A stretch of DNA of 64,000 nt from Nitrosopumilus sp. (GTDB lineage Archaea > Thermoproteota > Nitrososphaeria > Nitrososphaerales > Nitrosopumilaceae), in the NCBI GenBank assembly GCA_965249555.1, contig OZ252243.1, positions 480,001-544,000 of the forward strand, given 5' to 3'. A program made the translations under genes and the position numbers. Shown here piece by piece: positions 1-64,000 of the stretch (positions within the stretch are counted from its first letter, which is position 1; the number at the start of each line of letters is the position of its first letter). Under the pieces are notes generated by a model. The model worked only from the letters and a program-made list of their open reading frames with translations. It ran no database searches and was not told the origin of the DNA.

Positions 1-615
1 GATGTGAACAAATATTTTTCAGGAATTGTAAAGGAATTAACTGCCAAGGTGTTTAGAACATACCAAGCAACAGCAGTAGTCAAAGACTATCTTGTAGAAC
101 ATGACAACATCAAAGGAAAGACTGCAAATGAGAAACTATACCATGCAAAACTGGCAAATTTGGAAGCCGCAATGATGTGTAATCACAAAAGAACTATCCC
201 GAAAACATTTGAGAAATCATTAGAAAAGAAGAGATATACTCTCAAAAAGGCTGAAAAAGATCAACACTCAAAGAAAACTCAAGAAACTCTCAAAAAAGTA
301 AAGTCATCTGAGCCTAAAACTGACACTCAAAAGAAGAGTAAAGTAAAAAGAATCAAGACACTAAATAAACAAATCAAAAAACAGAAACTAAGACACAAAG
401 ATAAAGTGGAGAAATTAAAGTTTCAAATTGATTTATCTGAAAAAACTAGAGACTATAATCTTGGAACGTCTCTTAGAAACTACATAGATCCTCGTGTAGT
501 CAAGGCATGGACTGATGAGGTAGGTGCAGAATGGGAGAAACTCTATACTGCTGCATTGCAAAAGAAATTCCTCTGGGTCAAAAACGAAAATGTAGAGTGG
601 AAAGAACTAAAGTAA
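1..615 (+). CDS. DNA topoisomerase IB, C-terminal part (5' end outside window)
   Basis: NLGTSLRNYIDPR matches the Topo IB active-site tyrosine motif (LGTSKLNYLDPR); Lys-rich linker precedes it. Confidence 0.9.
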   Translation, partial: DVNKYFSGIVKELTAKVFRTYQATAVVKDYLVEHDNIKGKTANEKLYHAKLANLEAAMMCNHKRTIPKTFEKSLEKKRYTLKKAEKDQHSKKTQETLKKVKSSEPKTDTQKKSKVKRIKTLNKQIKKQKLRHKDKVEKLKFQIDLSEKTRDYNLGTSLRNYIDPRVVKAWTDEVGAEWEKLYTAALQKKFLWVKNENVEWKELK

Positions 616-662
616 AATATTTTAGAATCATTTAATTTCCCAAATTTTTCAGGCATATACAT

Positions 663-777
663 GCCGGGGTAGCTCAGCCTGGTTAGAGTGCCAGTTGAAT
701 TGGTAAACTCTAACGGTTCTCCAACTAAGGCAATACTCATAATCTGGAGGTCGTGGGTTCGAAACCCATCCCCGGCA
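663..777 (+). tRNA. tRNA-Met(CAT), probably elongator, with ~40-nt intron (~695-734)
   Basis: Acceptor GCCGGGG/CCCCGGC, D-arm GCTCAGCCTGGTTAGAGT, T-arm GTGGGTTCGAAACCCAT; anticodon arm CCAG|A-CTCATAA-TCTGG forms only after removing the insert. Confidence 0.88.
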
Positions 778-826
778 CACATCATGTAACAAACATAAAT
801 TTTAGAAAAATAAAAAAGGAATTGGA

Positions 827-2524
827 CTATTGTCCAAATGGAGTTTTTAGAGATATTCCACCAACTGGCACATTAGGTGCAGGGTTTGTATCTCCAATAG
901 GTTCCTCAGTAATCACAATTGCATCATAAATCCAAGGATTTACCATTGGTTGTGAGAACAAGAGTTTTCCTTCATGATTTGCTTTGCCTAGACTTAGCTT
1001 ATAGCCAGTATCCATATCGACAAGCCATCCTTCAAGAATCATTCCTGATGAAACACCTTTGATGTTTGTAATCACTTTGACTTGATCATTGGCATCTACT
1101 GCTATAGAAAAAGTTCCAACAGTTTTACCTCCAAAGGGGGCATCACCTGCAGGAGCAGTCAAATCACCTTTCATATGATTAGATTCCATCATTTTGTCAT
1201 CCATCATTTTGTCATCCATCATTTTGTCATCCATCATTTTGTCATCCATCATTTTGTCATCCATCATTTTGTCATCCATCATTTTGTCATCCATCATTTT
1301 GTCATCCATCATTTTGTCATCCATCATTTTGTCATCCATCATTTTGTCATCCATCATGTGATCATCTTTCATCATGGCATTTACTTCAACAAAAGGACAG
1401 TTTACAACAAAACCAGCTAAACCAGTTTCTAGTTTACCTTTTGATGCTGCTTGAGAAATTTCACTTACAGTCTTAAGAAAATCTGCGCTGTCAGGATTAT
1501 CCCATGTTGCAGTTTGAATTCTCCAAAGTGGACTATAGAATTGATCACCTATAGTTGTTGAGCCAATACTTGCTTGAAATCCAAGTGGACCATTACCTTC
1601 TAAACCGTTTGTAAATACATACAAGTCTGATGAAGATGCAGTTGCAAGCGTATCTTGAATTCTAGGGGCATAAATTATACCCAATTCATTTGCAACATCT
1701 TTACTTGATGCTTCAGTGGCAATGTAATAGATAGTATCACCATTTGGTGCAAAACCTCTGTGTGCAACAAATGTCACTTTCATGTTTTCAAGATCAATGT
1801 TTGTGATTTGCCCACCACCATAAGGATCATCATTGCTAATGTGTGAATTTTCTCGAAGTTGGAGTTGGCCACCATTCCATTTTACAAATGGACAGTTGAC
1901 AATCACTCCTGCTTCTTCAAATGATAGTTCACCATTGCTTTGAGCTGTGAGAATTTCCATTTCAGATTTTAATTCTCTTGGTTCAAATCCTTCATTCCAG
2001 GTTACGGCATTTACATTCCATAATGGACTGTATTTTTCATCACCTGGTTGAGAGTCGGCAACTTGAGGTTGAAACCCAAAGGCACCAGAACCTTCAACAC
2101 CATTGGTAAATGCATAGATTTGTGCAAGTGATTCTTCTGGAGTGAATGCTAATGCTGGAGTATGAGTAACTCTAAATCCTGTAAGGTCAGTTAGATGATT
2201 TGCAACTTCTTCAACAGATGCTTCAGTGGAAATGTAAAAAACTTCATTTCCATCTACATACCCCATTGTTAGTGGAATGTCAAGAGGTAAATTAACATCA
2301 GAAAGATGTGGTTGCATTTTTGATTTTGTCATACTGGATTGTGATTTTACTTCTGAGCACAATTTATCACCACATACAACAGAGCCAGCAGAACCAACCT
2401 TGGTCAAAGGATTACCAGCACTTTTCAGTGCTTCAGCATTTGGAATCAAATCTACAGATGTAGCTGCAGCAGATGTCATAAGAACAGTCATAATGAATAG
2501 GACTGAGATTGTTTTGTTCGTCAT
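827..2524 (-). CDS. Secreted protein with two repeated domains (YSPLW..VNCPFV) and a Met-rich (MMDDK)11 linker
   Basis: Hydrophobic N-terminal signal; duplicated Y(Y)I(S/A)TEAS..YSPLW..VNCPFV module; start placed at MTNKT (track start 2539). Confidence 0.75.
   Translation of the reverse strand: MTNKTISVLFIMTVLMTSAAATSVDLIPNAEALKSAGNPLTKVGSAGSVVCGDKLCSEVKSQSSMTKSKMQPHLSDVNLPLDIPLTMGYVDGNEVFYISTEASVEEVANHLTDLTGFRVTHTPALAFTPEESLAQIYAFTNGVEGSGAFGFQPQVADSQPGDEKYSPLWNVNAVTWNEGFEPRELKSEMEILTAQSNGELSFEEAGVIVNCPFVKWNGGQLQLRENSHISNDDPYGGGQITNIDLENMKVTFVAHRGFAPNGDTIYYIATEASSKDVANELGIIYAPRIQDTLATASSSDLYVFTNGLEGNGPLGFQASIGSTTIGDQFYSPLWRIQTATWDNPDSADFLKTVSEISQAASKGKLETGLAGFVVNCPFVEVNAMMKDDHMMDDKMMDDKMMDDKMMDDKMMDDKMMDDKMMDDKMMDDKMMDDKMMDDKMMDDKMMESNHMKGDLTAPAGDAPFGGKTVGTFSIAVDANDQVKVITNIKGVSSGMILEGWLVDMDTGYKLSLGKANHEGKLLFSQPMVNPWIYDAIVITEEPIGDTNPAPNVPVGGISLKTPFGQ
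1185..1357. repeat. 15-bp perfect tandem repeat TCCATCATTTTGTCA, ~11.5 copies
   Basis: Directly visible; encodes MMDDK on the minus strand. Confidence 0.97.
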
Positions 2525-2726
2525 TAAACGAAACAGCAAGTTTTGTTATTAAGCCACTTTACCAATTTTGACCCCAATCTTTTCAAAAATAATCTTTTAA
2601 AAAATAAAAAAATATTTGGTAAGATAGATTTATTCTAACAAAAAATCAACTACAATGATTCGGTTCAAAATTCCACTCTTATTCATTTTTTTATGAATTT
2701 GAATCGAATCAATATTCTAAATCATA

Positions 2727-3596
2727 CTATTTTTTACCAATAATCAAATCTACTTTATAGTTCAAAGTAGCACGTGGATTTAATTTTAAATTCCAGGGAA
2801 TATATGATGGATTTTTTGTTTTGGATAAAATTTTGAATCCAAAATTACACAAATTTGTGCGTAATGTATCTTCATCTAGTTTTTTAACAGAATTTGTACC
2901 TCTATCAAAATCATATGGATCAGAGATTACAAAATGACCAGTAGAGATTTGTTTTGATACTTGTTTTAGCAGATCAAGTGGTTCTACTAATTCTAAAATA
3001 TTTAATGCAAGTATTAAATCAAATTGTAATTTTCCAAAAACAGGAGATAGTGAATCAGCTACAATGTAATCAAGATTGTTTTTAAAAGATTTTTTTGCAT
3101 AACAAAGTGCACTAAATGATCTATCAATTCCAAACACCATATCATGGCAATCAGCCAAAGAGGATGTAATAATTCCAATTGAGCAACCATACTCCAAGAC
3201 AAGTTTTGATTTTGCAATGAAACCAATATTTTTTTTAATTATAGTATAGAATTTGGAACTTTTGTTATTTTGATATATTTTAGACCATCTTTCCTCAAGT
3301 GCAGTTCTATCATCATTGGTTTGTTTAGTTTTGGATAATGAAAATTTTAAAAATTTTTTCATTTTTCCAGTATTAGATAATCTATAGAGTTTACCACCCA
3401 AAACTTTACGAGAGGAAAGATATTTAGAAAAATCATCCCATAAAATTGGAATTTTCTCAATGATTGGAAATATCAAATTGCATTTTTTGCATTCTAAAAT
3501 CCCTTCTTCAATTTCTTGATCAACTTTGAATACATCTAATTCTAGTTTAGAACCGCATCTAACGCATTTTATGAATTTAATACTAGATTCTAGCAT
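2727..3596 (-). CDS. Trm112-like Zn-finger fused to class I SAM-dependent methyltransferase
   Basis: CxxC..CxxC..FPIIEKIPIL N-terminus; VLEYGCSIG and GID motifs; start placed at MLESS. Confidence 0.75.
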   Translation of the reverse strand: MLESSIKFIKCVRCGSKLELDVFKVDQEIEEGILECKKCNLIFPIIEKIPILWDDFSKYLSSRKVLGGKLYRLSNTGKMKKFLKFSLSKTKQTNDDRTALEERWSKIYQNNKSSKFYTIIKKNIGFIAKSKLVLEYGCSIGIITSSLADCHDMVFGIDRSFSALCYAKKSFKNNLDYIVADSLSPVFGKLQFDLILALNILELVEPLDLLKQVSKQISTGHFVISDPYDFDRGTNSVKKLDEDTLRTNLCNFGFKILSKTKNPSYIPWNLKLNPRATLNYKVDLIIGKK

Positions 3597-3676
3597 TTCA
3601 GATAACAAATCAATTATTTGTAAACTAATAATTTTTTTGATACAAAAAACCAAGATAATGTTAAATGTAGTATTTT

Positions 3677-4888
3677 TTGATTTTATTCAAATTGGGAGAA
3701 TTTCAAGAGTTTGCCGAGGCACTATTTGGTCAATTATCAGTCGAAATTGATGAAGAAAAAGAGATTGCAGAGTTAGCAATCAAAGCCAAAGAAGGTATTG
3801 CAGATAAAGTACAGTTCAAGGAATTGGAAGATATTGCTAAAGAAATTTTTCCAATTTTCAAAGATAAGATAGAAGAATATCTGGGTGTTAAAGTTCCTGA
3901 TAATCTACAATTAAAATTTCTAGAATTAACAGATTTAAAGAAAATGAAAGGAGACAAAGTCTTTGCAGACAAGGATGCAAAAGAGTTTGTTACAGAATTA
4001 TTTTACGCAGTTGCAAAAGAAGATCTAAAAAAGATTGCAGAATTAATGGAGCAAGACACTACAAAGTATTTGGTATATTCAACATATGCAATTCAATACA
4101 TCTCAAAAATTACAACAACATATGGAGATTATCTTGATTCTGTAATTTATCTAAACAAATTCATTTTATCAAAATATCCACAGATAATTCTACATAAACA
4201 AGGAGAACCATACGAATCAAGATTTGAAAATGTAAGTTCTGGATATCGAGGTGCAGTGAAGATGACAGTCTTGGAGGAATTAATTCATTCGGCACAAGGA
4301 AATCTACAACAAGTAAACAAGGATGCTGCAATGCAAGTAAACAAAATCAATGAGGAACTAGCAAGTATAATTTTGTCACTGGATGCCGATACAGTCAACA
4401 AGCTTTCAGAATATTGCCAGTTACAAGCAGTACCAGATAATTTCCCATTTGCAAAAAAAGCAAATCTATTTTTCTTTTTGAATCCAGATCATTTTCTAAT
4501 TGAACAGATTGGGCCAGATGTTATGACATTTACACATGTAGAGATAGATCCAAAGATAGGAGAATTAATTCCACAACTGTTAGGTATTTACAAGAAATGG
4601 CTTGTTCCAATTCAACAACACCATGCAGCATTTACGGCTATGGAAGGAATGGCAAGTTTTGCAGTTGAGAATATCTTAAAAGACGATGAAGATTTTCAAA
4701 ATTATCTTACCACGTTTATGGGAACAGACATCTCATCATATCAAGTCAGAAAGAGTATGGGAAAAGACTTTACCAGAATAGTATACGAAAAACTAGGCAA
4801 AGACACATTCAAAAAAATGATTGAAATTCCTCCAAATACCAGAGAGCTCAAGGATCCCCAATTATACCTCAAAAAGATGAGTTTGTGA
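3677..4888 (+). CDS. Conserved hypothetical protein, possible zincin-like fold
   Basis: 403-aa ORF with EELIHSAQ and downstream MEGMA, resembling a HExxH..E zincin arrangement. Confidence 0.55.
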   Translation: MILFKLGEFQEFAEALFGQLSVEIDEEKEIAELAIKAKEGIADKVQFKELEDIAKEIFPIFKDKIEEYLGVKVPDNLQLKFLELTDLKKMKGDKVFADKDAKEFVTELFYAVAKEDLKKIAELMEQDTTKYLVYSTYAIQYISKITTTYGDYLDSVIYLNKFILSKYPQIILHKQGEPYESRFENVSSGYRGAVKMTVLEELIHSAQGNLQQVNKDAAMQVNKINEELASIILSLDADTVNKLSEYCQLQAVPDNFPFAKKANLFFFLNPDHFLIEQIGPDVMTFTHVEIDPKIGELIPQLLGIYKKWLVPIQQHHAAFTAMEGMASFAVENILKDDEDFQNYLTTFMGTDISSYQVRKSMGKDFTRIVYEKLGKDTFKKMIEIPPNTRELKDPQLYLKKMSL

Positions 4889-4891
4889 TAA

Positions 4892-5710
4892 TTGGAAGAA
4901 GAGTTTGATCCATTTGTTGCAGAATGGCTTTCATTTGTTAAAAATCCAAATTTCAACCTAGTTGAAAAATGTCTAAAATTTGCTCAGATTTTAGAATATC
5001 CAGATCTAGATGTAGAGAAGTACATTCAGAAAATAAATCGAATAGGAATGTCTCTAAAAGAGTCAATTAGTGATGTGAAAAATCCAACATATCTAATTTC
5101 AATGTTAAATGAACATCTCTTTGAAAATTTAGGCTTTAGTGGAGATGATGATGATTACTTTAATCCAAAGAACAGTTTTCTAAATGAAGTTATTGATAAA
5201 AAATTAGGTCTCCCCATTACTATCTCAATTCTTTATGTTGAAGTTGCAAAGTTTATTGGGTTGGAACTGAAAATTGTTGGATTTCCAAGTCATATTCTGG
5301 TAAAATATAATGAAGAGATGATTTTAGATCCATTTCATGATGGAGAACTATTAGATGTAGATGACTTGCAACAAATTCTAGATGTTAATTTTGATGAGCA
5401 AATAAAGTTTCAACCAGAGTTCCTTGATGAGATAAAACCAGAACAAATTCTTCTTAGAATGACTCGTAACTTGAAAAATTCTTATGTACAATCATTTGTT
5501 TATGACAAAGCACTTCGATGTACTAACATAGTTTTAGCAATTGAACCTGAATCTCCAGAAGATATTAGAGATAAGGGAATTATAGAAGAAAGATTACACA
5601 ATTCTGAAGTTGCACTAAAATATTTGAATAGATATTTAGAAATTAGTCCAAACGCAGAAGATATTGATTTTATTTTAGAAATGATAAGAAGTATAAAGAC
5701 TAAAAATTAG
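4892..5710 (+). CDS. SirB1-family transglutaminase-like protein with TPR
   Basis: GFSGD..YFNPKNSFLNEVI..G.PITISILY, GFPSHIL, LDPF, C-terminal TPR (RDKG). Confidence 0.88.
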   Translation: MEEEFDPFVAEWLSFVKNPNFNLVEKCLKFAQILEYPDLDVEKYIQKINRIGMSLKESISDVKNPTYLISMLNEHLFENLGFSGDDDDYFNPKNSFLNEVIDKKLGLPITISILYVEVAKFIGLELKIVGFPSHILVKYNEEMILDPFHDGELLDVDDLQQILDVNFDEQIKFQPEFLDEIKPEQILLRMTRNLKNSYVQSFVYDKALRCTNIVLAIEPESPEDIRDKGIIEERLHNSEVALKYLNRYLEISPNAEDIDFILEMIRSIKTKN

Positions 5711-5877
5711 TCAATGATTGATTCTATTTCTTTTCCTTTCTTGATCAATGATATTTCATGACGAGCAATTTTATTTCTTATTGCTCCTTTGAGAATATCT
5801 ACTTCACTTCTGAGTAATGCAATTTCGTCTTCAAGTTTTGCAACTCGTTCATAGATTGTTTCAGCTTCGGTACTCAT
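5707..5877 (-). CDS. Small coiled-coil hypothetical protein (56 aa, MSTEAETIYERVAKLEDEIALLRSEV...)
   Basis: Translated by hand: ATG at 5877, TAA at 5707; below the ORF-track cutoff. Confidence 0.65.
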   Translation of the reverse strand: MSTEAETIYERVAKLEDEIALLRSEVDILKGAIRNKIARHEISLIKKGKEIESIID

Positions 5878-5951
5878 AATTATCTATCAACAAAAAATTG
5901 TCTTAAAAAGCTATTGGTGAATTTGTTAATTGGTAGGCTCCGCTTTTTGAA

Positions 5952-6113
5952 TTATATTTCAAATTCTTGGCGACATTTCTCGCATTTTCCTCGCTCTTTG
6001 CCAGGTGGACCAAGAAGGAATACTTTACCTATTGTTCTGCACATAGGACACATTCCAGTTGTTGCATTTTTAGGACCAGTTCGAATAATTTTTTGAGTTT
6101 TTCTTCGTCCCAT
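5952..6113 (-). CDS. Small Zn-ribbon protein, Elf1-like (53 aa)
   Basis: MGRRKTQKIIR..CPMC..CEKC: basic N-terminus plus two CxxC, as in TACK/eukaryotic Elf1. Confidence 0.55.
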   Translation of the reverse strand: MGRRKTQKIIRTGPKNATTGMCPMCRTIGKVFLLGPPGKERGKCEKCRQEFEI

Positions 6114-6152
6114 GAAAAAACTTTGATTATCGGTCTATTAAGTTTAATTTAA

Positions 6153-6239
6153 TGGCGCGGGGAGGGGGATTCGAACCCCCGTGTCCTTGCGAACATGGAA
6201 TTAGCAATCCCACGCCCTACCAGGCTAGGCGACCCCCGC
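6153..6239 (-). tRNA. tRNA-Ser(GCT) with encoded CCA
   Basis: Cloverleaf GCGGGGG/CCCCGC-G-CCA, anticodon loop TTGCTAA, long variable arm, G discriminator. Confidence 0.92.
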
Positions 6240-6272
6240 ACAAAGATGCATAGAATTGATCTGTAAATAAAT

Positions 6273-7019
6273 TCACTCGTCGTAGAATTGACTATAGGTA
6301 TTCATGATTTCATCAATAGGGAGTCTTTTTCCGCCTACAATTTTGAGATCTACCTGTACCTTTTTGTTAGAAATAGTAAGAATATTGTAGGTGTTTTCAA
6401 ACAATCCACGAAGTCGTTCAGATGTAGCAGTTCCAGCATTAACAACAGTTAATTTTCCAAAATTCCAAGCCCAAGGCCTGTGTTTGTGTCCACACAAAAC
6501 TACATCAACTTTAGTATCCAAAATTGTTCTTAGAATATCACCAGCATCGACAACAGTGAGCTGATCAGAGCCAGTATCAGGAATTGGAATTAAGTGATGA
6601 TGCATTGCTACAATCTTTATCTGGTCTTTGTATTTTTTCATAGTTCGCTCCAACCATAAATTTTGTCGGTATCCTACTTCACCGTTATTTCTATCAGGTC
6701 TAGCAGTTCCAACTGTTACTAAAACAATATCATCATCTAACTCATTGATTGTTTCAAATGGAAAGAATTTTTTGAACAACAAATAACCAGTGTTTCTATA
6801 ATCATGATTTCCACTAATTGAAATAATTTTTTTTGTGTTAAATTGTGTTAGTAGTGATTTACATTTTTCATATTCTTTCATCAAACCTTCGTTAGTTAGA
6901 TCACCTGTAATTACAATTACATCAGGATTTAGTTCGTTTACCTCTTTGACTATTGTTTCAAATACTTTTGGTTGAAACTGAGAACCTACATGAAGATCCG
7001 AGAGTTGTACAATAATCAT
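6273..7019 (-). CDS. Calcineurin-like metallophosphoesterase
   Basis: SDLH, TGDL, GNHD, HH and GHKH motifs. Confidence 0.92.
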   Translation of the reverse strand: MIIVQLSDLHVGSQFQPKVFETIVKEVNELNPDVIVITGDLTNEGLMKEYEKCKSLLTQFNTKKIISISGNHDYRNTGYLLFKKFFPFETINELDDDIVLVTVGTARPDRNNGEVGYRQNLWLERTMKKYKDQIKIVAMHHHLIPIPDTGSDQLTVVDAGDILRTILDTKVDVVLCGHKHRPWAWNFGKLTVVNAGTATSERLRGLFENTYNILTISNKKVQVDLKIVGGKRLPIDEIMNTYSQFYDE

Positions 7020-7142
7020 CTTCTATCAAAATGAAATCAAATTATGTTAATAAATTACTCTTATAGAAAATATAGAATACAAAAAAATGGTTTCTATGGC
7101 AAGGGTAGAATTAAATACGCTCAATCAGCAAATTACGCTGAA

Positions 7143-8171
7143 ATGGGTAAAAAAGCAGCCGTGATAAATGGCGATGGAACAGGTCCTGAATTAGTTGATG
7201 CTGTGATTCAAGTTTTAGAAGCATGTAATACCCAAATTGATCTTATTCGTTGTGAAGCAGGATCAGAGCAATGGGGAAAAAATGGCGGAGCCACATACAT
7301 TCCTGAGGCCACATCAAAAATTATGGATGAAAGTGATGCTTGCTACAAAGGCCCCACTACAACAATACCATCACCTGATGCTCCAAGAAGTGTAGCAGTT
7401 TCTACACGACAAAAATTTGAACTATACGCAAATGTCAGACCAATTAAGACATATGACAGACTCTCACCAAACACAAGTCTTGATTTTGTATGTTTTAGGG
7501 AAGCAACTGAAGGATTGTATGCAGGAATTGAGTTTGATACATCTGAAGATTCTGCCATAGCAATTAGAAAAATAACAAGAAAAGGTTGTAAAAGAATAGT
7601 AGATTCGGCATTTGAATGGGCAAAAAAATATGGATTGAAAAAAGTAACAGCAATTACAAAGCGAAATATTCTAAAAAGAACTGATGGAATTTTTTGGAGT
7701 GAAGTAGAAAGAGCTGCACAAGAAAATCCAGGAATTGAGATTGAAGAATACTATATAGATAATATGACTCAGCAATTAGTAAAAAATCCTGAGAGATTCA
7801 ATAATTCTGTTTTATTAAGTACAAATCTGTTTATGGATATCATATCAGAATGTGCTTCTGGAAGTATTGGTTCAATTGGAAATGTTTACTCTGCAAATAT
7901 TGGTGATAATTATGCCATGTTTGAGCCAGCACATGGAAGTGCACCAAAATACAAAGGAATGGATAAAGTAAATCCTACTGCTGCAATTTTATCAGGAGCA
8001 TGGATGGCAGAATATCTTGATGAACCTGAAATTAAAGACGCAATTTTCAAAGCCACAGATGAAGTAATTAATGAAGGAAAATTTGTAACGTACGATATTG
8101 GTGGCAATGCCAAATCAAGTGAAATGACTGACGCAATTGCAAAACGTTCTGCTGAACTATTAAAAAAATAA
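7143..8171 (+). CDS. Isocitrate/isopropylmalate dehydrogenase family protein
   Basis: GDGTGPE, LYANVRP, REATEGLY, FEPAHGSAP, NPTA, TYDIGG; start placed at MGKK. Confidence 0.93.
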   Translation: MGKKAAVINGDGTGPELVDAVIQVLEACNTQIDLIRCEAGSEQWGKNGGATYIPEATSKIMDESDACYKGPTTTIPSPDAPRSVAVSTRQKFELYANVRPIKTYDRLSPNTSLDFVCFREATEGLYAGIEFDTSEDSAIAIRKITRKGCKRIVDSAFEWAKKYGLKKVTAITKRNILKRTDGIFWSEVERAAQENPGIEIEEYYIDNMTQQLVKNPERFNNSVLLSTNLFMDIISECASGSIGSIGNVYSANIGDNYAMFEPAHGSAPKYKGMDKVNPTAAILSGAWMAEYLDEPEIKDAIFKATDEVINEGKFVTYDIGGNAKSSEMTDAIAKRSAELLKK

Positions 8172-8705
8172 TTACTTTTTCACTTCAACAAGTATCAATT
8201 CCTCAAAAAATAATTTCTTTTTTGCAATAATTTTTGCTGTCAATCCTTCTTTTTTTGTTGAATCAATTAATGCTTGATAGTTTGATAGCGAAGATGTAAC
8301 AAAAAGGAATTTTCCTGTTGTATTTAGGCACGGAATAGCTGATTTTATTATTTTTAGAGGTATTTCAAGTCCTTCTGCACCACCATCTGTTGCAATATCT
8401 AAAATCTCATCAGTTGCAAGATAAGGTAGATTACAAACAATAAGATCAAATTTTATTTTTAATGCATCTGAACCATTACAGCAAATGAGATTTTTTGTTT
8501 TGTAAGTTTGATGTTTTAAGACTTTATAGTTAATGTCAGTTCCAACTACAAAAGAAAAGTTCTCAGAGAGGAATTTTGTTAGATATCCAGAACCACTTCC
8601 TATATCTAATGCAAAATCTCCTTTTTCATTTTCAATGTTATCTACTAGAAAAAAAGTATCCTCCGATGGAGGATACTCATCATTTTTCAAGGATTTGGTT
8701 TGCAA
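8172..8705 (-). CDS. HemK/Mtq2-like protein methyltransferase
   Basis: YPPSEDTFFL, LDIGSGSG, NLPY, DGG. Confidence 0.88.
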   Translation of the reverse strand: MQTKSLKNDEYPPSEDTFFLVDNIENEKGDFALDIGSGSGYLTKFLSENFSFVVGTDINYKVLKHQTYKTKNLICCNGSDALKIKFDLIVCNLPYLATDEILDIATDGGAEGLEIPLKIIKSAIPCLNTTGKFLFVTSSLSNYQALIDSTKKEGLTAKIIAKKKLFFEELILVEVKK

Positions 8706-9387
8706 GTTGAATTATTTCATCTCCTGAAAGATCGTCTACTCGTTTATCTATTACAGTTTCCTTGTTGAATTGTTTTAGAATATTTTTGATAGTTTTTCGT
8801 CTATATGAAAAAATTTTGTTGATTGTTTGAATTAGATCTTTGTTCATTGTGTTTTTTTGTATTATTTTTAGAATTACAGAGTCAACTTTTGGAGAAGGAG
8901 AAAAATTATTTTTTCCCACCTTAGAGATCTTGGTAATTTCAAAGGCATGACTGGCAACAACACTTACAGCTTTTCTCTTCTTTGAGGATTGTGCAAGTAG
9001 TTTATCAGCAAATTCTTTTTGAACCATTATCACACCATGAGAAAAAGAAGTTTGTGCAAGCCATTCTATTGCATCTTTACTCTTAGAGTATGGCAAATTA
9101 GATACAAAAATAGAGAAAGAGTCTTTTTTCTTAAGGCCATCACCTGACTTTAAGATGAGATTATCAATATTAGAGAACGCAGTTTTTGCATTTTTAACTA
9201 GTTTTTCATCTATGTCAACTGAGATCACTTTGTTTGCTCTCTCACAGAGTAATGGAGTTAAGATTCCTAATCCTGTTCCCAACTCAAATACAATATCTCT
9301 TTTTGTGATTTTAGCCTCAGAAACAATCGATTCGGCTATTGAATTTGAGTTAAGAAAGTGTTGTCCAAGTTGTTTTCGTTTTATCAT
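8680..9387 (-). CDS. rsmA: 16S rRNA adenine dimethyltransferase KsgA/Dim1
   Basis: LGQHFL, ELGTGLG, SNLPY, MVQKEFA, FSPSPKVDS. Confidence 0.93.
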   Translation of the reverse strand: MIKRKQLGQHFLNSNSIAESIVSEAKITKRDIVFELGTGLGILTPLLCERANKVISVDIDEKLVKNAKTAFSNIDNLILKSGDGLKKKDSFSIFVSNLPYSKSKDAIEWLAQTSFSHGVIMVQKEFADKLLAQSSKKRKAVSVVASHAFEITKISKVGKNNFSPSPKVDSVILKIIQKNTMNKDLIQTINKIFSYRRKTIKNILKQFNKETVIDKRVDDLSGDEIIQLANQILEK

Positions 9388-9950
9388 CGCTTTACAAAGA
9401 GATTCATTCTGCTTTGACCAGTAATTTCATCCATGATTCGTTCTGAAATATGTTTTACTGGATCTTTGAATCCAACCCTCTCTTGCAAATCTTTGTAGCT
9501 TTCAAACTTTTTCTTTTCTCTTTCTTCAAGCATTGTTTTCATGTAGGTTTTTCCAATTCCTGGAATTAATTCAAGTGCATGAATTCTTGGTGTTAATGGT
9601 CGTGCATTGTTTAGATATTCAACAAATTTTGATTCATTGATAGTTACAATATTGTCTATTACTGTATCTAATTCACTTTGGGCTGATGATGAGATATGTT
9701 CATATTCCATTTTTCCCAAGACTGATAGAACTTTGGTTCGTCCTTCTTTTCCGATATAGATTTTCTCACCTATCTCAAATGTGGAATTAGCAACTCCAAG
9801 AATTTCTAAAAGAGTCAGACGGTCTTCGCCGATAGCTGTAATTATGATTCCTTCTCTTCCTCTTACAGTAGATGATTTTCCCCTAGGATTAAAATCTAAA
9901 ACATATGCATGTTCCTCATATTTTCTAGGGGGGTTATTTGCCCTGTACAA
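9384..9950 (-). CDS. DUF655 family nucleic-acid-binding protein
   Basis: EEHAYVLDF, HhH motif LELIPGIGK; canonical position after rpl21e-rpo4. Confidence 0.88.
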   Translation of the reverse strand: MYRANNPPRKYEEHAYVLDFNPRGKSSTVRGREGIIITAIGEDRLTLLEILGVANSTFEIGEKIYIGKEGRTKVLSVLGKMEYEHISSSAQSELDTVIDNIVTINESKFVEYLNNARPLTPRIHALELIPGIGKTYMKTMLEEREKKKFESYKDLQERVGFKDPVKHISERIMDEITGQSRMNLFVKR

Positions 9951-9970
9951 AATAAAATATTCCTAAAAAA

Positions 9971-10297
9971 TTAAGAGTGCTCCTTAATTATCTTGAGTAT
10001 TTTTTCAAGAGTTTCGGCAAGAATTAGTTTTTTCCAGCCAAATGTGAAAGAACGTAGTTCAGCTAAACTAGTTGGTCTAATGTTTACAATTTCAACAGCT
10101 TCATCTTCTGTTAATTCACATTCTTTCATGAGTTGTTTTTTCATGTCTTTTGCTTCCTTGGAATCAATTGATACAAATTTTGAAACATAATCATAGGTCC
10201 AACGTTGGATTTGATCCATCTCCTCAACATCTACTTTACCTAAAATTTCTTTAACTTCTGAAAGAGAAATTGCTTGTTTCTTTTTTATTTCTTCCAT
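9971..10297 (-). CDS. rpo4: RNA polymerase subunit Rpo4 (RpoF)
   Basis: ISLSEVKEIL..YDYVSKF..AVEIVNIRP..ELR; synteny. Confidence 0.9.
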   Translation of the reverse strand: MEEIKKKQAISLSEVKEILGKVDVEEMDQIQRWTYDYVSKFVSIDSKEAKDMKKQLMKECELTEDEAVEIVNIRPTSLAELRSFTFGWKKLILAETLEKILKIIKEHS

Positions 10298-10299
10298 AT

Positions 10300-10599
10300 C
10301 TATACACCGAATGGTTTGATATGATCCAATCTAGTGATTAAGGTTTTCGATTTATTTCCTAATTTCACATCAAGTGTTATAGCACGTCTACCAACGTTTG
10401 TGATGACACCAACTTTGCCGTGGTATCGTCTGTGTGGTAATCCTTTGTGCTGTCTAGGATCAATGATGACAAGTGCTTGTTGACCTTCATGGTATTCACG
10501 TAACAAGAATGAGACACCTCTTGGGGCCTTTTTCTTCATAACGGATCTGGATTTGTGTTTAAATCCATGTGAACGACCATGAGATTTCTTAGTTGCCAT
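10300..10599 (-). CDS. rpl21e: 50S ribosomal protein L21e
   Basis: HKGLPHRRYHGKVG, RLDHIKP. Confidence 0.96.
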   Translation of the reverse strand: MATKKSHGRSHGFKHKSRSVMKKKAPRGVSFLLREYHEGQQALVIIDPRQHKGLPHRRYHGKVGVITNVGRRAITLDVKLGNKSKTLITRLDHIKPFGV

Positions 10600-10630
10600 T
10601 TAGTGTAAAACCTTGGAAAGCCCTATTTAA

Positions 10631-10921
10631 TACGTGGTTTTCAATGATTTGATTTTACAGGATTATTATGATTTGTTCCCAGATTTACTTTCTTTGCAAA
10701 TAATCAGAAAGTATATCATCTGTCATCTCTACAACTTTGATATCTTTTCTCACAGCCAAACTACGTAACTTCCTGGCATTTCCCTTGTTCAACAAAATAA
10801 CAACTCTCTGTTGTAATAATCCACTCTTTGCTTTCTTGAGCAACTTGAGATGAGATGACTTTGGAGAACGACTCAAAACCTTGAGATACTCTCTTCGTAA
10901 TTTCTGATCCAATGGAATGAT
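10631..10921 (-). repeat. Inverted, diverged copy of the parB 3' end plus downstream region (partner ~27756-28046); includes a parB pseudogene fragment
   Basis: ORF 10685-10930 is nearly identical to the C-terminal ~78 aa of 27186-27992; homology extends to GAAAACCACGTA. Confidence 0.93.
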
Positions 10922-11701
10922 TTTCCACATTTTATTTCACTATCAGGATCCAGGTAACTTGCCATCATCGGTACCGATGACTGGCTCACATCTTTTATCA
11001 GTATCTTCTTTTATTTTATCAAAATCCATGATAAAGTTGGAGATCTTGTATTTTCCATCAGATCTAGACTGACCGCCAGCAGACCACACTTTAATTTTTT
11101 TACATATTCCAAACGATGCTAGTTTTCCTATGCCCACGATGCCAACAGACAACGGTAATTCATTGTACTCCGGACACATCAAAGGTAATGAGGAGATCTA
11201 TGTCAAAGACGATTACCTAGTGATAATTCACGAGAAAAAGGGAAATGTGTTCACCAGGGAATTGTGTCTTCGGTGTACGTAAACTTTTTTCATTCCCTGC
11301 CATTGTTCATCTAATCTGATCCTTCATGCCATGAGTCAATGACATCCCATGACATGATTAGTCCACCTCTAGTTACAGGAGAATGGTGTGTTGTTTTCCA
11401 GTTTCCAACCATGAGTGATGAAAATAAGTGCTCCAATGGTTTGTTGATGCAACAATCTAGATCAGATGGTTAGTTATGCAACACAGCAGTAACTTTGATC
11501 AACTTTCTCTTTTTTGGTTTTTGCTGCTTTGTAGATGTTTAATCTAGGGAATATTTTTAATTGATTTGGGTTCGTATTAATTTTTAATAAATAAAAGATT
11601 AAAAGTCTTTTCAGGCTCTTAATCCAAATTACCATCGGGTAATCGTTTACCATCATAATCGTCATAGCGATTATAATTAAAAGTTACTATAATTTTAGGC
11701 A

Positions 11702-11790
11702 TGTGTATGGAGAGGGATTTGAACCCTTGAAACCCTAAAGGCAATAGTTTGGTAAACGATCACTTTTGACCACCCAGTAATCCATACACA
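11702..11790 (-). pseudogene. Degenerate type II (Leu-like) tRNA-like element
   Basis: Minus strand shows TGTGTATGGA/TCCATACACA terminal stem, GGTCAAAAG D-loop, long variable arm, AGGGTTCAAATCCCT T-arm; anticodon arm imperfect. Confidence 0.55.
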
Positions 11791-11969
11791 AAACATGTTT
11801 TTTCAGTGAATATGAATTGGAGGTGATGGTGTCAACTTGCTGGAAAAGTCCATGTTCACATAAACTAGTTAATGCATTTCAGTCTCCCTAGTAAAATCTG
11901 ATTTTTTTTCCATGATGGCAATAAAAAATTCTCCACTCCAAACAGTATTTTAAGACCAAACAAGGCATG

Positions 11970-12064
11970 TATCCATGTGAATTGTTTTTAAACATTTCCC
12001 ACTTTTTTGCATCCAGAGGCATAGCCTTCGCTAGGGAATGCTTTCAATCAAAAGATGACGGACA
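11970..12064 (-). mobile_element. Solo right-end fragment of IS110 family A
   Basis: Near-identical to 53297-53391. Confidence 0.88.
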
Positions 12065-12375
12065 GAAAAAAGAAACGATAAATCTAATTCGATCAATTTA
12101 TTTCAAACATAATAGACTAGTATTCATTTATGAGAAATTTGAGATGTTTCTAAGTTATAGATTCTTCATTATACAAAATTTACGTAATCAAGAATTATTC
12201 AATAATAATTGTATAAGATATTTTTTGTCTCAAATGTTACACAATGGTCAGCTATTGGTGATTTGGTTTTTTGAGTTTTTAATAATATTACATAATATCT
12301 GTCCGGTTTACCAAGTATTTTGATTACTAGCCTTTTGGTAGATGACAAAAATATTGTGTAGGATGGATTATAGTT

Positions 12376-12600
12376 CTATTCTTTACATTTATTGTAAATT
12401 TTTTCAAAATATGGTAATGCAATTCTCATTAATGATGCGTAACGCATAGAAGTTAAATCATCATATTTGTTTTTCTTCTCTAATGTTATTTTTCCTAAAC
12501 TAGCATGTTGAAAATAAAGATACCCTTGTGATGTAGTTGGAAGTATTTTGTATCCCAAAATTCTTAAAATTTTAGAATAGGTATTCCAATTATGGTTCAT
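12376..12600 (-). CDS. HicA-like toxin (divergent)
   Basis: LRILGY..SQGYLYFQH..GKITL; overlaps upstream HicB-like gene; canonical GSH His appears replaced. Confidence 0.5.
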   Translation of the reverse strand: MNHNWNTYSKILRILGYKILPTTSQGYLYFQHASLGKITLEKKNKYDDLTSMRYASLMRIALPYFEKIYNKCKE

Positions 12601-12805
12601 TGAATACTATTTTAAAATCTACACCATTCCCTGGTAATTGTGATTTCATTTCAGGAAATGCTTCAACATAACCATCCATAATTTCATGAATATTTTTACC
12701 GATTTCGGTTTTATTTTTTCCAGTAACTATGATTTCTGGATTATCAGGGCATTGAGCTAAATAACCTTCTTTTGTTCTAGTCAATTTTACTTGCAGATTA
12801 GTCAT
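12590..12805 (-). CDS. HicB-like antitoxin
   Basis: EGYLAQCPD.PEIIVTGKNKTE..KNIHE pattern. Confidence 0.7.
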   Translation of the reverse strand: MTNLQVKLTRTKEGYLAQCPDNPEIIVTGKNKTEIGKNIHEIMDGYVEAFPEMKSQLPGNGVDFKIVFNEP

Positions 12806-13253
12806 TGTACAATCACCTAAAGTTACCTCATTTATAGTAAGATATGATCGTTAAAAAGATTTGATAAGTTGATAAATACAAACAAATTCCGGGTTAGAGT
12901 CTGATCGGTAGATCGCTGAAATATTCATTAAAATGGATTATTAATCAGTAGGATCTCTTTGAATATTGGAATAATCATCAGGATTTACATGAAATTTTTT
13001 GACAGAAAAATGACCATGTGGATGGCACTTAGGACAATGACAACGATCTCCCCAATAAACATCTGCTTCTTTTGTACTAAGAAATTCTGTTTTACAGTCA
13101 TAGCATTTTACTAAATTCATATTTTTTATTTAATTGATTATTATTTAAAATATATCCTAATCGCTAATTTACCAACCTAGTATGTGTAGACCCTGCTCAT
13201 CCTAGAAACAGAATGAATATCATTGTAGTTTGAATAATAAATTAAGGCGATTA

Positions 13254-14137
13254 GGTAACCTACTACCCCTAACATATTTCTCAGCAATAAATCAAACAGA
13301 TTACAATCCCCGTTATTGTATCTCCATTCCATCTCCTTGAGGTACAGTAAAAATTTGCCTGGACTCACCCGTGATGCTTTGCCATGTTTTCTTTGGCAAA
13401 GCTCCAAAAGCCTTCAATGCCGTTAATGTACACATCCCCTTTGCCAAACATCTTGTTGTGATCTACTGAGAGATGCTTGTATCCATGAAACACCAGAGAA
13501 TCATATCCCTTCCACTTGTCAGTGTACACGATGCTTCCTTTTTTCACTTTTCTAATTGTACTTTTCAGAAGGGTTTTAGCTTTGACGTTGTTTACTATCT
13601 CAACGTGAACCCTTGCCTTTTCTCTCAAATTCCAAACACAATGGTCTTGTTTTTGGCACCGCGTCCGCGATTTCCCATTCCTTTTTCCTCCAAAATACGC
13701 CTCGTCAGCCTCAATCTGGCCCTTTAGGACCTTGTCAGTGTTTGCCAATTCCTCAAGTATGGAATATCTGATTGCATCAAATGCCCTCAGAGCCGTCTTG
13801 TAACTCAGATGCATCTGCTCTGATGCAGTCTTTGCAGATACGGATAGCTCAAAGAGCTTGATCAGCGAGAGCCATTTGGAATTCTAATCAATGAGAATTT
13901 GGAACTTGAAAACGGTTTGAAGTCTTTCTGGCATTTTGTGCATCTCATATTGTTTCTGCTTTTCATGATATAGAGATCTTTGTTTTTGCAGAAAATGCAG
14001 GAAAGATCCTCAGTGCACCTTGATTCCAAGAATTGCACCAACAATGATTCATCAGGGATTGTTTTTGCAAATGATACAAAATCCATCCATTGTTTTTGTG
14101 AAATATTCCATGATAATCTTAGGGGCAGTAGATACCC
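13254..14137 (-). mobile_element. IS1595-family element with frameshifted transposase
   Basis: Zn-ribbon (CIFC..CTKC), EADEAYFGG, VYTDKWKGY, INGIEGFWS, YLKEMEWRYN split over three ORFs; imperfect TIR CTACT(A/G)CCCCTAA. Confidence 0.88.
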
Positions 14138-14179
14138 AATAACCTAATTACATATAATTCTCAAAAGATATGATGGAAC

Positions 14180-17100
14180 CTAGTCATTCCAGCTAAGATC
14201 AGAGTCATCATATATCATACAGTCACACAGCATCTCCTGGGCCAGCATCTCTTGTATGGATAGTGATTCCAGCAGTGCAGGATCTGATACTCTGTCCAGC
14301 CTTAATGGCATATCATATGAGAATGATTCATCCAAGGTTCCCTGAATTGCCTTACTATCAAAGATTAGGGTTGCCCTATCCTGCTCATCAATTACCAGAT
14401 TTGCAAAGTTTGAATGAATTCTAGTCATTACGCTTGTTGGCAGATCATCTCTTTGTTGTATATCAGGTCTTGTAATCTGCAACCAGGTGCCATAGTCATT
14501 TTGTGACCATATGTATCCATATTGGTCCTCCCAGACCTGGTAACGTCTGTCCTGCTGGGTTAGTGATATGGTCTCAAACGGATTCTGGTTGCCATGCTTT
14601 TGTTTTAACTCATGAGTTGCTGCTGCAAGTAATGCTTCACCTGTAAACTCTACACCTTCGTTGATATATGTGGTAGTAGAATAACGTTGTTTGTCAACTG
14701 CATTAATTGCCAATACTTCATGGGATAATGGTGCCATTATTACAAATGATATGGTAACATCAAAGCACCTCTCTGCAGTATCTGATGATGTACATTTGAC
14801 TTTGTCAATTGTGGCACCAGTCATCTCCTCATTTACTAGTTCCTCTTTTTGCTCATGGACTATATCTGCAATGTCATAGCCTGCAGGACTGGTATAGTTG
14901 CTATTTACATTCACTATAATGTGGGACTCTGCATTAGTCTTCAGGCCAATTTCTGGAACTCCAAGGGATAAAGATACCGACTTTAGGCCATTTGTTGCAT
15001 AGCCTTTGATGTGGACTGTATTGTCATCACCAATAATGCTGCTAGTCAGATCAAAGTCAGTGTGCCAGTTGTTTGTAATGGTTAATGGCATGCCATTAAA
15101 GACAAAGCCGTCATCAACTAGCTGTACTGCTTGATTATTCCAATGTTTGCCAAAGGTTGGCTTTGTTTTCCATTCATTAGAATCTCCACCTTTTTTCTTT
15201 GGTGTTTCAGTTCCAGAAGGTGCACTAGCGATGCTACCAACTGCTGTTGTATCAAGTGTAATGACTACAGGTGATGATGCGTCAGATGTGTTGACTCCAT
15301 CAGATGCTGTTGCAGTGAATGAGTTCTCACCTTCATCTAGTGCAACTTCTGTAAATGAGAAATTCCCGTCACCATCGGCAGTTATTGTATCAACTGTTGA
15401 TCCTTCATTGAATAGTTCCACAGTTGTCCCGGCCTCAGCCGTACCTTCAATCGTGATTGATGGTGTATTGACAGTTGCAGGTGGTGTGGTAATTGCAGGA
15501 ACTGGTGGTGCTGTAACATCAGATCCTACTGTTACAGTTTCAGTGATTGTTGTGACTTGTCCATTGTTGTCAGTTACAGTGTAAGTTACAACATATTCTC
15601 CAGAAGTGTTGGCATTTACTGTTTCACCGCCAACTAAACTGGATGCAATTCCTGAGATATCAGATTCATTGGCAATTACACCTGGGGTGTATGTTCCGTC
15701 AAATGGTACTGTAGTTGTATAGTCAACTGTGTGACCATCAACATCAAAGGTTGGTGCTGTGGTATCAGATACGGTAATTGTAATTGATTTTTGGTCTGGT
15801 GTGTTGCCTGCCGCATCATCTGGTGCATCATACAATACGGTGTATACTCCTATAACACTGGAGTTAGGCGCATCATCTGTAACTGTTACTGTTCCAGAGT
15901 AATTTGGGTCATTATCTTCTACAGTAGCGTCAGGTATAGTGTAGGTGTTGGTTTGAGTTAACTCAATTATTTCACTAGATCCTGCTGGTGTGATAACTGG
16001 TTTTTCTGTATCAGGTAGAGTTGGTGGTGTGGTAGCTGTAACTGTAACTGTTCTAGTTACTGTAACTGCAGGGTTTCCAGCCGCATCAACTACATCAAAG
16101 GTAACATCATAGGTTCCAATCGTATCGGTATCAGCTGGATATCCAGCAACAACTACATCATCTGTGATAACTCCATCAGTGTTATCAGTTGCAGCAAAGG
16201 TGAATGGTGTGTATGTTTCTCCAAGTTCAACGGAGAATGATTCCTCATTGACTGTGATAGATGGTACTGTGGTATCAAATGCTTCAGGTACAGGTTCACA
16301 TATTTTATTATCTACACCAACACCCTTTACACAAACTTCATTAGCATCGTTTAGATCGATGATACGAGTTATAGTAGTAGTGATAGTATATTGATTTGAT
16401 TCTACAGTTGGAGTGAAAGTATCAAAATCATTACTACCGTCACCAATAGTAAGAACATATTCATTGGGGAGATTAGTTTCTATATTACTCCAGGATACTG
16501 TAACGGAATTATCAGCATTTCTTACAGCATCTATTGTTGGTTCAGGTCCTACTGTTACAGTTTCAGTGATTGTTGTGGTTTGTCCATTGCTGTCAGTTAC
16601 AGTATAAGTTACGATATATTCTCCAGAAGTGTTGACATTTACCAAGTCATCACCAACTACAATACTAGATACAATTACTGAGATATCAGATTGATTGTTA
16701 ATTGCACCTGGGGCGTATGTTCCGCCAAATGGTACTGTAGTTGTATAGTCAACTGTGTTACCATCAACATCAAAGGTTGGCGGTGTGGTATCAGATACGG
16801 TAATTGTAATTGATTGTTGGTCTGGCGTGTTACCTGCTGTATCAGCTGGCGCATCATACAATACGGTGTATACTCCTATAACACTGGAGTTAGGCGCATC
16901 ATCTGTAACTGTTACTGTTCCAGAGTAGGCTGGGTCATTATCTTCTACAATAGCGTCAGGTATAGTGTAGGTGTCAGTTGCAGTTAACTCTATTGTTTCA
17001 CTGGATCCTAATACCGTGATTACCGGTTTTTCGGTATCAAGCGTAATGACTATAGCTGGTGATGCAGCAGATGTGTTGACTTCATCAGATGCAGTTGCAG

Positions 17101-19891
17101 TGAATGAGTTGGTACCTGGATTTAGTGCAACTCTTGTAAATGAGAAATTCCCTGTATCAGCAATTACTGTATCAACTGATGTTGCTCCATTGAATAGTTC
17201 TATAGTTGTCCCGGCCTCAGCCGTACCTTCAATCGTGATTGATGGTGTATTGACAGTTGCAGATGAGGTGGTGATTATAGGAGCTTCCGGTGTTTCAGTA
17301 TCAAGTGTAATGACTATAGCTGGTGATGCAGCAGATGTGTTGACTCTATCAGATGCTCTTGCAGTGAATGAGTTGGTACCTTCATCTAGTGCAACTCCTG
17401 TAAATGAGAAATTCCCTGAACCATCGGCAATTACTGTACCAGCTGATGTTCCTCCATTGAATAGTGTTATAGTTGCTCCGGCTTCAGTTGAACCGCCATC
17501 AATTGTGATTGGTGATGCGCCAACAGTTGCAGATGGTGTGGTAATTGTAGGAACTGGTGGTGGTGTGGTATCAGTACTTTGAGCAGGTACGTCTGCATAC
17601 GTTATATCACCATATGTACTCTCAACAGCAACAGCACCAGCTACGCCAATTCTATCAGCATTATTTATTTTGTCAAAAAATGAATTACTAGTCAGGATAG
17701 TAAGAACAAATACTTCAGCCTCAGCAGTAGGGGAATGTGTAGTAAAGTGAGGTGTTTCTACTGTACCTCCTTTAGATACATAGAGAGCAAAATTGTTAAC
17801 AGATTCTATATTACTCCAGGATAGCGTGATGGAATTATCAGCATTTCTTTCAGCTGTTAAGGATGGAGTTGTATCAGTTGGTGCTGCAAGTGTAGTTACA
17901 GACACGACATTAGAGGCGGCACTGTCTCCAGCTGCTGCCACTGTCCTTATGGAATAAGTATAAGTTGTTTCAGGTTCCAAGGTATCATCAGTGTATGATA
18001 TCTCAGTCCCAGTGACTGGTATCTCAATTGATCCTGTGCCACCTGTTCTGCTCAGCGTATAACCAGTTGCACTAGTCTGCGCATCCCATGAGAGAACTAC
18101 ACTGTTATGAGTAGGGATTGCTGCAGTAAGTGCTGGGGTGCCAGGTACAGTCGATATGGATTCCCTTGCATATTCATGTCCACCAAATGAGATGACAACA
18201 TCACCAATAAAGCCATGACCAGTTAGTAGTGTAATAACTGGGGTGATACTACCTACCTCAGTAGTAATAATAGTCCAGTTCACGCTCGGACCACCTACTG
18301 CTTGAATCACAAATGTGCCTGCTCTTAACGGAACAAAGGATACCTCTACATCTCCATCAGCATTCGCAGTAGTATCAAAAGAGCCTGCCCTGATTGCCAG
18401 TGTCCTTGCAGATTTGCTTGCAACTGTCTCACCATCAAATGAGAGGGTGACTATATCATCAAAGACAAAGCCGACTGTTATTGTTTCCTCTTTTTCTCCT
18501 GAATCTGATACATCCTCAGCTGAGACAACAACAGTATCACTTGACTCACTAGATGTAATCGTAAATGTGCCTTCCTTTAAGGCTGTAAATTTCACAAGTA
18601 ATGTGTCTGCATTTACCGTATTGGTAATCACGAAAGAGTCTGCCTCTATTGCCGGAGTATCAGCTTGAGTTAAGGTTCTTGCATCAAACTCTAGAGAAGT
18701 ACTTGTCCCGGCAGTATTTGTTGCCGTAATGGTATACTTGTACGGTGTATCAGGAGACAGGGTCTCATCAGTGGCAGTCAATACATTGCTGGATACCACT
18801 ACTACATTACCGCCTGCAACAATTCTGGTTAAAGTGTAACTGTCGGCATTATCCACTGCACCCCATGAAAGTGCTATACTTGTGTCAGTGACTTCTCCCA
18901 GTACAAGTGCTGGAGTAGCAGGTGGTTCGGCATTTTGAGCAGGTACTGACCTCCACACAACCGGGCCATTATATTGGTCAACAAAATCAGAGTTAATTCT
19001 TATCGAACCAGTAGAACCAGTTACGCCGATTCTTGTAGCATCATTTACCAGGTCAAGATCCTCACCCGTAATGGTATAAGGGGAATTAAGCGTCTCATGG
19101 AGTTGATTACCATCACTTACGTCATTTATATAAATACCAAACCAACCACTGACAGTTTGCACATTATCCCAGGACAGTTTGATGGAATTGTCATCCAGTC
19201 GTTCAACTGTCAGAGTTGGTGGTGGTGCAGGTCCAGTCGTTACATGTGCCCTTGCAACTTCAACTAGATCAGCTCCGTCTCTAAAGAAAATGACGACATT
19301 GCCATCAAAACCATAACCTATCGTTAGTGTGGGTCCTCTATGTGTACCTATCTGACTATTACTAACAGCTACAAGAATAATGGTATCATCATGGTAAACA
19401 AGATAGTCACCGGCTTGTTTCGGTACAAAAGATACAGTTATTCGATCGTCTCTGGAAACATACTTTTGAATACTAAAACTGTCGTCCTCGATTGCCGTCT
19501 GGTCAGATGTGTAAGTTGGTGCTGTGGCACTAAAAGAGTCCGGTGCAGATGTGGTAGATAATTCCAAAGTATTAGAGTCTGCACTTGTCTGGGCTAAACT
19601 ATTGCGTGATATGGCATGATAAGTGTACTCTGTATCAGGAGCTAAATCATAATCAATGAGTGACGTATCAGCAGTATCTCCTGCGACAGTGCCGTTTCTG
19701 TACACTGTGTATGTTACGGCACCTTCTATCTCACTCCATGTAATCTCAATGTTTGTCGAAAAGATTTCTCCTGCTTCAATTACAGGAGGGACAGGTGCAA
19801 TTGGGGCTTGAGCCTCAGCACTTGCAAGAAGCGATATGGCAAACAGGACAACCCCCCCCCCCACTAACGCATTAAATAACATTTTATTCAT
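14180..19891 (-). CDS. Large secreted surface protein (1903 aa): FN3, Ig-like and DUF5011-like repeats plus a distinct C-terminal domain
   Basis: Signal peptide ending AEA-Q; FN3 motifs (LSW..Y.L..L.P.T.Y.Y); bacterial Ig-like repeats (GTAEAGTT..GNFSFT..L.EG.NSFTA). Confidence 0.9.
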   Translation of the reverse strand: MNKMLFNALVGGGVVLFAISLLASAEAQAPIAPVPPVIEAGEIFSTNIEITWSEIEGAVTYTVYRNGTVAGDTADTSLIDYDLAPDTEYTYHAISRNSLAQTSADSNTLELSTTSAPDSFSATAPTYTSDQTAIEDDSFSIQKYVSRDDRITVSFVPKQAGDYLVYHDDTIILVAVSNSQIGTHRGPTLTIGYGFDGNVVIFFRDGADLVEVARAHVTTGPAPPPTLTVERLDDNSIKLSWDNVQTVSGWFGIYINDVSDGNQLHETLNSPYTITGEDLDLVNDATRIGVTGSTGSIRINSDFVDQYNGPVVWRSVPAQNAEPPATPALVLGEVTDTSIALSWGAVDNADSYTLTRIVAGGNVVVVSSNVLTATDETLSPDTPYKYTITATNTAGTSTSLEFDARTLTQADTPAIEADSFVITNTVNADTLLVKFTALKEGTFTITSSESSDTVVVSAEDVSDSGEKEETITVGFVFDDIVTLSFDGETVASKSARTLAIRAGSFDTTANADGDVEVSFVPLRAGTFVIQAVGGPSVNWTIITTEVGSITPVITLLTGHGFIGDVVISFGGHEYARESISTVPGTPALTAAIPTHNSVVLSWDAQTSATGYTLSRTGGTGSIEIPVTGTEISYTDDTLEPETTYTYSIRTVAAAGDSAASNVVSVTTLAAPTDTTPSLTAERNADNSITLSWSNIESVNNFALYVSKGGTVETPHFTTHSPTAEAEVFVLTILTSNSFFDKINNADRIGVAGAVAVESTYGDITYADVPAQSTDTTPPPVPTITTPSATVGASPITIDGGSTEAGATITLFNGGTSAGTVIADGSGNFSFTGVALDEGTNSFTARASDRVNTSAASPAIVITLDTETPEAPIITTSSATVNTPSITIEGTAEAGTTIELFNGATSVDTVIADTGNFSFTRVALNPGTNSFTATASDEVNTSAASPAIVITLDTEKPVITVLGSSETIELTATDTYTIPDAIVEDNDPAYSGTVTVTDDAPNSSVIGVYTVLYDAPADTAGNTPDQQSITITVSDTTPPTFDVDGNTVDYTTTVPFGGTYAPGAINNQSDISVIVSSIVVGDDLVNVNTSGEYIVTYTVTDSNGQTTTITETVTVGPEPTIDAVRNADNSVTVSWSNIETNLPNEYVLTIGDGSNDFDTFTPTVESNQYTITTTITRIIDLNDANEVCVKGVGVDNKICEPVPEAFDTTVPSITVNEESFSVELGETYTPFTFAATDNTDGVITDDVVVAGYPADTDTIGTYDVTFDVVDAAGNPAVTVTRTVTVTATTPPTLPDTEKPVITPAGSSEIIELTQTNTYTIPDATVEDNDPNYSGTVTVTDDAPNSSVIGVYTVLYDAPDDAAGNTPDQKSITITVSDTTAPTFDVDGHTVDYTTTVPFDGTYTPGVIANESDISGIASSLVGGETVNANTSGEYVVTYTVTDNNGQVTTITETVTVGSDVTAPPVPAITTPPATVNTPSITIEGTAEAGTTVELFNEGSTVDTITADGDGNFSFTEVALDEGENSFTATASDGVNTSDASSPVVITLDTTAVGSIASAPSGTETPKKKGGDSNEWKTKPTFGKHWNNQAVQLVDDGFVFNGMPLTITNNWHTDFDLTSSIIGDDNTVHIKGYATNGLKSVSLSLGVPEIGLKTNAESHIIVNVNSNYTSPAGYDIADIVHEQKEELVNEEMTGATIDKVKCTSSDTAERCFDVTISFVIMAPLSHEVLAINAVDKQRYSTTTYINEGVEFTGEALLAAATHELKQKHGNQNPFETISLTQQDRRYQVWEDQYGYIWSQNDYGTWLQITRPDIQQRDDLPTSVMTRIHSNFANLVIDEQDRATLIFDSKAIQGTLDESFSYDMPLRLDRVSDPALLESLSIQEMLAQEMLCDCMIYDDSDLSWND
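19852..19862 (-). repeat. G11 homopolymer in signal-peptide codons
   Basis: C x11 on plus strand, encoding V-G-G-G-V. Confidence 0.92.
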
Positions 19892-19911
19892 ATTGTATCA
19901 AAAATAATTTG

Positions 19912-19935
19912 CGGTTATAAAAGGTTTGTAGGTTG
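19912..19935 (-). promoter_or_regulatory. BRE/TATA promoter of the 1903-aa gene (probably leaderless)
   Basis: AAACCTTTTATAAC ~25 bp upstream of ATG; same motif and spacing upstream of the paralogue. Confidence 0.65.
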
Positions 19936-20544
19936 ATTTTTTAAGCTTGTAATTTGGCAATCGTGAGTAATTTGGGCATAGCTCAGATATGCATATGTGT
20001 AAAGTTTTGTAAAATGAGATTCAGGGGATCTCATAATTTTGATCGTATTTTTCACAGTGGAATGCCAATGCCTAAAAATGGTGATTGGGCATCATACCCC
20101 CCATACACTTGCAATGGATCAAATGAATTAGTTTCTGTATTCCACCTTCGGCGTATGGTAAAAATTTGCCCGGACTCACTCCAGGGGCAGGCAGGTTGGC
20201 ATATCATCAGGCATATGCCATAACTGAAGACAAGAGAGCAGGAAGACTGCAAGATGGAATTGATAAATTAGAAAACAGAATAAAAGAGTTGGAGCTAAAC
20301 TGACATGGAACTAGTGAGGCAGACATTGATGAGGGAATCTTACAACTTTGATCTCAGATTGATGCCAAACAAAGAATCATTGGTGGTATTAACACCCCTG
20401 AATTAATTACAGATGGGGAAAGAATATTATCAATTAATGCTGAATTAAATTCTTTGATTAATGACATGAATGGTATAGTTGGAGATATCAATGACTTGAG
20501 GTCACAATTAGCGAGGACTATTAAGAGAACCTGAACCCATTGTA

Positions 20545-20913
20545 TTGCCGGAACAACAAGAAATTAACACGCTTGAGCCTTTTGTTACAGCGGATAAGGT
20601 ACAGTATGGTTTAGCAGATACAACATACACAACTGGATTAAGAGAAGTGCCTCCACCAAAAATGCTAGTTGATGGCTCTACTGTACCATATAATGAAATA
20701 CTACATCTTTATCTTGTTAATTATCAAAGTGGTGAGTTTGTAAAGGTGTGTAATGATCCGTGTGTTGTGTTAAATGATGGTGGTTCTTATTTGAGACAGA
20801 TTGGAGTCTCAGGGGATCTCGAAATAGGTTCTTATCATATTTTGTCATTTCATCAAGGCGGTATTGGAAATAATTATGGTATTATATATTCTCAACAATT
20901 CATAATCCAATAA
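20545..20913 (+). CDS. Hypothetical protein (possibly a remnant)
   Basis: 122-aa ORF with TTG start, no recognised motif. Confidence 0.35.
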   Translation: MPEQQEINTLEPFVTADKVQYGLADTTYTTGLREVPPPKMLVDGSTVPYNEILHLYLVNYQSGEFVKVCNDPCVVLNDGGSYLRQIGVSGDLEIGSYHILSFHQGGIGNNYGIIYSQQFIIQ

Positions 20914-21220
20914 CCAAATTTTTTGAATTTTAGAATATGTATCTCTTACATAATAACTTTGATAATACATTTGATGCAACAGTTAACATCTTCTATTAAT
21001 TATTATTCATTTCAAAGTGAAGATCACAAGTATGGAAAAACCACATGTAAACATCCATGGGCGGGACACTAGATGGGAATAATCTTGGCCCTACAAATAC
21101 AGTTCATGCAGCGCCAACAGGTGATATCTCTACATTAATAATTAGATTTTATCTGCCACGATAATTATTGTATTGATGGTGTAACACTAAACTATCATGT
21201 ATGGTATATCCTATCCAAAT

Positions 21221-21314
21221 TAGAAAAAAGAGATTAGCACGCTGGCCTAACCTATCTAAGAAGTAATGCTATTACTATTCATTTTTTAATAAACCTTGTG
21301 GGCGTGTAGCATGA
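21221..21314 (+). repeat. Truncated second copy of the leader plus 5' end of the tRNA-like element (partner ~26677-26770)
   Basis: Shared AAAAGAGATTAGCACGCTGGCCT..TATTACTATTCATT..TAATAAA..TTGTGGGCGTGTAGCATGA. Confidence 0.85.
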
Positions 21315-22033
21315 GGACTGGTCTTTACGGCAGCATACACTCTTGAATTAATCTCTGCAATTTGCAGATTGATATGGCCTATCTGTCGTAGAAATCCATC
21401 TATGCGATAGTCACCTAGGGAGATGAGTCTTTCGTTGTATGTTACAGTGAACGGGACCCCGGGTATCTTGATTCCCTCTTGCAACAAAATTCCATGAACA
21501 GAATTTTTGAGAGAGGTCCTCCACTGAACGAGTTTTTTTCTGTATCTTACCAGCTGGCGATGTTTTACTATCTTTTTGTTTGTAATATGGCATGTTGCAA
21601 TGTATCCCCCGCGCAAAAGATCTGCCAGTATCCTGGCATCAATCTTGTCTGTTTTTTTTGATGCAGCTATTGCCTTTGTAAGATAGGGGTTTGAAAGTGT
21701 AACATTTTTGTATCCCAATTCATCTGTAAGAAATCCATACGTGTTATACTGATGATGACTCCATGACCATATTGGCATGAATCGGTATTCCTGTAAAATG
21801 TTTCCTGATTGATTCATGAGTGTTCTCAACTTTTATGTTTTGTAATATCTTTCCGCCATTATCCATTGTTGCCACTTGAAGAAATTCCTTGTGCAAGTCA
21901 ATGCCAACATACATGCACTTGTCTTTTTTTGCCCTAATCTGTTTCTTTGAGGACGATGGATTACGACTCCTGGACCTGGGTTCATTTCCTATGCTATCTG
22001 AATTCCTTCTTTTGGTATTCACATATAGTTATC
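21315..22033 (-). mobile_element. IS110 family A, 5' fragment, frameshifted
   Basis: Near-identical to ~53889-54612; YVGIDLHK, KKTDKIDA. Confidence 0.9.
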
Positions 22034-22289
22034 AAGCACTTAGATGTATTTTGCCATCTCAGAAAACATGTTCAATTCCCTTATTCTCCATGTCTCAAAG
22101 CATGTGAGAAAGACTGAGATCATCCTCATGCCCTGACTAATCTGCCCGCGAACATTCCTCTGCATCACGCACTTTCGAATGGAATTCTCTGCATCATTGT
22201 TAGTTGATGGAACATCACCATCCATGACAAACGTAAACATGCTGTTCCTTGCAGTCTTTAGCTTCTTGCCAAACTGAACCATCTCCGTA
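22030..22289 (-). mobile_element. IS66-like element, 3' fragment
   Basis: Near-identical to the end of 48054-49424 (TNNDAENSIR). Confidence 0.9.
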
Positions 22290-22361
22290 TATACTATTCA
22301 TCAATCCAGAAAGTGGCTCTCAATTTCTCATATGGCTTGACATCATGGACATCTGCAGCAG

Positions 22362-22700
22362 TTACACATGGCAGATAATGGAACCAGTCTTTCCTGTACT
22401 ATACCTCATGTGTAGTTTGTATCCATACACCCAACCCCTTGATTTGGAGAATCCCCACTTGGCATTTGTGTCAATTCCTGCAATTGGCAAGTGATTCTTT
22501 TTGATGTCTGATTTGTGCCATACTGGACCAGAAGCTTTTAGCATTGAACTATCAACTGATGCTGATTCACCATTAACTAATCCTTCTGGGACAGACAAAC
22601 CTCCTACAGTGTCAATAATTTCATTGATTGGCAAGCATTGAAATCTTCTGTCAATTGTCCTTCTGTCAGGGATTTAGTCTGCAAACCTTGAGTAATTTGT
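22362..22700 (-). pseudogene. IS5/IS982-like DDE transposase fragment
   Basis: SVDSSML..DTNAKWGFSKSRGWVYGYKLH. Confidence 0.65.
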
Positions 22701-23426
22701 CATTGGTACACTTGATTGAGAGAAGATAATGAAACGTATTGTCACTTGGAATTCTCATCCATGACTTTACGATGTATAATTGCACCATCAGAACAGTCGA
22801 ATGGACATATGGCCGTTCCCCGTCTCACTGCATTCTCATACAGATATAGTGTTCCCGCCAGATACAAAACACCAACAAGAAATGACTCACATAGAATCTT
22901 GCCAGGGATTTTTATTTGTTTTGTAATCATTCCAATGAACAAAACATGATGAGATCCTTTGCTTTTTCCATTTGAATAATTTGAGAAATCAGTTAAAAAT
23001 GAGAATGGATTATGCCCATGTCTCAGGTATCTGATTATTTACACCTCCAATAATTGTAAAATTTGTATCTTCTATTCCATCAACAAATATTTTTTTTATT
23101 TTTATTACATCTAGACATGTGTTTACTATATCTACTCTTAGTGGGTTTGGTAATAACTTCAATTAATTTAATATTTTCTGTAGTGTATTTCTTATTCATC
23201 TCAATTTTATCATGTTGTGATAAGATATTTTCTTGAATAGTATTTTCTGCATAATGATAAAGTATGCCAGTTGCGGCACCTACAATTCCAATTTCAAAAA
23301 AGATTGCATTAGAATATGAAATTGAAAAATTAAAAGAAAGGAGAGAGAATAACTGAAAAAATTACTATAGATGAATTTGAATTAAAAAAGATTATGAAAA
23401 ACAATGAAAATAATTAACTGGCAATT

Positions 23427-23828
23427 TTACTCTTTAAGATCATCAGGATTTGTTGACCAAGGTTCTATTGCATATGTCTCAGATTTTCCATCAATTTCTA
23501 ATTTCCACAAATTAATTAAATTTCTACCTAAGAGAACATATTCTTTTGGCATTGCGACCACTTCAAAACTATCAAACTTTATACCGCCAATCTCAATACT
23601 GACAAAATAGTTGTAATGTATGGTTTCCACTCCAGTCACAGTCTTTACTATTGTTTCATCGGTCTTTTTTAGACTTAATGTGTTGACAAGATAATCTGGA
23701 ATTACTGTGTGACTTGAACCTGTGTCTATTTTTCCTTTTTCTGGAAAAGATTTTCCAGAATTATTCCACACTGTAAGATCCAGAACCAAAGAACTGGGAT
23801 TGTCTAGAGTGTTATGTCTAAATTTCAA
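23427..23828 (-). CDS. Retropepsin-like (clan AA) aspartyl protease
   Basis: IDTGSSHTVI catalytic motif and LLGRNLI. Confidence 0.85.
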   Translation of the reverse strand: MKFRHNTLDNPSSLVLDLTVWNNSGKSFPEKGKIDTGSSHTVIPDYLVNTLSLKKTDETIVKTVTGVETIHYNYFVSIEIGGIKFDSFEVVAMPKEYVLLGRNLINLWKLEIDGKSETYAIEPWSTNPDDLKE

Positions 23829-24274
23829 TGTGAAATAAACTCTGGAGTGTCTATTAGAACCATCTTTTGGCCTGTTATTTTATGCACATACATATCCACA
23901 TTACCGAATTTATCATACATTTTTTTAATTAATGCATTCTTTTTATATCCAGCATCTTGAAATTCACCATTAACGAATGCTACAAATTTATCTTTAAATT
24001 GAGAATTGTTAAAATTATTTTTTGCAAAATTCTCAAAGGCACTTTTATTTTGGATATTTTCAGTGTTTGTTATATTTTTATGCATTGGAATATTTTTCAA
24101 TACATCAACAAAAAATACATTTAGTTTATAACTACAAAAAATATTTTCATTAATGTCAAACCATGACTGTATGTCTTCTAGATGAAGTTCCGTTTTATCT
24201 AGATTCCATTCTTTAATTTCACTGTGATGATTAAATGACGAGTTTTCTAGTCCACCCGAAATATTCTCAGTCAA
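23825..24274 (-). CDS. Hypothetical protein with DUF5678-like C-terminal domain
   Basis: FKDKFVAFVNGEFQDAG..ALIKKMYDKFG..MYVHKI; ATGA overlap with the protease. Confidence 0.55.
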   Translation of the reverse strand: MTENISGGLENSSFNHHSEIKEWNLDKTELHLEDIQSWFDINENIFCSYKLNVFFVDVLKNIPMHKNITNTENIQNKSAFENFAKNNFNNSQFKDKFVAFVNGEFQDAGYKKNALIKKMYDKFGNVDMYVHKITGQKMVLIDTPEFISH

Positions 24275-24881
24275 TTATCTTATCACCAAATTTATCACGA
24301 AGATCACGTATTTCAGTTTTTAATGTATTAGCTCCATCATTTAATACCTCAACTAGTTCTTCAACCTCTTTTAGATTTAATTGAAAATTAATCACGTTAT
24401 CAACATCAAACTCATGTGTGTTTATGCTCACAACTAACGATGGAATAATTTTTGTAATTTTATTTTCATTAGAAATAGGTCTAAACTCTGTAACTGTATT
24501 AAAACCATGAGTGTGCGGATAACCAAATGTTTTAAGGAATTCGGTTTTAATACCAGTAGATAGACTGTCCATGTCTGTTTTATCATGAATTTTTTGAACC
24601 GTTTCTTTCAACACATTCTTTTTATCATCATCCAAATTTGAAGTATCAATAACTCCAAAAATTTTATTTGGACTGCGTTTACTTATGATAAAGTTATAAA
24701 ATATATGTATAATTTCATTATTATCATCATCATTAAAATCATCCCCTAAAATTTTCTTTATTTTAGATAGATCAGGTATTGTGTGTAGTATACTATCATC
24801 AAAAAAATTACCAAGTTCAATAATTTTTCCTTTTGGTATTCTTTTAAAAATAACTAATGTCTGAAAACTTTTTTCCAACAC
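24267..24881 (-). CDS. Hypothetical protein with possible COMM-like C-terminal domain
   Basis: Helical N-terminus, then YPH..FNTVTEFRPI..IIPSLVVSINT..INFQLNLKEVEELVEVL. Confidence 0.45.
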   Translation of the reverse strand: MLEKSFQTLVIFKRIPKGKIIELGNFFDDSILHTIPDLSKIKKILGDDFNDDDNNEIIHIFYNFIISKRSPNKIFGVIDTSNLDDDKKNVLKETVQKIHDKTDMDSLSTGIKTEFLKTFGYPHTHGFNTVTEFRPISNENKITKIIPSLVVSINTHEFDVDNVINFQLNLKEVEELVEVLNDGANTLKTEIRDLRDKFGDKIID

Positions 24882-25018
24882 CCTAAAAGTAGTATTATAC
24901 TTTTAATATCTTTCTTTGCCAAAAATCATTTGTTCTGACTGATTTTCCAGCATCCTAACTTAACACCTCAGCACCCGAATTTAACAGCAAGCTGAAATCA
25001 ATGAAAACACCCTAAGAT

Positions 25019-25231
25019 TATCCATGTGAATTGTTTTTATACATTTCCCACTTTTTTGCATCCCAAGGCATACCTTCGCTGGAGAATGCTTTCAATCAAA
25101 AGATGACGGACATGTATCCATACAAGGCTTGTCCCTCAACATATAAAACGCGACTTGCACAGTCCTAACTGTAATTCTGTACAAATTCTCTCCTCTCTTT
25201 TAGCATCCAGTAAATCACTCGCAGAATCTGG
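25019..25231 (-). mobile_element. IS110 family A 3' end (internally deleted), truncating the integrase
   Basis: Matches ~53297-53571 minus about 60 bp. Confidence 0.88.
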
Positions 25232-25657
25232 ATCAAATACACCTATTCTGGCACCTGTCGAGGCAAGAAAATAAAATAGTACTGCATCACGTTTGTTGCA
25301 TGTAGTATCTATTAATTTTTTAATATCTTGTTTTTGCCAAGCCTTGAGCTCTATTGGTCTAGTTTTAAGAGGATACATTTTTCGAATTATTTCCCAATCT
25401 AGCTTGATTCGATTCATGACAAAAAAATGATGTAAACCTAAAAACATTGTAGAAATTGAATTTGCATTAAAAGTATTCTTTAAATGTACTAGATAATCTT
25501 CTAATAAAATTTGTAGTTTGTGTGGAGATATTACAACTAGTTCATCATATGTTGAAATATTAGCATATTCTTGAAATTTTTTAATATGTTGAATGTAATT
25601 TTGTCGGATATATGGCGATCTTATAGATTCGTTGAATAAATACATACATCGTTGCAT
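25232..25657 (-). pseudogene. Tyrosine recombinase/integrase N-terminal half, truncated
   Basis: RDAVLFYFLASTGARIG box I with catalytic Arg; remainder replaced by IS110 sequence. Confidence 0.8.
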
Positions 25658-25716
25658 ATGATTTTGTAAAATTAGACGTTGTATGTTTGTATTTTTTTTA
25701 ATGGTACTAGTTTCGA

Positions 25717-25934
25717 TCAGAGTAATTTCAGAAATTCTTTTTTTGTTAACCCGCAATCAGAAATTATTTGTAATAACAATCCCTTACCAATCTCTTTTTT
25801 TCTAGGTACGCTAGTCCATACAACCTCTTTTGTTATCAACTATAATGTGGCTTCCAGTTTGTCTTGTTGGATAAAAACCTCTTTTTCGTAGTGCTTTGAG
25901 TATATCCATATAACCCAATAACAGGAAGACTCAA
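25717..25934 (-). pseudogene. HicA toxin pseudogene (two frameshifts)
   Basis: Hand translation: DILKALRKRGFYPTRQTGSHII..VPRKKEIGKGLLLQIISDCGLTKKEFLKLL. Confidence 0.8.
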
Positions 25935-26149
25935 AGTGCTATGGTAATTAATTCTGATGCAAAATTCTTCTTTTTGTCTTCAATGTAAGATTTGCATAGT
26001 TTGATTGCTTTTTTTGTATCTGTAATTGCCTCAGATCTTGTATCTCCTTGACCTCTAGCCTGTGGTATTTCCAAACAATAACCAACGTAGACATTTCTAT
26101 CTTTTTTGATTAGAATGCTGTAATCTACTTTTTTACTCACACGTTTCAT
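25931..26149 (-). CDS. HicB antitoxin
   Basis: YVGYCLEIPQARGQGDTRSEAI..KKAI; overlaps the hicA start. Confidence 0.8.
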   Translation of the reverse strand: MKRVSKKVDYSILIKKDRNVYVGYCLEIPQARGQGDTRSEAITDTKKAIKLCKSYIEDKKKNFASELITIAL

Positions 26150-26248
26150 ACAAGATTTAATTATATAAAATCGATCATTGGTTTGCCAAATGCTTTGAAG
26201 GTATTTCCTGAATTTATCACAAATGACGCTATGGTTGAAATTACGTTA

Positions 26249-26502
26249 TTATGATAACTTTTGATGTTTATCTGATTTTATTTTTTCAAGAAGGATAGAG
26301 GCTGGTTCATCATTAGGATCTTGAGGCACAAGCTTACCCTCAAAGGCTTGCTTTAGGACACTTTGTTTTAAAATATCAAGAGGACTTCATCCATTAGCCA
26401 CACATTTTTCAAGAGAATCTATCTTGTCAAAGATTGATTCAATTTTTGATATGATTCTTTTTTGTTCAGATAATACAGGCAGCGGTATTTCAAATTGTTT
26501 GA
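26249..26502 (-). pseudogene. hsdS: Type I RM specificity subunit HsdS, C-terminal remnant
   Basis: [52 protein letters not shown]. Confidence 0.82.
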
Positions 26503-26589
26503 TTATACTGACATTAAGACCAGGTTGATTACTACCTTTAGATACACTACGAATTTTCCAATACTGTGATTGAATAAAATAAAATAAAA

Positions 26590-26643
26590 GTATGTATCAA
26601 GCACTTTAGATGTATTGATTTGTGCGTGAAGGTTGATACATAC
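26590..26643 (-). mobile_element. 54-bp miniature derivative of the IS66-like element
   Basis: Left end (47977-48007) fused to right end (~49417-49439); perfect TIR GTATGTATCAA. Confidence 0.85.
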
Positions 26644-26750
26644 TACAAAATTTGTATAAAAACATAACATTTGAAATAGAAAAGAGATTAGCACGCTGGC
26701 CTTACCTCACCCGAAAACTACCATTATTACTATTCATTATTTAATAAATC

Positions 26751-26830
26751 TTTGTGGGCGTGTAGCATGACGGTCATGCACTCACTCGAAAACTGAGAGA
26801 TTTGGGTTCAACTTCCAACACGTCCACAAA
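26751..26830 (+). ncRNA. tRNA-like element (GAA loop, atypical anticodon arm)
   Basis: 12-bp terminal stem TTTGTGGGCGTG/CACGTCCACAAA, D-arm GCAT/ATGC, arm CTCAC-TCGAAAA-CTGAG, T-arm TTGGG-TTCAACT-TCCAA. Confidence 0.65.
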
Positions 26831-27185
26831 TCAATCTTTTGTTTTTTAATCCAACTATTATGATTTTAGTATTAATTTGATGTTTCAGAAAATATAAAAT
26901 AAAAAAAGGGGTTTCTATGTTTGATGCATGTGATTATAGTTTTACACTAAAAAATGCAGATATCTTTGCCAAAGAATCTTGTACCGGAGTATTGAACGGT
27001 AACTATGAGCAAGCAATTAAAATCCTTTATGAATTAATTATGAAATCAAATTGATAATATCATGTAAAATGCTTGGATTTTGTTGGTAATGATATGTAAG
27101 TTTTAGAATCACTGTTCAGAATTTCTCTTTTTGTCAACAATTCATCAACTACTCTTTTTAACAAGAGTCAGTTATTGGTATAATC

Positions 27186-27992
27186 ATGGCTAAAAGATAC
27201 AACTCCCCAATTACTTATCGATTAAAGGAAATTCCCATTAAATACATCAAAATATGGAAGGATGCACAAGCTAGAAAACTAGACAGGGAGGGAATCGCAG
27301 AACTTGCCCGTTCCATCAAAAATGAAGGATTGCAGAATCCACCTATGGTCCAAAAGGAATCAAAAAACTCGTATTTGTTACTGTCTGGACAGAGAAGGCT
27401 TGCTGCCCTGAAAAGGTTGGGTGCAAAGAAGATACCGGTGTTATTGCTTACACATAGTACGAAATATGATGTACATGATGCAAAGGCAGCATCAGTGGTT
27501 GAGAATCTGCATCGAAACAAAATGAACACAAAGGACATGACGGCAGCATGTGTATTTTTGACAGAATCAGTTGGAAAAAGTAAAGCTGCAAAATCACTAG
27601 GAATATCATCACAAACACTGAAGAAATACCTTGGATTTGCAGCGGTTCCAGATAGATTGAGGCAGTTTGTACCAAAGGAGCTGTCTCGTGATGATTGTGT
27701 GAAATTATATCAGGTCATCCCAAATCCATCAAAGGCTGTATCTGTTGCAGAGAAGATCATTCCACTGGACCAGAAACTACGAAGAGAGTATCTCAAGGTT
27801 TTGAGTCGTTCTCCAAAATCATCTCATCTCAAGTTGCTCAAGAAAGCAAAGAGCGGATTACTCCAACAGAGAGTTGTTATTTTGTTGAACAAGGGAAATG
27901 CCCGGAAACTGCGTAGTTTGGCTGTGAGAAAAGATGTAAAAGTTGTAGAGATGGCAGATGATATACTTTCTGATTATCTGAAAAGAAGGTAA
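27186..27992 (+). CDS. ParB/Spo0J-family protein
   Basis: ELARSIKNEGLQNPPMV, LLSGQRRLAA, SVVENLHR, HTH. Confidence 0.88.
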   Translation: MAKRYNSPITYRLKEIPIKYIKIWKDAQARKLDREGIAELARSIKNEGLQNPPMVQKESKNSYLLLSGQRRLAALKRLGAKKIPVLLLTHSTKYDVHDAKAASVVENLHRNKMNTKDMTAACVFLTESVGKSKAAKSLGISSQTLKKYLGFAAVPDRLRQFVPKELSRDDCVKLYQVIPNPSKAVSVAEKIIPLDQKLRREYLKVLSRSPKSSHLKLLKKAKSGLLQQRVVILLNKGNARKLRSLAVRKDVKVVEMADDILSDYLKRR

Positions 27993-28326
27993 ATCTGGGA
28001 ACAGATCACAATAGTCCTGTAAAATCAAATCATTGAAAACCACGTATCAAAGTATTGTTTGACAATTTTAGTTTTTCTCTAAAGAATCACCCTATCATTG
28101 TAATTATTGAAGATAAAAGTATGCTTTGTATGAGATATAATAATCAAAAAACTTTTGGATGAAGGTTAGAAATAATATACAACCAGATTTCTTTTGATAA
28201 GATAATTTTATTTTTTTAGTAGATTCAAATACAGAATAGATTTCTTGCCACTTTTTCTCTGTAATAGTTTGATAGTATTTTTTTCATACCATTGCTGTGA
28301 CCTTTCATTTAATGGTTGTAATGCAA

Positions 28327-28700
28327 CTAATCTACATCCATACTGGTATTGTAGGCTGTTTTGATAGCATGACTAGGCATCATATCTCCCAAACCATTGT
28401 GAGAATAATCTTTGTGAGCTGCAAATTGCCCGATAAGTAATGAAGGAATTGTTTGATGGCGGTATGGTTCTTTACCATCATCAGGCATTTCTTTTTTGTC
28501 TATGGAATATGTCGCAAGAGAAATAAACCCTAATAGAATTTTTTTATCTAAAACCCAACACATGGTTTTACCAAGCATGTTATTTTGATCATTCAAAGCT
28601 TCATGTTTGATGTAATGCTCCATTTCTGATTCAACGCAAGAAAATGTATCAACAGGAGTAAGATCAGCAATGAAGTGCTTGCTAATGAAAAGTCAATGTT
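28327..28700 (-). pseudogene. GNAT acetyltransferase toxin (degenerate)
   Basis: FSCVESEMEHYI, LGFISL, IPSLLIGQFAAHKDY..GLG; premature stop. Confidence 0.7.
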
Positions 28701-28704
28701 CAAT

Positions 28705-28887
28705 TTACAACGGAATTGTTGGGACTTTTTTTACATGTAATGCTTTGGTTATTTCTTCTTCTTGTTCCTTGGTTTGACCTTTATTGATGTCATTAACTAG
28801 TGTGGTAAAATCCCCCTCAACTAATGGTTCAATTTCTCGCAATGCCATGTTATACATATGGATATGATCAACATATAATGATTCCAT
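28705..28887 (-). CDS. Putative antitoxin upstream of the GNAT toxin
   Basis: Small ORF directly upstream; inferred from context only. Confidence 0.35.
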   Translation of the reverse strand: MESLYVDHIHMYNMALREIEPLVEGDFTTLVNDINKGQTKEQEEEITKALHVKKVPTIPL

Positions 28888-29035
28888 TTTCTGACTAGAT
28901 CAAAAGATCAATTTTTCCCATGCATATTTACTCCTAAAATGGCATAAGGTGTTTTATATGGAAATACAAAATTCGTCATTTTGGGATCTTAAGATCACAA
29001 AACATAATTGATTATTTTCAAAAACAACATCCCAT

Positions 29036-29160
29036 TATAGTTTATTATAATTTTGAAGATGTATATCGTTGAAGACAAAGCCATTATCAACTAGTGGCAT
29101 TTCCTGGTTGTTCCAGTTTACACCAAAGGTGGGTTTTGTCTTTTATTCAGAACTGCTGTC
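29036..29160 (-). pseudogene. Out-of-frame remnant of the C-terminal domain of the giant protein
   Basis: DSSSE*KTKPTFGVNWNNQEMPLVDNGFVFN versus DSNEWKTKPTFGKHWNNQAVQLVDDGFVFN in the 1903-aa paralogue. Confidence 0.85.
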
Positions 29161-32100
29161 AACTTTGATGGATAAAGGTCCTTGCAACTGACTCACCATC
29201 AAATAAGATGAATATCTTGCCATTATAACCAGGGCCGACTGGTACTGTAGTAGTTGATTTATCACGTAAATCACTATCTGTAATGCGGACAGTAATGCTC
29301 TGATCAGTACCATATTCAATCGTGAAATCACCGGATCTTAATGGCACAAATGATACAAATGCGTCATTAGAAGTAGAATAATAATCAATTCCAAAAGAGC
29401 CTGGTCTGATTGCAGATGGTGCTGTGTCAGTTGCTGCAGGTGTAGTTGCAGTGACCTCGTTAGATGAAGCACTTGGTCCAACGGAATTTGTAGCTATAAT
29501 GGTATACTTGTACTCTGTGTCTGCAGTCAGGTTCTCATCAGTGAAAGTCGTTGCATCGCCGGATAACGTTTCAGTATCATCAGCACTGCCTGCAAGGGTT
29601 CTGCTCAAAGTGTAACTGTCGACATTATCCGCTGTACCCCATGAGAGCGTTATACTTGTATCAGTAGTTGCTCCTGCGACAAGTACGGGTGCTGCAGGTA
29701 CAGTTGGCGTGGCAAGTGTAGTTGCAGTGACCTCGTTAGAGGCTGTGCTTGGCCCGACAGTGTTTGTCGCTATAATGGTATACTTGTAATCGGTTTCGGC
29801 AGTCAGGTTCTCATCAGTGTATGATATAGTAGTGCCCCCAGAGACCGGTATCTCAGCTGGCTCTGCGCCACCTGTTCTGCTCAGGGTGTAGCTGTCGGTA
29901 TTATCCACTGCAACCCATGAAAGTAATATAGTTGTATCAGTAGTTGCTCCTGCAGAAAGTACGGGTGCTGCAGGTACAGTTGGTTCAGGTCCTACTGTTA
30001 CAGTTTCAGTGATGATAGTAGGTAATCCATTGCTGTCAGTTACGGTATAAGTTACAACATATTCTCCAGAAGTGTTGACATTTACTGTGTCACCGCCAAC
30101 TATACCAGGTGCAGTTCCTGAGATATCAAATGCATTGTTAATTGCACCTGGGGTGTATGGTCCGCCAAATGGTACTGCAGTGGAATAGTCAACTGTGTTA
30201 CCATCAACATTAAAGGTTGGCGGTGTGGTATCAACTACGGTGATTACAATTGATTTTTGTTCTGGTTTGTTACCTGCCGCATCATTTGGCGCATCATACA
30301 ATACGGTGTATACGTCTACAACACTGGTGTCAGGTGTATCACCTGTAACTGCTACTGTTTCAGAGTAATTTGGGTCATTATCAGCTACAGTAGCGCCAGG
30401 TATAGTGTAGGTGTCAGTTGCAGTTAACTCTATTGTTGTATCAGATCCTGTTACTGTGATTACTGGTGCTGTTATATCAAATGCTTCAGGTACAGGTTCA
30501 CATATTTCATTATCTACACCAACACCCTTTATACAAACTCGATCAGCATCGTTTAGATCGATGTTAGTAGTAGTACGGATAGTGAATTCATTTGGGCCTC
30601 CAGTTGCAGAGAAACTATCAGAAGAACCACCATCATGAATAATAAAAGAATATTGATTAGGGGCATTAGTATCTATATTACTCCAGTATACTGTAACGGA
30701 ATTATCAGTATTTCTTACAGCATCTACTGTTGGTTTAGGTCCAGTTGGTTCAGGTCCAGTAGTTACAGATAACTTTGCAACCTCGCCATTGCCAAGGAAA
30801 ATCCTGACATTGCCTGTATAATCATACCCGACTGTTTCTGTGTGAATGAATGGGACGGCTGCATCATCAATTGTAAAGCCAATGGTACGACCACCCTCAA
30901 ATTCAATTGTAAAATCACCGGTGTGTGAGGATCTGAAGGTTATGACTACCTTGTCTCCGTCAGTAGCATGAGGGGCATCGCTGGAGGTGTACACGGCAGG
31001 TGACGGGCCTGGTTTGAGTGGATCAGTGCTAGCAATAAGTTCACCAGCTGTACTTGTCCCGGCAGTATTTGTTGCCATAATTATATACTTGTACTCTGTA
31101 TCAGCAGTCAGGTTATCATCAGTGGCAGTCAATACGTTGCCTGATAACACTTTAACATCATCACCGCCTGCAACGACTCTGGTCAGGGTGTAACTGTCGG
31201 CATTATCCACCGAATTCCATGAGAGCGTTATGGTATTATGGGTAACCGAGTCCTCACTGAGTGTAGGAGTGATAGGTGCAGTTGCAGATGTGGTAGTTAC
31301 ATCCAATGGTACAGATGGGATACCTTCTAGGAGACCACTTTTAATTGCTATGACGTGATATGAGTAGGATGTATCAGGAGTCACGTCCTCATCAAGGTAT
31401 TGGAAACCATTATCACGATGGACACCAGCATTGACGATGTCTATTTGAACAGTATCTCTAAACAACCTATAGAAGTTTACATCATCTACTTCATTCCATG
31501 AAATCGTGACACTGTCATGAGTGACTGCTATTTCCTCAAGTGTGACAATGGCTGCATCAGGTGCTGTAGGTGCAATTGGGGCAGCAGCAGTCCTTGCAGT
31601 GACCTCGTCAGCCGCGCCTGGCCCGGCAGAGTTTGTCGCTATAAGGGAATACTTGTACTCTGTGTCAGCAGCCAGGTTCTCATCAGTGAAAGTCAATGCA
31701 TTGCCTGATAACACTTCAGTACCATCAGTACTGCCTGCAAGGGTTCTGCTCAGGGTATAGGCGACTGTATTATCCACTTTACCCCATGAGAGTGCCACTG
31801 TCGTATCAGTGACTTTTCCCAGTACAAGTGCAGGAGCTGCAGGTACAGCTGTGGCAACAGCAGTAGTTGCAGTGACCTCAGAAGGTTCACTTGGCCCGAC
31901 AGAGTTTGTCGCTATAAGGGAATACTTGTACTCTGTGTCAGCAGTCAGTCCGGTATCAGTGGCAGTCAGTCCGGTATCAGTGGCAGTCAGTCCAGTTGTT
32001 TGCACTGGTACATTAGTACCACCCTCAACGATTCTGGTCAGGGTGTAACTGTCGGCATCATCCACTGCACCCCATGAGAGCGCTATGGTATCATGAGTGA

Positions 32101-35100
32101 CTGCCCCTTTCACAAGTGCTGGAGTAATAGGTACAGTTGCTGTAGATAGAGTCAAAGTGGATGAGTCACTTGTCTGGGAAACATCATTGTGTGATTCGAT
32201 ACGATAAGTGTAAGTTCCAGGAGCGATGGTACTATCAAGGTATGATGGTGTAGTACGACTTCCTTGGTAGGCATCATCTCTATACACAGTATATTCTCTG
32301 GCACCATCCACTGCATCCCATAGAATCTCAATAGTTGTGTAAGTGATTGTTCCTGCTCTAAGTGTAGGAGGTGCAGGTTCGGTGCGTATGGGTATGCTGC
32401 CAAGTTCATCACCATCAAATGAGAGGGTGACTGTACCATCATAATCATACCCGACTGGTACCGTAGTAGATGATTCTGAACCTGCATCACCAGATGCAAT
32501 GGGGACGGTATCTGTTGTACCACCGTATCCAATTGTGAAATCACCATATGTTAGCGGTGTGAATGATACGGTTGCCTCATCACCATCTACTGTTACACTA
32601 AAAGAGCCTGTTTGGATTGGAGATGTAGTTAAAATCAGTACGCCAGATTTGCCACTTTGCTGGAAAGCGATGTTAGATAACATGGCATGATAAGCGTAGG
32701 ATGTGTAAGGATCCAAGCCAGTGTCAGTGTATGATGTATCAGCGGTATTTGCTATGAATTCACCATCTCTATATAACGAATAGACCAAGGCACCATCCAC
32801 TGCACTCCATTCAATCTCAATGCTTGATTCGGTGATGATTTTTCCTGCTCTAAGTGTGGGTGCGGCTGGAATTGTATCAGTTGATGCTACAGTTGTAGAT
32901 GCTGCAAACTTTGCAGAAGGAGCACTTGGCCCGGCAGAATTTGTTGCCGTAATTATATAATTGTAATCTGTATTAGCAATCAGGCCGGTATCTGTGGCAG
33001 TCAATATATCGCCTGATGCCACTATAATATCTCCATGTGTTACACCTAAAACTTTACCAGTATCTGTGGCAGTCAATATAATGCCTGATGCCAATGTTAC
33101 ATCACTAATGCCATCAACAATTCTGATCAGGGTGTAACTATTAGCATTATCCACTGCATCCCATGATAACGTTATGCTTGTTTCAGTGACTTCTCCCAGT
33201 ACAAGTGCTGGAGTAGCAGGTGCTCCAGCTGTAGTTACATCCAACCCGGCAGATGGAACGCCTGTATACGTATCAGAATGTGATGTAATAGTAAAAGTGT
33301 AATTGGTTTCAGCAGTTAAATTATCAACAGTATGCGTCAAAGCACTGGTGCGTATTACCAATGTATTACCGTTGAACAGTGAATATTCAGTTGCACCAGT
33401 TGGTGCAGTCCATGTAATTATTACACTCGTATCAGTAATTTCTCCTGCAGAAAGTACAGATGGTACTATGGTTGTAACTGCATCCAGATCCTCAGATGGA
33501 ACGCTTGTCCCGGCAGCGTTAGTTGCTGTGGCATGATATGTGTAGGATGTTCCGGGAGTTACTATATTATCAGTGTAGGATAATTCAGTGACAGGTCCCA
33601 GGGAAGCATCATCCCTGAACAGCTCGTATTCTGTGGCACCAGTCACTATATCCCATGAAATCACAACACTTGTCGGAGTGATTTCTCCCAGTACAAGTGC
33701 GGGTGGGGCAGGTCCAGTAGTTACAGATACACTGCCAACTTGTGCACCATCAAATGAGAGGGATACATCTCCATCATAATTATACCCGACTGGCACTATA
33801 GTAGTTGATGTTTCACCCAACTCATCATTTGCAATGCTGACAGTTCTCTGATCAGTGCCATATGCAATTATGAAATCGCCGGATTTTAATGGTACAAAGG
33901 ATACGGATGCGTCATTAACGCCAGCTATGACACCAAAAGAGCCTGATGCAATTGGAGGTATCTCAATTGGCGTACCAGGTGTTGCAGTCGAACTTGTAGA
34001 TACAACCAGATTGGCAGATGGTTCACTGGTCTGGGAAATGTCGTTAGTTGATGTGGCATGATAAATGTAAATCGTTTCAGGAGTCAAGCCAGCGTCAGGG
34101 TAGGATAATTCAGTGACAGGTCCCAGGGAAACATCATCTCTGAATAGCTCGTATCCTGTGGCACCAGTTTGTGCATCCCATTCAATCATAATGCTTGTTT
34201 CAGTGATTGCACCAGGTCTAAGTGTAGGAGGTGTTATGGTTGTAGATATTTCCAGATCAGCAGAGTTGTCACTTGTCTGTGGAATGTCGTTAGTTGATGT
34301 GGCATGATATGTGTAGGATGTTCCGGGAGTTACTGCAGTATCAGAATATGATGTACCAGTGACAGGTCCCAGGGAAACATCATCTCTGAATAGCTCGTAT
34401 CCTGTGGCACCAGTTTGTGCATCCCATTCAATCACAATGCTTGTTTCAGTGATTGCACCAGGTCTAAGTGTAGGTGGTGCTATGGTTGTAACTGCAACCA
34501 GATTGGCAGATGGTTCACCGGTCTGGGAAATGTCGTTAGTTGATACGGCATGATATGTGTAGGATGTTGCAGGAGTCAAGCCAGTGTCAGGGTAGTATAA
34601 TTCAGTGACAGTTTCCAAGAAAGCATCATCTCTGAATAGCTCGTATCCTGTGGCACCATTTACGGCAGTCCATGTAATCTCAATGCTTGTTTCAGTGATT
34701 GCTCCTGCGACAAGTTCAGGAGGTGCTATGGTTGTAACTGCAACTAGATCCTCAGAGTTGTCACTTGCCTGCGAAGCACGGTTATTTGATGTGGCATGAT
34801 ATGTGTAGGATGTTCCGGGATCCAAGCCAGTGTTAGTGTGGTTTAAACCAGAAATAGCTCTTATGAGAATGTCATCTCTATACAACTTGTAGAAGAAGGC
34901 ACCTGGTTGTGCATCCCATACAATCACTATACTTGTCGAATTGATTGCTTCTTTCACAAGTACGGGTGGGGCAGGTAGTGTATATGCCCTAGCTGTAGTT
35001 ACAGCCCGATTGGCAGAGTCCTCACTTGTCCCAACAGAATTAGTTGCTGTGGCATGATATGTGTAGGTTGATGCAGGAGTCAAGGTCTCATCAGTGTAGG

Positions 35101-38100
35101 ATAATTCAGTGGTAGTTGTCACTGAGTTGCCATCTCTAAACAGCTCGTATCCTGTGGCACCAGTCACTGCATCCCATGTAATCACTATACTTGTCGAAGT
35201 GATTTCTCCTGACCTAAGTGCAGGTGGGGCAGGTGGAGTTGCTGCATCAGTCCTTGCAGTAACCTCGTTAGATGAACCACTTGGTCCAGCGGAATTTGTA
35301 GCTATAATGGTATACTTGTACGGTGTGTCAGCAGTCAATCCGGTATCAGTGGCAGTCAGTTCAGTTATTGGCACATCAACATTGCCGCCTGCAACAATTC
35401 TGGTCACGGTGTAACTGTCGGCATCATCCACTGCAACCCATGAAAGTGATATGGTTGTATCAGTGGTAGAGTCTACAGAAAGCACAGGTATTTCAGGTAC
35501 AGTTGGTGCAACAGTTGGTGCTGCAAGTGTAGTTACAGACACGACATCAGAGGCGGCACTGTCTCCAGCTAGAGCCACTGCCTTTATGGAATAGGTGTAA
35601 GTTGTTGCAGGTTCCAAGGTATCATCAGTGTATGATATAGTGCCCCCAGAGACCGATATCTCAGTTGTCACGGTGTTAACTGTTCTGCTCAGCGTATAAC
35701 CAGTTGCACCAGTCTGCTCATCCCATGAGAACACTACACTGTTATGAGTAATATCTCCTTTGACAAGTGTCGGGGTGCCAGGTATAGTTGATACTGATTC
35801 CCTTGCATATTCATGTCCACCAAATGAGATGACAATCTCACCAATAAAGCCATGACCAGTTGATAGTGTAATATTTTCGGTGGCATTACCTACTTCATCA
35901 GTATTAATAGTCCAGAGCGTGCTCGGACCACCTACTGCTTGAATCAGAAATGTGCCTGCTCTTAATGGTACAAAGGATACAGTTACATCTCCATCATCAT
36001 GTGCAGTAGCGATAAATGTGCCTGCCTTGATTGCCAGTGTCCTTGCAGACTGGCTTGCAACATCCTTACTGTCAAATGAGAGGGTTACATCACCATCAAA
36101 GTCATACCCAACTGTTATTGTGCTCTCTTTTACTGCTGAATCTGATACATCCTCAGCTGAGACAGCAACTGTATCACTTGACTCACTAGATGTAATCGTA
36201 AATGTGCCTTCCTTTAAGGCTGTAAATGTCACAAGTAATTTGTCTGCATTTGCCGTATGGGTAACCTCAAAAGAGCCTGCCTTGATTGCCGGCGTTTCAA
36301 CTGGTGCTGCAGTTGTAGATGCTGCAAACTCTGCAGAAGGAGTACTTGTCCCGGCAGCATTTGTTGCCACAATGACATACTTGTAATTAGTTGAAGGAGT
36401 CAGGTTCCTATCTGTGGCAGACAATATATCGCCTGATTCCACCACTACATTATCACCGCCATCAACAATTCTGGTCAGAGTGTAAGTTTTGGCATTAGCC
36501 ACTGCACCCCATGCGAGCTCTATGGTATTATGAGTATTAGATGCAATACCAAGTGCGGGAGTAGCAGGTGCTGATGCTGTAGTTACTGTGTATGTTCTAG
36601 TTGCAGGGTTAGCTGCATTGTTTGATGCATCTACAGAATTATAAGTGATAATGTAATCGTCTGGTGTGTCTATATTGACATCTCCAGTTGTAGTAACTAT
36701 AGAGTCATCATCAGTTCTGACTCCTTCAAGCAAGTTAGGTTGTGCTGAGCCAGCTTGTAGTGTAACGGTAAGAGGATTTACTGTGATTACTGGTGGTATG
36801 GTATCAAGTGTAATGACTAAAGCTGGTGATGCGTCAGATGTGTTGACTCTATCAGATGCTGTTGCAGTGAATGAGTTGGCACCTTCATCTAGTGCAACTC
36901 CTGTAAATGAGAAATTCCCGTCACCATCGGCAATTACTGTACCAGCTGATGTTCCTCCATTGAATAGTGCTACAGTTGTCCCGGCCTCAGCCGTACCTTC
37001 AATCGTGATTGTTTGTGTATTGACAGTTGCAGGTGAGGTGGTAATTGCAGGAACTGGTGGTGTTTCAGTATCAAGTGTAATGACTATAGCTGATGATGCT
37101 GCAGATGTGTTGACTCCATCAGATGCTGTTGCAGTGAATGAGTTGGCACCTTCATCTAGTGCAACTCCTGTAAATGAGAAATTCCCGTCACCATCGGCAA
37201 TTACTGTACCAGCTGATGTTCCTCCATTGAATAGTGCTACAGTTGTCCCGGCCTCAGCCGTACCTTCAATCGTGAATGATTGTGTATTGACAGTTGCAGG
37301 TGAGGTGGTAATTTCAGGAACTGCTGGTGCTGTAACATCAGGTCCTACTGTTACAGTTTCAGTGATTGTTGTGGTTTGTCCATTGCTGTCAGTTACAGTA
37401 TAAGTTACGATATATTCTCCAGAAGTGTTGACATTTACCAAGTCATCACCAACTACAATACTAGATGCAATTACTGAGATATCAGATTGATTGTTAATTG
37501 CACCTGGGGCGTATGTTCCGCCAAATGGTACTGCAGTGGAATAGTCAGCTGTTTTACCATCAACATCAAAGGTTGGCGGTGTGGTATCAGATACGGTAAT
37601 TGTAATTGATTGTTGGTCTGGCGTGTTACCTGCTGTATCAGCTGGCGCATCATACAATACGGCGTATACTCCTATAACACTGGAGTTAGGCGCATCATCT
37701 GTAACTGTTACTGTTCCAGAGTAGGCTGGGTCATTATCTTCTACAGTAGCGTCAGGTATAGTGTAGGTGTTGGTTTGAGTTAACTCTATTGTTTCACTGG
37801 ATCCTGATACCGTGATTACCGGTTTTTCGGTATCAAGTGTAATGACTAAAGCTGATGATGCTGCAGATGTGTTGACTCCATCAGATGCTGTTGCAGTGAA
37901 TGAGTTGGCACCTTCATCTAGTGCAACTCCTGTAAATGAGAAATTCCCTGAACCATCGGCAATTGTCGTACCAGCTGGTGTCACTCCATTGAATAGTGCT
38001 ACAGTTGTCCCGGCCTCAGCCGTACCTTCAATCGTGAATGATTGTGTATTGACAGTTGCAGGTGAGGTGGTAATTTCAGGAACTGCTGGTGCTATGGTAT

Positions 38101-41100
38101 CAAGTGTAATGACTATAGCTGATGATGCTGCAGATGTGTTGACTCTATCAGATGCTGTTGCAGTGAATGAGTTGACACCTTCATCTAGTGCAACTCCTGT
38201 AAATGAGAAATTCCCTGAACCATCGGCAGTTGTCGTACCAAGAGATGTTGTTCCACGGAATAGTTCTATAGTTGCTCCGGCCTCAGTTGAACCGCCTTCA
38301 ATTGTGATTGGTGTTGAATTTACAGTTGCAGATGGTGTGGTAATTGTAGGAACTGGCGGTGCTGTAATGTCAGGTGCTGCATCAGTCCTTGCAGTAACCT
38401 CGTTAGATGAACCACTTGTACCGGCAGCATTTGTTGCCGTAATGACATACCTGTACGGTGTCTCAGCAGTCAGGCCAGTATCAGTGGCAGTCAATGCATC
38501 AGTTGTTGGCACTTCTACATTAGCACCGCCTGCAACAATTCTGGTCAGGGTGTAACTGTCGGCACCAACCCTATCCCATGATAGTGTTATGGTATTATGA
38601 GCGGTATCTGTAATTCTGAGTGTCGGAGTTGCAGGAGATGTAGTTACAGATAACGGTGCTGATGGTTGGCTTTTCACAGTACGATCACTGTTATATGATT
38701 CGACAGTAAAGGAATAAGTTGTTCCAGGAGTTAAATTAATGTATGTATGCGTTGTGCCAATAACTGTTATTGGTCGTGAGCCCTCTAGGTGCAAGAAATA
38801 GTCAGCAGCGCCATGTATAGCAGTCCATGTAATTGTTACACTTGTATCAGTGACTGCTCCTTTCATAAGTACTGGTGCGGCCAGTGTTGTAGCCACATCC
38901 AGATCATCAGAGTCCTCACTTGACCCGGCAGCGTTAGTTGCTGTGGCGTGATATGTGTAGAATTTTCCCGGAGTTACTGTAGTATCAGTGTGGGATAATT
39001 CAGTGGTAGTAGTTGCTATGGAAACATCATCCCTGAACAGCTCGTATCCTGTGGCACCCTCCACTACATCCCATGTAATCACTATGCTTGTATCAGTGAT
39101 TGCCCCGGTACCAAGTGCTGGTGCTGCAGGAACCGTAAGTACAGGTAACGCCGATGATGGTGAGCTTTTCACAGAATCACTGCTGCGTGACTCTGCAGCG
39201 AAAGAATAATCTGTACCGGCAGTCAGGCCAGTAACAGTATGCGTTGTGCCAGTAACTGTTGCTATTGGTGTTGCAGAATTATCTTGGTACAATAAATAGT
39301 CAGCAGCGCCATGTATAGCAGTCCATGTAATTATTACAGTTGTATCAGTGACTGCTCCTTTCACAAGTACTGGTGGTGCTATGGTTGTAGCTGCGGTCAG
39401 ATCCTTAGATGCGTCACTTGGCCCGGCAGAATTAGTTGCTGTGGCGTGATATGTGTAGGATTTTCCCGGAGTCAATTCATCATCAGTGTGGGATAATTCA
39501 GTGGTGGTAGTTGCTATGGAAACATCATCCCTGAACAGCTCGTATCCTGTGGCACCATCCACTATATCCCATGAAATCACAATGCTTGTATCAGTGACTG
39601 CTCCCTTCACAAGTACAGGTGGTTCAGATGCTACGGCATTTTTAGCAGGTATATCTTCCCATACCGTATCGCCTTCATATAATATAGTAAAACTACTACC
39701 AGTACCTTGCGTACCAGTATCGCCAGTTACGCCGATTCTGTCAGCGGCATTTGCCAGTTCAAGATCTGTACTCAAAGAAATAATATGGGAATCGGTAAAC
39801 ACCTCTGCAAGTGTACTTTCACTGTCGCCTGTATCTAGATAAATAATATATGTGCCTTCTACAGATGGTACATTCTCCCAGGACAGTCTGATGAAATCGT
39901 TAGCCAGTCTTTCAACTGTTAGAGTTGGTGCTGTGGTGTCAGGTGTTTCATCAGTACTTGCAGTGACCTCGTTAGAAGATTCACTTGGTCCAACGGAATT
40001 TGTAGCTATAAGGGAATACTTGTACTCTGTGTCTGCAGTCAGGTTCTCATCAGTGAAAGTCGTTGCATCGCCGGATAACGCTTCAGTACCATCAGCACTG
40101 CCTGCAAGGGTTCTGGTTAAAGTGTAACTGTTGGCATTACCCACTGTACCCCATGAAAGTGATACAGTTGTATCAGTGGTAGAGTCTACAGAAAGCACAG
40201 GAGTTGCAGGTGCAGTTGGTGCTGCAGCTGTAGTTGCAGAAAACTCTGCAAATTCACTTCCTTGAATGCCGTTTCCGATACCGGTTGGATTAACTGATCT
40301 GACATAATATGTGTAGGATGTTTCAGGAGTCAAATCAGGAATATAAAATGATAGTTCAGTGACGGTATTAAGACGGATATGAAGAACAGTAGGATCGTCA
40401 TAAATCAAATATCCTATGGCACCATCCACTGCATCCCATTCAATCGTTATACTTGTCGGAGTGACTGCTCCTACTCTAAGTATAGGAGGTGCAGGCGGAG
40501 TCCTTATGGATAAACTGTCAACTGGTACACTATCAAATGAGAGGGTTATATCTCCATTATAACTATACCCGACTGGTACTAGAGTAGATGATGTTTCACC
40601 CAACTCATCATTTGTAATGCTGACAGTAATGCTCTGATCAGTACCATATCCAATTATGAAATCACCGGATTTTAATGGTACAAAGGATATCAGTACATCA
40701 ACAGCGCGTATTTCGATAGCAAAAGGTTCTTGAATTGCAGGTATCTCAATTGGCGTACCAGGTGTTGCAGTCGAACTTGTAGATACAACCAGATTGGCAG
40801 ATGTGTCACTGGTCTGGGAGATATCATTGTGTGATTCTACACGATAAATGTAAATCGTTTCGGGTTCCAAGGAAACATCAGTGTATGATACGTCAGGGGT
40901 AGTTACTATGAGGGTACCATCTCTATACAATTTGTATTCTTGAGCACCAGTTGGTTCTTCCCATGCAAACTCAATGCTTGTAGGAGTTATTGTTGTTGCC
41001 TTAATTGTAGGAGGGGCAGGTTCGGTGTTTATTGGTATACTGTCAATTACATCACTGCCAAAGAAGAGGGCGACGGTTCTATTGAAATTATAACCGACTG

Positions 41101-44100
41101 GTACTATAGTGGTTGATACTGAACCTTCATCACCATCTGCAATGGTGACAGGGATGCTCTGATCACCATATTTAATGGTAAACTCACCGGATATTATTGG
41201 TACAAATGATACGGTTGCCTCATCACCATCAGCTGTAACATCAAAAGATTGTGCAGCCGAACTTATGGTTACGGCAAACTGGGCAGAAGGAGCACTTGTT
41301 TTGCCATCAGGTGTTGTTGCCGTAATTATATAATTGTATTCTGTCTCTGCAGTCAGGTTCTCATCAGTGGCAGTAAATATATCGCCTGATGCCACTGTTA
41401 CATCATTAATGCTATCAACAACTCTGGTCAGGGTATAAGTTTCGGCATTATTCACTGAATTCCATGAGAGCGTTATGCTTGTTGGAGTGACTGCTCCCAG
41501 TAAAAGTGTCGGAGTTTCAGGTACAGTCGTTACAGACTCCCTTGCAATTACATCACCATTAAACAAGATGAAGATATCCTCAGCAAAGCCAGGATCAGCG
41601 TCTCTTATGGTAACTGTTATTGGTATATCTATCTGTCCCGTCTCGACAATTTTTTCTATGGGCACAATAGAATTAGCGTTAATGATAAATGTGCCTGCAA
41701 GTACAGGTGTGAATGATACGGTTATGGTTCCATCCGCATTATCAGCAAATGCCAGGGTACCTGCCTTGATTGGGTCTACCACTATAGTAGTTACATGCTG
41801 CCTTACAACCTCGACACTATTATGGAAAAGAATGACATTGCCTGTAAAAGTAGGGCCAAGAGTAATTTGGACCAATGCATGGTCACCCGTAACAGGGATA
41901 TCTTTGGTATTGCCTCCCCACTCAACATGGTATGAGTCTAGCTCATAGGGCTCAAAGGATATCTGTGCTGTGATGCCATCAGATAATATGAAAACCTCAA
42001 AAGAGGTGTCCTCGATTACAAACTGATCAGTTGCGTAAGTTGGTGTTGTGACTGGTATAGGTATTGGAATTGTAGTTACAGTAATATCATCAGAACTGGC
42101 ACTAAATCCAGCTGCTGCCACTGCCCTTATGGAATAAGTGTAAGATGTTTCAGGTTCCAAGGTATCATCAGTGTATGATATCCCAGTCCCAACGACGGGT
42201 ATCTCAATTGGTCCTGTGCCACCTGTTCTGCTCAGCGTATAACCAGTTGCACCAGTCTGTCCATCCCATGAGAGACTAATGCTGTCATGAGTGACTGCTC
42301 CTGCGACAAGTGTGGGGGTGCCAGGTACAGTTGGTGCTGCAGTTGTAGATGCTGCAAACTCTGCAGAAGGAGTACTTGTCCCGGCAGCATTTGTTGCCAC
42401 AATGACATACTTGTAATTAGTTGAAGGAGTCAGGTTCCTATCTGTGGCAGACAATATATCGCCTGATTCCACCACTACATTATCACCGCCATCAACAATT
42501 CTGGTCAGAGTGTAAGTTTTGGCATTAGCCACTGCACCCCATGCGAGCTCTATGGTATTATGAGTATTAGATGCAATACCAAGTGCGGGAGTAGCAGGTG
42601 CTGATGCTGTAGTTACTGTGTATGTTCTAGTTGCAGGGTTAGCTGCATTGTTTGATGCATCTACAGAATTATAAGTGATAATGTAATCGTCTGGTGTGTC
42701 TATATTGACATCTCCAGTTGTAGTAACTATAGAGTCATCATCAGTTCTGACTCCTTCAAGCAAGTTAGGTTGTGCTGAGCCAGCTTGTAGTGTAACGGTA
42801 AGAGGATTTACTGTGATTACTGGTGGTATGGTATCAAGTGTAATGACTAAAGCTGGTGATGCGTCAGATGTGTTTGGTCCATCAGACGCTGTTGTAGTGA
42901 ATGAGTTCTCACCATCAGTCAGTGTAACTGTAAATGAGAAATTCCCTGTATCAGCAATTACTGTATCAACTGATGTTGCTCCCTTGAATAGTTCTACAGT
43001 TGTCCCGGCCTCAGCCGTACCTTCAATCGTGAATGATTGTGTATTGACAGTTGCAGGTGAGGTGGTGATTATAGGAGCTTCTGGTGGTATGGTATCAAGT
43101 GTAATGAATATAGCTGATGATGCGTCAGATGTGTTTGATCCATCAGATGCCGTTACAGTGAATGAGTTGGCACCCTCAGTCAGTGTAACTGTAAATGAGA
43201 AACTACCTGAATCAGCAGTTACTGTATCACCAGTTGATGTTCCTCCCTTGAGCAGTGCTACAGTTGTCCCGGCCTCAGCCGTACCTTCAATCGTGAATGA
43301 TTGTGTATTGACAGTTGCAGGTGAGGTGGTGATTATAGGAGCTTCTGGTGCCGTATCATCAGGTTCAGGTCCAGTAGTTACAGATTCCCTTGCAACCTCG
43401 GCACCGCCGGAAATTGAAATGATAACATTGCCAGTATAATCATACCCGACTGTTTCTATGTGAATGTTTGGGATGGATGCATCACCAATTCTAAAGTTAA
43501 TGATAGAACCATTCTCAAATTCAATTACAAAATTACCGGGATGTGAGGATGTGAAGGTTATGACTACTTTATCTCCGTCAGTATGAGGGGCACTGGTGAG
43601 AGTGTATGTGTGAGAAGCAGTACTTGCAGGAAACTCTGCAGAAGGTTCACTTGTTCCGGCAGCATTTGTTGCCGTAATGGTATACTTGTACGGTGTGTCA
43701 GCAGTCAGGCCAGTATCTGTGGCAGTCAATGCATCAGTTATTGGCACTGGTACATTAGCACTGCCATCAACAATTCTGGTCAGGGTGTAACTGTCGGCAT
43801 TAGTCACTGCACCCCATGAAAGTGTTATAGTTGTATCAGTAGTTGCTCCTGCAGAAAATACGGGAGTAGCAGGTGGAATAATTATGGATACACTGCCAAT
43901 CACCTCACCACCAAATGAGAGGGTGACTATACCACTATAATCAGACTCAACTGGTAATGTAGTAGTTGATTTCACACCTAATACAGTATCTGCAATGTTG
44001 ACATTAATGCTCTGATCAGTACTATATCCAATCGTGAAATCGCCGGATTTTAATGGTGTAAAGTATGCAGATGCTGTTCCATCATCAACAGCTATGACAC

Positions 44101-47017
44101 TAAAAGAGCCTGATGCAATTGGAGGTATATCAGCTGGCGTATCAGGTGATGCAGTCGAACTTGTAGCTACAATCAGATTGGCAGATCTGGCGATGGTACT
44201 TGGAGCGCTATCAACTGCGACGACAGAATAAATGTAAACTGTTTCAGGAGTCAGGCTCACATCATTGTGTGATGTACCACCGATAACTTGTACTCCGGGA
44301 AGATCAGATCTAGTCAACGCATAGTTGAAGGCACCAGGTACTGTATCCCATGTAAGCCCAATGCTTGTCGGAGTGATTATTCCTGCGACAAGTTCAATTG
44401 GTGCTGCAGGTGTAGTTACAGTCAGATCCTCAGATGAGTCACTTGCCCCGACAGTGTTAGTTGATGTGGCATGATATGTGTAGGATGTTCCGGGAGTTAC
44501 TGTAGTATCAGTGTATGATGTATCACGAGTAGTTTCTATGAGAGCATTATTTCTATACAATTTGTATTCTGGATCACCACCTTGTGCATTCCATGAAATC
44601 TCTATGCTGTTATGAGTGACTACTCCTTTCACAAGTACAGGTGGGGCAGGTGCAGGTACTGGTGCAAATATTCGAACAGTTTCAGCAGCATCAATGAAGG
44701 TATTAATACGACCACTTATGCCAATTTCTTCTTCATTAGTTAATTCGTCAAATTTGGAATCAGTGGTAAGCCAAGTATGATTGTTATCGGTTCCAGGAAT
44801 AGTCTGTAAGAATTTAGTGGTGCCATCTTTAATTGTAAAAGAAGTATAGCCGTTGGCTGTAACAGTCGGTAGATTACTCCACTCTAATAGGATGGAATTG
44901 TCAGCCTGTCTTGTAGCTGTTATAGTTGGTTCAACGGTTGCATTTGGGGTGAGTGGAGGTACTGGTGCAAACGTTATTGAACCTATCACATTACTGCTAG
45001 TAATACTAGCCATGCCAATTTCGTCTGCACTATTTATTCTCTCAAAAAAGGTCGTAACTGTAGGAATAATAACAAAGTTATTGCTAGTCGGTTCTAAATC
45101 GAAGATACGATCAGATATAGTAGTACCCTCCTTTAGCAAAATCCGATATTGATAGTCAGTCGGTATATTACTCCACTCTAATCGGATGGAATTGTCAGCC
45201 TGTCTTGTAGCTGTTACAGTTGGTGGTTCAGGTCCAGTCGTTACATGTGCCCTTGCAACTTCAACTCTATCAGATACCCCGTCTCTAAAGAAAATGACGA
45301 TATCTTGATCAAAACCATAACCTATCGTTATTGGGGGTACAACTTTATGTGTACCTGTCTGACTAACACTAACATTTTCAGTATTGAAAGCACCATATTC
45401 AATATGATATACACCGACTTGTAGCGGTGTAAAAGATATATTTATTTGATCGCCATTGGAACCATTCGTTTCAATACTAATAGTGCCGTCCTCGATTGCC
45501 GTCTGAGTATCTGCATAAGTTGGTGTTGCGGCATTAAAAGAGGCCGGTGCAGGTGTGGTGGTTACTTTCAAAGGAGTAGAGAATGCACTTGTCTGGCCAA
45601 TATCATTGCGTGCTACGACACTAAAAGTGTACTCTATACCAGGAGTTAAACCATAAACAATGAATGATGTATCATCAGTATTTCCTCGGTTAGCGCCGTC
45701 TCTGTACACTGCGTATGATGTGGCACCTTCCACCGCATTCCATGTAATCTCAATGTTTGTCGAAAAGATGTCTCCTGTTCCAATTACGGGTGCGGAAGGT
45801 GGTGCAGTCAAGGTCGTTACAGGTATCTTTGCAACTTCTTCACTGTCAAATGAAACGACAACGTCGTCATCATAACCATAACCTATGAGGACGTCGAACA
45901 AGCCTTGACTTTCATTTATGTGAGTAACATCAGCAGTGAAAGAAACGCCACCGTCGCCATATTCAAATGCGTAGCTGCCGACTTTTAGCGGTGTAAAGAT
46001 AATGTTTATCCTATCTCCTGCAGTATTCAGTTGATATCTAAGAGAGCCTGCCTCGATTGCCGACTGGCCAGGTATGTAAGATGGTGCGTTAGGATCCGGT
46101 CCAGTCGTTACATGTATCCTTGCAACGTCCTTACCTCCAAATGAAAGGATGACATCATCATCAAAGCCAAGGCCAACTGTTATTGCAATCTCTTTTACTG
46201 CTGATGTTACATCCTCAGCAGAAACAACAGCTGTCTCACTTGCATCACCTGCCGTAACTGTAAATGTTCCTTCCTTTAACGGTACAAATGTCACACGTAA
46301 TGTGTCTGCATCTGTCGTATCAGCAACCCTAAAAGAGTCTGCTTGGATTGCCGGCGATGCAGGCGCAATCGTTACATGTATCCTTGCAACTTCTACACCG
46401 TTTAATTCAGCGATAACATCATCATCATAACCTTGACCTACTTTGATGACGGATTCTTTTTCTGGACCTAATGAAGTAATATCAGAGGTGGCAACGCCGT
46501 CGTCGCCATATTTAAAACTAAATGTGCCGGTTTCTGTTGGCGTATAGAATATTTTTATCCAATTTCGATTGGTAAGCACCTCATAACGTAAAGGGTTCGC
46601 ACCTTCCTGGATTGCCGTCTGACCTTCTACATAAATTGGTACGCCAGGATCCGGCCCAGTCGTTACATGTATACGTGCAACTTCTATACTGTTTGAGAAA
46701 ATAACAATATCATCATCATAACCATAACCCACCGGTATTGCAATAGTCTGATCCTCACCTGAAACAACCGGGACATTCTTCTCACTATCACCAAATGTAA
46801 ATCCAAGTGTGCCAGTCTCTAGCGGCGAAAACCACACATTTACCGTATCTCCTGAGGAAGGCAGTATAACAGCGAAAATGCTTTCATCAAGTGCCGTCTG
46901 GGCATCTGCGTAAGTTATTTGTGTGGAAACTTGAGCCTCTGCACTTGCAAGGAGAAGCGATATGGCAAACATGACAACCCCTCCCCCCATTAACGCAGAG
47001 AATAATACTTTATTCAA
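29159..47017 (-). CDS. Giant secreted FN3/Ig-repeat surface protein (5952 aa)
   Basis: Uninterrupted 17.9-kb ORF; signal peptide homologous to that of the 1903-aa gene; many FN3, Ig-like and DUF5011-like modules. Confidence 0.92.
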   Translation of the reverse strand: MNKVLFSALMGGGVVMFAISLLLASAEAQVSTQITYADAQTALDESIFAVILPSSGDTVNVWFSPLETGTLGFTFGDSEKNVPVVSGEDQTIAIPVGYGYDDDIVIFSNSIEVARIHVTTGPDPGVPIYVEGQTAIQEGANPLRYEVLTNRNWIKIFYTPTETGTFSFKYGDDGVATSDITSLGPEKESVIKVGQGYDDDVIAELNGVEVARIHVTIAPASPAIQADSFRVADTTDADTLRVTFVPLKEGTFTVTAGDASETAVVSAEDVTSAVKEIAITVGLGFDDDVILSFGGKDVARIHVTTGPDPNAPSYIPGQSAIEAGSLRYQLNTAGDRINIIFTPLKVGSYAFEYGDGGVSFTADVTHINESQGLFDVLIGYGYDDDVVVSFDSEEVAKIPVTTLTAPPSAPVIGTGDIFSTNIEITWNAVEGATSYAVYRDGANRGNTDDTSFIVYGLTPGIEYTFSVVARNDIGQTSAFSTPLKVTTTPAPASFNAATPTYADTQTAIEDGTISIETNGSNGDQINISFTPLQVGVYHIEYGAFNTENVSVSQTGTHKVVPPITIGYGFDQDIVIFFRDGVSDRVEVARAHVTTGPEPPTVTATRQADNSIRLEWSNIPTDYQYRILLKEGTTISDRIFDLEPTSNNFVIIPTVTTFFERINSADEIGMASITSSNVIGSITFAPVPPLTPNATVEPTITATRQADNSILLEWSNLPTVTANGYTSFTIKDGTTKFLQTIPGTDNNHTWLTTDSKFDELTNEEEIGISGRINTFIDAAETVRIFAPVPAPAPPVLVKGVVTHNSIEISWNAQGGDPEYKLYRNNALIETTRDTSYTDTTVTPGTSYTYHATSTNTVGASDSSEDLTVTTPAAPIELVAGIITPTSIGLTWDTVPGAFNYALTRSDLPGVQVIGGTSHNDVSLTPETVYIYSVVAVDSAPSTIARSANLIVATSSTASPDTPADIPPIASGSFSVIAVDDGTASAYFTPLKSGDFTIGYSTDQSINVNIADTVLGVKSTTTLPVESDYSGIVTLSFGGEVIGSVSIIIPPATPVFSAGATTDTTITLSWGAVTNADSYTLTRIVDGSANVPVPITDALTATDTGLTADTPYKYTITATNAAGTSEPSAEFPASTASHTYTLTSAPHTDGDKVVITFTSSHPGNFVIEFENGSIINFRIGDASIPNIHIETVGYDYTGNVIISISGGAEVARESVTTGPEPDDTAPEAPIITTSPATVNTQSFTIEGTAEAGTTVALLKGGTSTGDTVTADSGSFSFTVTLTEGANSFTVTASDGSNTSDASSAIFITLDTIPPEAPIITTSPATVNTQSFTIEGTAEAGTTVELFKGATSVDTVIADTGNFSFTVTLTDGENSFTTTASDGPNTSDASPALVITLDTIPPVITVNPLTVTLQAGSAQPNLLEGVRTDDDSIVTTTGDVNIDTPDDYIITYNSVDASNNAANPATRTYTVTTASAPATPALGIASNTHNTIELAWGAVANAKTYTLTRIVDGGDNVVVESGDILSATDRNLTPSTNYKYVIVATNAAGTSTPSAEFAASTTAAPTVPGTPTLVAGAVTHDSISLSWDGQTGATGYTLSRTGGTGPIEIPVVGTGISYTDDTLEPETSYTYSIRAVAAAGFSASSDDITVTTIPIPIPVTTPTYATDQFVIEDTSFEVFILSDGITAQISFEPYELDSYHVEWGGNTKDIPVTGDHALVQITLGPTFTGNVILFHNSVEVVRQHVTTIVVDPIKAGTLAFADNADGTITVSFTPVLAGTFIINANSIVPIEKIVETGQIDIPITVTIRDADPGFAEDIFILFNGDVIARESVTTVPETPTLLLGAVTPTSITLSWNSVNNAETYTLTRVVDSINDVTVASGDIFTATDENLTAETEYNYIITATTPDGKTSAPSAQFAVTISSAAQSFDVTADGDEATVSFVPIISGEFTIKYGDQSIPVTIADGDEGSVSTTIVPVGYNFNRTVALFFGSDVIDSIPINTEPAPPTIKATTITPTSIEFAWEEPTGAQEYKLYRDGTLIVTTPDVSYTDVSLEPETIYIYRVESHNDISQTSDTSANLVVSTSSTATPGTPIEIPAIQEPFAIEIRAVDVLISFVPLKSGDFIIGYGTDQSITVSITNDELGETSSTLVPVGYSYNGDITLSFDSVPVDSLSIRTPPAPPILRVGAVTPTSITIEWDAVDGAIGYLIYDDPTVLHIRLNTVTELSFYIPDLTPETSYTYYVRSVNPTGIGNGIQGSEFAEFSATTAAAPTAPATPVLSVDSTTDTTVSLSWGTVGNANSYTLTRTLAGSADGTEALSGDATTFTDENLTADTEYKYSLIATNSVGPSESSNEVTASTDETPDTTAPTLTVERLANDFIRLSWENVPSVEGTYIIYLDTGDSESTLAEVFTDSHIISLSTDLELANAADRIGVTGDTGTQGTGSSFTILYEGDTVWEDIPAKNAVASEPPVLVKGAVTDTSIVISWDIVDGATGYELFRDDVSIATTTTELSHTDDELTPGKSYTYHATATNSAGPSDASKDLTAATTIAPPVLVKGAVTDTTVIITWTAIHGAADYLLYQDNSATPIATVTGTTHTVTGLTAGTDYSFAAESRSSDSVKSSPSSALPVLTVPAAPALGTGAITDTSIVITWDVVEGATGYELFRDDVSIATTTTELSHTDTTVTPGKFYTYHATATNAAGSSEDSDDLDVATTLAAPVLMKGAVTDTSVTITWTAIHGAADYFLHLEGSRPITVIGTTHTYINLTPGTTYSFTVESYNSDRTVKSQPSAPLSVTTSPATPTLRITDTAHNTITLSWDRVGADSYTLTRIVAGGANVEVPTTDALTATDTGLTAETPYRYVITATNAAGTSGSSNEVTARTDAAPDITAPPVPTITTPSATVNSTPITIEGGSTEAGATIELFRGTTSLGTTTADGSGNFSFTGVALDEGVNSFTATASDRVNTSAASSAIVITLDTIAPAVPEITTSPATVNTQSFTIEGTAEAGTTVALFNGVTPAGTTIADGSGNFSFTGVALDEGANSFTATASDGVNTSAASSALVITLDTEKPVITVSGSSETIELTQTNTYTIPDATVEDNDPAYSGTVTVTDDAPNSSVIGVYAVLYDAPADTAGNTPDQQSITITVSDTTPPTFDVDGKTADYSTAVPFGGTYAPGAINNQSDISVIASSIVVGDDLVNVNTSGEYIVTYTVTDSNGQTTTITETVTVGPDVTAPAVPEITTSPATVNTQSFTIEGTAEAGTTVALFNGGTSAGTVIADGDGNFSFTGVALDEGANSFTATASDGVNTSAASSAIVITLDTETPPVPAITTSPATVNTQTITIEGTAEAGTTVALFNGGTSAGTVIADGDGNFSFTGVALDEGANSFTATASDRVNTSDASPALVITLDTIPPVITVNPLTVTLQAGSAQPNLLEGVRTDDDSIVTTTGDVNIDTPDDYIITYNSVDASNNAANPATRTYTVTTASAPATPALGIASNTHNTIELAWGAVANAKTYTLTRIVDGGDNVVVESGDILSATDRNLTPSTNYKYVIVATNAAGTSTPSAEFAASTTAAPVETPAIKAGSFEVTHTANADKLLVTFTALKEGTFTITSSESSDTVAVSAEDVSDSAVKESTITVGYDFDGDVTLSFDSKDVASQSARTLAIKAGTFIATAHDDGDVTVSFVPLRAGTFLIQAVGGPSTLWTINTDEVGNATENITLSTGHGFIGEIVISFGGHEYARESVSTIPGTPTLVKGDITHNSVVFSWDEQTGATGYTLSRTVNTVTTEISVSGGTISYTDDTLEPATTYTYSIKAVALAGDSAASDVVSVTTLAAPTVAPTVPEIPVLSVDSTTDTTISLSWVAVDDADSYTVTRIVAGGNVDVPITELTATDTGLTADTPYKYTIIATNSAGPSGSSNEVTARTDAATPPAPPALRSGEITSTSIVITWDAVTGATGYELFRDGNSVTTTTELSYTDETLTPASTYTYHATATNSVGTSEDSANRAVTTARAYTLPAPPVLVKEAINSTSIVIVWDAQPGAFFYKLYRDDILIRAISGLNHTNTGLDPGTSYTYHATSNNRASQASDNSEDLVAVTTIAPPELVAGAITETSIEITWTAVNGATGYELFRDDAFLETVTELYYPDTGLTPATSYTYHAVSTNDISQTGEPSANLVAVTTIAPPTLRPGAITETSIVIEWDAQTGATGYELFRDDVSLGPVTGTSYSDTAVTPGTSYTYHATSTNDIPQTSDNSADLEISTTITPPTLRPGAITETSIMIEWDAQTGATGYELFRDDVSLGPVTELSYPDAGLTPETIYIYHATSTNDISQTSEPSANLVVSTSSTATPGTPIEIPPIASGSFGVIAGVNDASVSFVPLKSGDFIIAYGTDQRTVSIANDELGETSTTIVPVGYNYDGDVSLSFDGAQVGSVSVTTGPAPPALVLGEITPTSVVISWDIVTGATEYELFRDDASLGPVTELSYTDNIVTPGTSYTYHATATNAAGTSVPSEDLDAVTTIVPSVLSAGEITDTSVIITWTAPTGATEYSLFNGNTLVIRTSALTHTVDNLTAETNYTFTITSHSDTYTGVPSAGLDVTTAGAPATPALVLGEVTETSITLSWDAVDNANSYTLIRIVDGISDVTLASGIILTATDTGKVLGVTHGDIIVASGDILTATDTGLIANTDYNYIITATNSAGPSAPSAKFAASTTVASTDTIPAAPTLRAGKIITESSIEIEWSAVDGALVYSLYRDGEFIANTADTSYTDTGLDPYTSYAYHAMLSNIAFQQSGKSGVLILTTSPIQTGSFSVTVDGDEATVSFTPLTYGDFTIGYGGTTDTVPIASGDAGSESSTTVPVGYDYDGTVTLSFDGDELGSIPIRTEPAPPTLRAGTITYTTIEILWDAVDGAREYTVYRDDAYQGSRTTPSYLDSTIAPGTYTYRIESHNDVSQTSDSSTLTLSTATVPITPALVKGAVTHDTIALSWGAVDDADSYTLTRIVEGGTNVPVQTTGLTATDTGLTATDTGLTADTEYKYSLIATNSVGPSEPSEVTATTAVATAVPAAPALVLGKVTDTTVALSWGKVDNTVAYTLSRTLAGSTDGTEVLSGNALTFTDENLAADTEYKYSLIATNSAGPGAADEVTARTAAAPIAPTAPDAAIVTLEEIAVTHDSVTISWNEVDDVNFYRLFRDTVQIDIVNAGVHRDNGFQYLDEDVTPDTSYSYHVIAIKSGLLEGIPSVPLDVTTTSATAPITPTLSEDSVTHNTITLSWNSVDNADSYTLTRVVAGGDDVKVLSGNVLTATDDNLTADTEYKYIIMATNTAGTSTAGELIASTDPLKPGPSPAVYTSSDAPHATDGDKVVITFRSSHTGDFTIEFEGGRTIGFTIDDAAVPFIHTETVGYDYTGNVRIFLGNGEVAKLSVTTGPEPTGPKPTVDAVRNTDNSVTVYWSNIDTNAPNQYSFIIHDGGSSDSFSATGGPNEFTIRTTTNIDLNDADRVCIKGVGVDNEICEPVPEAFDITAPVITVTGSDTTIELTATDTYTIPGATVADNDPNYSETVAVTGDTPDTSVVDVYTVLYDAPNDAAGNKPEQKSIVITVVDTTPPTFNVDGNTVDYSTAVPFGGPYTPGAINNAFDISGTAPGIVGGDTVNVNTSGEYVVTYTVTDSNGLPTIITETVTVGPEPTVPAAPVLSAGATTDTTILLSWVAVDNTDSYTLSRTGGAEPAEIPVSGGTTISYTDENLTAETDYKYTIIATNTVGPSTASNEVTATTLATPTVPAAPVLVAGATTDTSITLSWGTADNVDSYTLSRTLAGSADDTETLSGDATTFTDENLTADTEYKYTIIATNSVGPSASSNEVTATTPAATDTAPSAIRPGSFGIDYYSTSNDAFVSFVPLRSGDFTIEYGTDQSITVRITDSDLRDKSTTTVPVGPGYNGKIFILFDGESVARTFIHQS
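36302..36844. repeat. ~540-bp direct repeat within the giant gene (partner 42332-42874)
   Basis: Appears identical by eye at an offset of 6030 bp. Confidence 0.9.
37341..37847. repeat. ~500-bp block shared with the 1903-aa gene (16545-17051)
   Basis: Near-identical DNA; same shadow ORF (MMRQLIQQ...) in both places. Confidence 0.9.
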
Positions 47018-47037
47018 TATTGTAACAGAATTATTTG

Positions 47038-47063
47038 TGATTTATAAAAGCTTTGAAAGTTGT
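47038..47063 (-). promoter_or_regulatory. BRE/TATA promoter of the giant gene (probably leaderless)
   Basis: AAAGCTTTTATAAA ~25 bp upstream of the TTG start. Confidence 0.65.
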
Positions 47064-47186
47064 ATTGTGATATGGAGGTATGAATCTATGAGTTTTATGC
47101 ATGAACTTTTCTGCATACAGATCACCAAAACTATACAATTTGTGCCTGTTCAGAATCTTTACTTTGAGGCATTCTGAATTAGGATT

Positions 47187-47484
47187 GGGTATTCTGCCCC
47201 TAACACATACTTTGACAGATCAAACAAATTACAATCCCTGTTGTATCTCCATTCTATGATGTATGGTAAAAATTTGCCCGGATTCACTCCATGATGCTTT
47301 GCCGTGCCCTCTTTGGCAAAACTCCAAAAGCCCTCAATACAATTAATGTAAACACCTTTGCCAAACATCCTGCAGTTGATCTATTGAGGGATGTTTGTAT
47401 CCATTGAACACAAGCGAGCCATATCCCTTCCACTTGTGTACACAATGCTTCCTTTTTTCACTTTTCTAAGTGTACTTTTCAGAA
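47187..47484 (-). mobile_element. IS1595 3' fragment
   Basis: Homologous to ~13254-13570; INCIEGFWSFAK; end GGGTATTCTGCCCCTAA. Confidence 0.85.
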
Positions 47485-47581
47485 GTAAGAATTGATTCGT
47501 GTAAAAAATGCAATTCATCTAACATCAAGCAGGTATAAGAAAAAACAAGAGGGATAATATCCAGTTGTTCAAGTGCAAGGA

Positions 47582-47976
47582 CTCCCATACGAAATCGTCT
47601 CCAACCCTACTGAGGACACTTACTAGCGTGCTTTGCTGAATCAGGACATCTCAGATATGCTTTGCATCTTCTTATACTTTCGTTGTGTCAGTTCATGATT
47701 TTGTGTACGATACTCTTCAGAATTTGTTAGCATGTACCAGATTATTGCAAGCATCTGTCTTGCAGCTGCCACCTTTGCCTTTTGTTTTCCTCTTCTCTTT
47801 GCAATTCTGAAATAGAATGATCCCATTCTTTCATCAAATCGTACTGTAGTATTTGCAGCCTCTACCATTGCGTTACGTAACCATGCAGAACCCCTCTTTG
47901 TTATTCCGCCTCCTCGGTGCACATCTGCACTATCCCTGTGCGACGGTGCAAGTCCTGCATATGAGACTAGTTTTTC
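47582..47976 (-). mobile_element. IS110 family B 3' fragment, cut by IS66
   Basis: KLVSYAGLAPSHRDSA..ITKRGSAWLR; same right end as 58763 and 61643. Confidence 0.88.
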
Positions 47977-49439
47977 GTATGTATCAACCTTCACGCACAA
48001 ATCAATATCATTACACAAAAAGATCTAAGATCAACTAAATCATCACACAACACATGCCAGATTGTGATCATGAGAAAATCATCATACAATTACAAGAAGG
48101 GATGAAACAACAGCAAGAAGAGATAAAACAACTACAAGAAGAGTCAAAACAACAAAAACTAATCATAGAGAATCTCATAGAATCAAACAAGGAACTGCAA
48201 AAAAAGCTGTCATATTATGAGAATGCGCACTCTCCGCCATCAAAGAATTCCCTTGAATGGAGAAAGCAAAAAAGACAACACAGACAGTCAGGTGAACTAA
48301 GACGTGGTGGAATAGCAGGACACGTTGGCAAGACACAGAAATTCAGACCAACTAGCACCAAACACCACAGATCAGATGCATGTCCTAAATGCGGTAGTGA
48401 AAATATTCATCAAACCAAAACCTGCAAAAGGATAATGGTTGAGATTCCTCCACCAACACCCTACGGTATAACTGAGCATGTTTTGAATCAATACATCTGC
48501 ATGGACTGTTCTGATAATTTTCAAACCACGGGAAACCTTCCACCACATGGATGTTTTGATGGTTCAGTGATACGTGAGGTCGTCTCACTGTTCTCAAAGA
48601 GAATGCCATACGATACCATCAGAACCACACTCTATGAAAGATATGGATTAGAAATCAGCAATACAACCGTACAATCCATTCTTCGCAACGGTAGTGTGAT
48701 GTTAGAGTCATTTTACAATACAATCCACAGCGAAATCGTGACTGAAAAGATTCTCGGAATCGATGAGACAGGATTTTCAATTGATGGAAATACTGGATGG
48801 ATGTGGGTTGCAAGAAGCAAGACTAGTGCACAGTATGCCTTGGAGTACAGCAGAGGTGCCAATGTTCTAAAAAAGTACTGGAAGAAATTCAAAGGAACCC
48901 TAGTGTCTGACGGATATGCTCCGTACAGGACAGTATTTTGTGATAACACAAAGCAGAGATGCACCGCACACCTGCAGCGCGATGCCAAATATCTGGCAAT
49001 AAAATCAAAAGACAAAAAGGCCAGGATTCTATATGAGAAACTCTCAGGGATGCTAGGTCATGCCAGGGTTTGGAGTGTAGGTAATCGTCATACAAAACGG
49101 CGGGAAACGTACAGGGATGATTTACTAAAACAGCTGGACCGTATCATTGCACGATATTTGAAAGGTGATACGGAGATGGTTCAGTTTGGCAAGAAGCTAA
49201 AGACTGCAAGGAACAGCATGTTTACGTTTGTCATGGATGGCGATGTCCCGTCAACTAACAATGATGCAGAGAATTCCATTCGAAAGTGCGTGATGCAGAG
49301 GAATGTTCGCGGGCAGATGAAGAGTGATCAGGGCATGAGGATGATCTCAGTCTTTCTCACATGCTTTGAGACATGGAGAATAAGGGAATTGAACATGTTT
49401 TCTGAGATGGCAAAATACATCTAAGTGCTTGATTCATAC
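47977..49439 (+). mobile_element. Single-ORF IS66-family (ISBst12-like) element
   Basis: TIR GTATGTATCAA / TTGATTCATAC; no target duplication seen. Confidence 0.85.
48054..49424 (+). CDS. IS66-family transposase (intact ORF)
   Basis: Coiled coil, NAHSPPS, CPKC, IDETG, VSDGYAPY, QRCTAHLQR, TNNDAENSIR. Confidence 0.92.
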   Translation: MPDCDHEKIIIQLQEGMKQQQEEIKQLQEESKQQKLIIENLIESNKELQKKLSYYENAHSPPSKNSLEWRKQKRQHRQSGELRRGGIAGHVGKTQKFRPTSTKHHRSDACPKCGSENIHQTKTCKRIMVEIPPPTPYGITEHVLNQYICMDCSDNFQTTGNLPPHGCFDGSVIREVVSLFSKRMPYDTIRTTLYERYGLEISNTTVQSILRNGSVMLESFYNTIHSEIVTEKILGIDETGFSIDGNTGWMWVARSKTSAQYALEYSRGANVLKKYWKKFKGTLVSDGYAPYRTVFCDNTKQRCTAHLQRDAKYLAIKSKDKKARILYEKLSGMLGHARVWSVGNRHTKRRETYRDDLLKQLDRIIARYLKGDTEMVQFGKKLKTARNSMFTFVMDGDVPSTNNDAENSIRKCVMQRNVRGQMKSDQGMRMISVFLTCFETWRIRELNMFSEMAKYI

Positions 49440-49595
49440 GCGGATAGGTCCTAATAAAGGGATGAAGATAGCATTGAGGAAGAAGCCTCGTATGGATACA
49501 TGTCCGTCATCTTTTGATTGAAAGTATTCCCTAGCGAAGGCTATGCCTTGGGATGCAAAAAAGTAGGAAATGTTTAAAAACAATTCACATGGATA
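49440..49595 (+). mobile_element. IS110 family A right-end fragment
   Basis: Reverse complement of ~53297-53452. Confidence 0.88.
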
Positions 49596-49641
49596 CATAC
49601 TAAATATATGATTTAAAGTATACGTACACAAAATATCCACA

Positions 49642-49896
49642 CTAAGACTTGTGGGAAAAACACCGACTACAAAAATTTACTGGTTTTTTATCTGGAGTAG
49701 TTATTATCTCAAACACTCCATCAGCAAAATATTTGGCTTCATATTCTTCAACAAAATAACCCCAGCCACCTTGTTCTTTTTCGTGATAACCATCTTTTTT
49801 GTATAGCTCATGCTCAGCTGGTATCTTATGTATCGTAACATGAGGATTCATAATATTGTAATATACCGCATACTTTACACGTAAATGTCGTTCCAA
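49642..49896 (-). CDS. Small hypothetical protein
   Basis: 84-aa ORF ending in CxxC; no family recognised. Confidence 0.4.
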   Translation of the reverse strand: MERHLRVKYAVYYNIMNPHVTIHKIPAEHELYKKDGYHEKEQGGWGYFVEEYEAKYFADGVFEIITTPDKKPVNFCSRCFSHKS

Positions 49897-50141
49897 TATA
49901 GGATCTAACTCTTTCTACTAATTAATATTAGTGTCTGAATTTATTTTTTCCTTGTATTTTATATATTCCTCAAGTATATCATGGCAATCTCTACAGATCA
50001 TCACTTTTTTATCTAGGTCTTTATCGTGATGCTCTGTAAGGTTTTTGAGTTTTTTACAACATGGACATGAACCAATCCCACCCATAAATTTAATGAAATT
50101 CTACGACTATTATAAATTGATCAATCAAGGTAGGATTTTCA

Positions 50142-51926
50142 TTGAAAGCAACAGAGACTGCACTACTAACATTTTTACAAGTGCCTAAACAACTTATCAT
50201 TCCAATATATCAAAGAACATACAGTTGGACTGAAAAACAATGTGAACAGTTATGGCAGGATATTATTAGAGTAGCAAAAGATGATAAAATTCCCAGTCAT
50301 TTTATTGGGTCCATAGTTTACATTGAAAAGGGATTATTTCACATAACAAATATACCTCAAATTCTTGTAATTGATGGACAACAAAGACTAACTACAATAT
50401 CATTACTTCTTGCAGCATTAAGAAAAACATTAGATAATCAAAATACAGAAATTACAAAAAAGAGAATTAATGACTATTATCTATTTAATAATGTAGAAGA
50501 AGGAGAAATTAGATACAAGCTAATTTTAACACAAAGTGATAAAATCACTCTACTTGACATACTTGAAGAAAAATCACTCCGAGAAAATTATTCTAAAAAC
50601 ATCAAAGATAATTTTGATTTTTTTGAAAAAAAAATTTCAAAAAACAGTATAGATCTGAAATTGTTATACAGAGGTATTCAAAAGCTTGTAATTGTGGATA
50701 TTGCACTTGATAGAAATCATGATGATCCGCAATTAATTTTTGAGAGTCTAAACTCTACAGGATTAAAGTTATCACAAGCTGATTTGATACGAAACTATAT
50801 TCTAAATAAATTAGAACGAGAAAAACAAGAGAATATTTACAATGATCATTGGTATCCAATGGAAGAAAGTTTTGGTCATTCAGAAGGCTCAAAAGATTTT
50901 GATAGATTCATGAGAGATTATCTAACTATAAAAACAGGACAAATACCAAATATGCGTAATGTGTATTCTAGCTTCAAAGAATATGTGTTAAAATCTAAAG
51001 AATTAATTGAAGATTTAGTATCTGATATTCATTATTTCTCAAAGTTTTTTGTCAAACTAGCTTTTGAAAAAGAGCGTGATAAAAATTTGAGAGAAATCAT
51101 TTGTAATATTAATGCACTAAAAGTTGATGTGTCTTATCCATTCTTGTTAGAAGTTTTAGTTGATTATGCTAGATTGATAATTTCTAAAGAGGATGTTCTT
51201 GAGATATTTTTAATGGTTGAAAGTTATGTTTTTAGACGTGCAATTTGTGATATTCCTACTAATTCACTAAACAAAACATTTTCCAATTTGGCTAGTGAAA
51301 TAGACAAGGATTCATATGTTCAAAGTCTTAAAGCTTCTTTTAATCTAAAAGACTCATATCGTAGATTTCCAACTGATTCAGAATTTAAAAGACAATTTGT
51401 TATTAAAAATGTGTATAATTTTCAGAATAAAAAATATCTTTTTGATAAACTAGAAAATTACAACCATAAAGAGTATTGTAATGTTGATGAATACACAATA
51501 GAACATATTATGCCTCAAACTATTACTGAAGAATGGAAGATTGAATTGGGATCAGATTGGAATAGAGTACATGATAAGTTTCTTCATACTGTTGGGAATC
51601 TTACTTTAACTGGTGACAACCTCAAACTAAGTAATAAATCATTTTCAGAGAAAAAAAAGATGAATGGGGGATTTGCACAAAGTCCAATTTTTATTAACTC
51701 AAGTCTTGTGAATATTGAATCTTGGAATGAGAATGAAATCAAAAAACGAGCAAATGATTTAGCTAAGAAAGCAACAAGTATATGGAAATTTCCGCAATTA
51801 GAATCAGATATTTTAAAAAAATACCATAAAGAAGAAGAGTATGATGTTACTAAATCTGTGAATAATATAAGACATGATGCAGCAGTCAAAGCTCATGAGA
51901 CCAGAAGAAAAAACAAATTAAATTAG
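50142..51926 (+). CDS. gmrSD: GmrSD-family type IV restriction endonuclease (DUF262 + DUF1524/HNH)
   Basis: IPIYQRTYSW, IDGQQRLTT, IFESLNSTG, TIEHIMPQ, GNLTL..N..LSNKSF. Confidence 0.92.
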   Translation: MKATETALLTFLQVPKQLIIPIYQRTYSWTEKQCEQLWQDIIRVAKDDKIPSHFIGSIVYIEKGLFHITNIPQILVIDGQQRLTTISLLLAALRKTLDNQNTEITKKRINDYYLFNNVEEGEIRYKLILTQSDKITLLDILEEKSLRENYSKNIKDNFDFFEKKISKNSIDLKLLYRGIQKLVIVDIALDRNHDDPQLIFESLNSTGLKLSQADLIRNYILNKLEREKQENIYNDHWYPMEESFGHSEGSKDFDRFMRDYLTIKTGQIPNMRNVYSSFKEYVLKSKELIEDLVSDIHYFSKFFVKLAFEKERDKNLREIICNINALKVDVSYPFLLEVLVDYARLIISKEDVLEIFLMVESYVFRRAICDIPTNSLNKTFSNLASEIDKDSYVQSLKASFNLKDSYRRFPTDSEFKRQFVIKNVYNFQNKKYLFDKLENYNHKEYCNVDEYTIEHIMPQTITEEWKIELGSDWNRVHDKFLHTVGNLTLTGDNLKLSNKSFSEKKKMNGGFAQSPIFINSSLVNIESWNENEIKKRANDLAKKATSIWKFPQLESDILKKYHKEEEYDVTKSVNNIRHDAAVKAHETRRKNKLN

Positions 51927-52294
51927 TAAACAAAACATTTGCTAAAATCAACTAGTTATTGTGATTACTGGGTTCTGATGATAAATAATATGGGACTTTA
52001 TTTTCAATTAAAACACTTTGAGCCCATACAGACTCGTTTGGGAATCCTAGGATATAGATCCAAATAACAGTTTAATAGTGATAATTAGGTATGATTTATT
52101 GAAGATGAGCCTAGTTCATTTAAATTTTTTTAACAAAATTGGCAAAAATATAAATTTCCCTATCTTAAGATCATCGATCCAAAGTGAAAATAAATTGCAG
52201 GGAATTACACTAAAATCAGATTTTAAAAAATACACAAACCACAGATTAATAAAAGTATGAAATTAATGATAGGAGTAAATATTATTAAATTATT

Positions 52295-52567
52295 ATGACG
52301 TTACAATCTGCCAAAGTTATATTGACTGGTTATGATAAACCAAAAATTAAAGAGTCTGTCAAAATGATAATAGATTATTCAAAAAAAAATAATTTACAAG
52401 TTATGAACAGTGATTCCAAAATTGAATCTAAAGCTAAATTATGGGGTTGTGAAAAAAATAATATTGAGCAAGAAATTATTTTCCTAAGTGGAACTATGGA
52501 TAATTTACAAAAAATTCTGTATGTTAAAACTAAAAATGGTATTTATCTCCAGTTATTACTCCAGTGA
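52295..52567 (+). CDS. Divergent ribosomal protein uS10-like protein with shortened loop
   Basis: QSAKVILTGYDKPKIKE..KKNNLQV and IIFLSG..LQKILYVK..GIYLQLLL resemble both halves of archaeal uS10. Confidence 0.6.
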   Translation: MTLQSAKVILTGYDKPKIKESVKMIIDYSKKNNLQVMNSDSKIESKAKLWGCEKNNIEQEIIFLSGTMDNLQKILYVKTKNGIYLQLLLQ

Positions 52568-53190
52568 GCAAATTTATTTTTATAGATATGACAAGTAATG
52601 ATCTAAATTCTTTTGACAAAAATTATTCTAAGGAAACAAATAATGCTAGGAAATTTGTCAAAAATTTAAGTCGTACTAGTGGTATTTATGCAGTGGCACA
52701 TTTTGATTTAACTGGATCAACTAAAAAAATGATCAAAAATCAAGAGAATACTATCACAGAAATGTTAACACATAATAAAATTTGTAGAAATTTAATTGAA
52801 AAAAATGGAGGAATAGTGATTAAAGAACTTGGTGATGCAATACTAGCTACATATTCAAATGCACCACAAGCTTGTCAATGTGCATTAAATGTAATTTATA
52901 ATTTTCAAAAATATGGAAAAGGTATTATCACCAAAGTAACTATAACTGCTGGCACGCTTGAAAAAATTAAGACTTCGAAAGAATTTGATATTTATGGTGT
53001 ACCTGTAAATCTTTGTAATAGAATGTCAAAATATGCATTTAAAAATTCCATTATTATTGAAGAAAAAAGATATGATGATATAAAATCATGGTTGCCTAGG
53101 GATGAAAGACTTGTATTTAGAAATCCAAAAATTGAATCATTGGATGATTTTGGATCGATTGCTATTCGTAGGATTACTCTAAAAAAATAA
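52564..53190 (+). CDS. Class III nucleotidyl (probably adenylate) cyclase
   Basis: FDLTGST, KELGDA, FDIYG.PVNLCNRM; GTGA overlap with the upstream gene. Confidence 0.88.
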   Translation: MSKFIFIDMTSNDLNSFDKNYSKETNNARKFVKNLSRTSGIYAVAHFDLTGSTKKMIKNQENTITEMLTHNKICRNLIEKNGGIVIKELGDAILATYSNAPQACQCALNVIYNFQKYGKGIITKVTITAGTLEKIKTSKEFDIYGVPVNLCNRMSKYAFKNSIIIEEKRYDDIKSWLPRDERLVFRNPKIESLDDFGSIAIRRITLKK

Positions 53191-53296
53191 TAAAAAATAA
53201 AACTTTCAAAGATATTACGTAAAATACATGCTATTTGGTTTTGGTTAGTTGCATTATTTGCATTTACCTTTGGATTTGTGCCTATATTTTTGTATG

Positions 53297-54612
53297 TATC
53301 CATGTGAATTGTTTTTATACATTTCCCACTTTTTTGCATCCCGAAGCATAGCCTTCGCTAGGGAATGCTTTCAAACAAAAGATGACGGACATGTATCCAT
53401 ACGAGGCTTGTTTCTCAATGCTATCTTCATCCCTTCGTTAGAACCTATCCGCAGTTATCAACCGAGGCCTGTCCCTCAACATACAAAACGCGACTTGCAC
53501 AGTCCTAACTGTAATTCTGTACAAATTCTCTCCTCTCTTTTAGCATCCAGTAAATCACTCGCAGAATCTGGGATGATGCAGCAACTATATCTTTTGATGA
53601 GCCTCTCTTTTTCTTAATGCGATTGTAAAATTTTGTAATGTCACTGTTCTTGTCATGTAGTGTATGGGCATGGACGCATTGGACAAGGGCCCATCGTAGT
53701 GTCATGCTTCCTCTTTTGGTTATGCTGCCGTGATGTAATCTGCAGAGTTTCTGACTGATGGCACGACTCCTGCATATGCGCATAACTTGTGAGAGTCATT
53801 GAATCTGTTAATATCTGCAATTTCTGCTGCAATAACTAGTGACGAGTAGTCACCAATTCCGGGTATTGATTTTATTATCATGGCATCAGGACTGGCCTTT
53901 ACAGCAGCATACACTCTTGAATTAATCTCTGCAATTTGCAGATTGATATGGCCTATCTGTCGTAGAAATCCATCTATGCGATAGTCACCTAGGGAGGTGA
54001 GTCTTTCGTTGTATGTTACAGTGAACGGGACCCCGGGTATCTTGATTCCCTCCTGTAACAAAATTCCATGAACAGAATTTTTGAGAGATGTCCTCCACTG
54101 AACAAGCTTTTTTCTGTATCTTACCAGTTGACGATGTTTTACTATCTTTTTGTTTGGAATATGGCATGTTGCAATGTATCCCCCACGCAAAAGATCTGCC
54201 AGTATCCTGGCATCAATCTTGTCTGTTTTTTTTGATGCAGCTATTGCCTTTGTAAGATAGGGGTTTGAAAGTGTAACATTTTTGTATCCCAATTCATCTG
54301 TAAGAAATCTATACGTGTTATACCAGACTGATGATGATTCCATGACAATATTGGCATGAATTGGTATGTCTGTAAAATGTTTCCTGATTGATTCATGAGT
54401 GTTCTCAACTTTTATGTTTTGTAATATCTTTCCGTCATTATTCATTGTTGCCACTTGAAGAAATTTCTTGTGCAAGTCAATGCCAACATACATGCCCTTG
54501 TCTTTTTTTGCCCTAATCTGTTTCTTTGAGGACGATTGATTACGACTCCTGGACCTGGGTTCATTTCCTATGCTATCTGAATTCCTTCTTTTGGTATTCA
54601 CATATAGTTATC
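53297..54612 (-). mobile_element. Full-length IS110/IS1111-type element (family A); transposase 54601-53505 frameshifted near 53730
   Basis: GIDLHK, KKTDKIDA, SIPGIG, YAGVVP, KRGS; sub-terminal IR ATTCACAT/ATGTGAAT; TATC core at both ends; ~205-bp downstream non-coding end. Confidence 0.9.
53301..53504 (-). ncRNA. Predicted bridge/seek RNA of IS110 family A
   Basis: Two parallel GAGG/CCTC-type hairpin modules adjacent to 7-mers matching the donor junction and the target. Confidence 0.65.
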
Positions 54613-54699
54613 ATTGAGCATCTGACATTTCTTTATGAATCATGAAGACATGTTTGTGTTGTTGTTAGATCCATATTATCATCAAATATTTACAAAATG

Positions 54700-54830
54700 A
54701 ACAGTTTTAGGATGAGTTGGAAAAACTATCTCTGGAATCATATGCGCCATCAGCCAGAACTTTTGTTATTTTACTGCCTATCTTTTCTGTCTTAACGTCA
54801 ACTACCCCATGAATTTTCAAGAATCTGCGT
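54700..54830 (-). pseudogene. IS5-like transposase remnant
   Basis: KITKVLADGAYDSR motif by hand translation. Confidence 0.5.
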
Positions 54831-54890
54831 CTCTGATTCCATTTCTGTTCCATCCATTAATAATCTAAAATCAGATGGTCAATCATGCAA

Positions 54891-55016
54891 TACGGTAATT
54901 AAGCGTAAAAGTTTCTCTGACTGGAGCGGACCAATCTTTGCACAGCCCTGCAGGTATGCTCAGACCGGTAAACGTTTGAATCAAACTATTGTGGGTTTGA
55001 AAGTTTAATTACCGTA
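54891..55016. mobile_element. 126-bp MITE with TA-ended inverted repeats
   Basis: TACGGTAATTAA ... TTAATTACCGTA. Confidence 0.75.
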
Positions 55017-55057
55017 CTTGTACACTATATTCCATGCAAACAGATCTTAGATGGACA

Positions 55058-55457
55058 ATGGAAGAAGTACAAGGATTTGCAAAATGGGATGCAGACCGTA
55101 AGAGTGGCAAACTAGGTGCACCCAAGCATTTCAAAACGGTAGATGAACTAGAGAGTTGGTTACATAAGCAAGACTAACCACTGGTCCGTTGATGTTCCTT
55201 CACTAGATTTTAAAAAACAGTTTGATAAATTACAGTCATCATCACAAGAAAAAATTATTCAACATTTAAAAGAACTAATTGCAATGGCTAATCCTGAAGA
55301 TCATAATTTTTCAATTGACTGTCCCAGAATACAGGGATTCAATCATGCTGTAAAATATATTCTTGATTCAAATCTGACATTGCTTGTTGCATTAGATAGG
55401 ATAGATAGCGGAGTGAAGATTGACCGCATAATTACTCTTTATTCTTGTTCTGAATAA
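55058..55457 (+). pseudogene. Degenerate antitoxin + RelE-like toxin pair
   Basis: ..KHFKTVDELESWL* overlapping a 96-codon frame (55170-55457, WSVD..FKKQFDKL..QEKII) that lacks ATG (AAG instead). Confidence 0.5.
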
Positions 55458-55473
55458 TGCTATTCTGAATCAA

Positions 55474-56552
55474 TAGCGAAGAGTCAAAGTTCGCGAACTA
55501 AAAATCATCAAAACAAAAGACTTTTTGATCACTACACACAATGAAACACATGAACAAGTTAGAACAGCTTGAAGCAGCATACAAAAAGAAAAACTCCAAA
55601 GATATAGTCAGGATGCTTGCAGTACTAATGGTTCTCAAAGAGAGTAAGGAATTAGAGTACACCACACAAACACTATACCGCTGTACAAACTGGGTACGCA
55701 AATGGGTTGATCGTTTTAACGTAGATGGCCTATATGATCACCCAAGGAGTGAAAGACCATGTGTAATCCCAAAGAAGCAAATGAATTCTATCATGTTCAA
55801 AATTATGTCGACACTATTTACACCTGTAATGCTGCAGCAGACAATATTTGATTCTACTGGAATAAAATTTCACATAACACATGTCAGAAAAATAATGCGC
55901 CAGTATGGAATGTCTGCTAAAACTGCACAAAAATATCACATCAATCATGCAAGTGCAATAGCCGTGCGCAGCTGGGCAGCAACGCATGAAAAAGAGAATT
56001 CCACGCCTAAAAAAGAGTGGATTCACCATTGCAATGCTTGATGAGGCATTCTTTGTCAGGGATGTAAAGGCAGGACGAAAATATTGCTCACCAGTTGCCA
56101 AAAGAATATTTCTCCCATATGTGGGAGACCATGAGAGTTTGGCAGTGTATGGAACAGTTACAATCAATGGAGACCAACTGTTTAGAATTTATAAAAAATT
56201 CAACGGTATAACATTTGTAGAATATCTAAAAGAGATACACTACAAATATGGTAAAATTGCGTTGATACTTGACAGGGCATCAGTGCACAAATCAAAGAAG
56301 GTCAAGGACTTTTTGACAGATAATCCAGATGTTAAACTGATTTGGCTACCAAAAGGATCCACCATATCTAAACATGATAGAGCAGTGTTGGAAAATAAGC
56401 ATGTGTTGTTGGTATCAGAATATTATGCAACGTTTACAATAATGAATAATTTAGTGTCACAATACTTTGGAACAAAAAAATTCAAACTTGATGTTGTTAA
56501 TTATATTTTTAGAAATCCTGCAAAGATGTTCACGAACTTTTGATCGTCGCTA
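55474..56552 (+). mobile_element. IS630-family element (two frameshifted ORFs 55541-56041 and 55986-56543)
   Basis: HTH ORF plus DEAFF..LILDRASVH..WLPKGS; imperfect TIR TAGCGA..AAAGTTCG.GAAC; TA at the right end. Confidence 0.88.
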
Positions 56553-56651
56553 TACATGTCCGTCATCTTTTGTTTGAAAGCATTCTCCAGCGAAAGCTAT
56601 GCCTTGGGATGTAAAAAAGTGGGAAATGTTTAAAAACAATTCACATGGATA
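56553..56651 (+). mobile_element. IS110 family A right-end fragment
   Basis: Reverse complement of ~53297-53395. Confidence 0.88.
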
Positions 56652-56951
56652 CATACGTTTACTATCTCTTATCATGCAACTAAACCACCATGTTATCTGT
56701 CAGATGTATTATACGGGTGCAGTAGAATCTGGTCTGATTAATCCAAAAAGTACAAAAATTTAATAAATTATGATATCATTTGTCATATTTATGAACAGGC
56801 TAGACAGGGAAATAATGTGAAACCATCCCACCAGATATTTTCACAAAATACCCTCGGGATTTGTTTGGTACTTTTCATTTGATGCCTGTTCAGGTTCTCC
56901 CATATCATTTAAAATTGATTATAATCCATTGATTCAAAGAAAATATTTTGA

Positions 56952-57173
56952 TTATATGTTATTCAGATTATGCCGTCTTATCCACCAAACCCAAACAGCA
57001 AGCAAACCAATTCCAGTCGCTAAGATAAATACTAAATTTACTATTCCATCATAAATTTTAATTTCACCTAAAATAAAAATACCACCAACTACTACTCCCG
57101 AAATAGTTATCAAACAACTAAAAATCCATGTATAACAAGCGGACCCAAAAGTTTTGAGAATTGGAACTTTCAT
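56952..57173 (-). CDS. Small membrane protein (2 TM)
   Basis: Two hydrophobic stretches; ATGA overlap with the upstream ORF. Confidence 0.55.
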   Translation of the reverse strand: MKVPILKTFGSACYTWIFSCLITISGVVVGGIFILGEIKIYDGIVNLVFILATGIGLLAVWVWWIRRHNLNNI

Positions 57174-57502
57174 TTTAACAACTCTCTAATCTGTTTGATT
57201 ATCATAGGAATCCCAACAAGTGGCATTAAATTTGCAGGAAAAGGAAAAAACAAACCACCAACCAAAGCAAAAATACCCAAACCTATTGACAGATAAATTC
57301 TCTCATTTTTTGGAATGGCATCTGATGTTTCTGATTCCATCGTTTTGTTTTCATCATTAAAAGGCGTGACAAAATTTCTAAATAGTGTCACCGTTTCCTG
57401 ATTATATATCACAAAACCCTTGCGTAATTGTATCATTTTATTTTCAGCCAAAATAAATTTGGGTTTAAAAATAATTTTATTTGAAAAAATATTTAATAGC
57501 AC
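57170..57502 (-). CDS. Small membrane protein (true start probably internal)
   Basis: C-terminal hydrophobic hairpin. Confidence 0.45.
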   Translation of the reverse strand: MLLNIFSNKIIFKPKFILAENKMIQLRKGFVIYNQETVTLFRNFVTPFNDENKTMESETSDAIPKNERIYLSIGLGIFALVGGLFFPFPANLMPLVGIPMIIKQIRELLK

Positions 57503-57609
57503 ATTATGTTCTTTAATTCCATAGTTTTGATTTTCATGATAAACAAGTTTGTTTACAGTCTTTACCTATTTTTTTAAAGGTAAAATCAAATTTTTGACTT
57601 GATTTTATT

Positions 57610-57918
57610 TCATACATTTTGAATAAGTTTTGCTTTGTTCTCATCAATTAATGCCAATAATGATTTATCAAATTCAGAACGTAAAGAAAATTGTTGTTTA
57701 AGTTCTAATTCTAAATTTATTAAGTTACTCAAGCCACATTTTCCCAGATCGTATTTTATTTTGTTATTATCCAATTTCTCATATTCTAATTTCACACCAA
57801 ATTTTTTAAATAAAACAATAGATTCATCTAACAATGGAATCATCTTACTAATGAATAATTTTTGAAGTTCCACGGAATTTTCTTGTGCGCCCATAACTAT
57901 ACCAGGATTATTAATCAT
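57610..57918 (-). CDS. Hypothetical protein
   Basis: 102-aa ORF with TTTATAAA upstream. Confidence 0.45.
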   Translation of the reverse strand: MINNPGIVMGAQENSVELQKLFISKMIPLLDESIVLFKKFGVKLEYEKLDNNKIKYDLGKCGLSNLINLELELKQQFSLRSEFDKSLLALIDENKAKLIQNV

Positions 57919-58056
57919 ATTATCAAATCAGATATATAATATTTATAAATTTATGCAAGTTCTGGAACGTCATCATGATATTTCAAATCCTTCTTCAGGT
58001 GTTTTGAACCAATTTCCATATTCTCAAGATCGTAGAACTGTGAAAAGCCCACATGA

Positions 58057-58888
58057 CTCTGGTCAATCCTAGTGATCTAGCATAGATAGTGGTCAGAAGT
58101 GACAAATATGGATCTTCTCAAGATTGCCCAAACCCTTTTGAAATCATTCTCCATGTAACTTCTTGGATACTCCATTAATTTTGGTATATCCCAAGACAGA
58201 ATGGCAATGGATGCATATCTTGATACCATAGATATGACGCAAAAACAGATCAACACAATTGAGATAAAGATTGCAGTAATGAGGATGAGAAAACAAGACT
58301 ACTAATGATCATTCCTGGAATAAACTATGTCACGGCATTGACAATAATTTCAGAGATAGTTGACATCAGCAGATTTGCAACAGCAGAAAAACTAGTCTCA
58401 TATGCAGGACTTGCACCATCGCACAGTAATGCAGATGTGCACCGAGGAGGCGGAATAACAAAGAGGGGTTCTGCATGGTTACGTAACGCAATGGTAGAGG
58501 CTGCAAATACTATAGTACGATTTGATGAAAGAATGGGATCATTCTATTTCAGAATTGCAAAGAGAAGAAAACAAAGGTGGCAGCTGCAAGGCCGGATGCT
58601 TGCAATAATCCGGGTACATGCTAACTCTGAAAGTGTATCGTACACAAAATCATGAACTGACACAGCGAAAGTATAAGATGCAAGGCATATCTGAGATGTC
58701 CTGATTCAGCAAAGCACGCTAGTAAGTGTCCTCAGTAGGGTTGGAGACGATTTCGTATGGGAGTATTCAAGAATTTTTTATATCACTTCTGACCAGGGGT
58801 TTTTTCAAGGGGGTCGGGCAATCTTGAGAAGATCCATATTTGTCACTTCTGACCACTATCTATGCTAGATCACCAGAACTGACCAGAG
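58057..58888. repeat. 73-bp inverted repeat pair (58057-58129 / 58816-58888)
   Basis: CTCTGGTCA..GTGATCTAGCATAGATAGTGGTCAGAAGTGACAAATATGGATCTTCTCAAGATTGCCC and its reverse complement. Confidence 0.9.
58198..58763 (+). mobile_element. IS110 family B 3' fragment
   Basis: IPGINYVTA..YAGLAP..KRGS; near-identical to ~61071-61643. Confidence 0.88.
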
Positions 58889-59020
58889 CCACCAGCGGCC
58901 GGCGGATTTCGGTGATCAGACCACTATTTCGCACCAGAGTCACACAATAGAAATAATGATCAGAATTTATTTTTTTGAATAAAACACGTAATTAGGGATT
59001 ATTCGTTTAGATATTTGAGA

Positions 59021-59314
59021 TTAGGATTTGTTATCTCTACCATAGAGAGTTTTATGGTCGTCTAAATCTATCAAATGTATAACATGCTCATCATGACTGA
59101 TAGAAAAAATCAAAGTATGTGACTTTGTAAGATGACGTCCAAAACAATTTTTATATCTTCCATGTTTTCTAGTCCCTAATTTTGATGGATTTTCATTATC
59201 ATTTAATAATTTTACATCATTCATAAAAGAGTGAAAATTACCTAAGAGCTGTTTGTTTGACTTGAATTTTCTTAATCTAGTGTCTATTACTGACTCTTGG
59301 GCAACATCCCACAT
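59021..59314 (-). CDS. RelE/YafQ-like toxin
   Basis: NP.KLG..KHG....TLIFSI....IHLIDLDDHKTLY; follows the Panacea-like gene. Confidence 0.55.
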   Translation of the reverse strand: MWDVAQESVIDTRLRKFKSNKQLLGNFHSFMNDVKLLNDNENPSKLGTRKHGRYKNCFGRHLTKSHTLIFSISHDEHVIHLIDLDDHKTLYGRDNKS

Positions 59315-59322
59315 AACACATT

Positions 59323-60333
59323 CTAATTAGTGATTTTATGTACATGTTCTAAATATTCATCCGGGGTGTATTTTTTCAAATGTTTTGTGTTTAATGATTG
59401 TAATTCTTTATCTAATTCTGAATTGAATTTGATATTGTTTTGAGTTAATTTAAAAACTGAATTAGAAAATAGGTTTATATTTTTTTCAAGTTTAGTTATC
59501 TCTTCAGAATATTTATCGTTCCATGATTCTTCATATTGATTATAGAATTCATCATGTTCTTCTATTCGTATACCGTATGAAAATACATTCCAAATATCAT
59601 CATATAATTCTCTTGCATTTTGTAGCAACTTTTTTTCATTTTTATTATAATCTGACTTTATATCAAGTAATTCATAAAATGCTTTTGAAAAATCATTAAA
59701 AATACATCTAAACTGGAAAAACAATTCTGTTTTTGGTAAATCGATGATTGCTTCACTTAGAAATTCATCAACATCTGTTTTTTTGTATCGATTTTTTAAT
59801 GAAATTTTTCTAGAATCCAAGATATAACTACAAAAATTATCAAATTTGTTTCTAAAATCAATATTATATGATATGTAAAATTTTGTCGGTGCATACTTGG
59901 AATAGATATCATTTATCAAATTATTCATATTAACAAACTGCTTTACTTTGTTGGCAATTATCGTTCTAGATTCCTCTATATCATCAGTGACATCAACTAG
60001 TCGTTTTCTTAGGTGTCCTTCAGAATATTTGTAGATTTCCAATTGTGAATTATCTACAAATTGTATTTGATTGTCTTTCATATCTTCAAAATTATCATAA
60101 AACACTTGAGAGAAAGGCCCATTTTTGTACCAGTAATATGCTAATTTATACTTGATAGTGTTATTCTGTGACAATTCCATTTTTACCAGATATAGTATTT
60201 TTAGTATCTGTTTTTTGCTAAGATTTATTCTTCCTTTTTTAGAAAAATTATGAAAAACAAGTCGGATTAATTCCTTGATAACGGGGTCAACACTACCTTT
60301 TGTTATTATCATTACTATACATATACACGACAA
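59323..60333 (-). CDS. Panacea/SocA (DUF4065)-like antitoxin with long C-terminal extension
   Basis: KQILKILYL..YYWYKNGPFS..IYSKY. Confidence 0.6.
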   Translation of the reverse strand: MSCICIVMIITKGSVDPVIKELIRLVFHNFSKKGRINLSKKQILKILYLVKMELSQNNTIKYKLAYYWYKNGPFSQVFYDNFEDMKDNQIQFVDNSQLEIYKYSEGHLRKRLVDVTDDIEESRTIIANKVKQFVNMNNLINDIYSKYAPTKFYISYNIDFRNKFDNFCSYILDSRKISLKNRYKKTDVDEFLSEAIIDLPKTELFFQFRCIFNDFSKAFYELLDIKSDYNKNEKKLLQNARELYDDIWNVFSYGIRIEEHDEFYNQYEESWNDKYSEEITKLEKNINLFSNSVFKLTQNNIKFNSELDKELQSLNTKHLKKYTPDEYLEHVHKITN

Positions 60334-60537
60334 ATTACTTAGATTTTATTGTTATCTATGAAATAGTCGTAACAAAGCGATCTTGATGAATAGTTTACAT
60401 CAATCGGCTCTGGTCAATCTAGGTGATCTGACATAATATAGAGATGCGGATCTCTCTGAATTGAATTTCATGCTGAACTTTCCCCATACAGATCACCAAA
60501 ACCATACAGTACATATTTTGGGGGATTCCGACTTGAT

Positions 60538-61643
60538 AGACGTTATACGAAATCTTTTTCATATCTTGTAATGTATACCTACTGTTGGGCCTGAGAGTTG
60601 AATGAATACTGCCATGTACAAGGGCGTTACACAGACTAACTCGTAGTGAGCGGAAAACAAAATACCACATAGATGGCAAATGGGAGCATTCCGCTAGATC
60701 AGGCAATTTGATCAAAAAGGAGGTGATGGTATGATCAGCATAGGAATTAATATTCACAAGAAGAAATGTGTTGCAACAAAACAGGAATCCAGAAAGAAGC
60801 TAGAGCAGACAAGCTTTGATAATACAACAAATGGAATAATGGGTTTTATCAAACATATCAAAAAGACATATGGCAATGACATACAGGCAGTGTGCGAATC
60901 AACTGCAAACTATTGGATCAGACTACATGACACGCTAGAAGAGACTGAATCGCGTACAAAGTGTCTCAAGACACAAAAACATGATTTATGCAATACTTGC
61001 AAAATATGATTACACCCACAAAGACATTCTCGCAGAAAGGAGTACGATGGTTGCATGAAATTAATCTGATAGAATGGTAATGGATGCATATCTTGATACT
61101 ATAGATATGATGCAAAAACAGATCAACACACTTGAGATAAAGATTGCAGCAATTAGCAATGAGGATGAGAAAACAAGACTACTAATGACCATTCCTGGAA
61201 TAAACTATGTCACGGCATTGACAATAATTTCAGAGATAGTTGACATCAGCAGATTTGCAACTGCAGAAAAACTAGTCTCATATGCAGGACCTGCACCATC
61301 GCACAGTAATGCAGATGTGCACAGGGGAGGCGGAATAACAAAGAGGGGTTCTGCATGGTTACGTAACGCAATGGTAGAGGCTGCAAATACTATAGTACGA
61401 TTTGATGAAAGAATGGAATCATTCTATTTCAGAATTGCAAAGAGAAGAAAACAAAGGTGGCAGCTGCAAGACCGGATGCTTGCAATAATCAGGGTACATG
61501 CTAACTCTGAAAGTGTATCGTACACAAAATCATGAACTGACACAGCGAAAGTATAAGATGCAAGACATATCTGAGATGTCCTGATTCAGCAAAGCACGCT
61601 AGTAAGTGTCCTCAGTAGGGTTGGAGACGATTTCGTATGGGAG
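60538..61643 (+). mobile_element. IS110 family B element, internally deleted and frameshifted, with ~185-bp upstream non-coding end
   Basis: IGINIHK, CESTANYW, IPGIN; sub-terminal IR ATACGAAATC/GATTTCGTAT; AG at both ends; AAGGAGGTGA RBS. Confidence 0.82.
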
Positions 61644-62775
61644 AACCCTGAATGATGATACTCCAGCAGACAGGACAGGAATCAAAATCAATGGAAAAAA
61701 CAAGGGGTTGACTTTAATACAAAATGCAAGTAATAGCAGATAGGCATTAGATTTTGATAAAGAGTATGAATGTAGTAAATGTAAGTGAATCCATTATTGG
61801 ATTCTTAGATATGGGTTTATCCCAGATTGAGAATGTGTCCTTACTGGACACCAAAGGAGGAAGACATGAGCAGTTTTACAATCTCTCGTCTCTGGAATAA
61901 TAGTTCTAGTCATAGATAAAATACTTGAAATATTATTTTAGAGCATGGCGAAAGCCATTTTTTTTAATTCGAAATACACGTAAGAAATAACTACTCAAAA
62001 CTATATCTATTCAATAGGGAGTTAGGAAAATTCAAGAAATTACTGAAAAATATTGAAGAAGACATTAAAGAAAATGAGAAAAGAAATGAGTTTCAATTAC
62101 CTTTGATGTTTTTGATGGATAAATTTGAGATGAATCTAACTATGGTTACTTTGAAACTCCCAACACGTACATTTTTGAAGCCAAAGAGATGAAAATTACG
62201 TATAGACTTACTATCAAATTTGATGAAACCATTGACAATATCTTTGCAAAAACAGATCTAACAAATGCAATTAAAGATCTAAAATTACAAATGATTCAGT
62301 CTTAGATCCAACCCCCGAAAGTAAACAAGAATAATTTTGTGATCTAAACCACTCAGATTACCCAGAACCCTATTTTCCTATTATTTTAGATTCGAAACAT
62401 TTTGGCAAACCCCTCACTTTAGCCATATCTTGTGTTATCTAGTTAGCATTATCTAAATTTTCAGACGTGGATTAGATCCATTTTCTAAAATCTCTATGAT
62501 GGTGCTCAATTATTTTACAGCAAATAATTGTAATAACAAATCAGACGCAAGTCCACGTCTTAAATAACAGCTCTTTCTTTTAACAAATAGAATTTGAGTA
62601 TCTTCTATTTTGAACAAACAAAAGGATTTGTACCTACTACAATGATTGAGCTAATAGTTGAAAACAGATATGAATTACCGTTTTATTCTTTTCCACAAAC
62701 CTACGAATCATGGGTGTGTCCCTTTTATGGTAAAGAGAAGTAATATATGGTTAATCGGAGAGTTGATTTCGTATA

Positions 62776-63309
62776 ATGCGTAAACAGATAATGCGACAAA
62801 TTACAGATAACCTCAATACTATGGAGGCTACTGGAAAAGTTGATCTAACAATACTAAAAGATCTAAATGTACTTAGAGATTTTCTTAATCAGCTTAAACA
62901 TAAATGGTTAGAAAATAAGAGTAGTGATGGATACTATTTCTATCAAGGATTACGAAACATAGAATTAATGCTAGACAAAATGCAAAAAAGATTTGAAACA
63001 TCTCAAGAAAATCACGACAATCCAAAAATAGCTGAAGACTCTTTAATACTGTTTAGTAGAGTCGATGATTTAATACAACTTACTGAATCTGATAAAATAA
63101 CTAACGAAACAATAAACGAAATTTTGAGCAAAACTAGAGATCTAAGAAATATTGCAGCACATCAAAATCTAATAGAGCCACCAGAAATTGACAAAGAGTT
63201 AATTGATAAAGAAAATGTTCGCTATAACTTCAATAAAGTAATGCAAAGTTTAGATATCCCAATTGAAGAGCCAATAGCGGTTGACGAAGAATCACAAAAT
63301 AATAGTTGA
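62776..63309 (+). CDS. Helical protein with HEPN-like RxxxxH motif
   Basis: LRNIAAH near the C-terminus; overlaps the PIN gene. Confidence 0.45.
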   Translation: MRKQIMRQITDNLNTMEATGKVDLTILKDLNVLRDFLNQLKHKWLENKSSDGYYFYQGLRNIELMLDKMQKRFETSQENHDNPKIAEDSLILFSRVDDLIQLTESDKITNETINEILSKTRDLRNIAAHQNLIEPPEIDKELIDKENVRYNFNKVMQSLDIPIEEPIAVDEESQNNS

Positions 63310-64000
63310 TACAAACGTCATAGTAGCTGCTAGTATTTTAGTAAATATTACAGAATTAAACATAAATGTCAAACATCATTTTTATGATCAATCAAGAAGA
63401 CTTTTTAGTATTTTTGAAAAAAGACCTAAAGAACAAATTGGAATCTCAGTTCCAACTATGAGATCAGAAGCATTTCTAGTGTTATCAACAGCTGTAAAAA
63501 GTAGTTTTATTGGGAATAATTATGTTGATATCAAAACTAAAGAAGCTTTTTACAATGACGCAGTTGCTTTGACAAGCTTATGCGAACATAAGATGAGATA
63601 TTTATTTTCTCTATTGCTTAACAAAACTCCAAAGAAAAGTGATACGCGCAGAAATTTTCAACAAGTAAAGGATATGTCAATTTATCTCAAAGATCTATGG
63701 CATACCAAATATCGAGGTAGGCATAAAAAAGAAATACAGTCAAAACAACGAGCGAAACCCATAACAACAGAACCTAGATGGAATGACGAACAAAAAAAAG
63801 AGGTGGTAAACACGTATAGGTCACAAGTTATGATTGAAGGAAAACAATTGGAACGGTTTATGAAAAAATATCCAAATTTAGGTGATGAACGGATTTTGGC
63901 TGAAACAATATCTGTGAAACAAGATTATGAAAAAATCAATGAAGATTATCAGTATTATATTGCATCGTGTGATGTGGGATTTTTCTCCCCTCTAATCTAT
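63281..64000 (+). CDS. PIN-domain ribonuclease (runs off the window end)
   Basis: Hand translation open for 240 codons: IIVDTNVIVAA, RSE, GDERILAE, IASCDVGF. Confidence 0.8.
   Translation, partial: MTKNHKIIVDTNVIVAASILVNITELNINVKHHFYDQSRRLFSIFEKRPKEQIGISVPTMRSEAFLVLSTAVKSSFIGNNYVDIKTKEAFYNDAVALTSLCEHKMRYLFSLLLNKTPKKSDTRRNFQQVKDMSIYLKDLWHTKYRGRHKKEIQSKQRAKPITTEPRWNDEQKKEVVNTYRSQVMIEGKQLERFMKKYPNLGDERILAETISVKQDYEKINEDYQYYIASCDVGFFSPLIY

What the first reader, a model, noticed from the sequence alone, without database searches (positions are those of the whole stretch)
53294..54619. Archaeal IS1111-type element with directly readable bridge-RNA guides
Seen: the predicted circle junction is ATTCACAT-ATAGT-TATC-C-ATGTGAAT. 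The downstream non-coding end has two parallel modules. AGTTATC (53453-59) plus a hairpin matches the donor end (54606-12). ATGTATC (53391-97) plus a hairpin matches the flank at 4 of 5 right-end junctions (11967, 49592, 53294, 56648; 25016 deviates). CTCAATG (53414-20) is complementary to the other flank CATTGAG (54612-18), though it overlaps the hairpin stem. Known: IS110/IS1111 use bridge/seek RNAs with target- and donor-binding loops. Inference: a compact programmable recombinase system from Thaumarchaeota; this copy's transposase is frameshifted but easy to repair.
Basis: partly seen in the sequence, partly recalled or inferred. Interest (0 to 1): 0.78.

Follow-up and report, generated by a model that had tools for sequence, protein, structure and literature searches.

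The report
Archaeal IS1111-type element with bridge RNA

Summary
Window 53299-54610 (minus strand) is an IS110-family element with the IS1111 layout: a short left end, the transposase gene, then a non-coding RNA of about 140 nt and an 8-bp subterminal inverted repeat.

The RNA has two stem / internal-loop / hairpin modules. They are conserved, with compensatory changes, in 23 homologues from Nitrosopumilaceae.

- **Module 1 is the target loop.** Its 5' strand (53479-53488) is complementary to the flank beyond the right end. Its 3' strand (53454-53462) repeats the left flank plus the first bases of the left end. Both strands are hypervariable between copies and follow the flanks (0 of 2000 permutations reach the observed match, for each strand).
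- **Module 2 is the donor loop.** It is invariant within the genome and follows the element's own ends.

The flank ATGTATC is target DNA: it is the tip of the terminal inverted repeat of an IS66-family element. Uninterrupted copies of that repeat, and of a second target, act as empty sites and show that donor and target share only TA.

The window copy is dead (4-nt deletion), but the genome holds three intact copies. This is a new member of a known kind. RNA expression and activity were not tested.

The parts
53299..54610 (-). IS1111-type IS110-family element, full length but defective. TA stands at both junctions (53297-98 and 54609-10), so the ends are ambiguous by 2 nt.
   Evidence: Pfam DEDD_Tnp_IS110 and Transposase_20. 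Nine full-length and many partial copies in the genome at 89-94% identity. Junction comparison. TA core from empty sites.
53505..54601 (-). Transposase gene, broken. Frame 1 runs from GTG at 54601 to 53720 (293 aa); the C-terminal part continues in another frame, 53783-53505. There is a 4-nt deletion near 53738, just after the Ser motif, plus in-frame deletions of 12 nt (about 54529) and 3 nt (about 54230).
   Evidence: The intact 371-aa form is at G000:C1:709345-710673.
53367..53510 (-). Bridge/seekRNA-like non-coding RNA of two modules. It begins at the transposase stop codon.
   Evidence: The covariance model built from 23 homologues scores 117.3 bits here, the lowest of 20 full-length copies in the genome. 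Consensus fold: 26 pairs, 99.2% of cells paired, 10 pairs with compensatory change.
53479..53488 (-). Module 1, 5' loop strand (right-target guide). RNA sense is TTTTGTATGT, complementary to the flank beyond the right end.
   Evidence: 10 of 10 match to this copy's own flank ACATACAAAA. Own versus cross longest run is 6.77 versus 2.93, with 0 of 2000 permutations reaching it. It is the most variable segment among the 20 copies apart from the left-target guide (0.334 versus 0.067 differences per site).
53463..53478 (-). Hairpin P3 of module 1.
53454..53462 (-). Module 1, 3' loop strand (left-target guide). RNA sense is GTTGA + TAAC. The variable 5-6 nt repeat the left flank; TAAC repeats the TA core and the first bases of the left end.
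   Evidence: Own versus cross identity is 3.34 versus 1.37, with 0 of 2000 permutations reaching it. Variability is 0.478 per site. In this copy only 3 of the 6 flank bases match.
53418..53427 (-). Module 2, 5' loop strand (right-donor guide), AAGATAGCAT.
   Evidence: Invariant in 20 copies. ATAG goes with left end AACTAT and ATGG with AACCAT: 20 and 7 loci, none discordant among the 27 tabulated. Six mosaic loci are discordant.
53392..53401 (-). Module 2, 3' loop strand (left-donor guide), TATGGATACA.
   Evidence: Invariant in 20 copies. Its G/A position agrees with the right-end tip in 67 of 67 elements.
53402..53417 (-). Hairpin P5 of module 2.
   Evidence: Other contigs read C at 53413.
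53312..53319 (-). TATA-box-like octamer (TATAAAAA) near the right end, facing outward.
   Evidence: At least 90% A+T in 8 consecutive columns, at a fixed 14 nt from the end, in 28 of 28 distinct right-end tails. Its function is inferred.
53302..53309 (.). Subterminal inverted repeat, right-end arm (ATGTGAAT on the + strand).
54596..54603 (.). Subterminal inverted repeat, left-end arm (ATTCACAT on the + strand). The GTG start of the long reading frame lies inside it.
53292..53298 (.). Target flank on the right-end side (GTATGTA, then TC of the element). Same sequence as the tip of the IS66-family terminal repeat.
54613..54723 (.). Flank on the left-end side: another repeat of about 107 bp, with 7 more copies in the genome. 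This junction is therefore not a simple insertion into the IS66 repeat.
21309..22033 (-). Left-end fragment of a second copy. Its left end is joined to the right terminal repeat of the IS66-family element (..AAGTGCTT|GATAACTAT in transposase orientation).
25023..25231 (-). Right-end fragment with a single hybrid module (deletion between hairpins P3 and P5).
49440..49591 (+). Right-end fragment holding module 2 only, cut off by the IS66-family element at 47977-49439.
11974..12064 (-). Right-end fragment of 91 nt.
56552..56647 (+). Right-end fragment of 96 nt.
47977..49439 (+). Full IS66-family element ('IS-X'), whose terminal repeats are the main target of the IS1111-type element.
   Evidence: Pfam DDE_Tnp_IS66. 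NCBIfam IS66, 227 bits. 27 full copies with 8-bp duplications.

Best explanation
The region is a non-autonomous copy of an IS1111-type (IS110-family) insertion sequence of a Nitrosopumilaceae archaeon.

**The RNA.** Intact copies encode a 371-aa DEDD/Ser recombinase. Starting at its stop codon, they also encode a bridge (seek) RNA of about 140 nt with two internal loops.
- Loop 1 binds the target. Its 5' strand pairs with the top strand to the right of the crossover (9-10 nt). Its 3' strand pairs with the bottom strand to the left (5-6 nt), running on over the TA core into the first bases of the left end.
- Loop 2 binds the donor. Its 3' strand matches the right-end tip plus the core (ATGGAT-A). 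Its 5' strand pairs discontinuously with the left end (CTAT).

**Insertion.** The excised circle, joined at TA, is inserted at a TA in the target without a duplication. The usual target in this genome is the tip of the terminal inverted repeats of an IS66-family element (GGTTGA-TA-CATAC or GCTTGA-TA-CATAC). Variant copies carry other guides and sit in other repeats.

**Shown here:** family membership, the RNA fold with compensatory changes, the four guide-to-DNA correspondences, and the empty sites.

**Inferred:**
- that the RNA is made and bound by the recombinase;
- that a circle forms;
- that the TATA-like box in the right end drives a leaderless transposase mRNA only from the circle;
- that the many junctions matching on the right side only are half-match insertions or later rearrangements.
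For: **Family**
- Pfam DEDD_Tnp_IS110 (1e-23) and Transposase_20.
- NCBIfam 'IS110 family RNA-guided transposase', 225 bits against a cut-off of 140.
- Full-length alignment to IS621 (8wt6, E 1.4e-13), with D, E, D..D and S standing in the aligned motifs.

**Layout**
- The non-coding region is downstream of the gene, and the ends carry an 8-bp subterminal inverted repeat.

**Fold**
- 23 homologues, 26 pairs, 99.2% of cells paired.
- 10 pairs show compensatory change, against 4.0 +/- 1.1 in shuffles (0 of 500 reach it) and at most 2 when the partners are slid.
- Invariant G.U pairs fix the strand.

**Target loop**
- Right-target guide against right flank, 90 distinct elements in 32 guide classes: own longest run 6.77 versus 2.93 cross, 0 of 2000 permutations.
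- Left-target guide against left flank, 67 elements: 3.34 versus 1.37, 0 of 2000.
- Among 20 genome copies the two target strands differ at 0.334 and 0.478 per site, against 0.067 for the rest and 0.000 for the donor strands.

**Donor loop**
- 67 of 67 elements agree between the loop and the right-end tip.

**Empty sites**
- 45 of 47 IS66 left repeats are uninterrupted. The intact copy at C1:709345-710673 splits one exactly.
- The reprogrammed intact copy at C1:282106-283432 matches its flanks 10 of 10 and 9 nt. It has three uninterrupted paralogous sites.

**Agreement with published elements**
- The order of the guides (top-strand complement 5' of bottom-strand complement) is the one reported for IS1111 seekRNAs (PMC11187229, abstract and section 9 read).
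Against: - No RNA data: no RNA run holds the sequence, so expression, RNA ends and processing are unknown.
- No circle junction or bridging contig was seen.
- Single-sequence folding energy is unremarkable (z -0.45).
- No Rfam family matches.
- In this genome the left flank fits its guide poorly. In 6 of the 8 full copies tabulated, 0-3 flank bases match; the 2 best fits are intact copies, while the third intact copy matches only 2 of 5. The window copy matches 3 of 6.
- The register of the right-target guide relative to TA varies by 1-3 nt between subfamilies.
- The right-donor guide pairs only discontinuously, and six mosaic loci are discordant.
- Copies and relatives are kin, so the permutation figures overstate independence.
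Confidence: 0.85

Rival explanations
1. One reading: the module with ATGTATC (module 2) reads the target, and the module with AGTTATC (module 1) reads the donor.
For: In this genome, module 2's 3' strand plus stem (ATGGATACAT) matches the right junction for 10 nt at the 20 of 29 junctions that carry GATACAT. In some relatives the 2-5 bases after GATA in that strand also match the start of the right flank (L040, L050, L055, L077). That pattern would fit a handshake-type contact as described for IS621 (PMC11208158, passages read).
Against: Module 2's loop strands are identical in all 20 genome copies, including copies whose flank is ACAATC, AATCTT or AATTAC. Relatives with the same strand sit in AATTACA, AAATTTT and AATTCT. 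The base that does vary there follows the element's own right end (67 of 67). Module 1 varies with both flanks.
Confidence: 0.05
2. GATACATAC belongs to the element (a longer right end). The flank similarity then reflects element sequence or protein-read target preference, not RNA guidance.
For: 20 of 29 right junctions carry GATACAT while the left flanks are diverse. Eight copies are bracketed by 31 nt of the IS66 left repeat and by GATACATAC, and so look like a unit with inverted termini.
Against: The same 9 nt end the IS66-family element in 45 of 47 left repeats without any IS1111 copy beside them. Nine of 29 right junctions lack it. The copy at C1:282106 has empty sites with a different flank that its own guide matches 10 of 10. 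Across 32 guide classes the flank follows the guide.
Confidence: 0.04
3. The family is extinct in this genome: the guide-flank matches record past activity, and nothing here is functional now.
For: Copies are 89-94% identical, not near-identical. Nine of the 12 copies examined have broken frames. Many junctions are rearranged.
Against: Three copies keep a full 371-aa frame. Two of the three have the best guide-to-flank fits on both sides. Relatives in other genomes have many identical copies.
Confidence: 0.3

Closest known systems
IS1111-family elements with seekRNA (ISEc11, ISPa11, ISKpn4; Siddiquee et al. 2024, PMC11187229; abstract and sections 6, 9, 13 read)
   Same: The non-coding region lies downstream of the gene. 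The ends carry subterminal inverted repeats with short extensions. The RNA holds a segment complementary to the target's top strand 5' of one complementary to the bottom strand. Each element, or group of related elements, has its own target.
   Different: The host is an archaeon. The protein is only distantly related; the best matches outside the family are haloarchaeal IS110 genes at 33-37% identity. The motif around the serine is G..P....SA. Both loops are simple internal loops closed by near-identical hairpins. No Rfam model matches. No experiment has been done.
IS621 bridge RNA and recombinase (Durrant et al. 2024, PMC11208160; Hiraizumi et al. 2024, PMC11208158; passages read)
   Same: A two-loop RNA reads the target and the donor on both strands around a dinucleotide core. 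The guides overlap the core. The right-donor guide pairs discontinuously. The recombinase has the DEDD plus Ser fold (alignment).
   Different: The RNA is at the right end, not the left. The order of left and right guides is reversed. The right-target guide is long (9-10 nt) and the left one short (5-6 nt). The core is TA, not CT.
[quoted passage not shown]
   Same: It inserts at a fixed position inside the terminal inverted repeat of another transposable element.
   Different: The victim here is an IS66-family element of archaea. Other family members target the left-end tip of their own cousins.
Half-match recombination of IS621 (preprint 10.64898/2026.08.31.748434; abstract and section 8 read)
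   Same: It would explain junctions in which only one side of the target fits the guide, as at most left junctions in this genome.
   Different: It was shown only for IS621 in vitro and in E. coli data. Here it is an inference, and later rearrangement is an equally good explanation.

Membership tests
IS110 family (RNA-guided DEDD recombinases) | N-terminal RuvC-like DEDD domain and C-terminal Tnp (PF02371) domain | tested here: met
   PF01548 and PF02371 are above cut-off in the window copy and in the intact copy. NF033542 scores 225 bits against a cut-off of 140.
IS110 family (RNA-guided DEDD recombinases) | Catalytic D, E, D, D and the serine of the Tnp domain | tested here: met
   In the alignment to IS621 chain 8wt6_A, GID, E (IVMES), TDKID and NSA stand opposite GID, E (CIEAT), TDTVD and ESG. 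The residue names D11, E60, D102, D105 and S241 are from PMC11208158. The numbering was not checked against the chain.
IS110 family (RNA-guided DEDD recombinases) | No target-site duplication; donor and target share a short core | tested here: met
   Occupied and empty sites differ by the element alone, and only TA is shared.
IS1111 group | Longer non-coding region downstream of the transposase gene | tested here: met
   About 205 nt lie downstream and about 10 nt upstream of the GTG start.
IS1111 group | Subterminal inverted repeats of 7-17 bp with short terminal extensions | tested here: met
   ATGTGAAT / ATTCACAT (8 bp), with extensions of 5-7 nt on the left (ACTAT after the TA core, AACTAT before the repeat) and 3-4 nt on the right (GGA(T)). 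The 7-17 bp range is from PMC11208160.
IS1111 group | seekRNA with the top-strand match 5' of the bottom-strand match | tested here: met
   The criterion is from PMC11187229.
IS1111 group | Transposase branches with IS1111 relatives in a tree; motif GL-P----S(t)G | not tested
   No ISfinder reference sequences were on hand. The motif here reads GVVPSVRNSA; the paper notes an occasional TA. No tree was built.
Bridge RNA / seekRNA | The RNA is transcribed, binds the recombinase and is needed for transposition | not testable with these tools
   No RNA run holds the sequence. No experiment has been done.
Bridge RNA / seekRNA | Loop sequences covary with target and donor DNA | tested here: met

The most novel reading that the evidence does not exclude
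A family of archaeal RNA-guided recombinases, confined among the genomes searched to Nitrosopumilaceae, is re-aiming its target loop within single genomes. It mostly aims at other mobile elements: the terminal repeats of IS66 elements and the left ends of its own cousins. It expresses its recombinase only from the excised circle. There, an archaeal TATA box in the right end comes to lie about 26 nt upstream of a GTG inside the left inverted repeat and would give a leaderless mRNA. If so, this is a natural record of guide reprogramming and an archaeal counterpart of the bacterial junction promoter.
Probability: 0.45. Interest if true: 0.7.

Novelty: new member of a known kind. Interest (0 to 1): 0.58.

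Why it matters
Bridge and seek RNAs were described in bacteria in 2024. Archaeal IS110 recombinases are known to exist: 662 homologues are cited in preprint 10.1101/2024.06.21.599552, of which I read passages. My two searches found no paper that describes their RNAs in ammonia-oxidising archaea.

This family gives four things:
- A compact system (331-371 aa plus about 140 nt of RNA) from mesophilic marine archaea.
- A guide code that can be read from genomes alone, with four segments assigned.
- Natural examples of retargeting, with occupied and empty sites side by side.
- A case of one insertion sequence homing on the ends of another.

It also corrects which bases would have to be changed in any reprogramming test.

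Tried and rejected
- **Rfam.** A scan of 53000-55000 at E up to 10 gave only chance-level hits (best 19.7 bits against a gathering score of 51.5).
- **Single-sequence folding.** Both strands have unremarkable energies (z -0.45 and -0.22). I relied on covariation instead.
- **RNA evidence.** No RNA holder is listed among the 5 runs found.
- **Laying contigs.** Contigs of 4 runs laid on 52700-55300 gave no contig bridging the element, no empty site and no circle. The one 806-nt skip (a single contig) was not followed up.
- **Orthologous empty site for the copy at C1:282106.** The flank is itself repetitive and has no clear orthologue in 40 genomes of the genus. Paralogous empty sites in the same genome served instead.
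- **First regular-expression parser.** It failed on 37 loci. Looser parsers replaced it. The left-end search picked wrong sites for several loci (L022, L027, L033, L039-42, L050, L053, L055, L067, L068, L072) and was redone.
- **Left-flank test.** It counts six mosaic or nested loci (L037, L043, L048, L067, L072, L076) as poor matches. When the nested left end is read through, L067 matches 5 of 5 and the others 1-3 of 5. This reading was by eye's table.
- **A 3- or 4-nt core (GAT, GATA or TATC).** Rejected, because the second target shares only TA.
- **Handshake reading of the bases after GATA in module 2.** They match the flank in some relatives and not in others. Left open.
- **Supplementary files** of the 2024 papers were not seen. 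Their tables of ISfinder elements with predicted RNAs may already include archaeal IS1111 members, which bears on novelty.
Full report
**What is there**

The minus strand of window 53299-54610 carries an insertion sequence. Its reading frame matches Pfam DEDD_Tnp_IS110 (1e-23) and Transposase_20.
- The frame is broken. From the GTG at 54601 it runs 293 codons to 53720, and the C-terminal part continues in another frame to 53505.
- Against three intact copies elsewhere in the genome, the window copy lacks 4 nt near 53738. It also has in-frame deletions of 12 nt and 3 nt and two extra bases at 53500-01.
- About 205 nt of non-coding sequence lie downstream of the gene and almost none upstream.
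- The ends carry an 8-bp subterminal inverted repeat, at 53302-09 and 54596-54603.

This is the IS1111 layout as defined in PMC11187229 (section 6) and PMC11208160 (passages). The intact protein scores 225 bits on NCBIfam 'IS110 family RNA-guided transposase'. It aligns end to end with IS621 (8wt6, E 1.4e-13), with D, E, D..D and S in the catalytic motifs.

**The observation**

- The right-end sequence occurs five times in the window, with none expected by chance.
- ATGTATC flanks four of the five.
- The whole genome is one contig of 2.23 Mb with 34% G+C, and the window is C1:480001-544000. It holds 44 matching segments, nine of them full-length, at 89-94% identity.
- Twelve copies were examined for reading frames, and three keep an intact 371-aa frame: C1:193196-194522, 282106-283432 and 709345-710673.

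**What the flank is**

In transposase orientation the right end reads ..ATTCACATGGAT and is followed by ACAT at 20 of 29 junctions. The left flanks are diverse.

The 9 nt GTATGTATC turn out to be the outermost bases of another repeated element.
- It is 1442 bp long with 8-bp duplications and about 27 full copies.
- It encodes an IS66-family transposase (Pfam 4.6e-42; NCBIfam 227 bits).
- Of 47 copies of its left terminal repeat, 45 read GTATGTATC-AACCTTCAC.. without interruption.
- One is split exactly there by the intact copy at C1:709345-710673. Its left junction is ..GAAGGTT-GATA-ACTAT and its right junction is ..CATG-GATA-CATAC.
- Two further left junctions (window 22033 and C1:1345528) lie at the matching place in the right terminal repeat..AAGTGCTT|GAT.

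**The RNA**

In 20 genome copies aligned over the non-coding end, variation is concentrated in two short segments that flank a conserved hairpin.

| Segment | Differences per site |
|---|---|
| Module 1, 5' strand | 0.334 |
| Module 1, 3' strand (variable part) | 0.478 |
| Rest of the non-coding end | 0.067 |
| Both loop strands of module 2 | 0.000 |

A search with the intact protein found 76 loci in Nitrosopumilus, Cenarchaeum and Nitrosopumilaceae records, at 45-88% identity. Twenty-three distinct downstream regions align and give one consensus fold:
- an outer stem P1;
- module 1, made of stem P2, an internal loop and hairpin P3;
- module 2, made of stem P4, an internal loop and hairpin P5.

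Of its 26 pairs, 99.2% of cells are paired. Ten pairs show compensatory changes, against 4.0 +/- 1.1 in shuffles (0 of 500 reach it) and at most 2 when the partners are slid by 1-3 columns. Several pairs are invariant G.U, which fits only the transposase-sense strand.

A covariance model of this alignment gave the following.
- In the genome it finds 20 full-length and 4 partial copies. The window copy scores lowest of the 20 (117.3 bits).
- It finds matches in 19 of 150 other genomes sampled from the same family, and in 9 of the 27 genera sampled (own genus included).
- It finds none in 131 genomes of 33 other families of the phylum.
- These are samples, and absence means only 'not found in those searched'.
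- Rfam has no matching family.

**Which bases read what**

1. *Module 1, 5' strand (window 53479-88, RNA TTTTGTATGT).* It is the reverse complement of the flank to the right of the element.
   - The window copy matches its own flank ACATACAAAA 10 of 10, and the copy at C1:282106 matches ACAATCATAA 10 of 10.
   - Over 90 distinct elements in 32 guide classes, the longest run of matches averages 6.77 with an element's own flank. With flanks of elements that carry a different guide it averages 2.93. Permuting guide classes gives 3.20 +/- 0.32, and 0 of 2000 permutations reach the observed value.
2. *Module 1, 3' strand (53454-62, GTTGA+TAAC).* It repeats the left junction: 5-6 variable bases equal to the left flank, then TAAC(T), which is the core plus the first bases of the left end.
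   - Own identity is 3.34 against 1.37 cross, and 0 of 2000 permutations reach it (67 elements).
   - Perfect cases include L005, L008, L016, L061 and the copy in the IS66 repeat (GGTTGATAACT, 11 nt).
3. *Module 2, 3' strand (53392-53401, TATGGATACA).* It repeats the right-end tip plus the core. Its one variable base, G or A, agrees with the right end (CACATGGAT or CACATAGAT) in 67 of 67 elements: 43 G and 24 A. L017, which has a deletion there, was left out.
4. *Module 2, 5' strand (53418-27).* It pairs discontinuously with the left end. ATAG goes with AACTAT (20 loci) and ATGG with AACCAT (7 loci) among the 27 loci tabulated. Six loci are discordant. The three I aligned (L037, L043, L076) proved to be mosaics: the first 900-1000 nt come from one subtype, and the gene end and RNA from another.

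The segment complementary to the top strand lies 5' of the one complementary to the bottom strand. That is the order reported for IS1111 seekRNAs and the reverse of IS621 (PMC11187229 abstract and section 9; PMC11208160 section 7).

- *AGTTATC (53453-59)* is the tail of the left-target guide. Its TAACT does match the donor's left end, but the programmable bases lie just beside it.
- *ATGTATC (53391-97)* is the end of the left-donor guide plus stem P4. It stays the same in relatives that sit in AATTACA, AAATTTT or AATTCT, so it does not choose the target. Its resemblance to the IS66 tip extends the true donor match (ATGGATA) by three bases. This may be chance or a handshake-type contact (PMC11208158). 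Relatives are divided on this.
- *CTCAATG* is part of an RNA segment that is constant in the 20 genome copies aligned, whereas the complementary flank occurs at 1 of 21 left junctions. I take it as chance.

**The core**

The reprogrammed intact copy at C1:282106-283432 sits in a different repeat. Three uninterrupted paralogues (C1:287223, 582146, 1459754) read ..GTTATGATTGT|AAAAATCATC.. on the plus strand. The occupied site has the element between these halves. Donor (..GGA-TA-ACT..) and target (..TTT-TA-CAA..) share only TA, and nothing is duplicated. The IS66 target (GGTTGA-TA-CATAC) and the relatives' junctions fit the same core. No circle was observed.

**Unsolved parts**

- *Poor left-flank fit in this genome.* Most left flanks fit the left-target guide poorly: 0-3 matching bases in 6 of the 8 copies tabulated. 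For the window copy, the left end abuts another repeat of about 107 bp that has seven more copies. Eight copies carry 31 nt of the IS66 left repeat before a variant left-end tip. Possible causes are later insertions and recombination between the many repeats, or insertion at sites that match on one side only, as described for IS621 (preprint 10.64898/2026.08.31.748434, section 8). I cannot tell which.
- *Variable register.* The right-target guide covers one to three bases of the core region, depending on the subfamily.

**A further inference: the promoter**

- In 30 of 34 distinct left-end variants, the frame is open from a GTG inside the left inverted repeat to the catalytic GID motif. The 32-42 added residues keep basic motifs (..R.SD....KKQIR..) across 45-88% divergence. 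So the gene seems to start about 8 nt inside the element, leaving no room for a promoter.
- All 28 distinct right-end tails have an A+T-rich octamer (TATAAAAA, TTTAAAAA, TTATAAA and the like) 14 nt from the end.
- In a circle this octamer's centre would lie about 26 nt upstream of the GTG. From recall, that is the distance from an archaeal TATA box to the transcription start. A leaderless transposase mRNA made only from the circle is therefore plausible.
- This is geometry, not evidence of transcription.

**Verdict**

The finding is real and its general reading is right, but the guide assignment is wrong. The element is a new, archaeal member of the IS1111 / bridge-RNA kind. Its guide code is unusually readable, and it has natural retargeting, with other insertion sequences as its prey.

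My searches for 'bridge RNA' + IS110 + archaea and IS110 + Nitrosopumilus found no paper describing it. Supplements of the 2024 papers could not be read.

Noticed in passing
window 47977-49439; G000:C1:2202955-2207296: The IS66-family element (1442 bp, 8-bp duplications, about 27 full copies) forms a head-to-tail triple array with 8-bp spacers. Fifteen of its 27 full copies have the right tip GATTCATAC instead of GATACATAC, which turns the TA core of the IS1111 target into TT.
   Followed up: partly
window 54613-54723: A repeat of about 107 bp with seven more copies in the genome. Five of them follow ..CTCC and one (C1:1563944) follows ATGTATC. It lies directly against the left end of the window copy.
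   Followed up: partly
window 47641-48018 (minus strand); G000:C1:56615, 1584628, 1839576, 2075041, 2220173: A second IS110-family gene (C-terminus ..HELTQRKYKKMQ.ISEMS). In five places its 3' side is joined, at one and the same point (the equivalent of window 53806), to the last 506 nt of the element studied here. The copy in the window is cut off by the IS66-family element.
   Followed up: partly
window 25023-25231: A right-end fragment in which the sequence between the two near-identical hairpins is deleted. This leaves one hybrid module: the 5' strand of the target loop with the 3' strand of the donor loop.
   Followed up: no
G000:C1:2221507-2221601: The right terminal repeat of the IS66-family element is joined to the internal donor-guide DNA of an IS1111 copy (..GCTT|GATACATGTCC..). 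It looks as if the internal site had been used as a pseudo-junction.
   Followed up: no
L037, L043, L076 (Nitrosopumilus MAG records): Mosaic elements. The first 900-1000 nt are 94-100% identical to the L077 subtype, and the last 300-400 nt (gene end, RNA, right end) are 88-100% identical to the L004 subtype.
   Followed up: yes
L015, L019-L021, L051, L052, L066, L074; L050, L068-L070, L077: One subtype has guides that read TAACTAT^ATGTGAA, which is the left-end tip of a cousin subtype. It is found inserted exactly there.
   Followed up: partly
L023, L024, L028, L029 (positions 1290-1375): Miniature derivatives (about 85 nt) of an IS66-type element carrying both terminal repeats. The L022 subtype of the IS1111-type element is inserted in their right repeat.
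   Followed up: no
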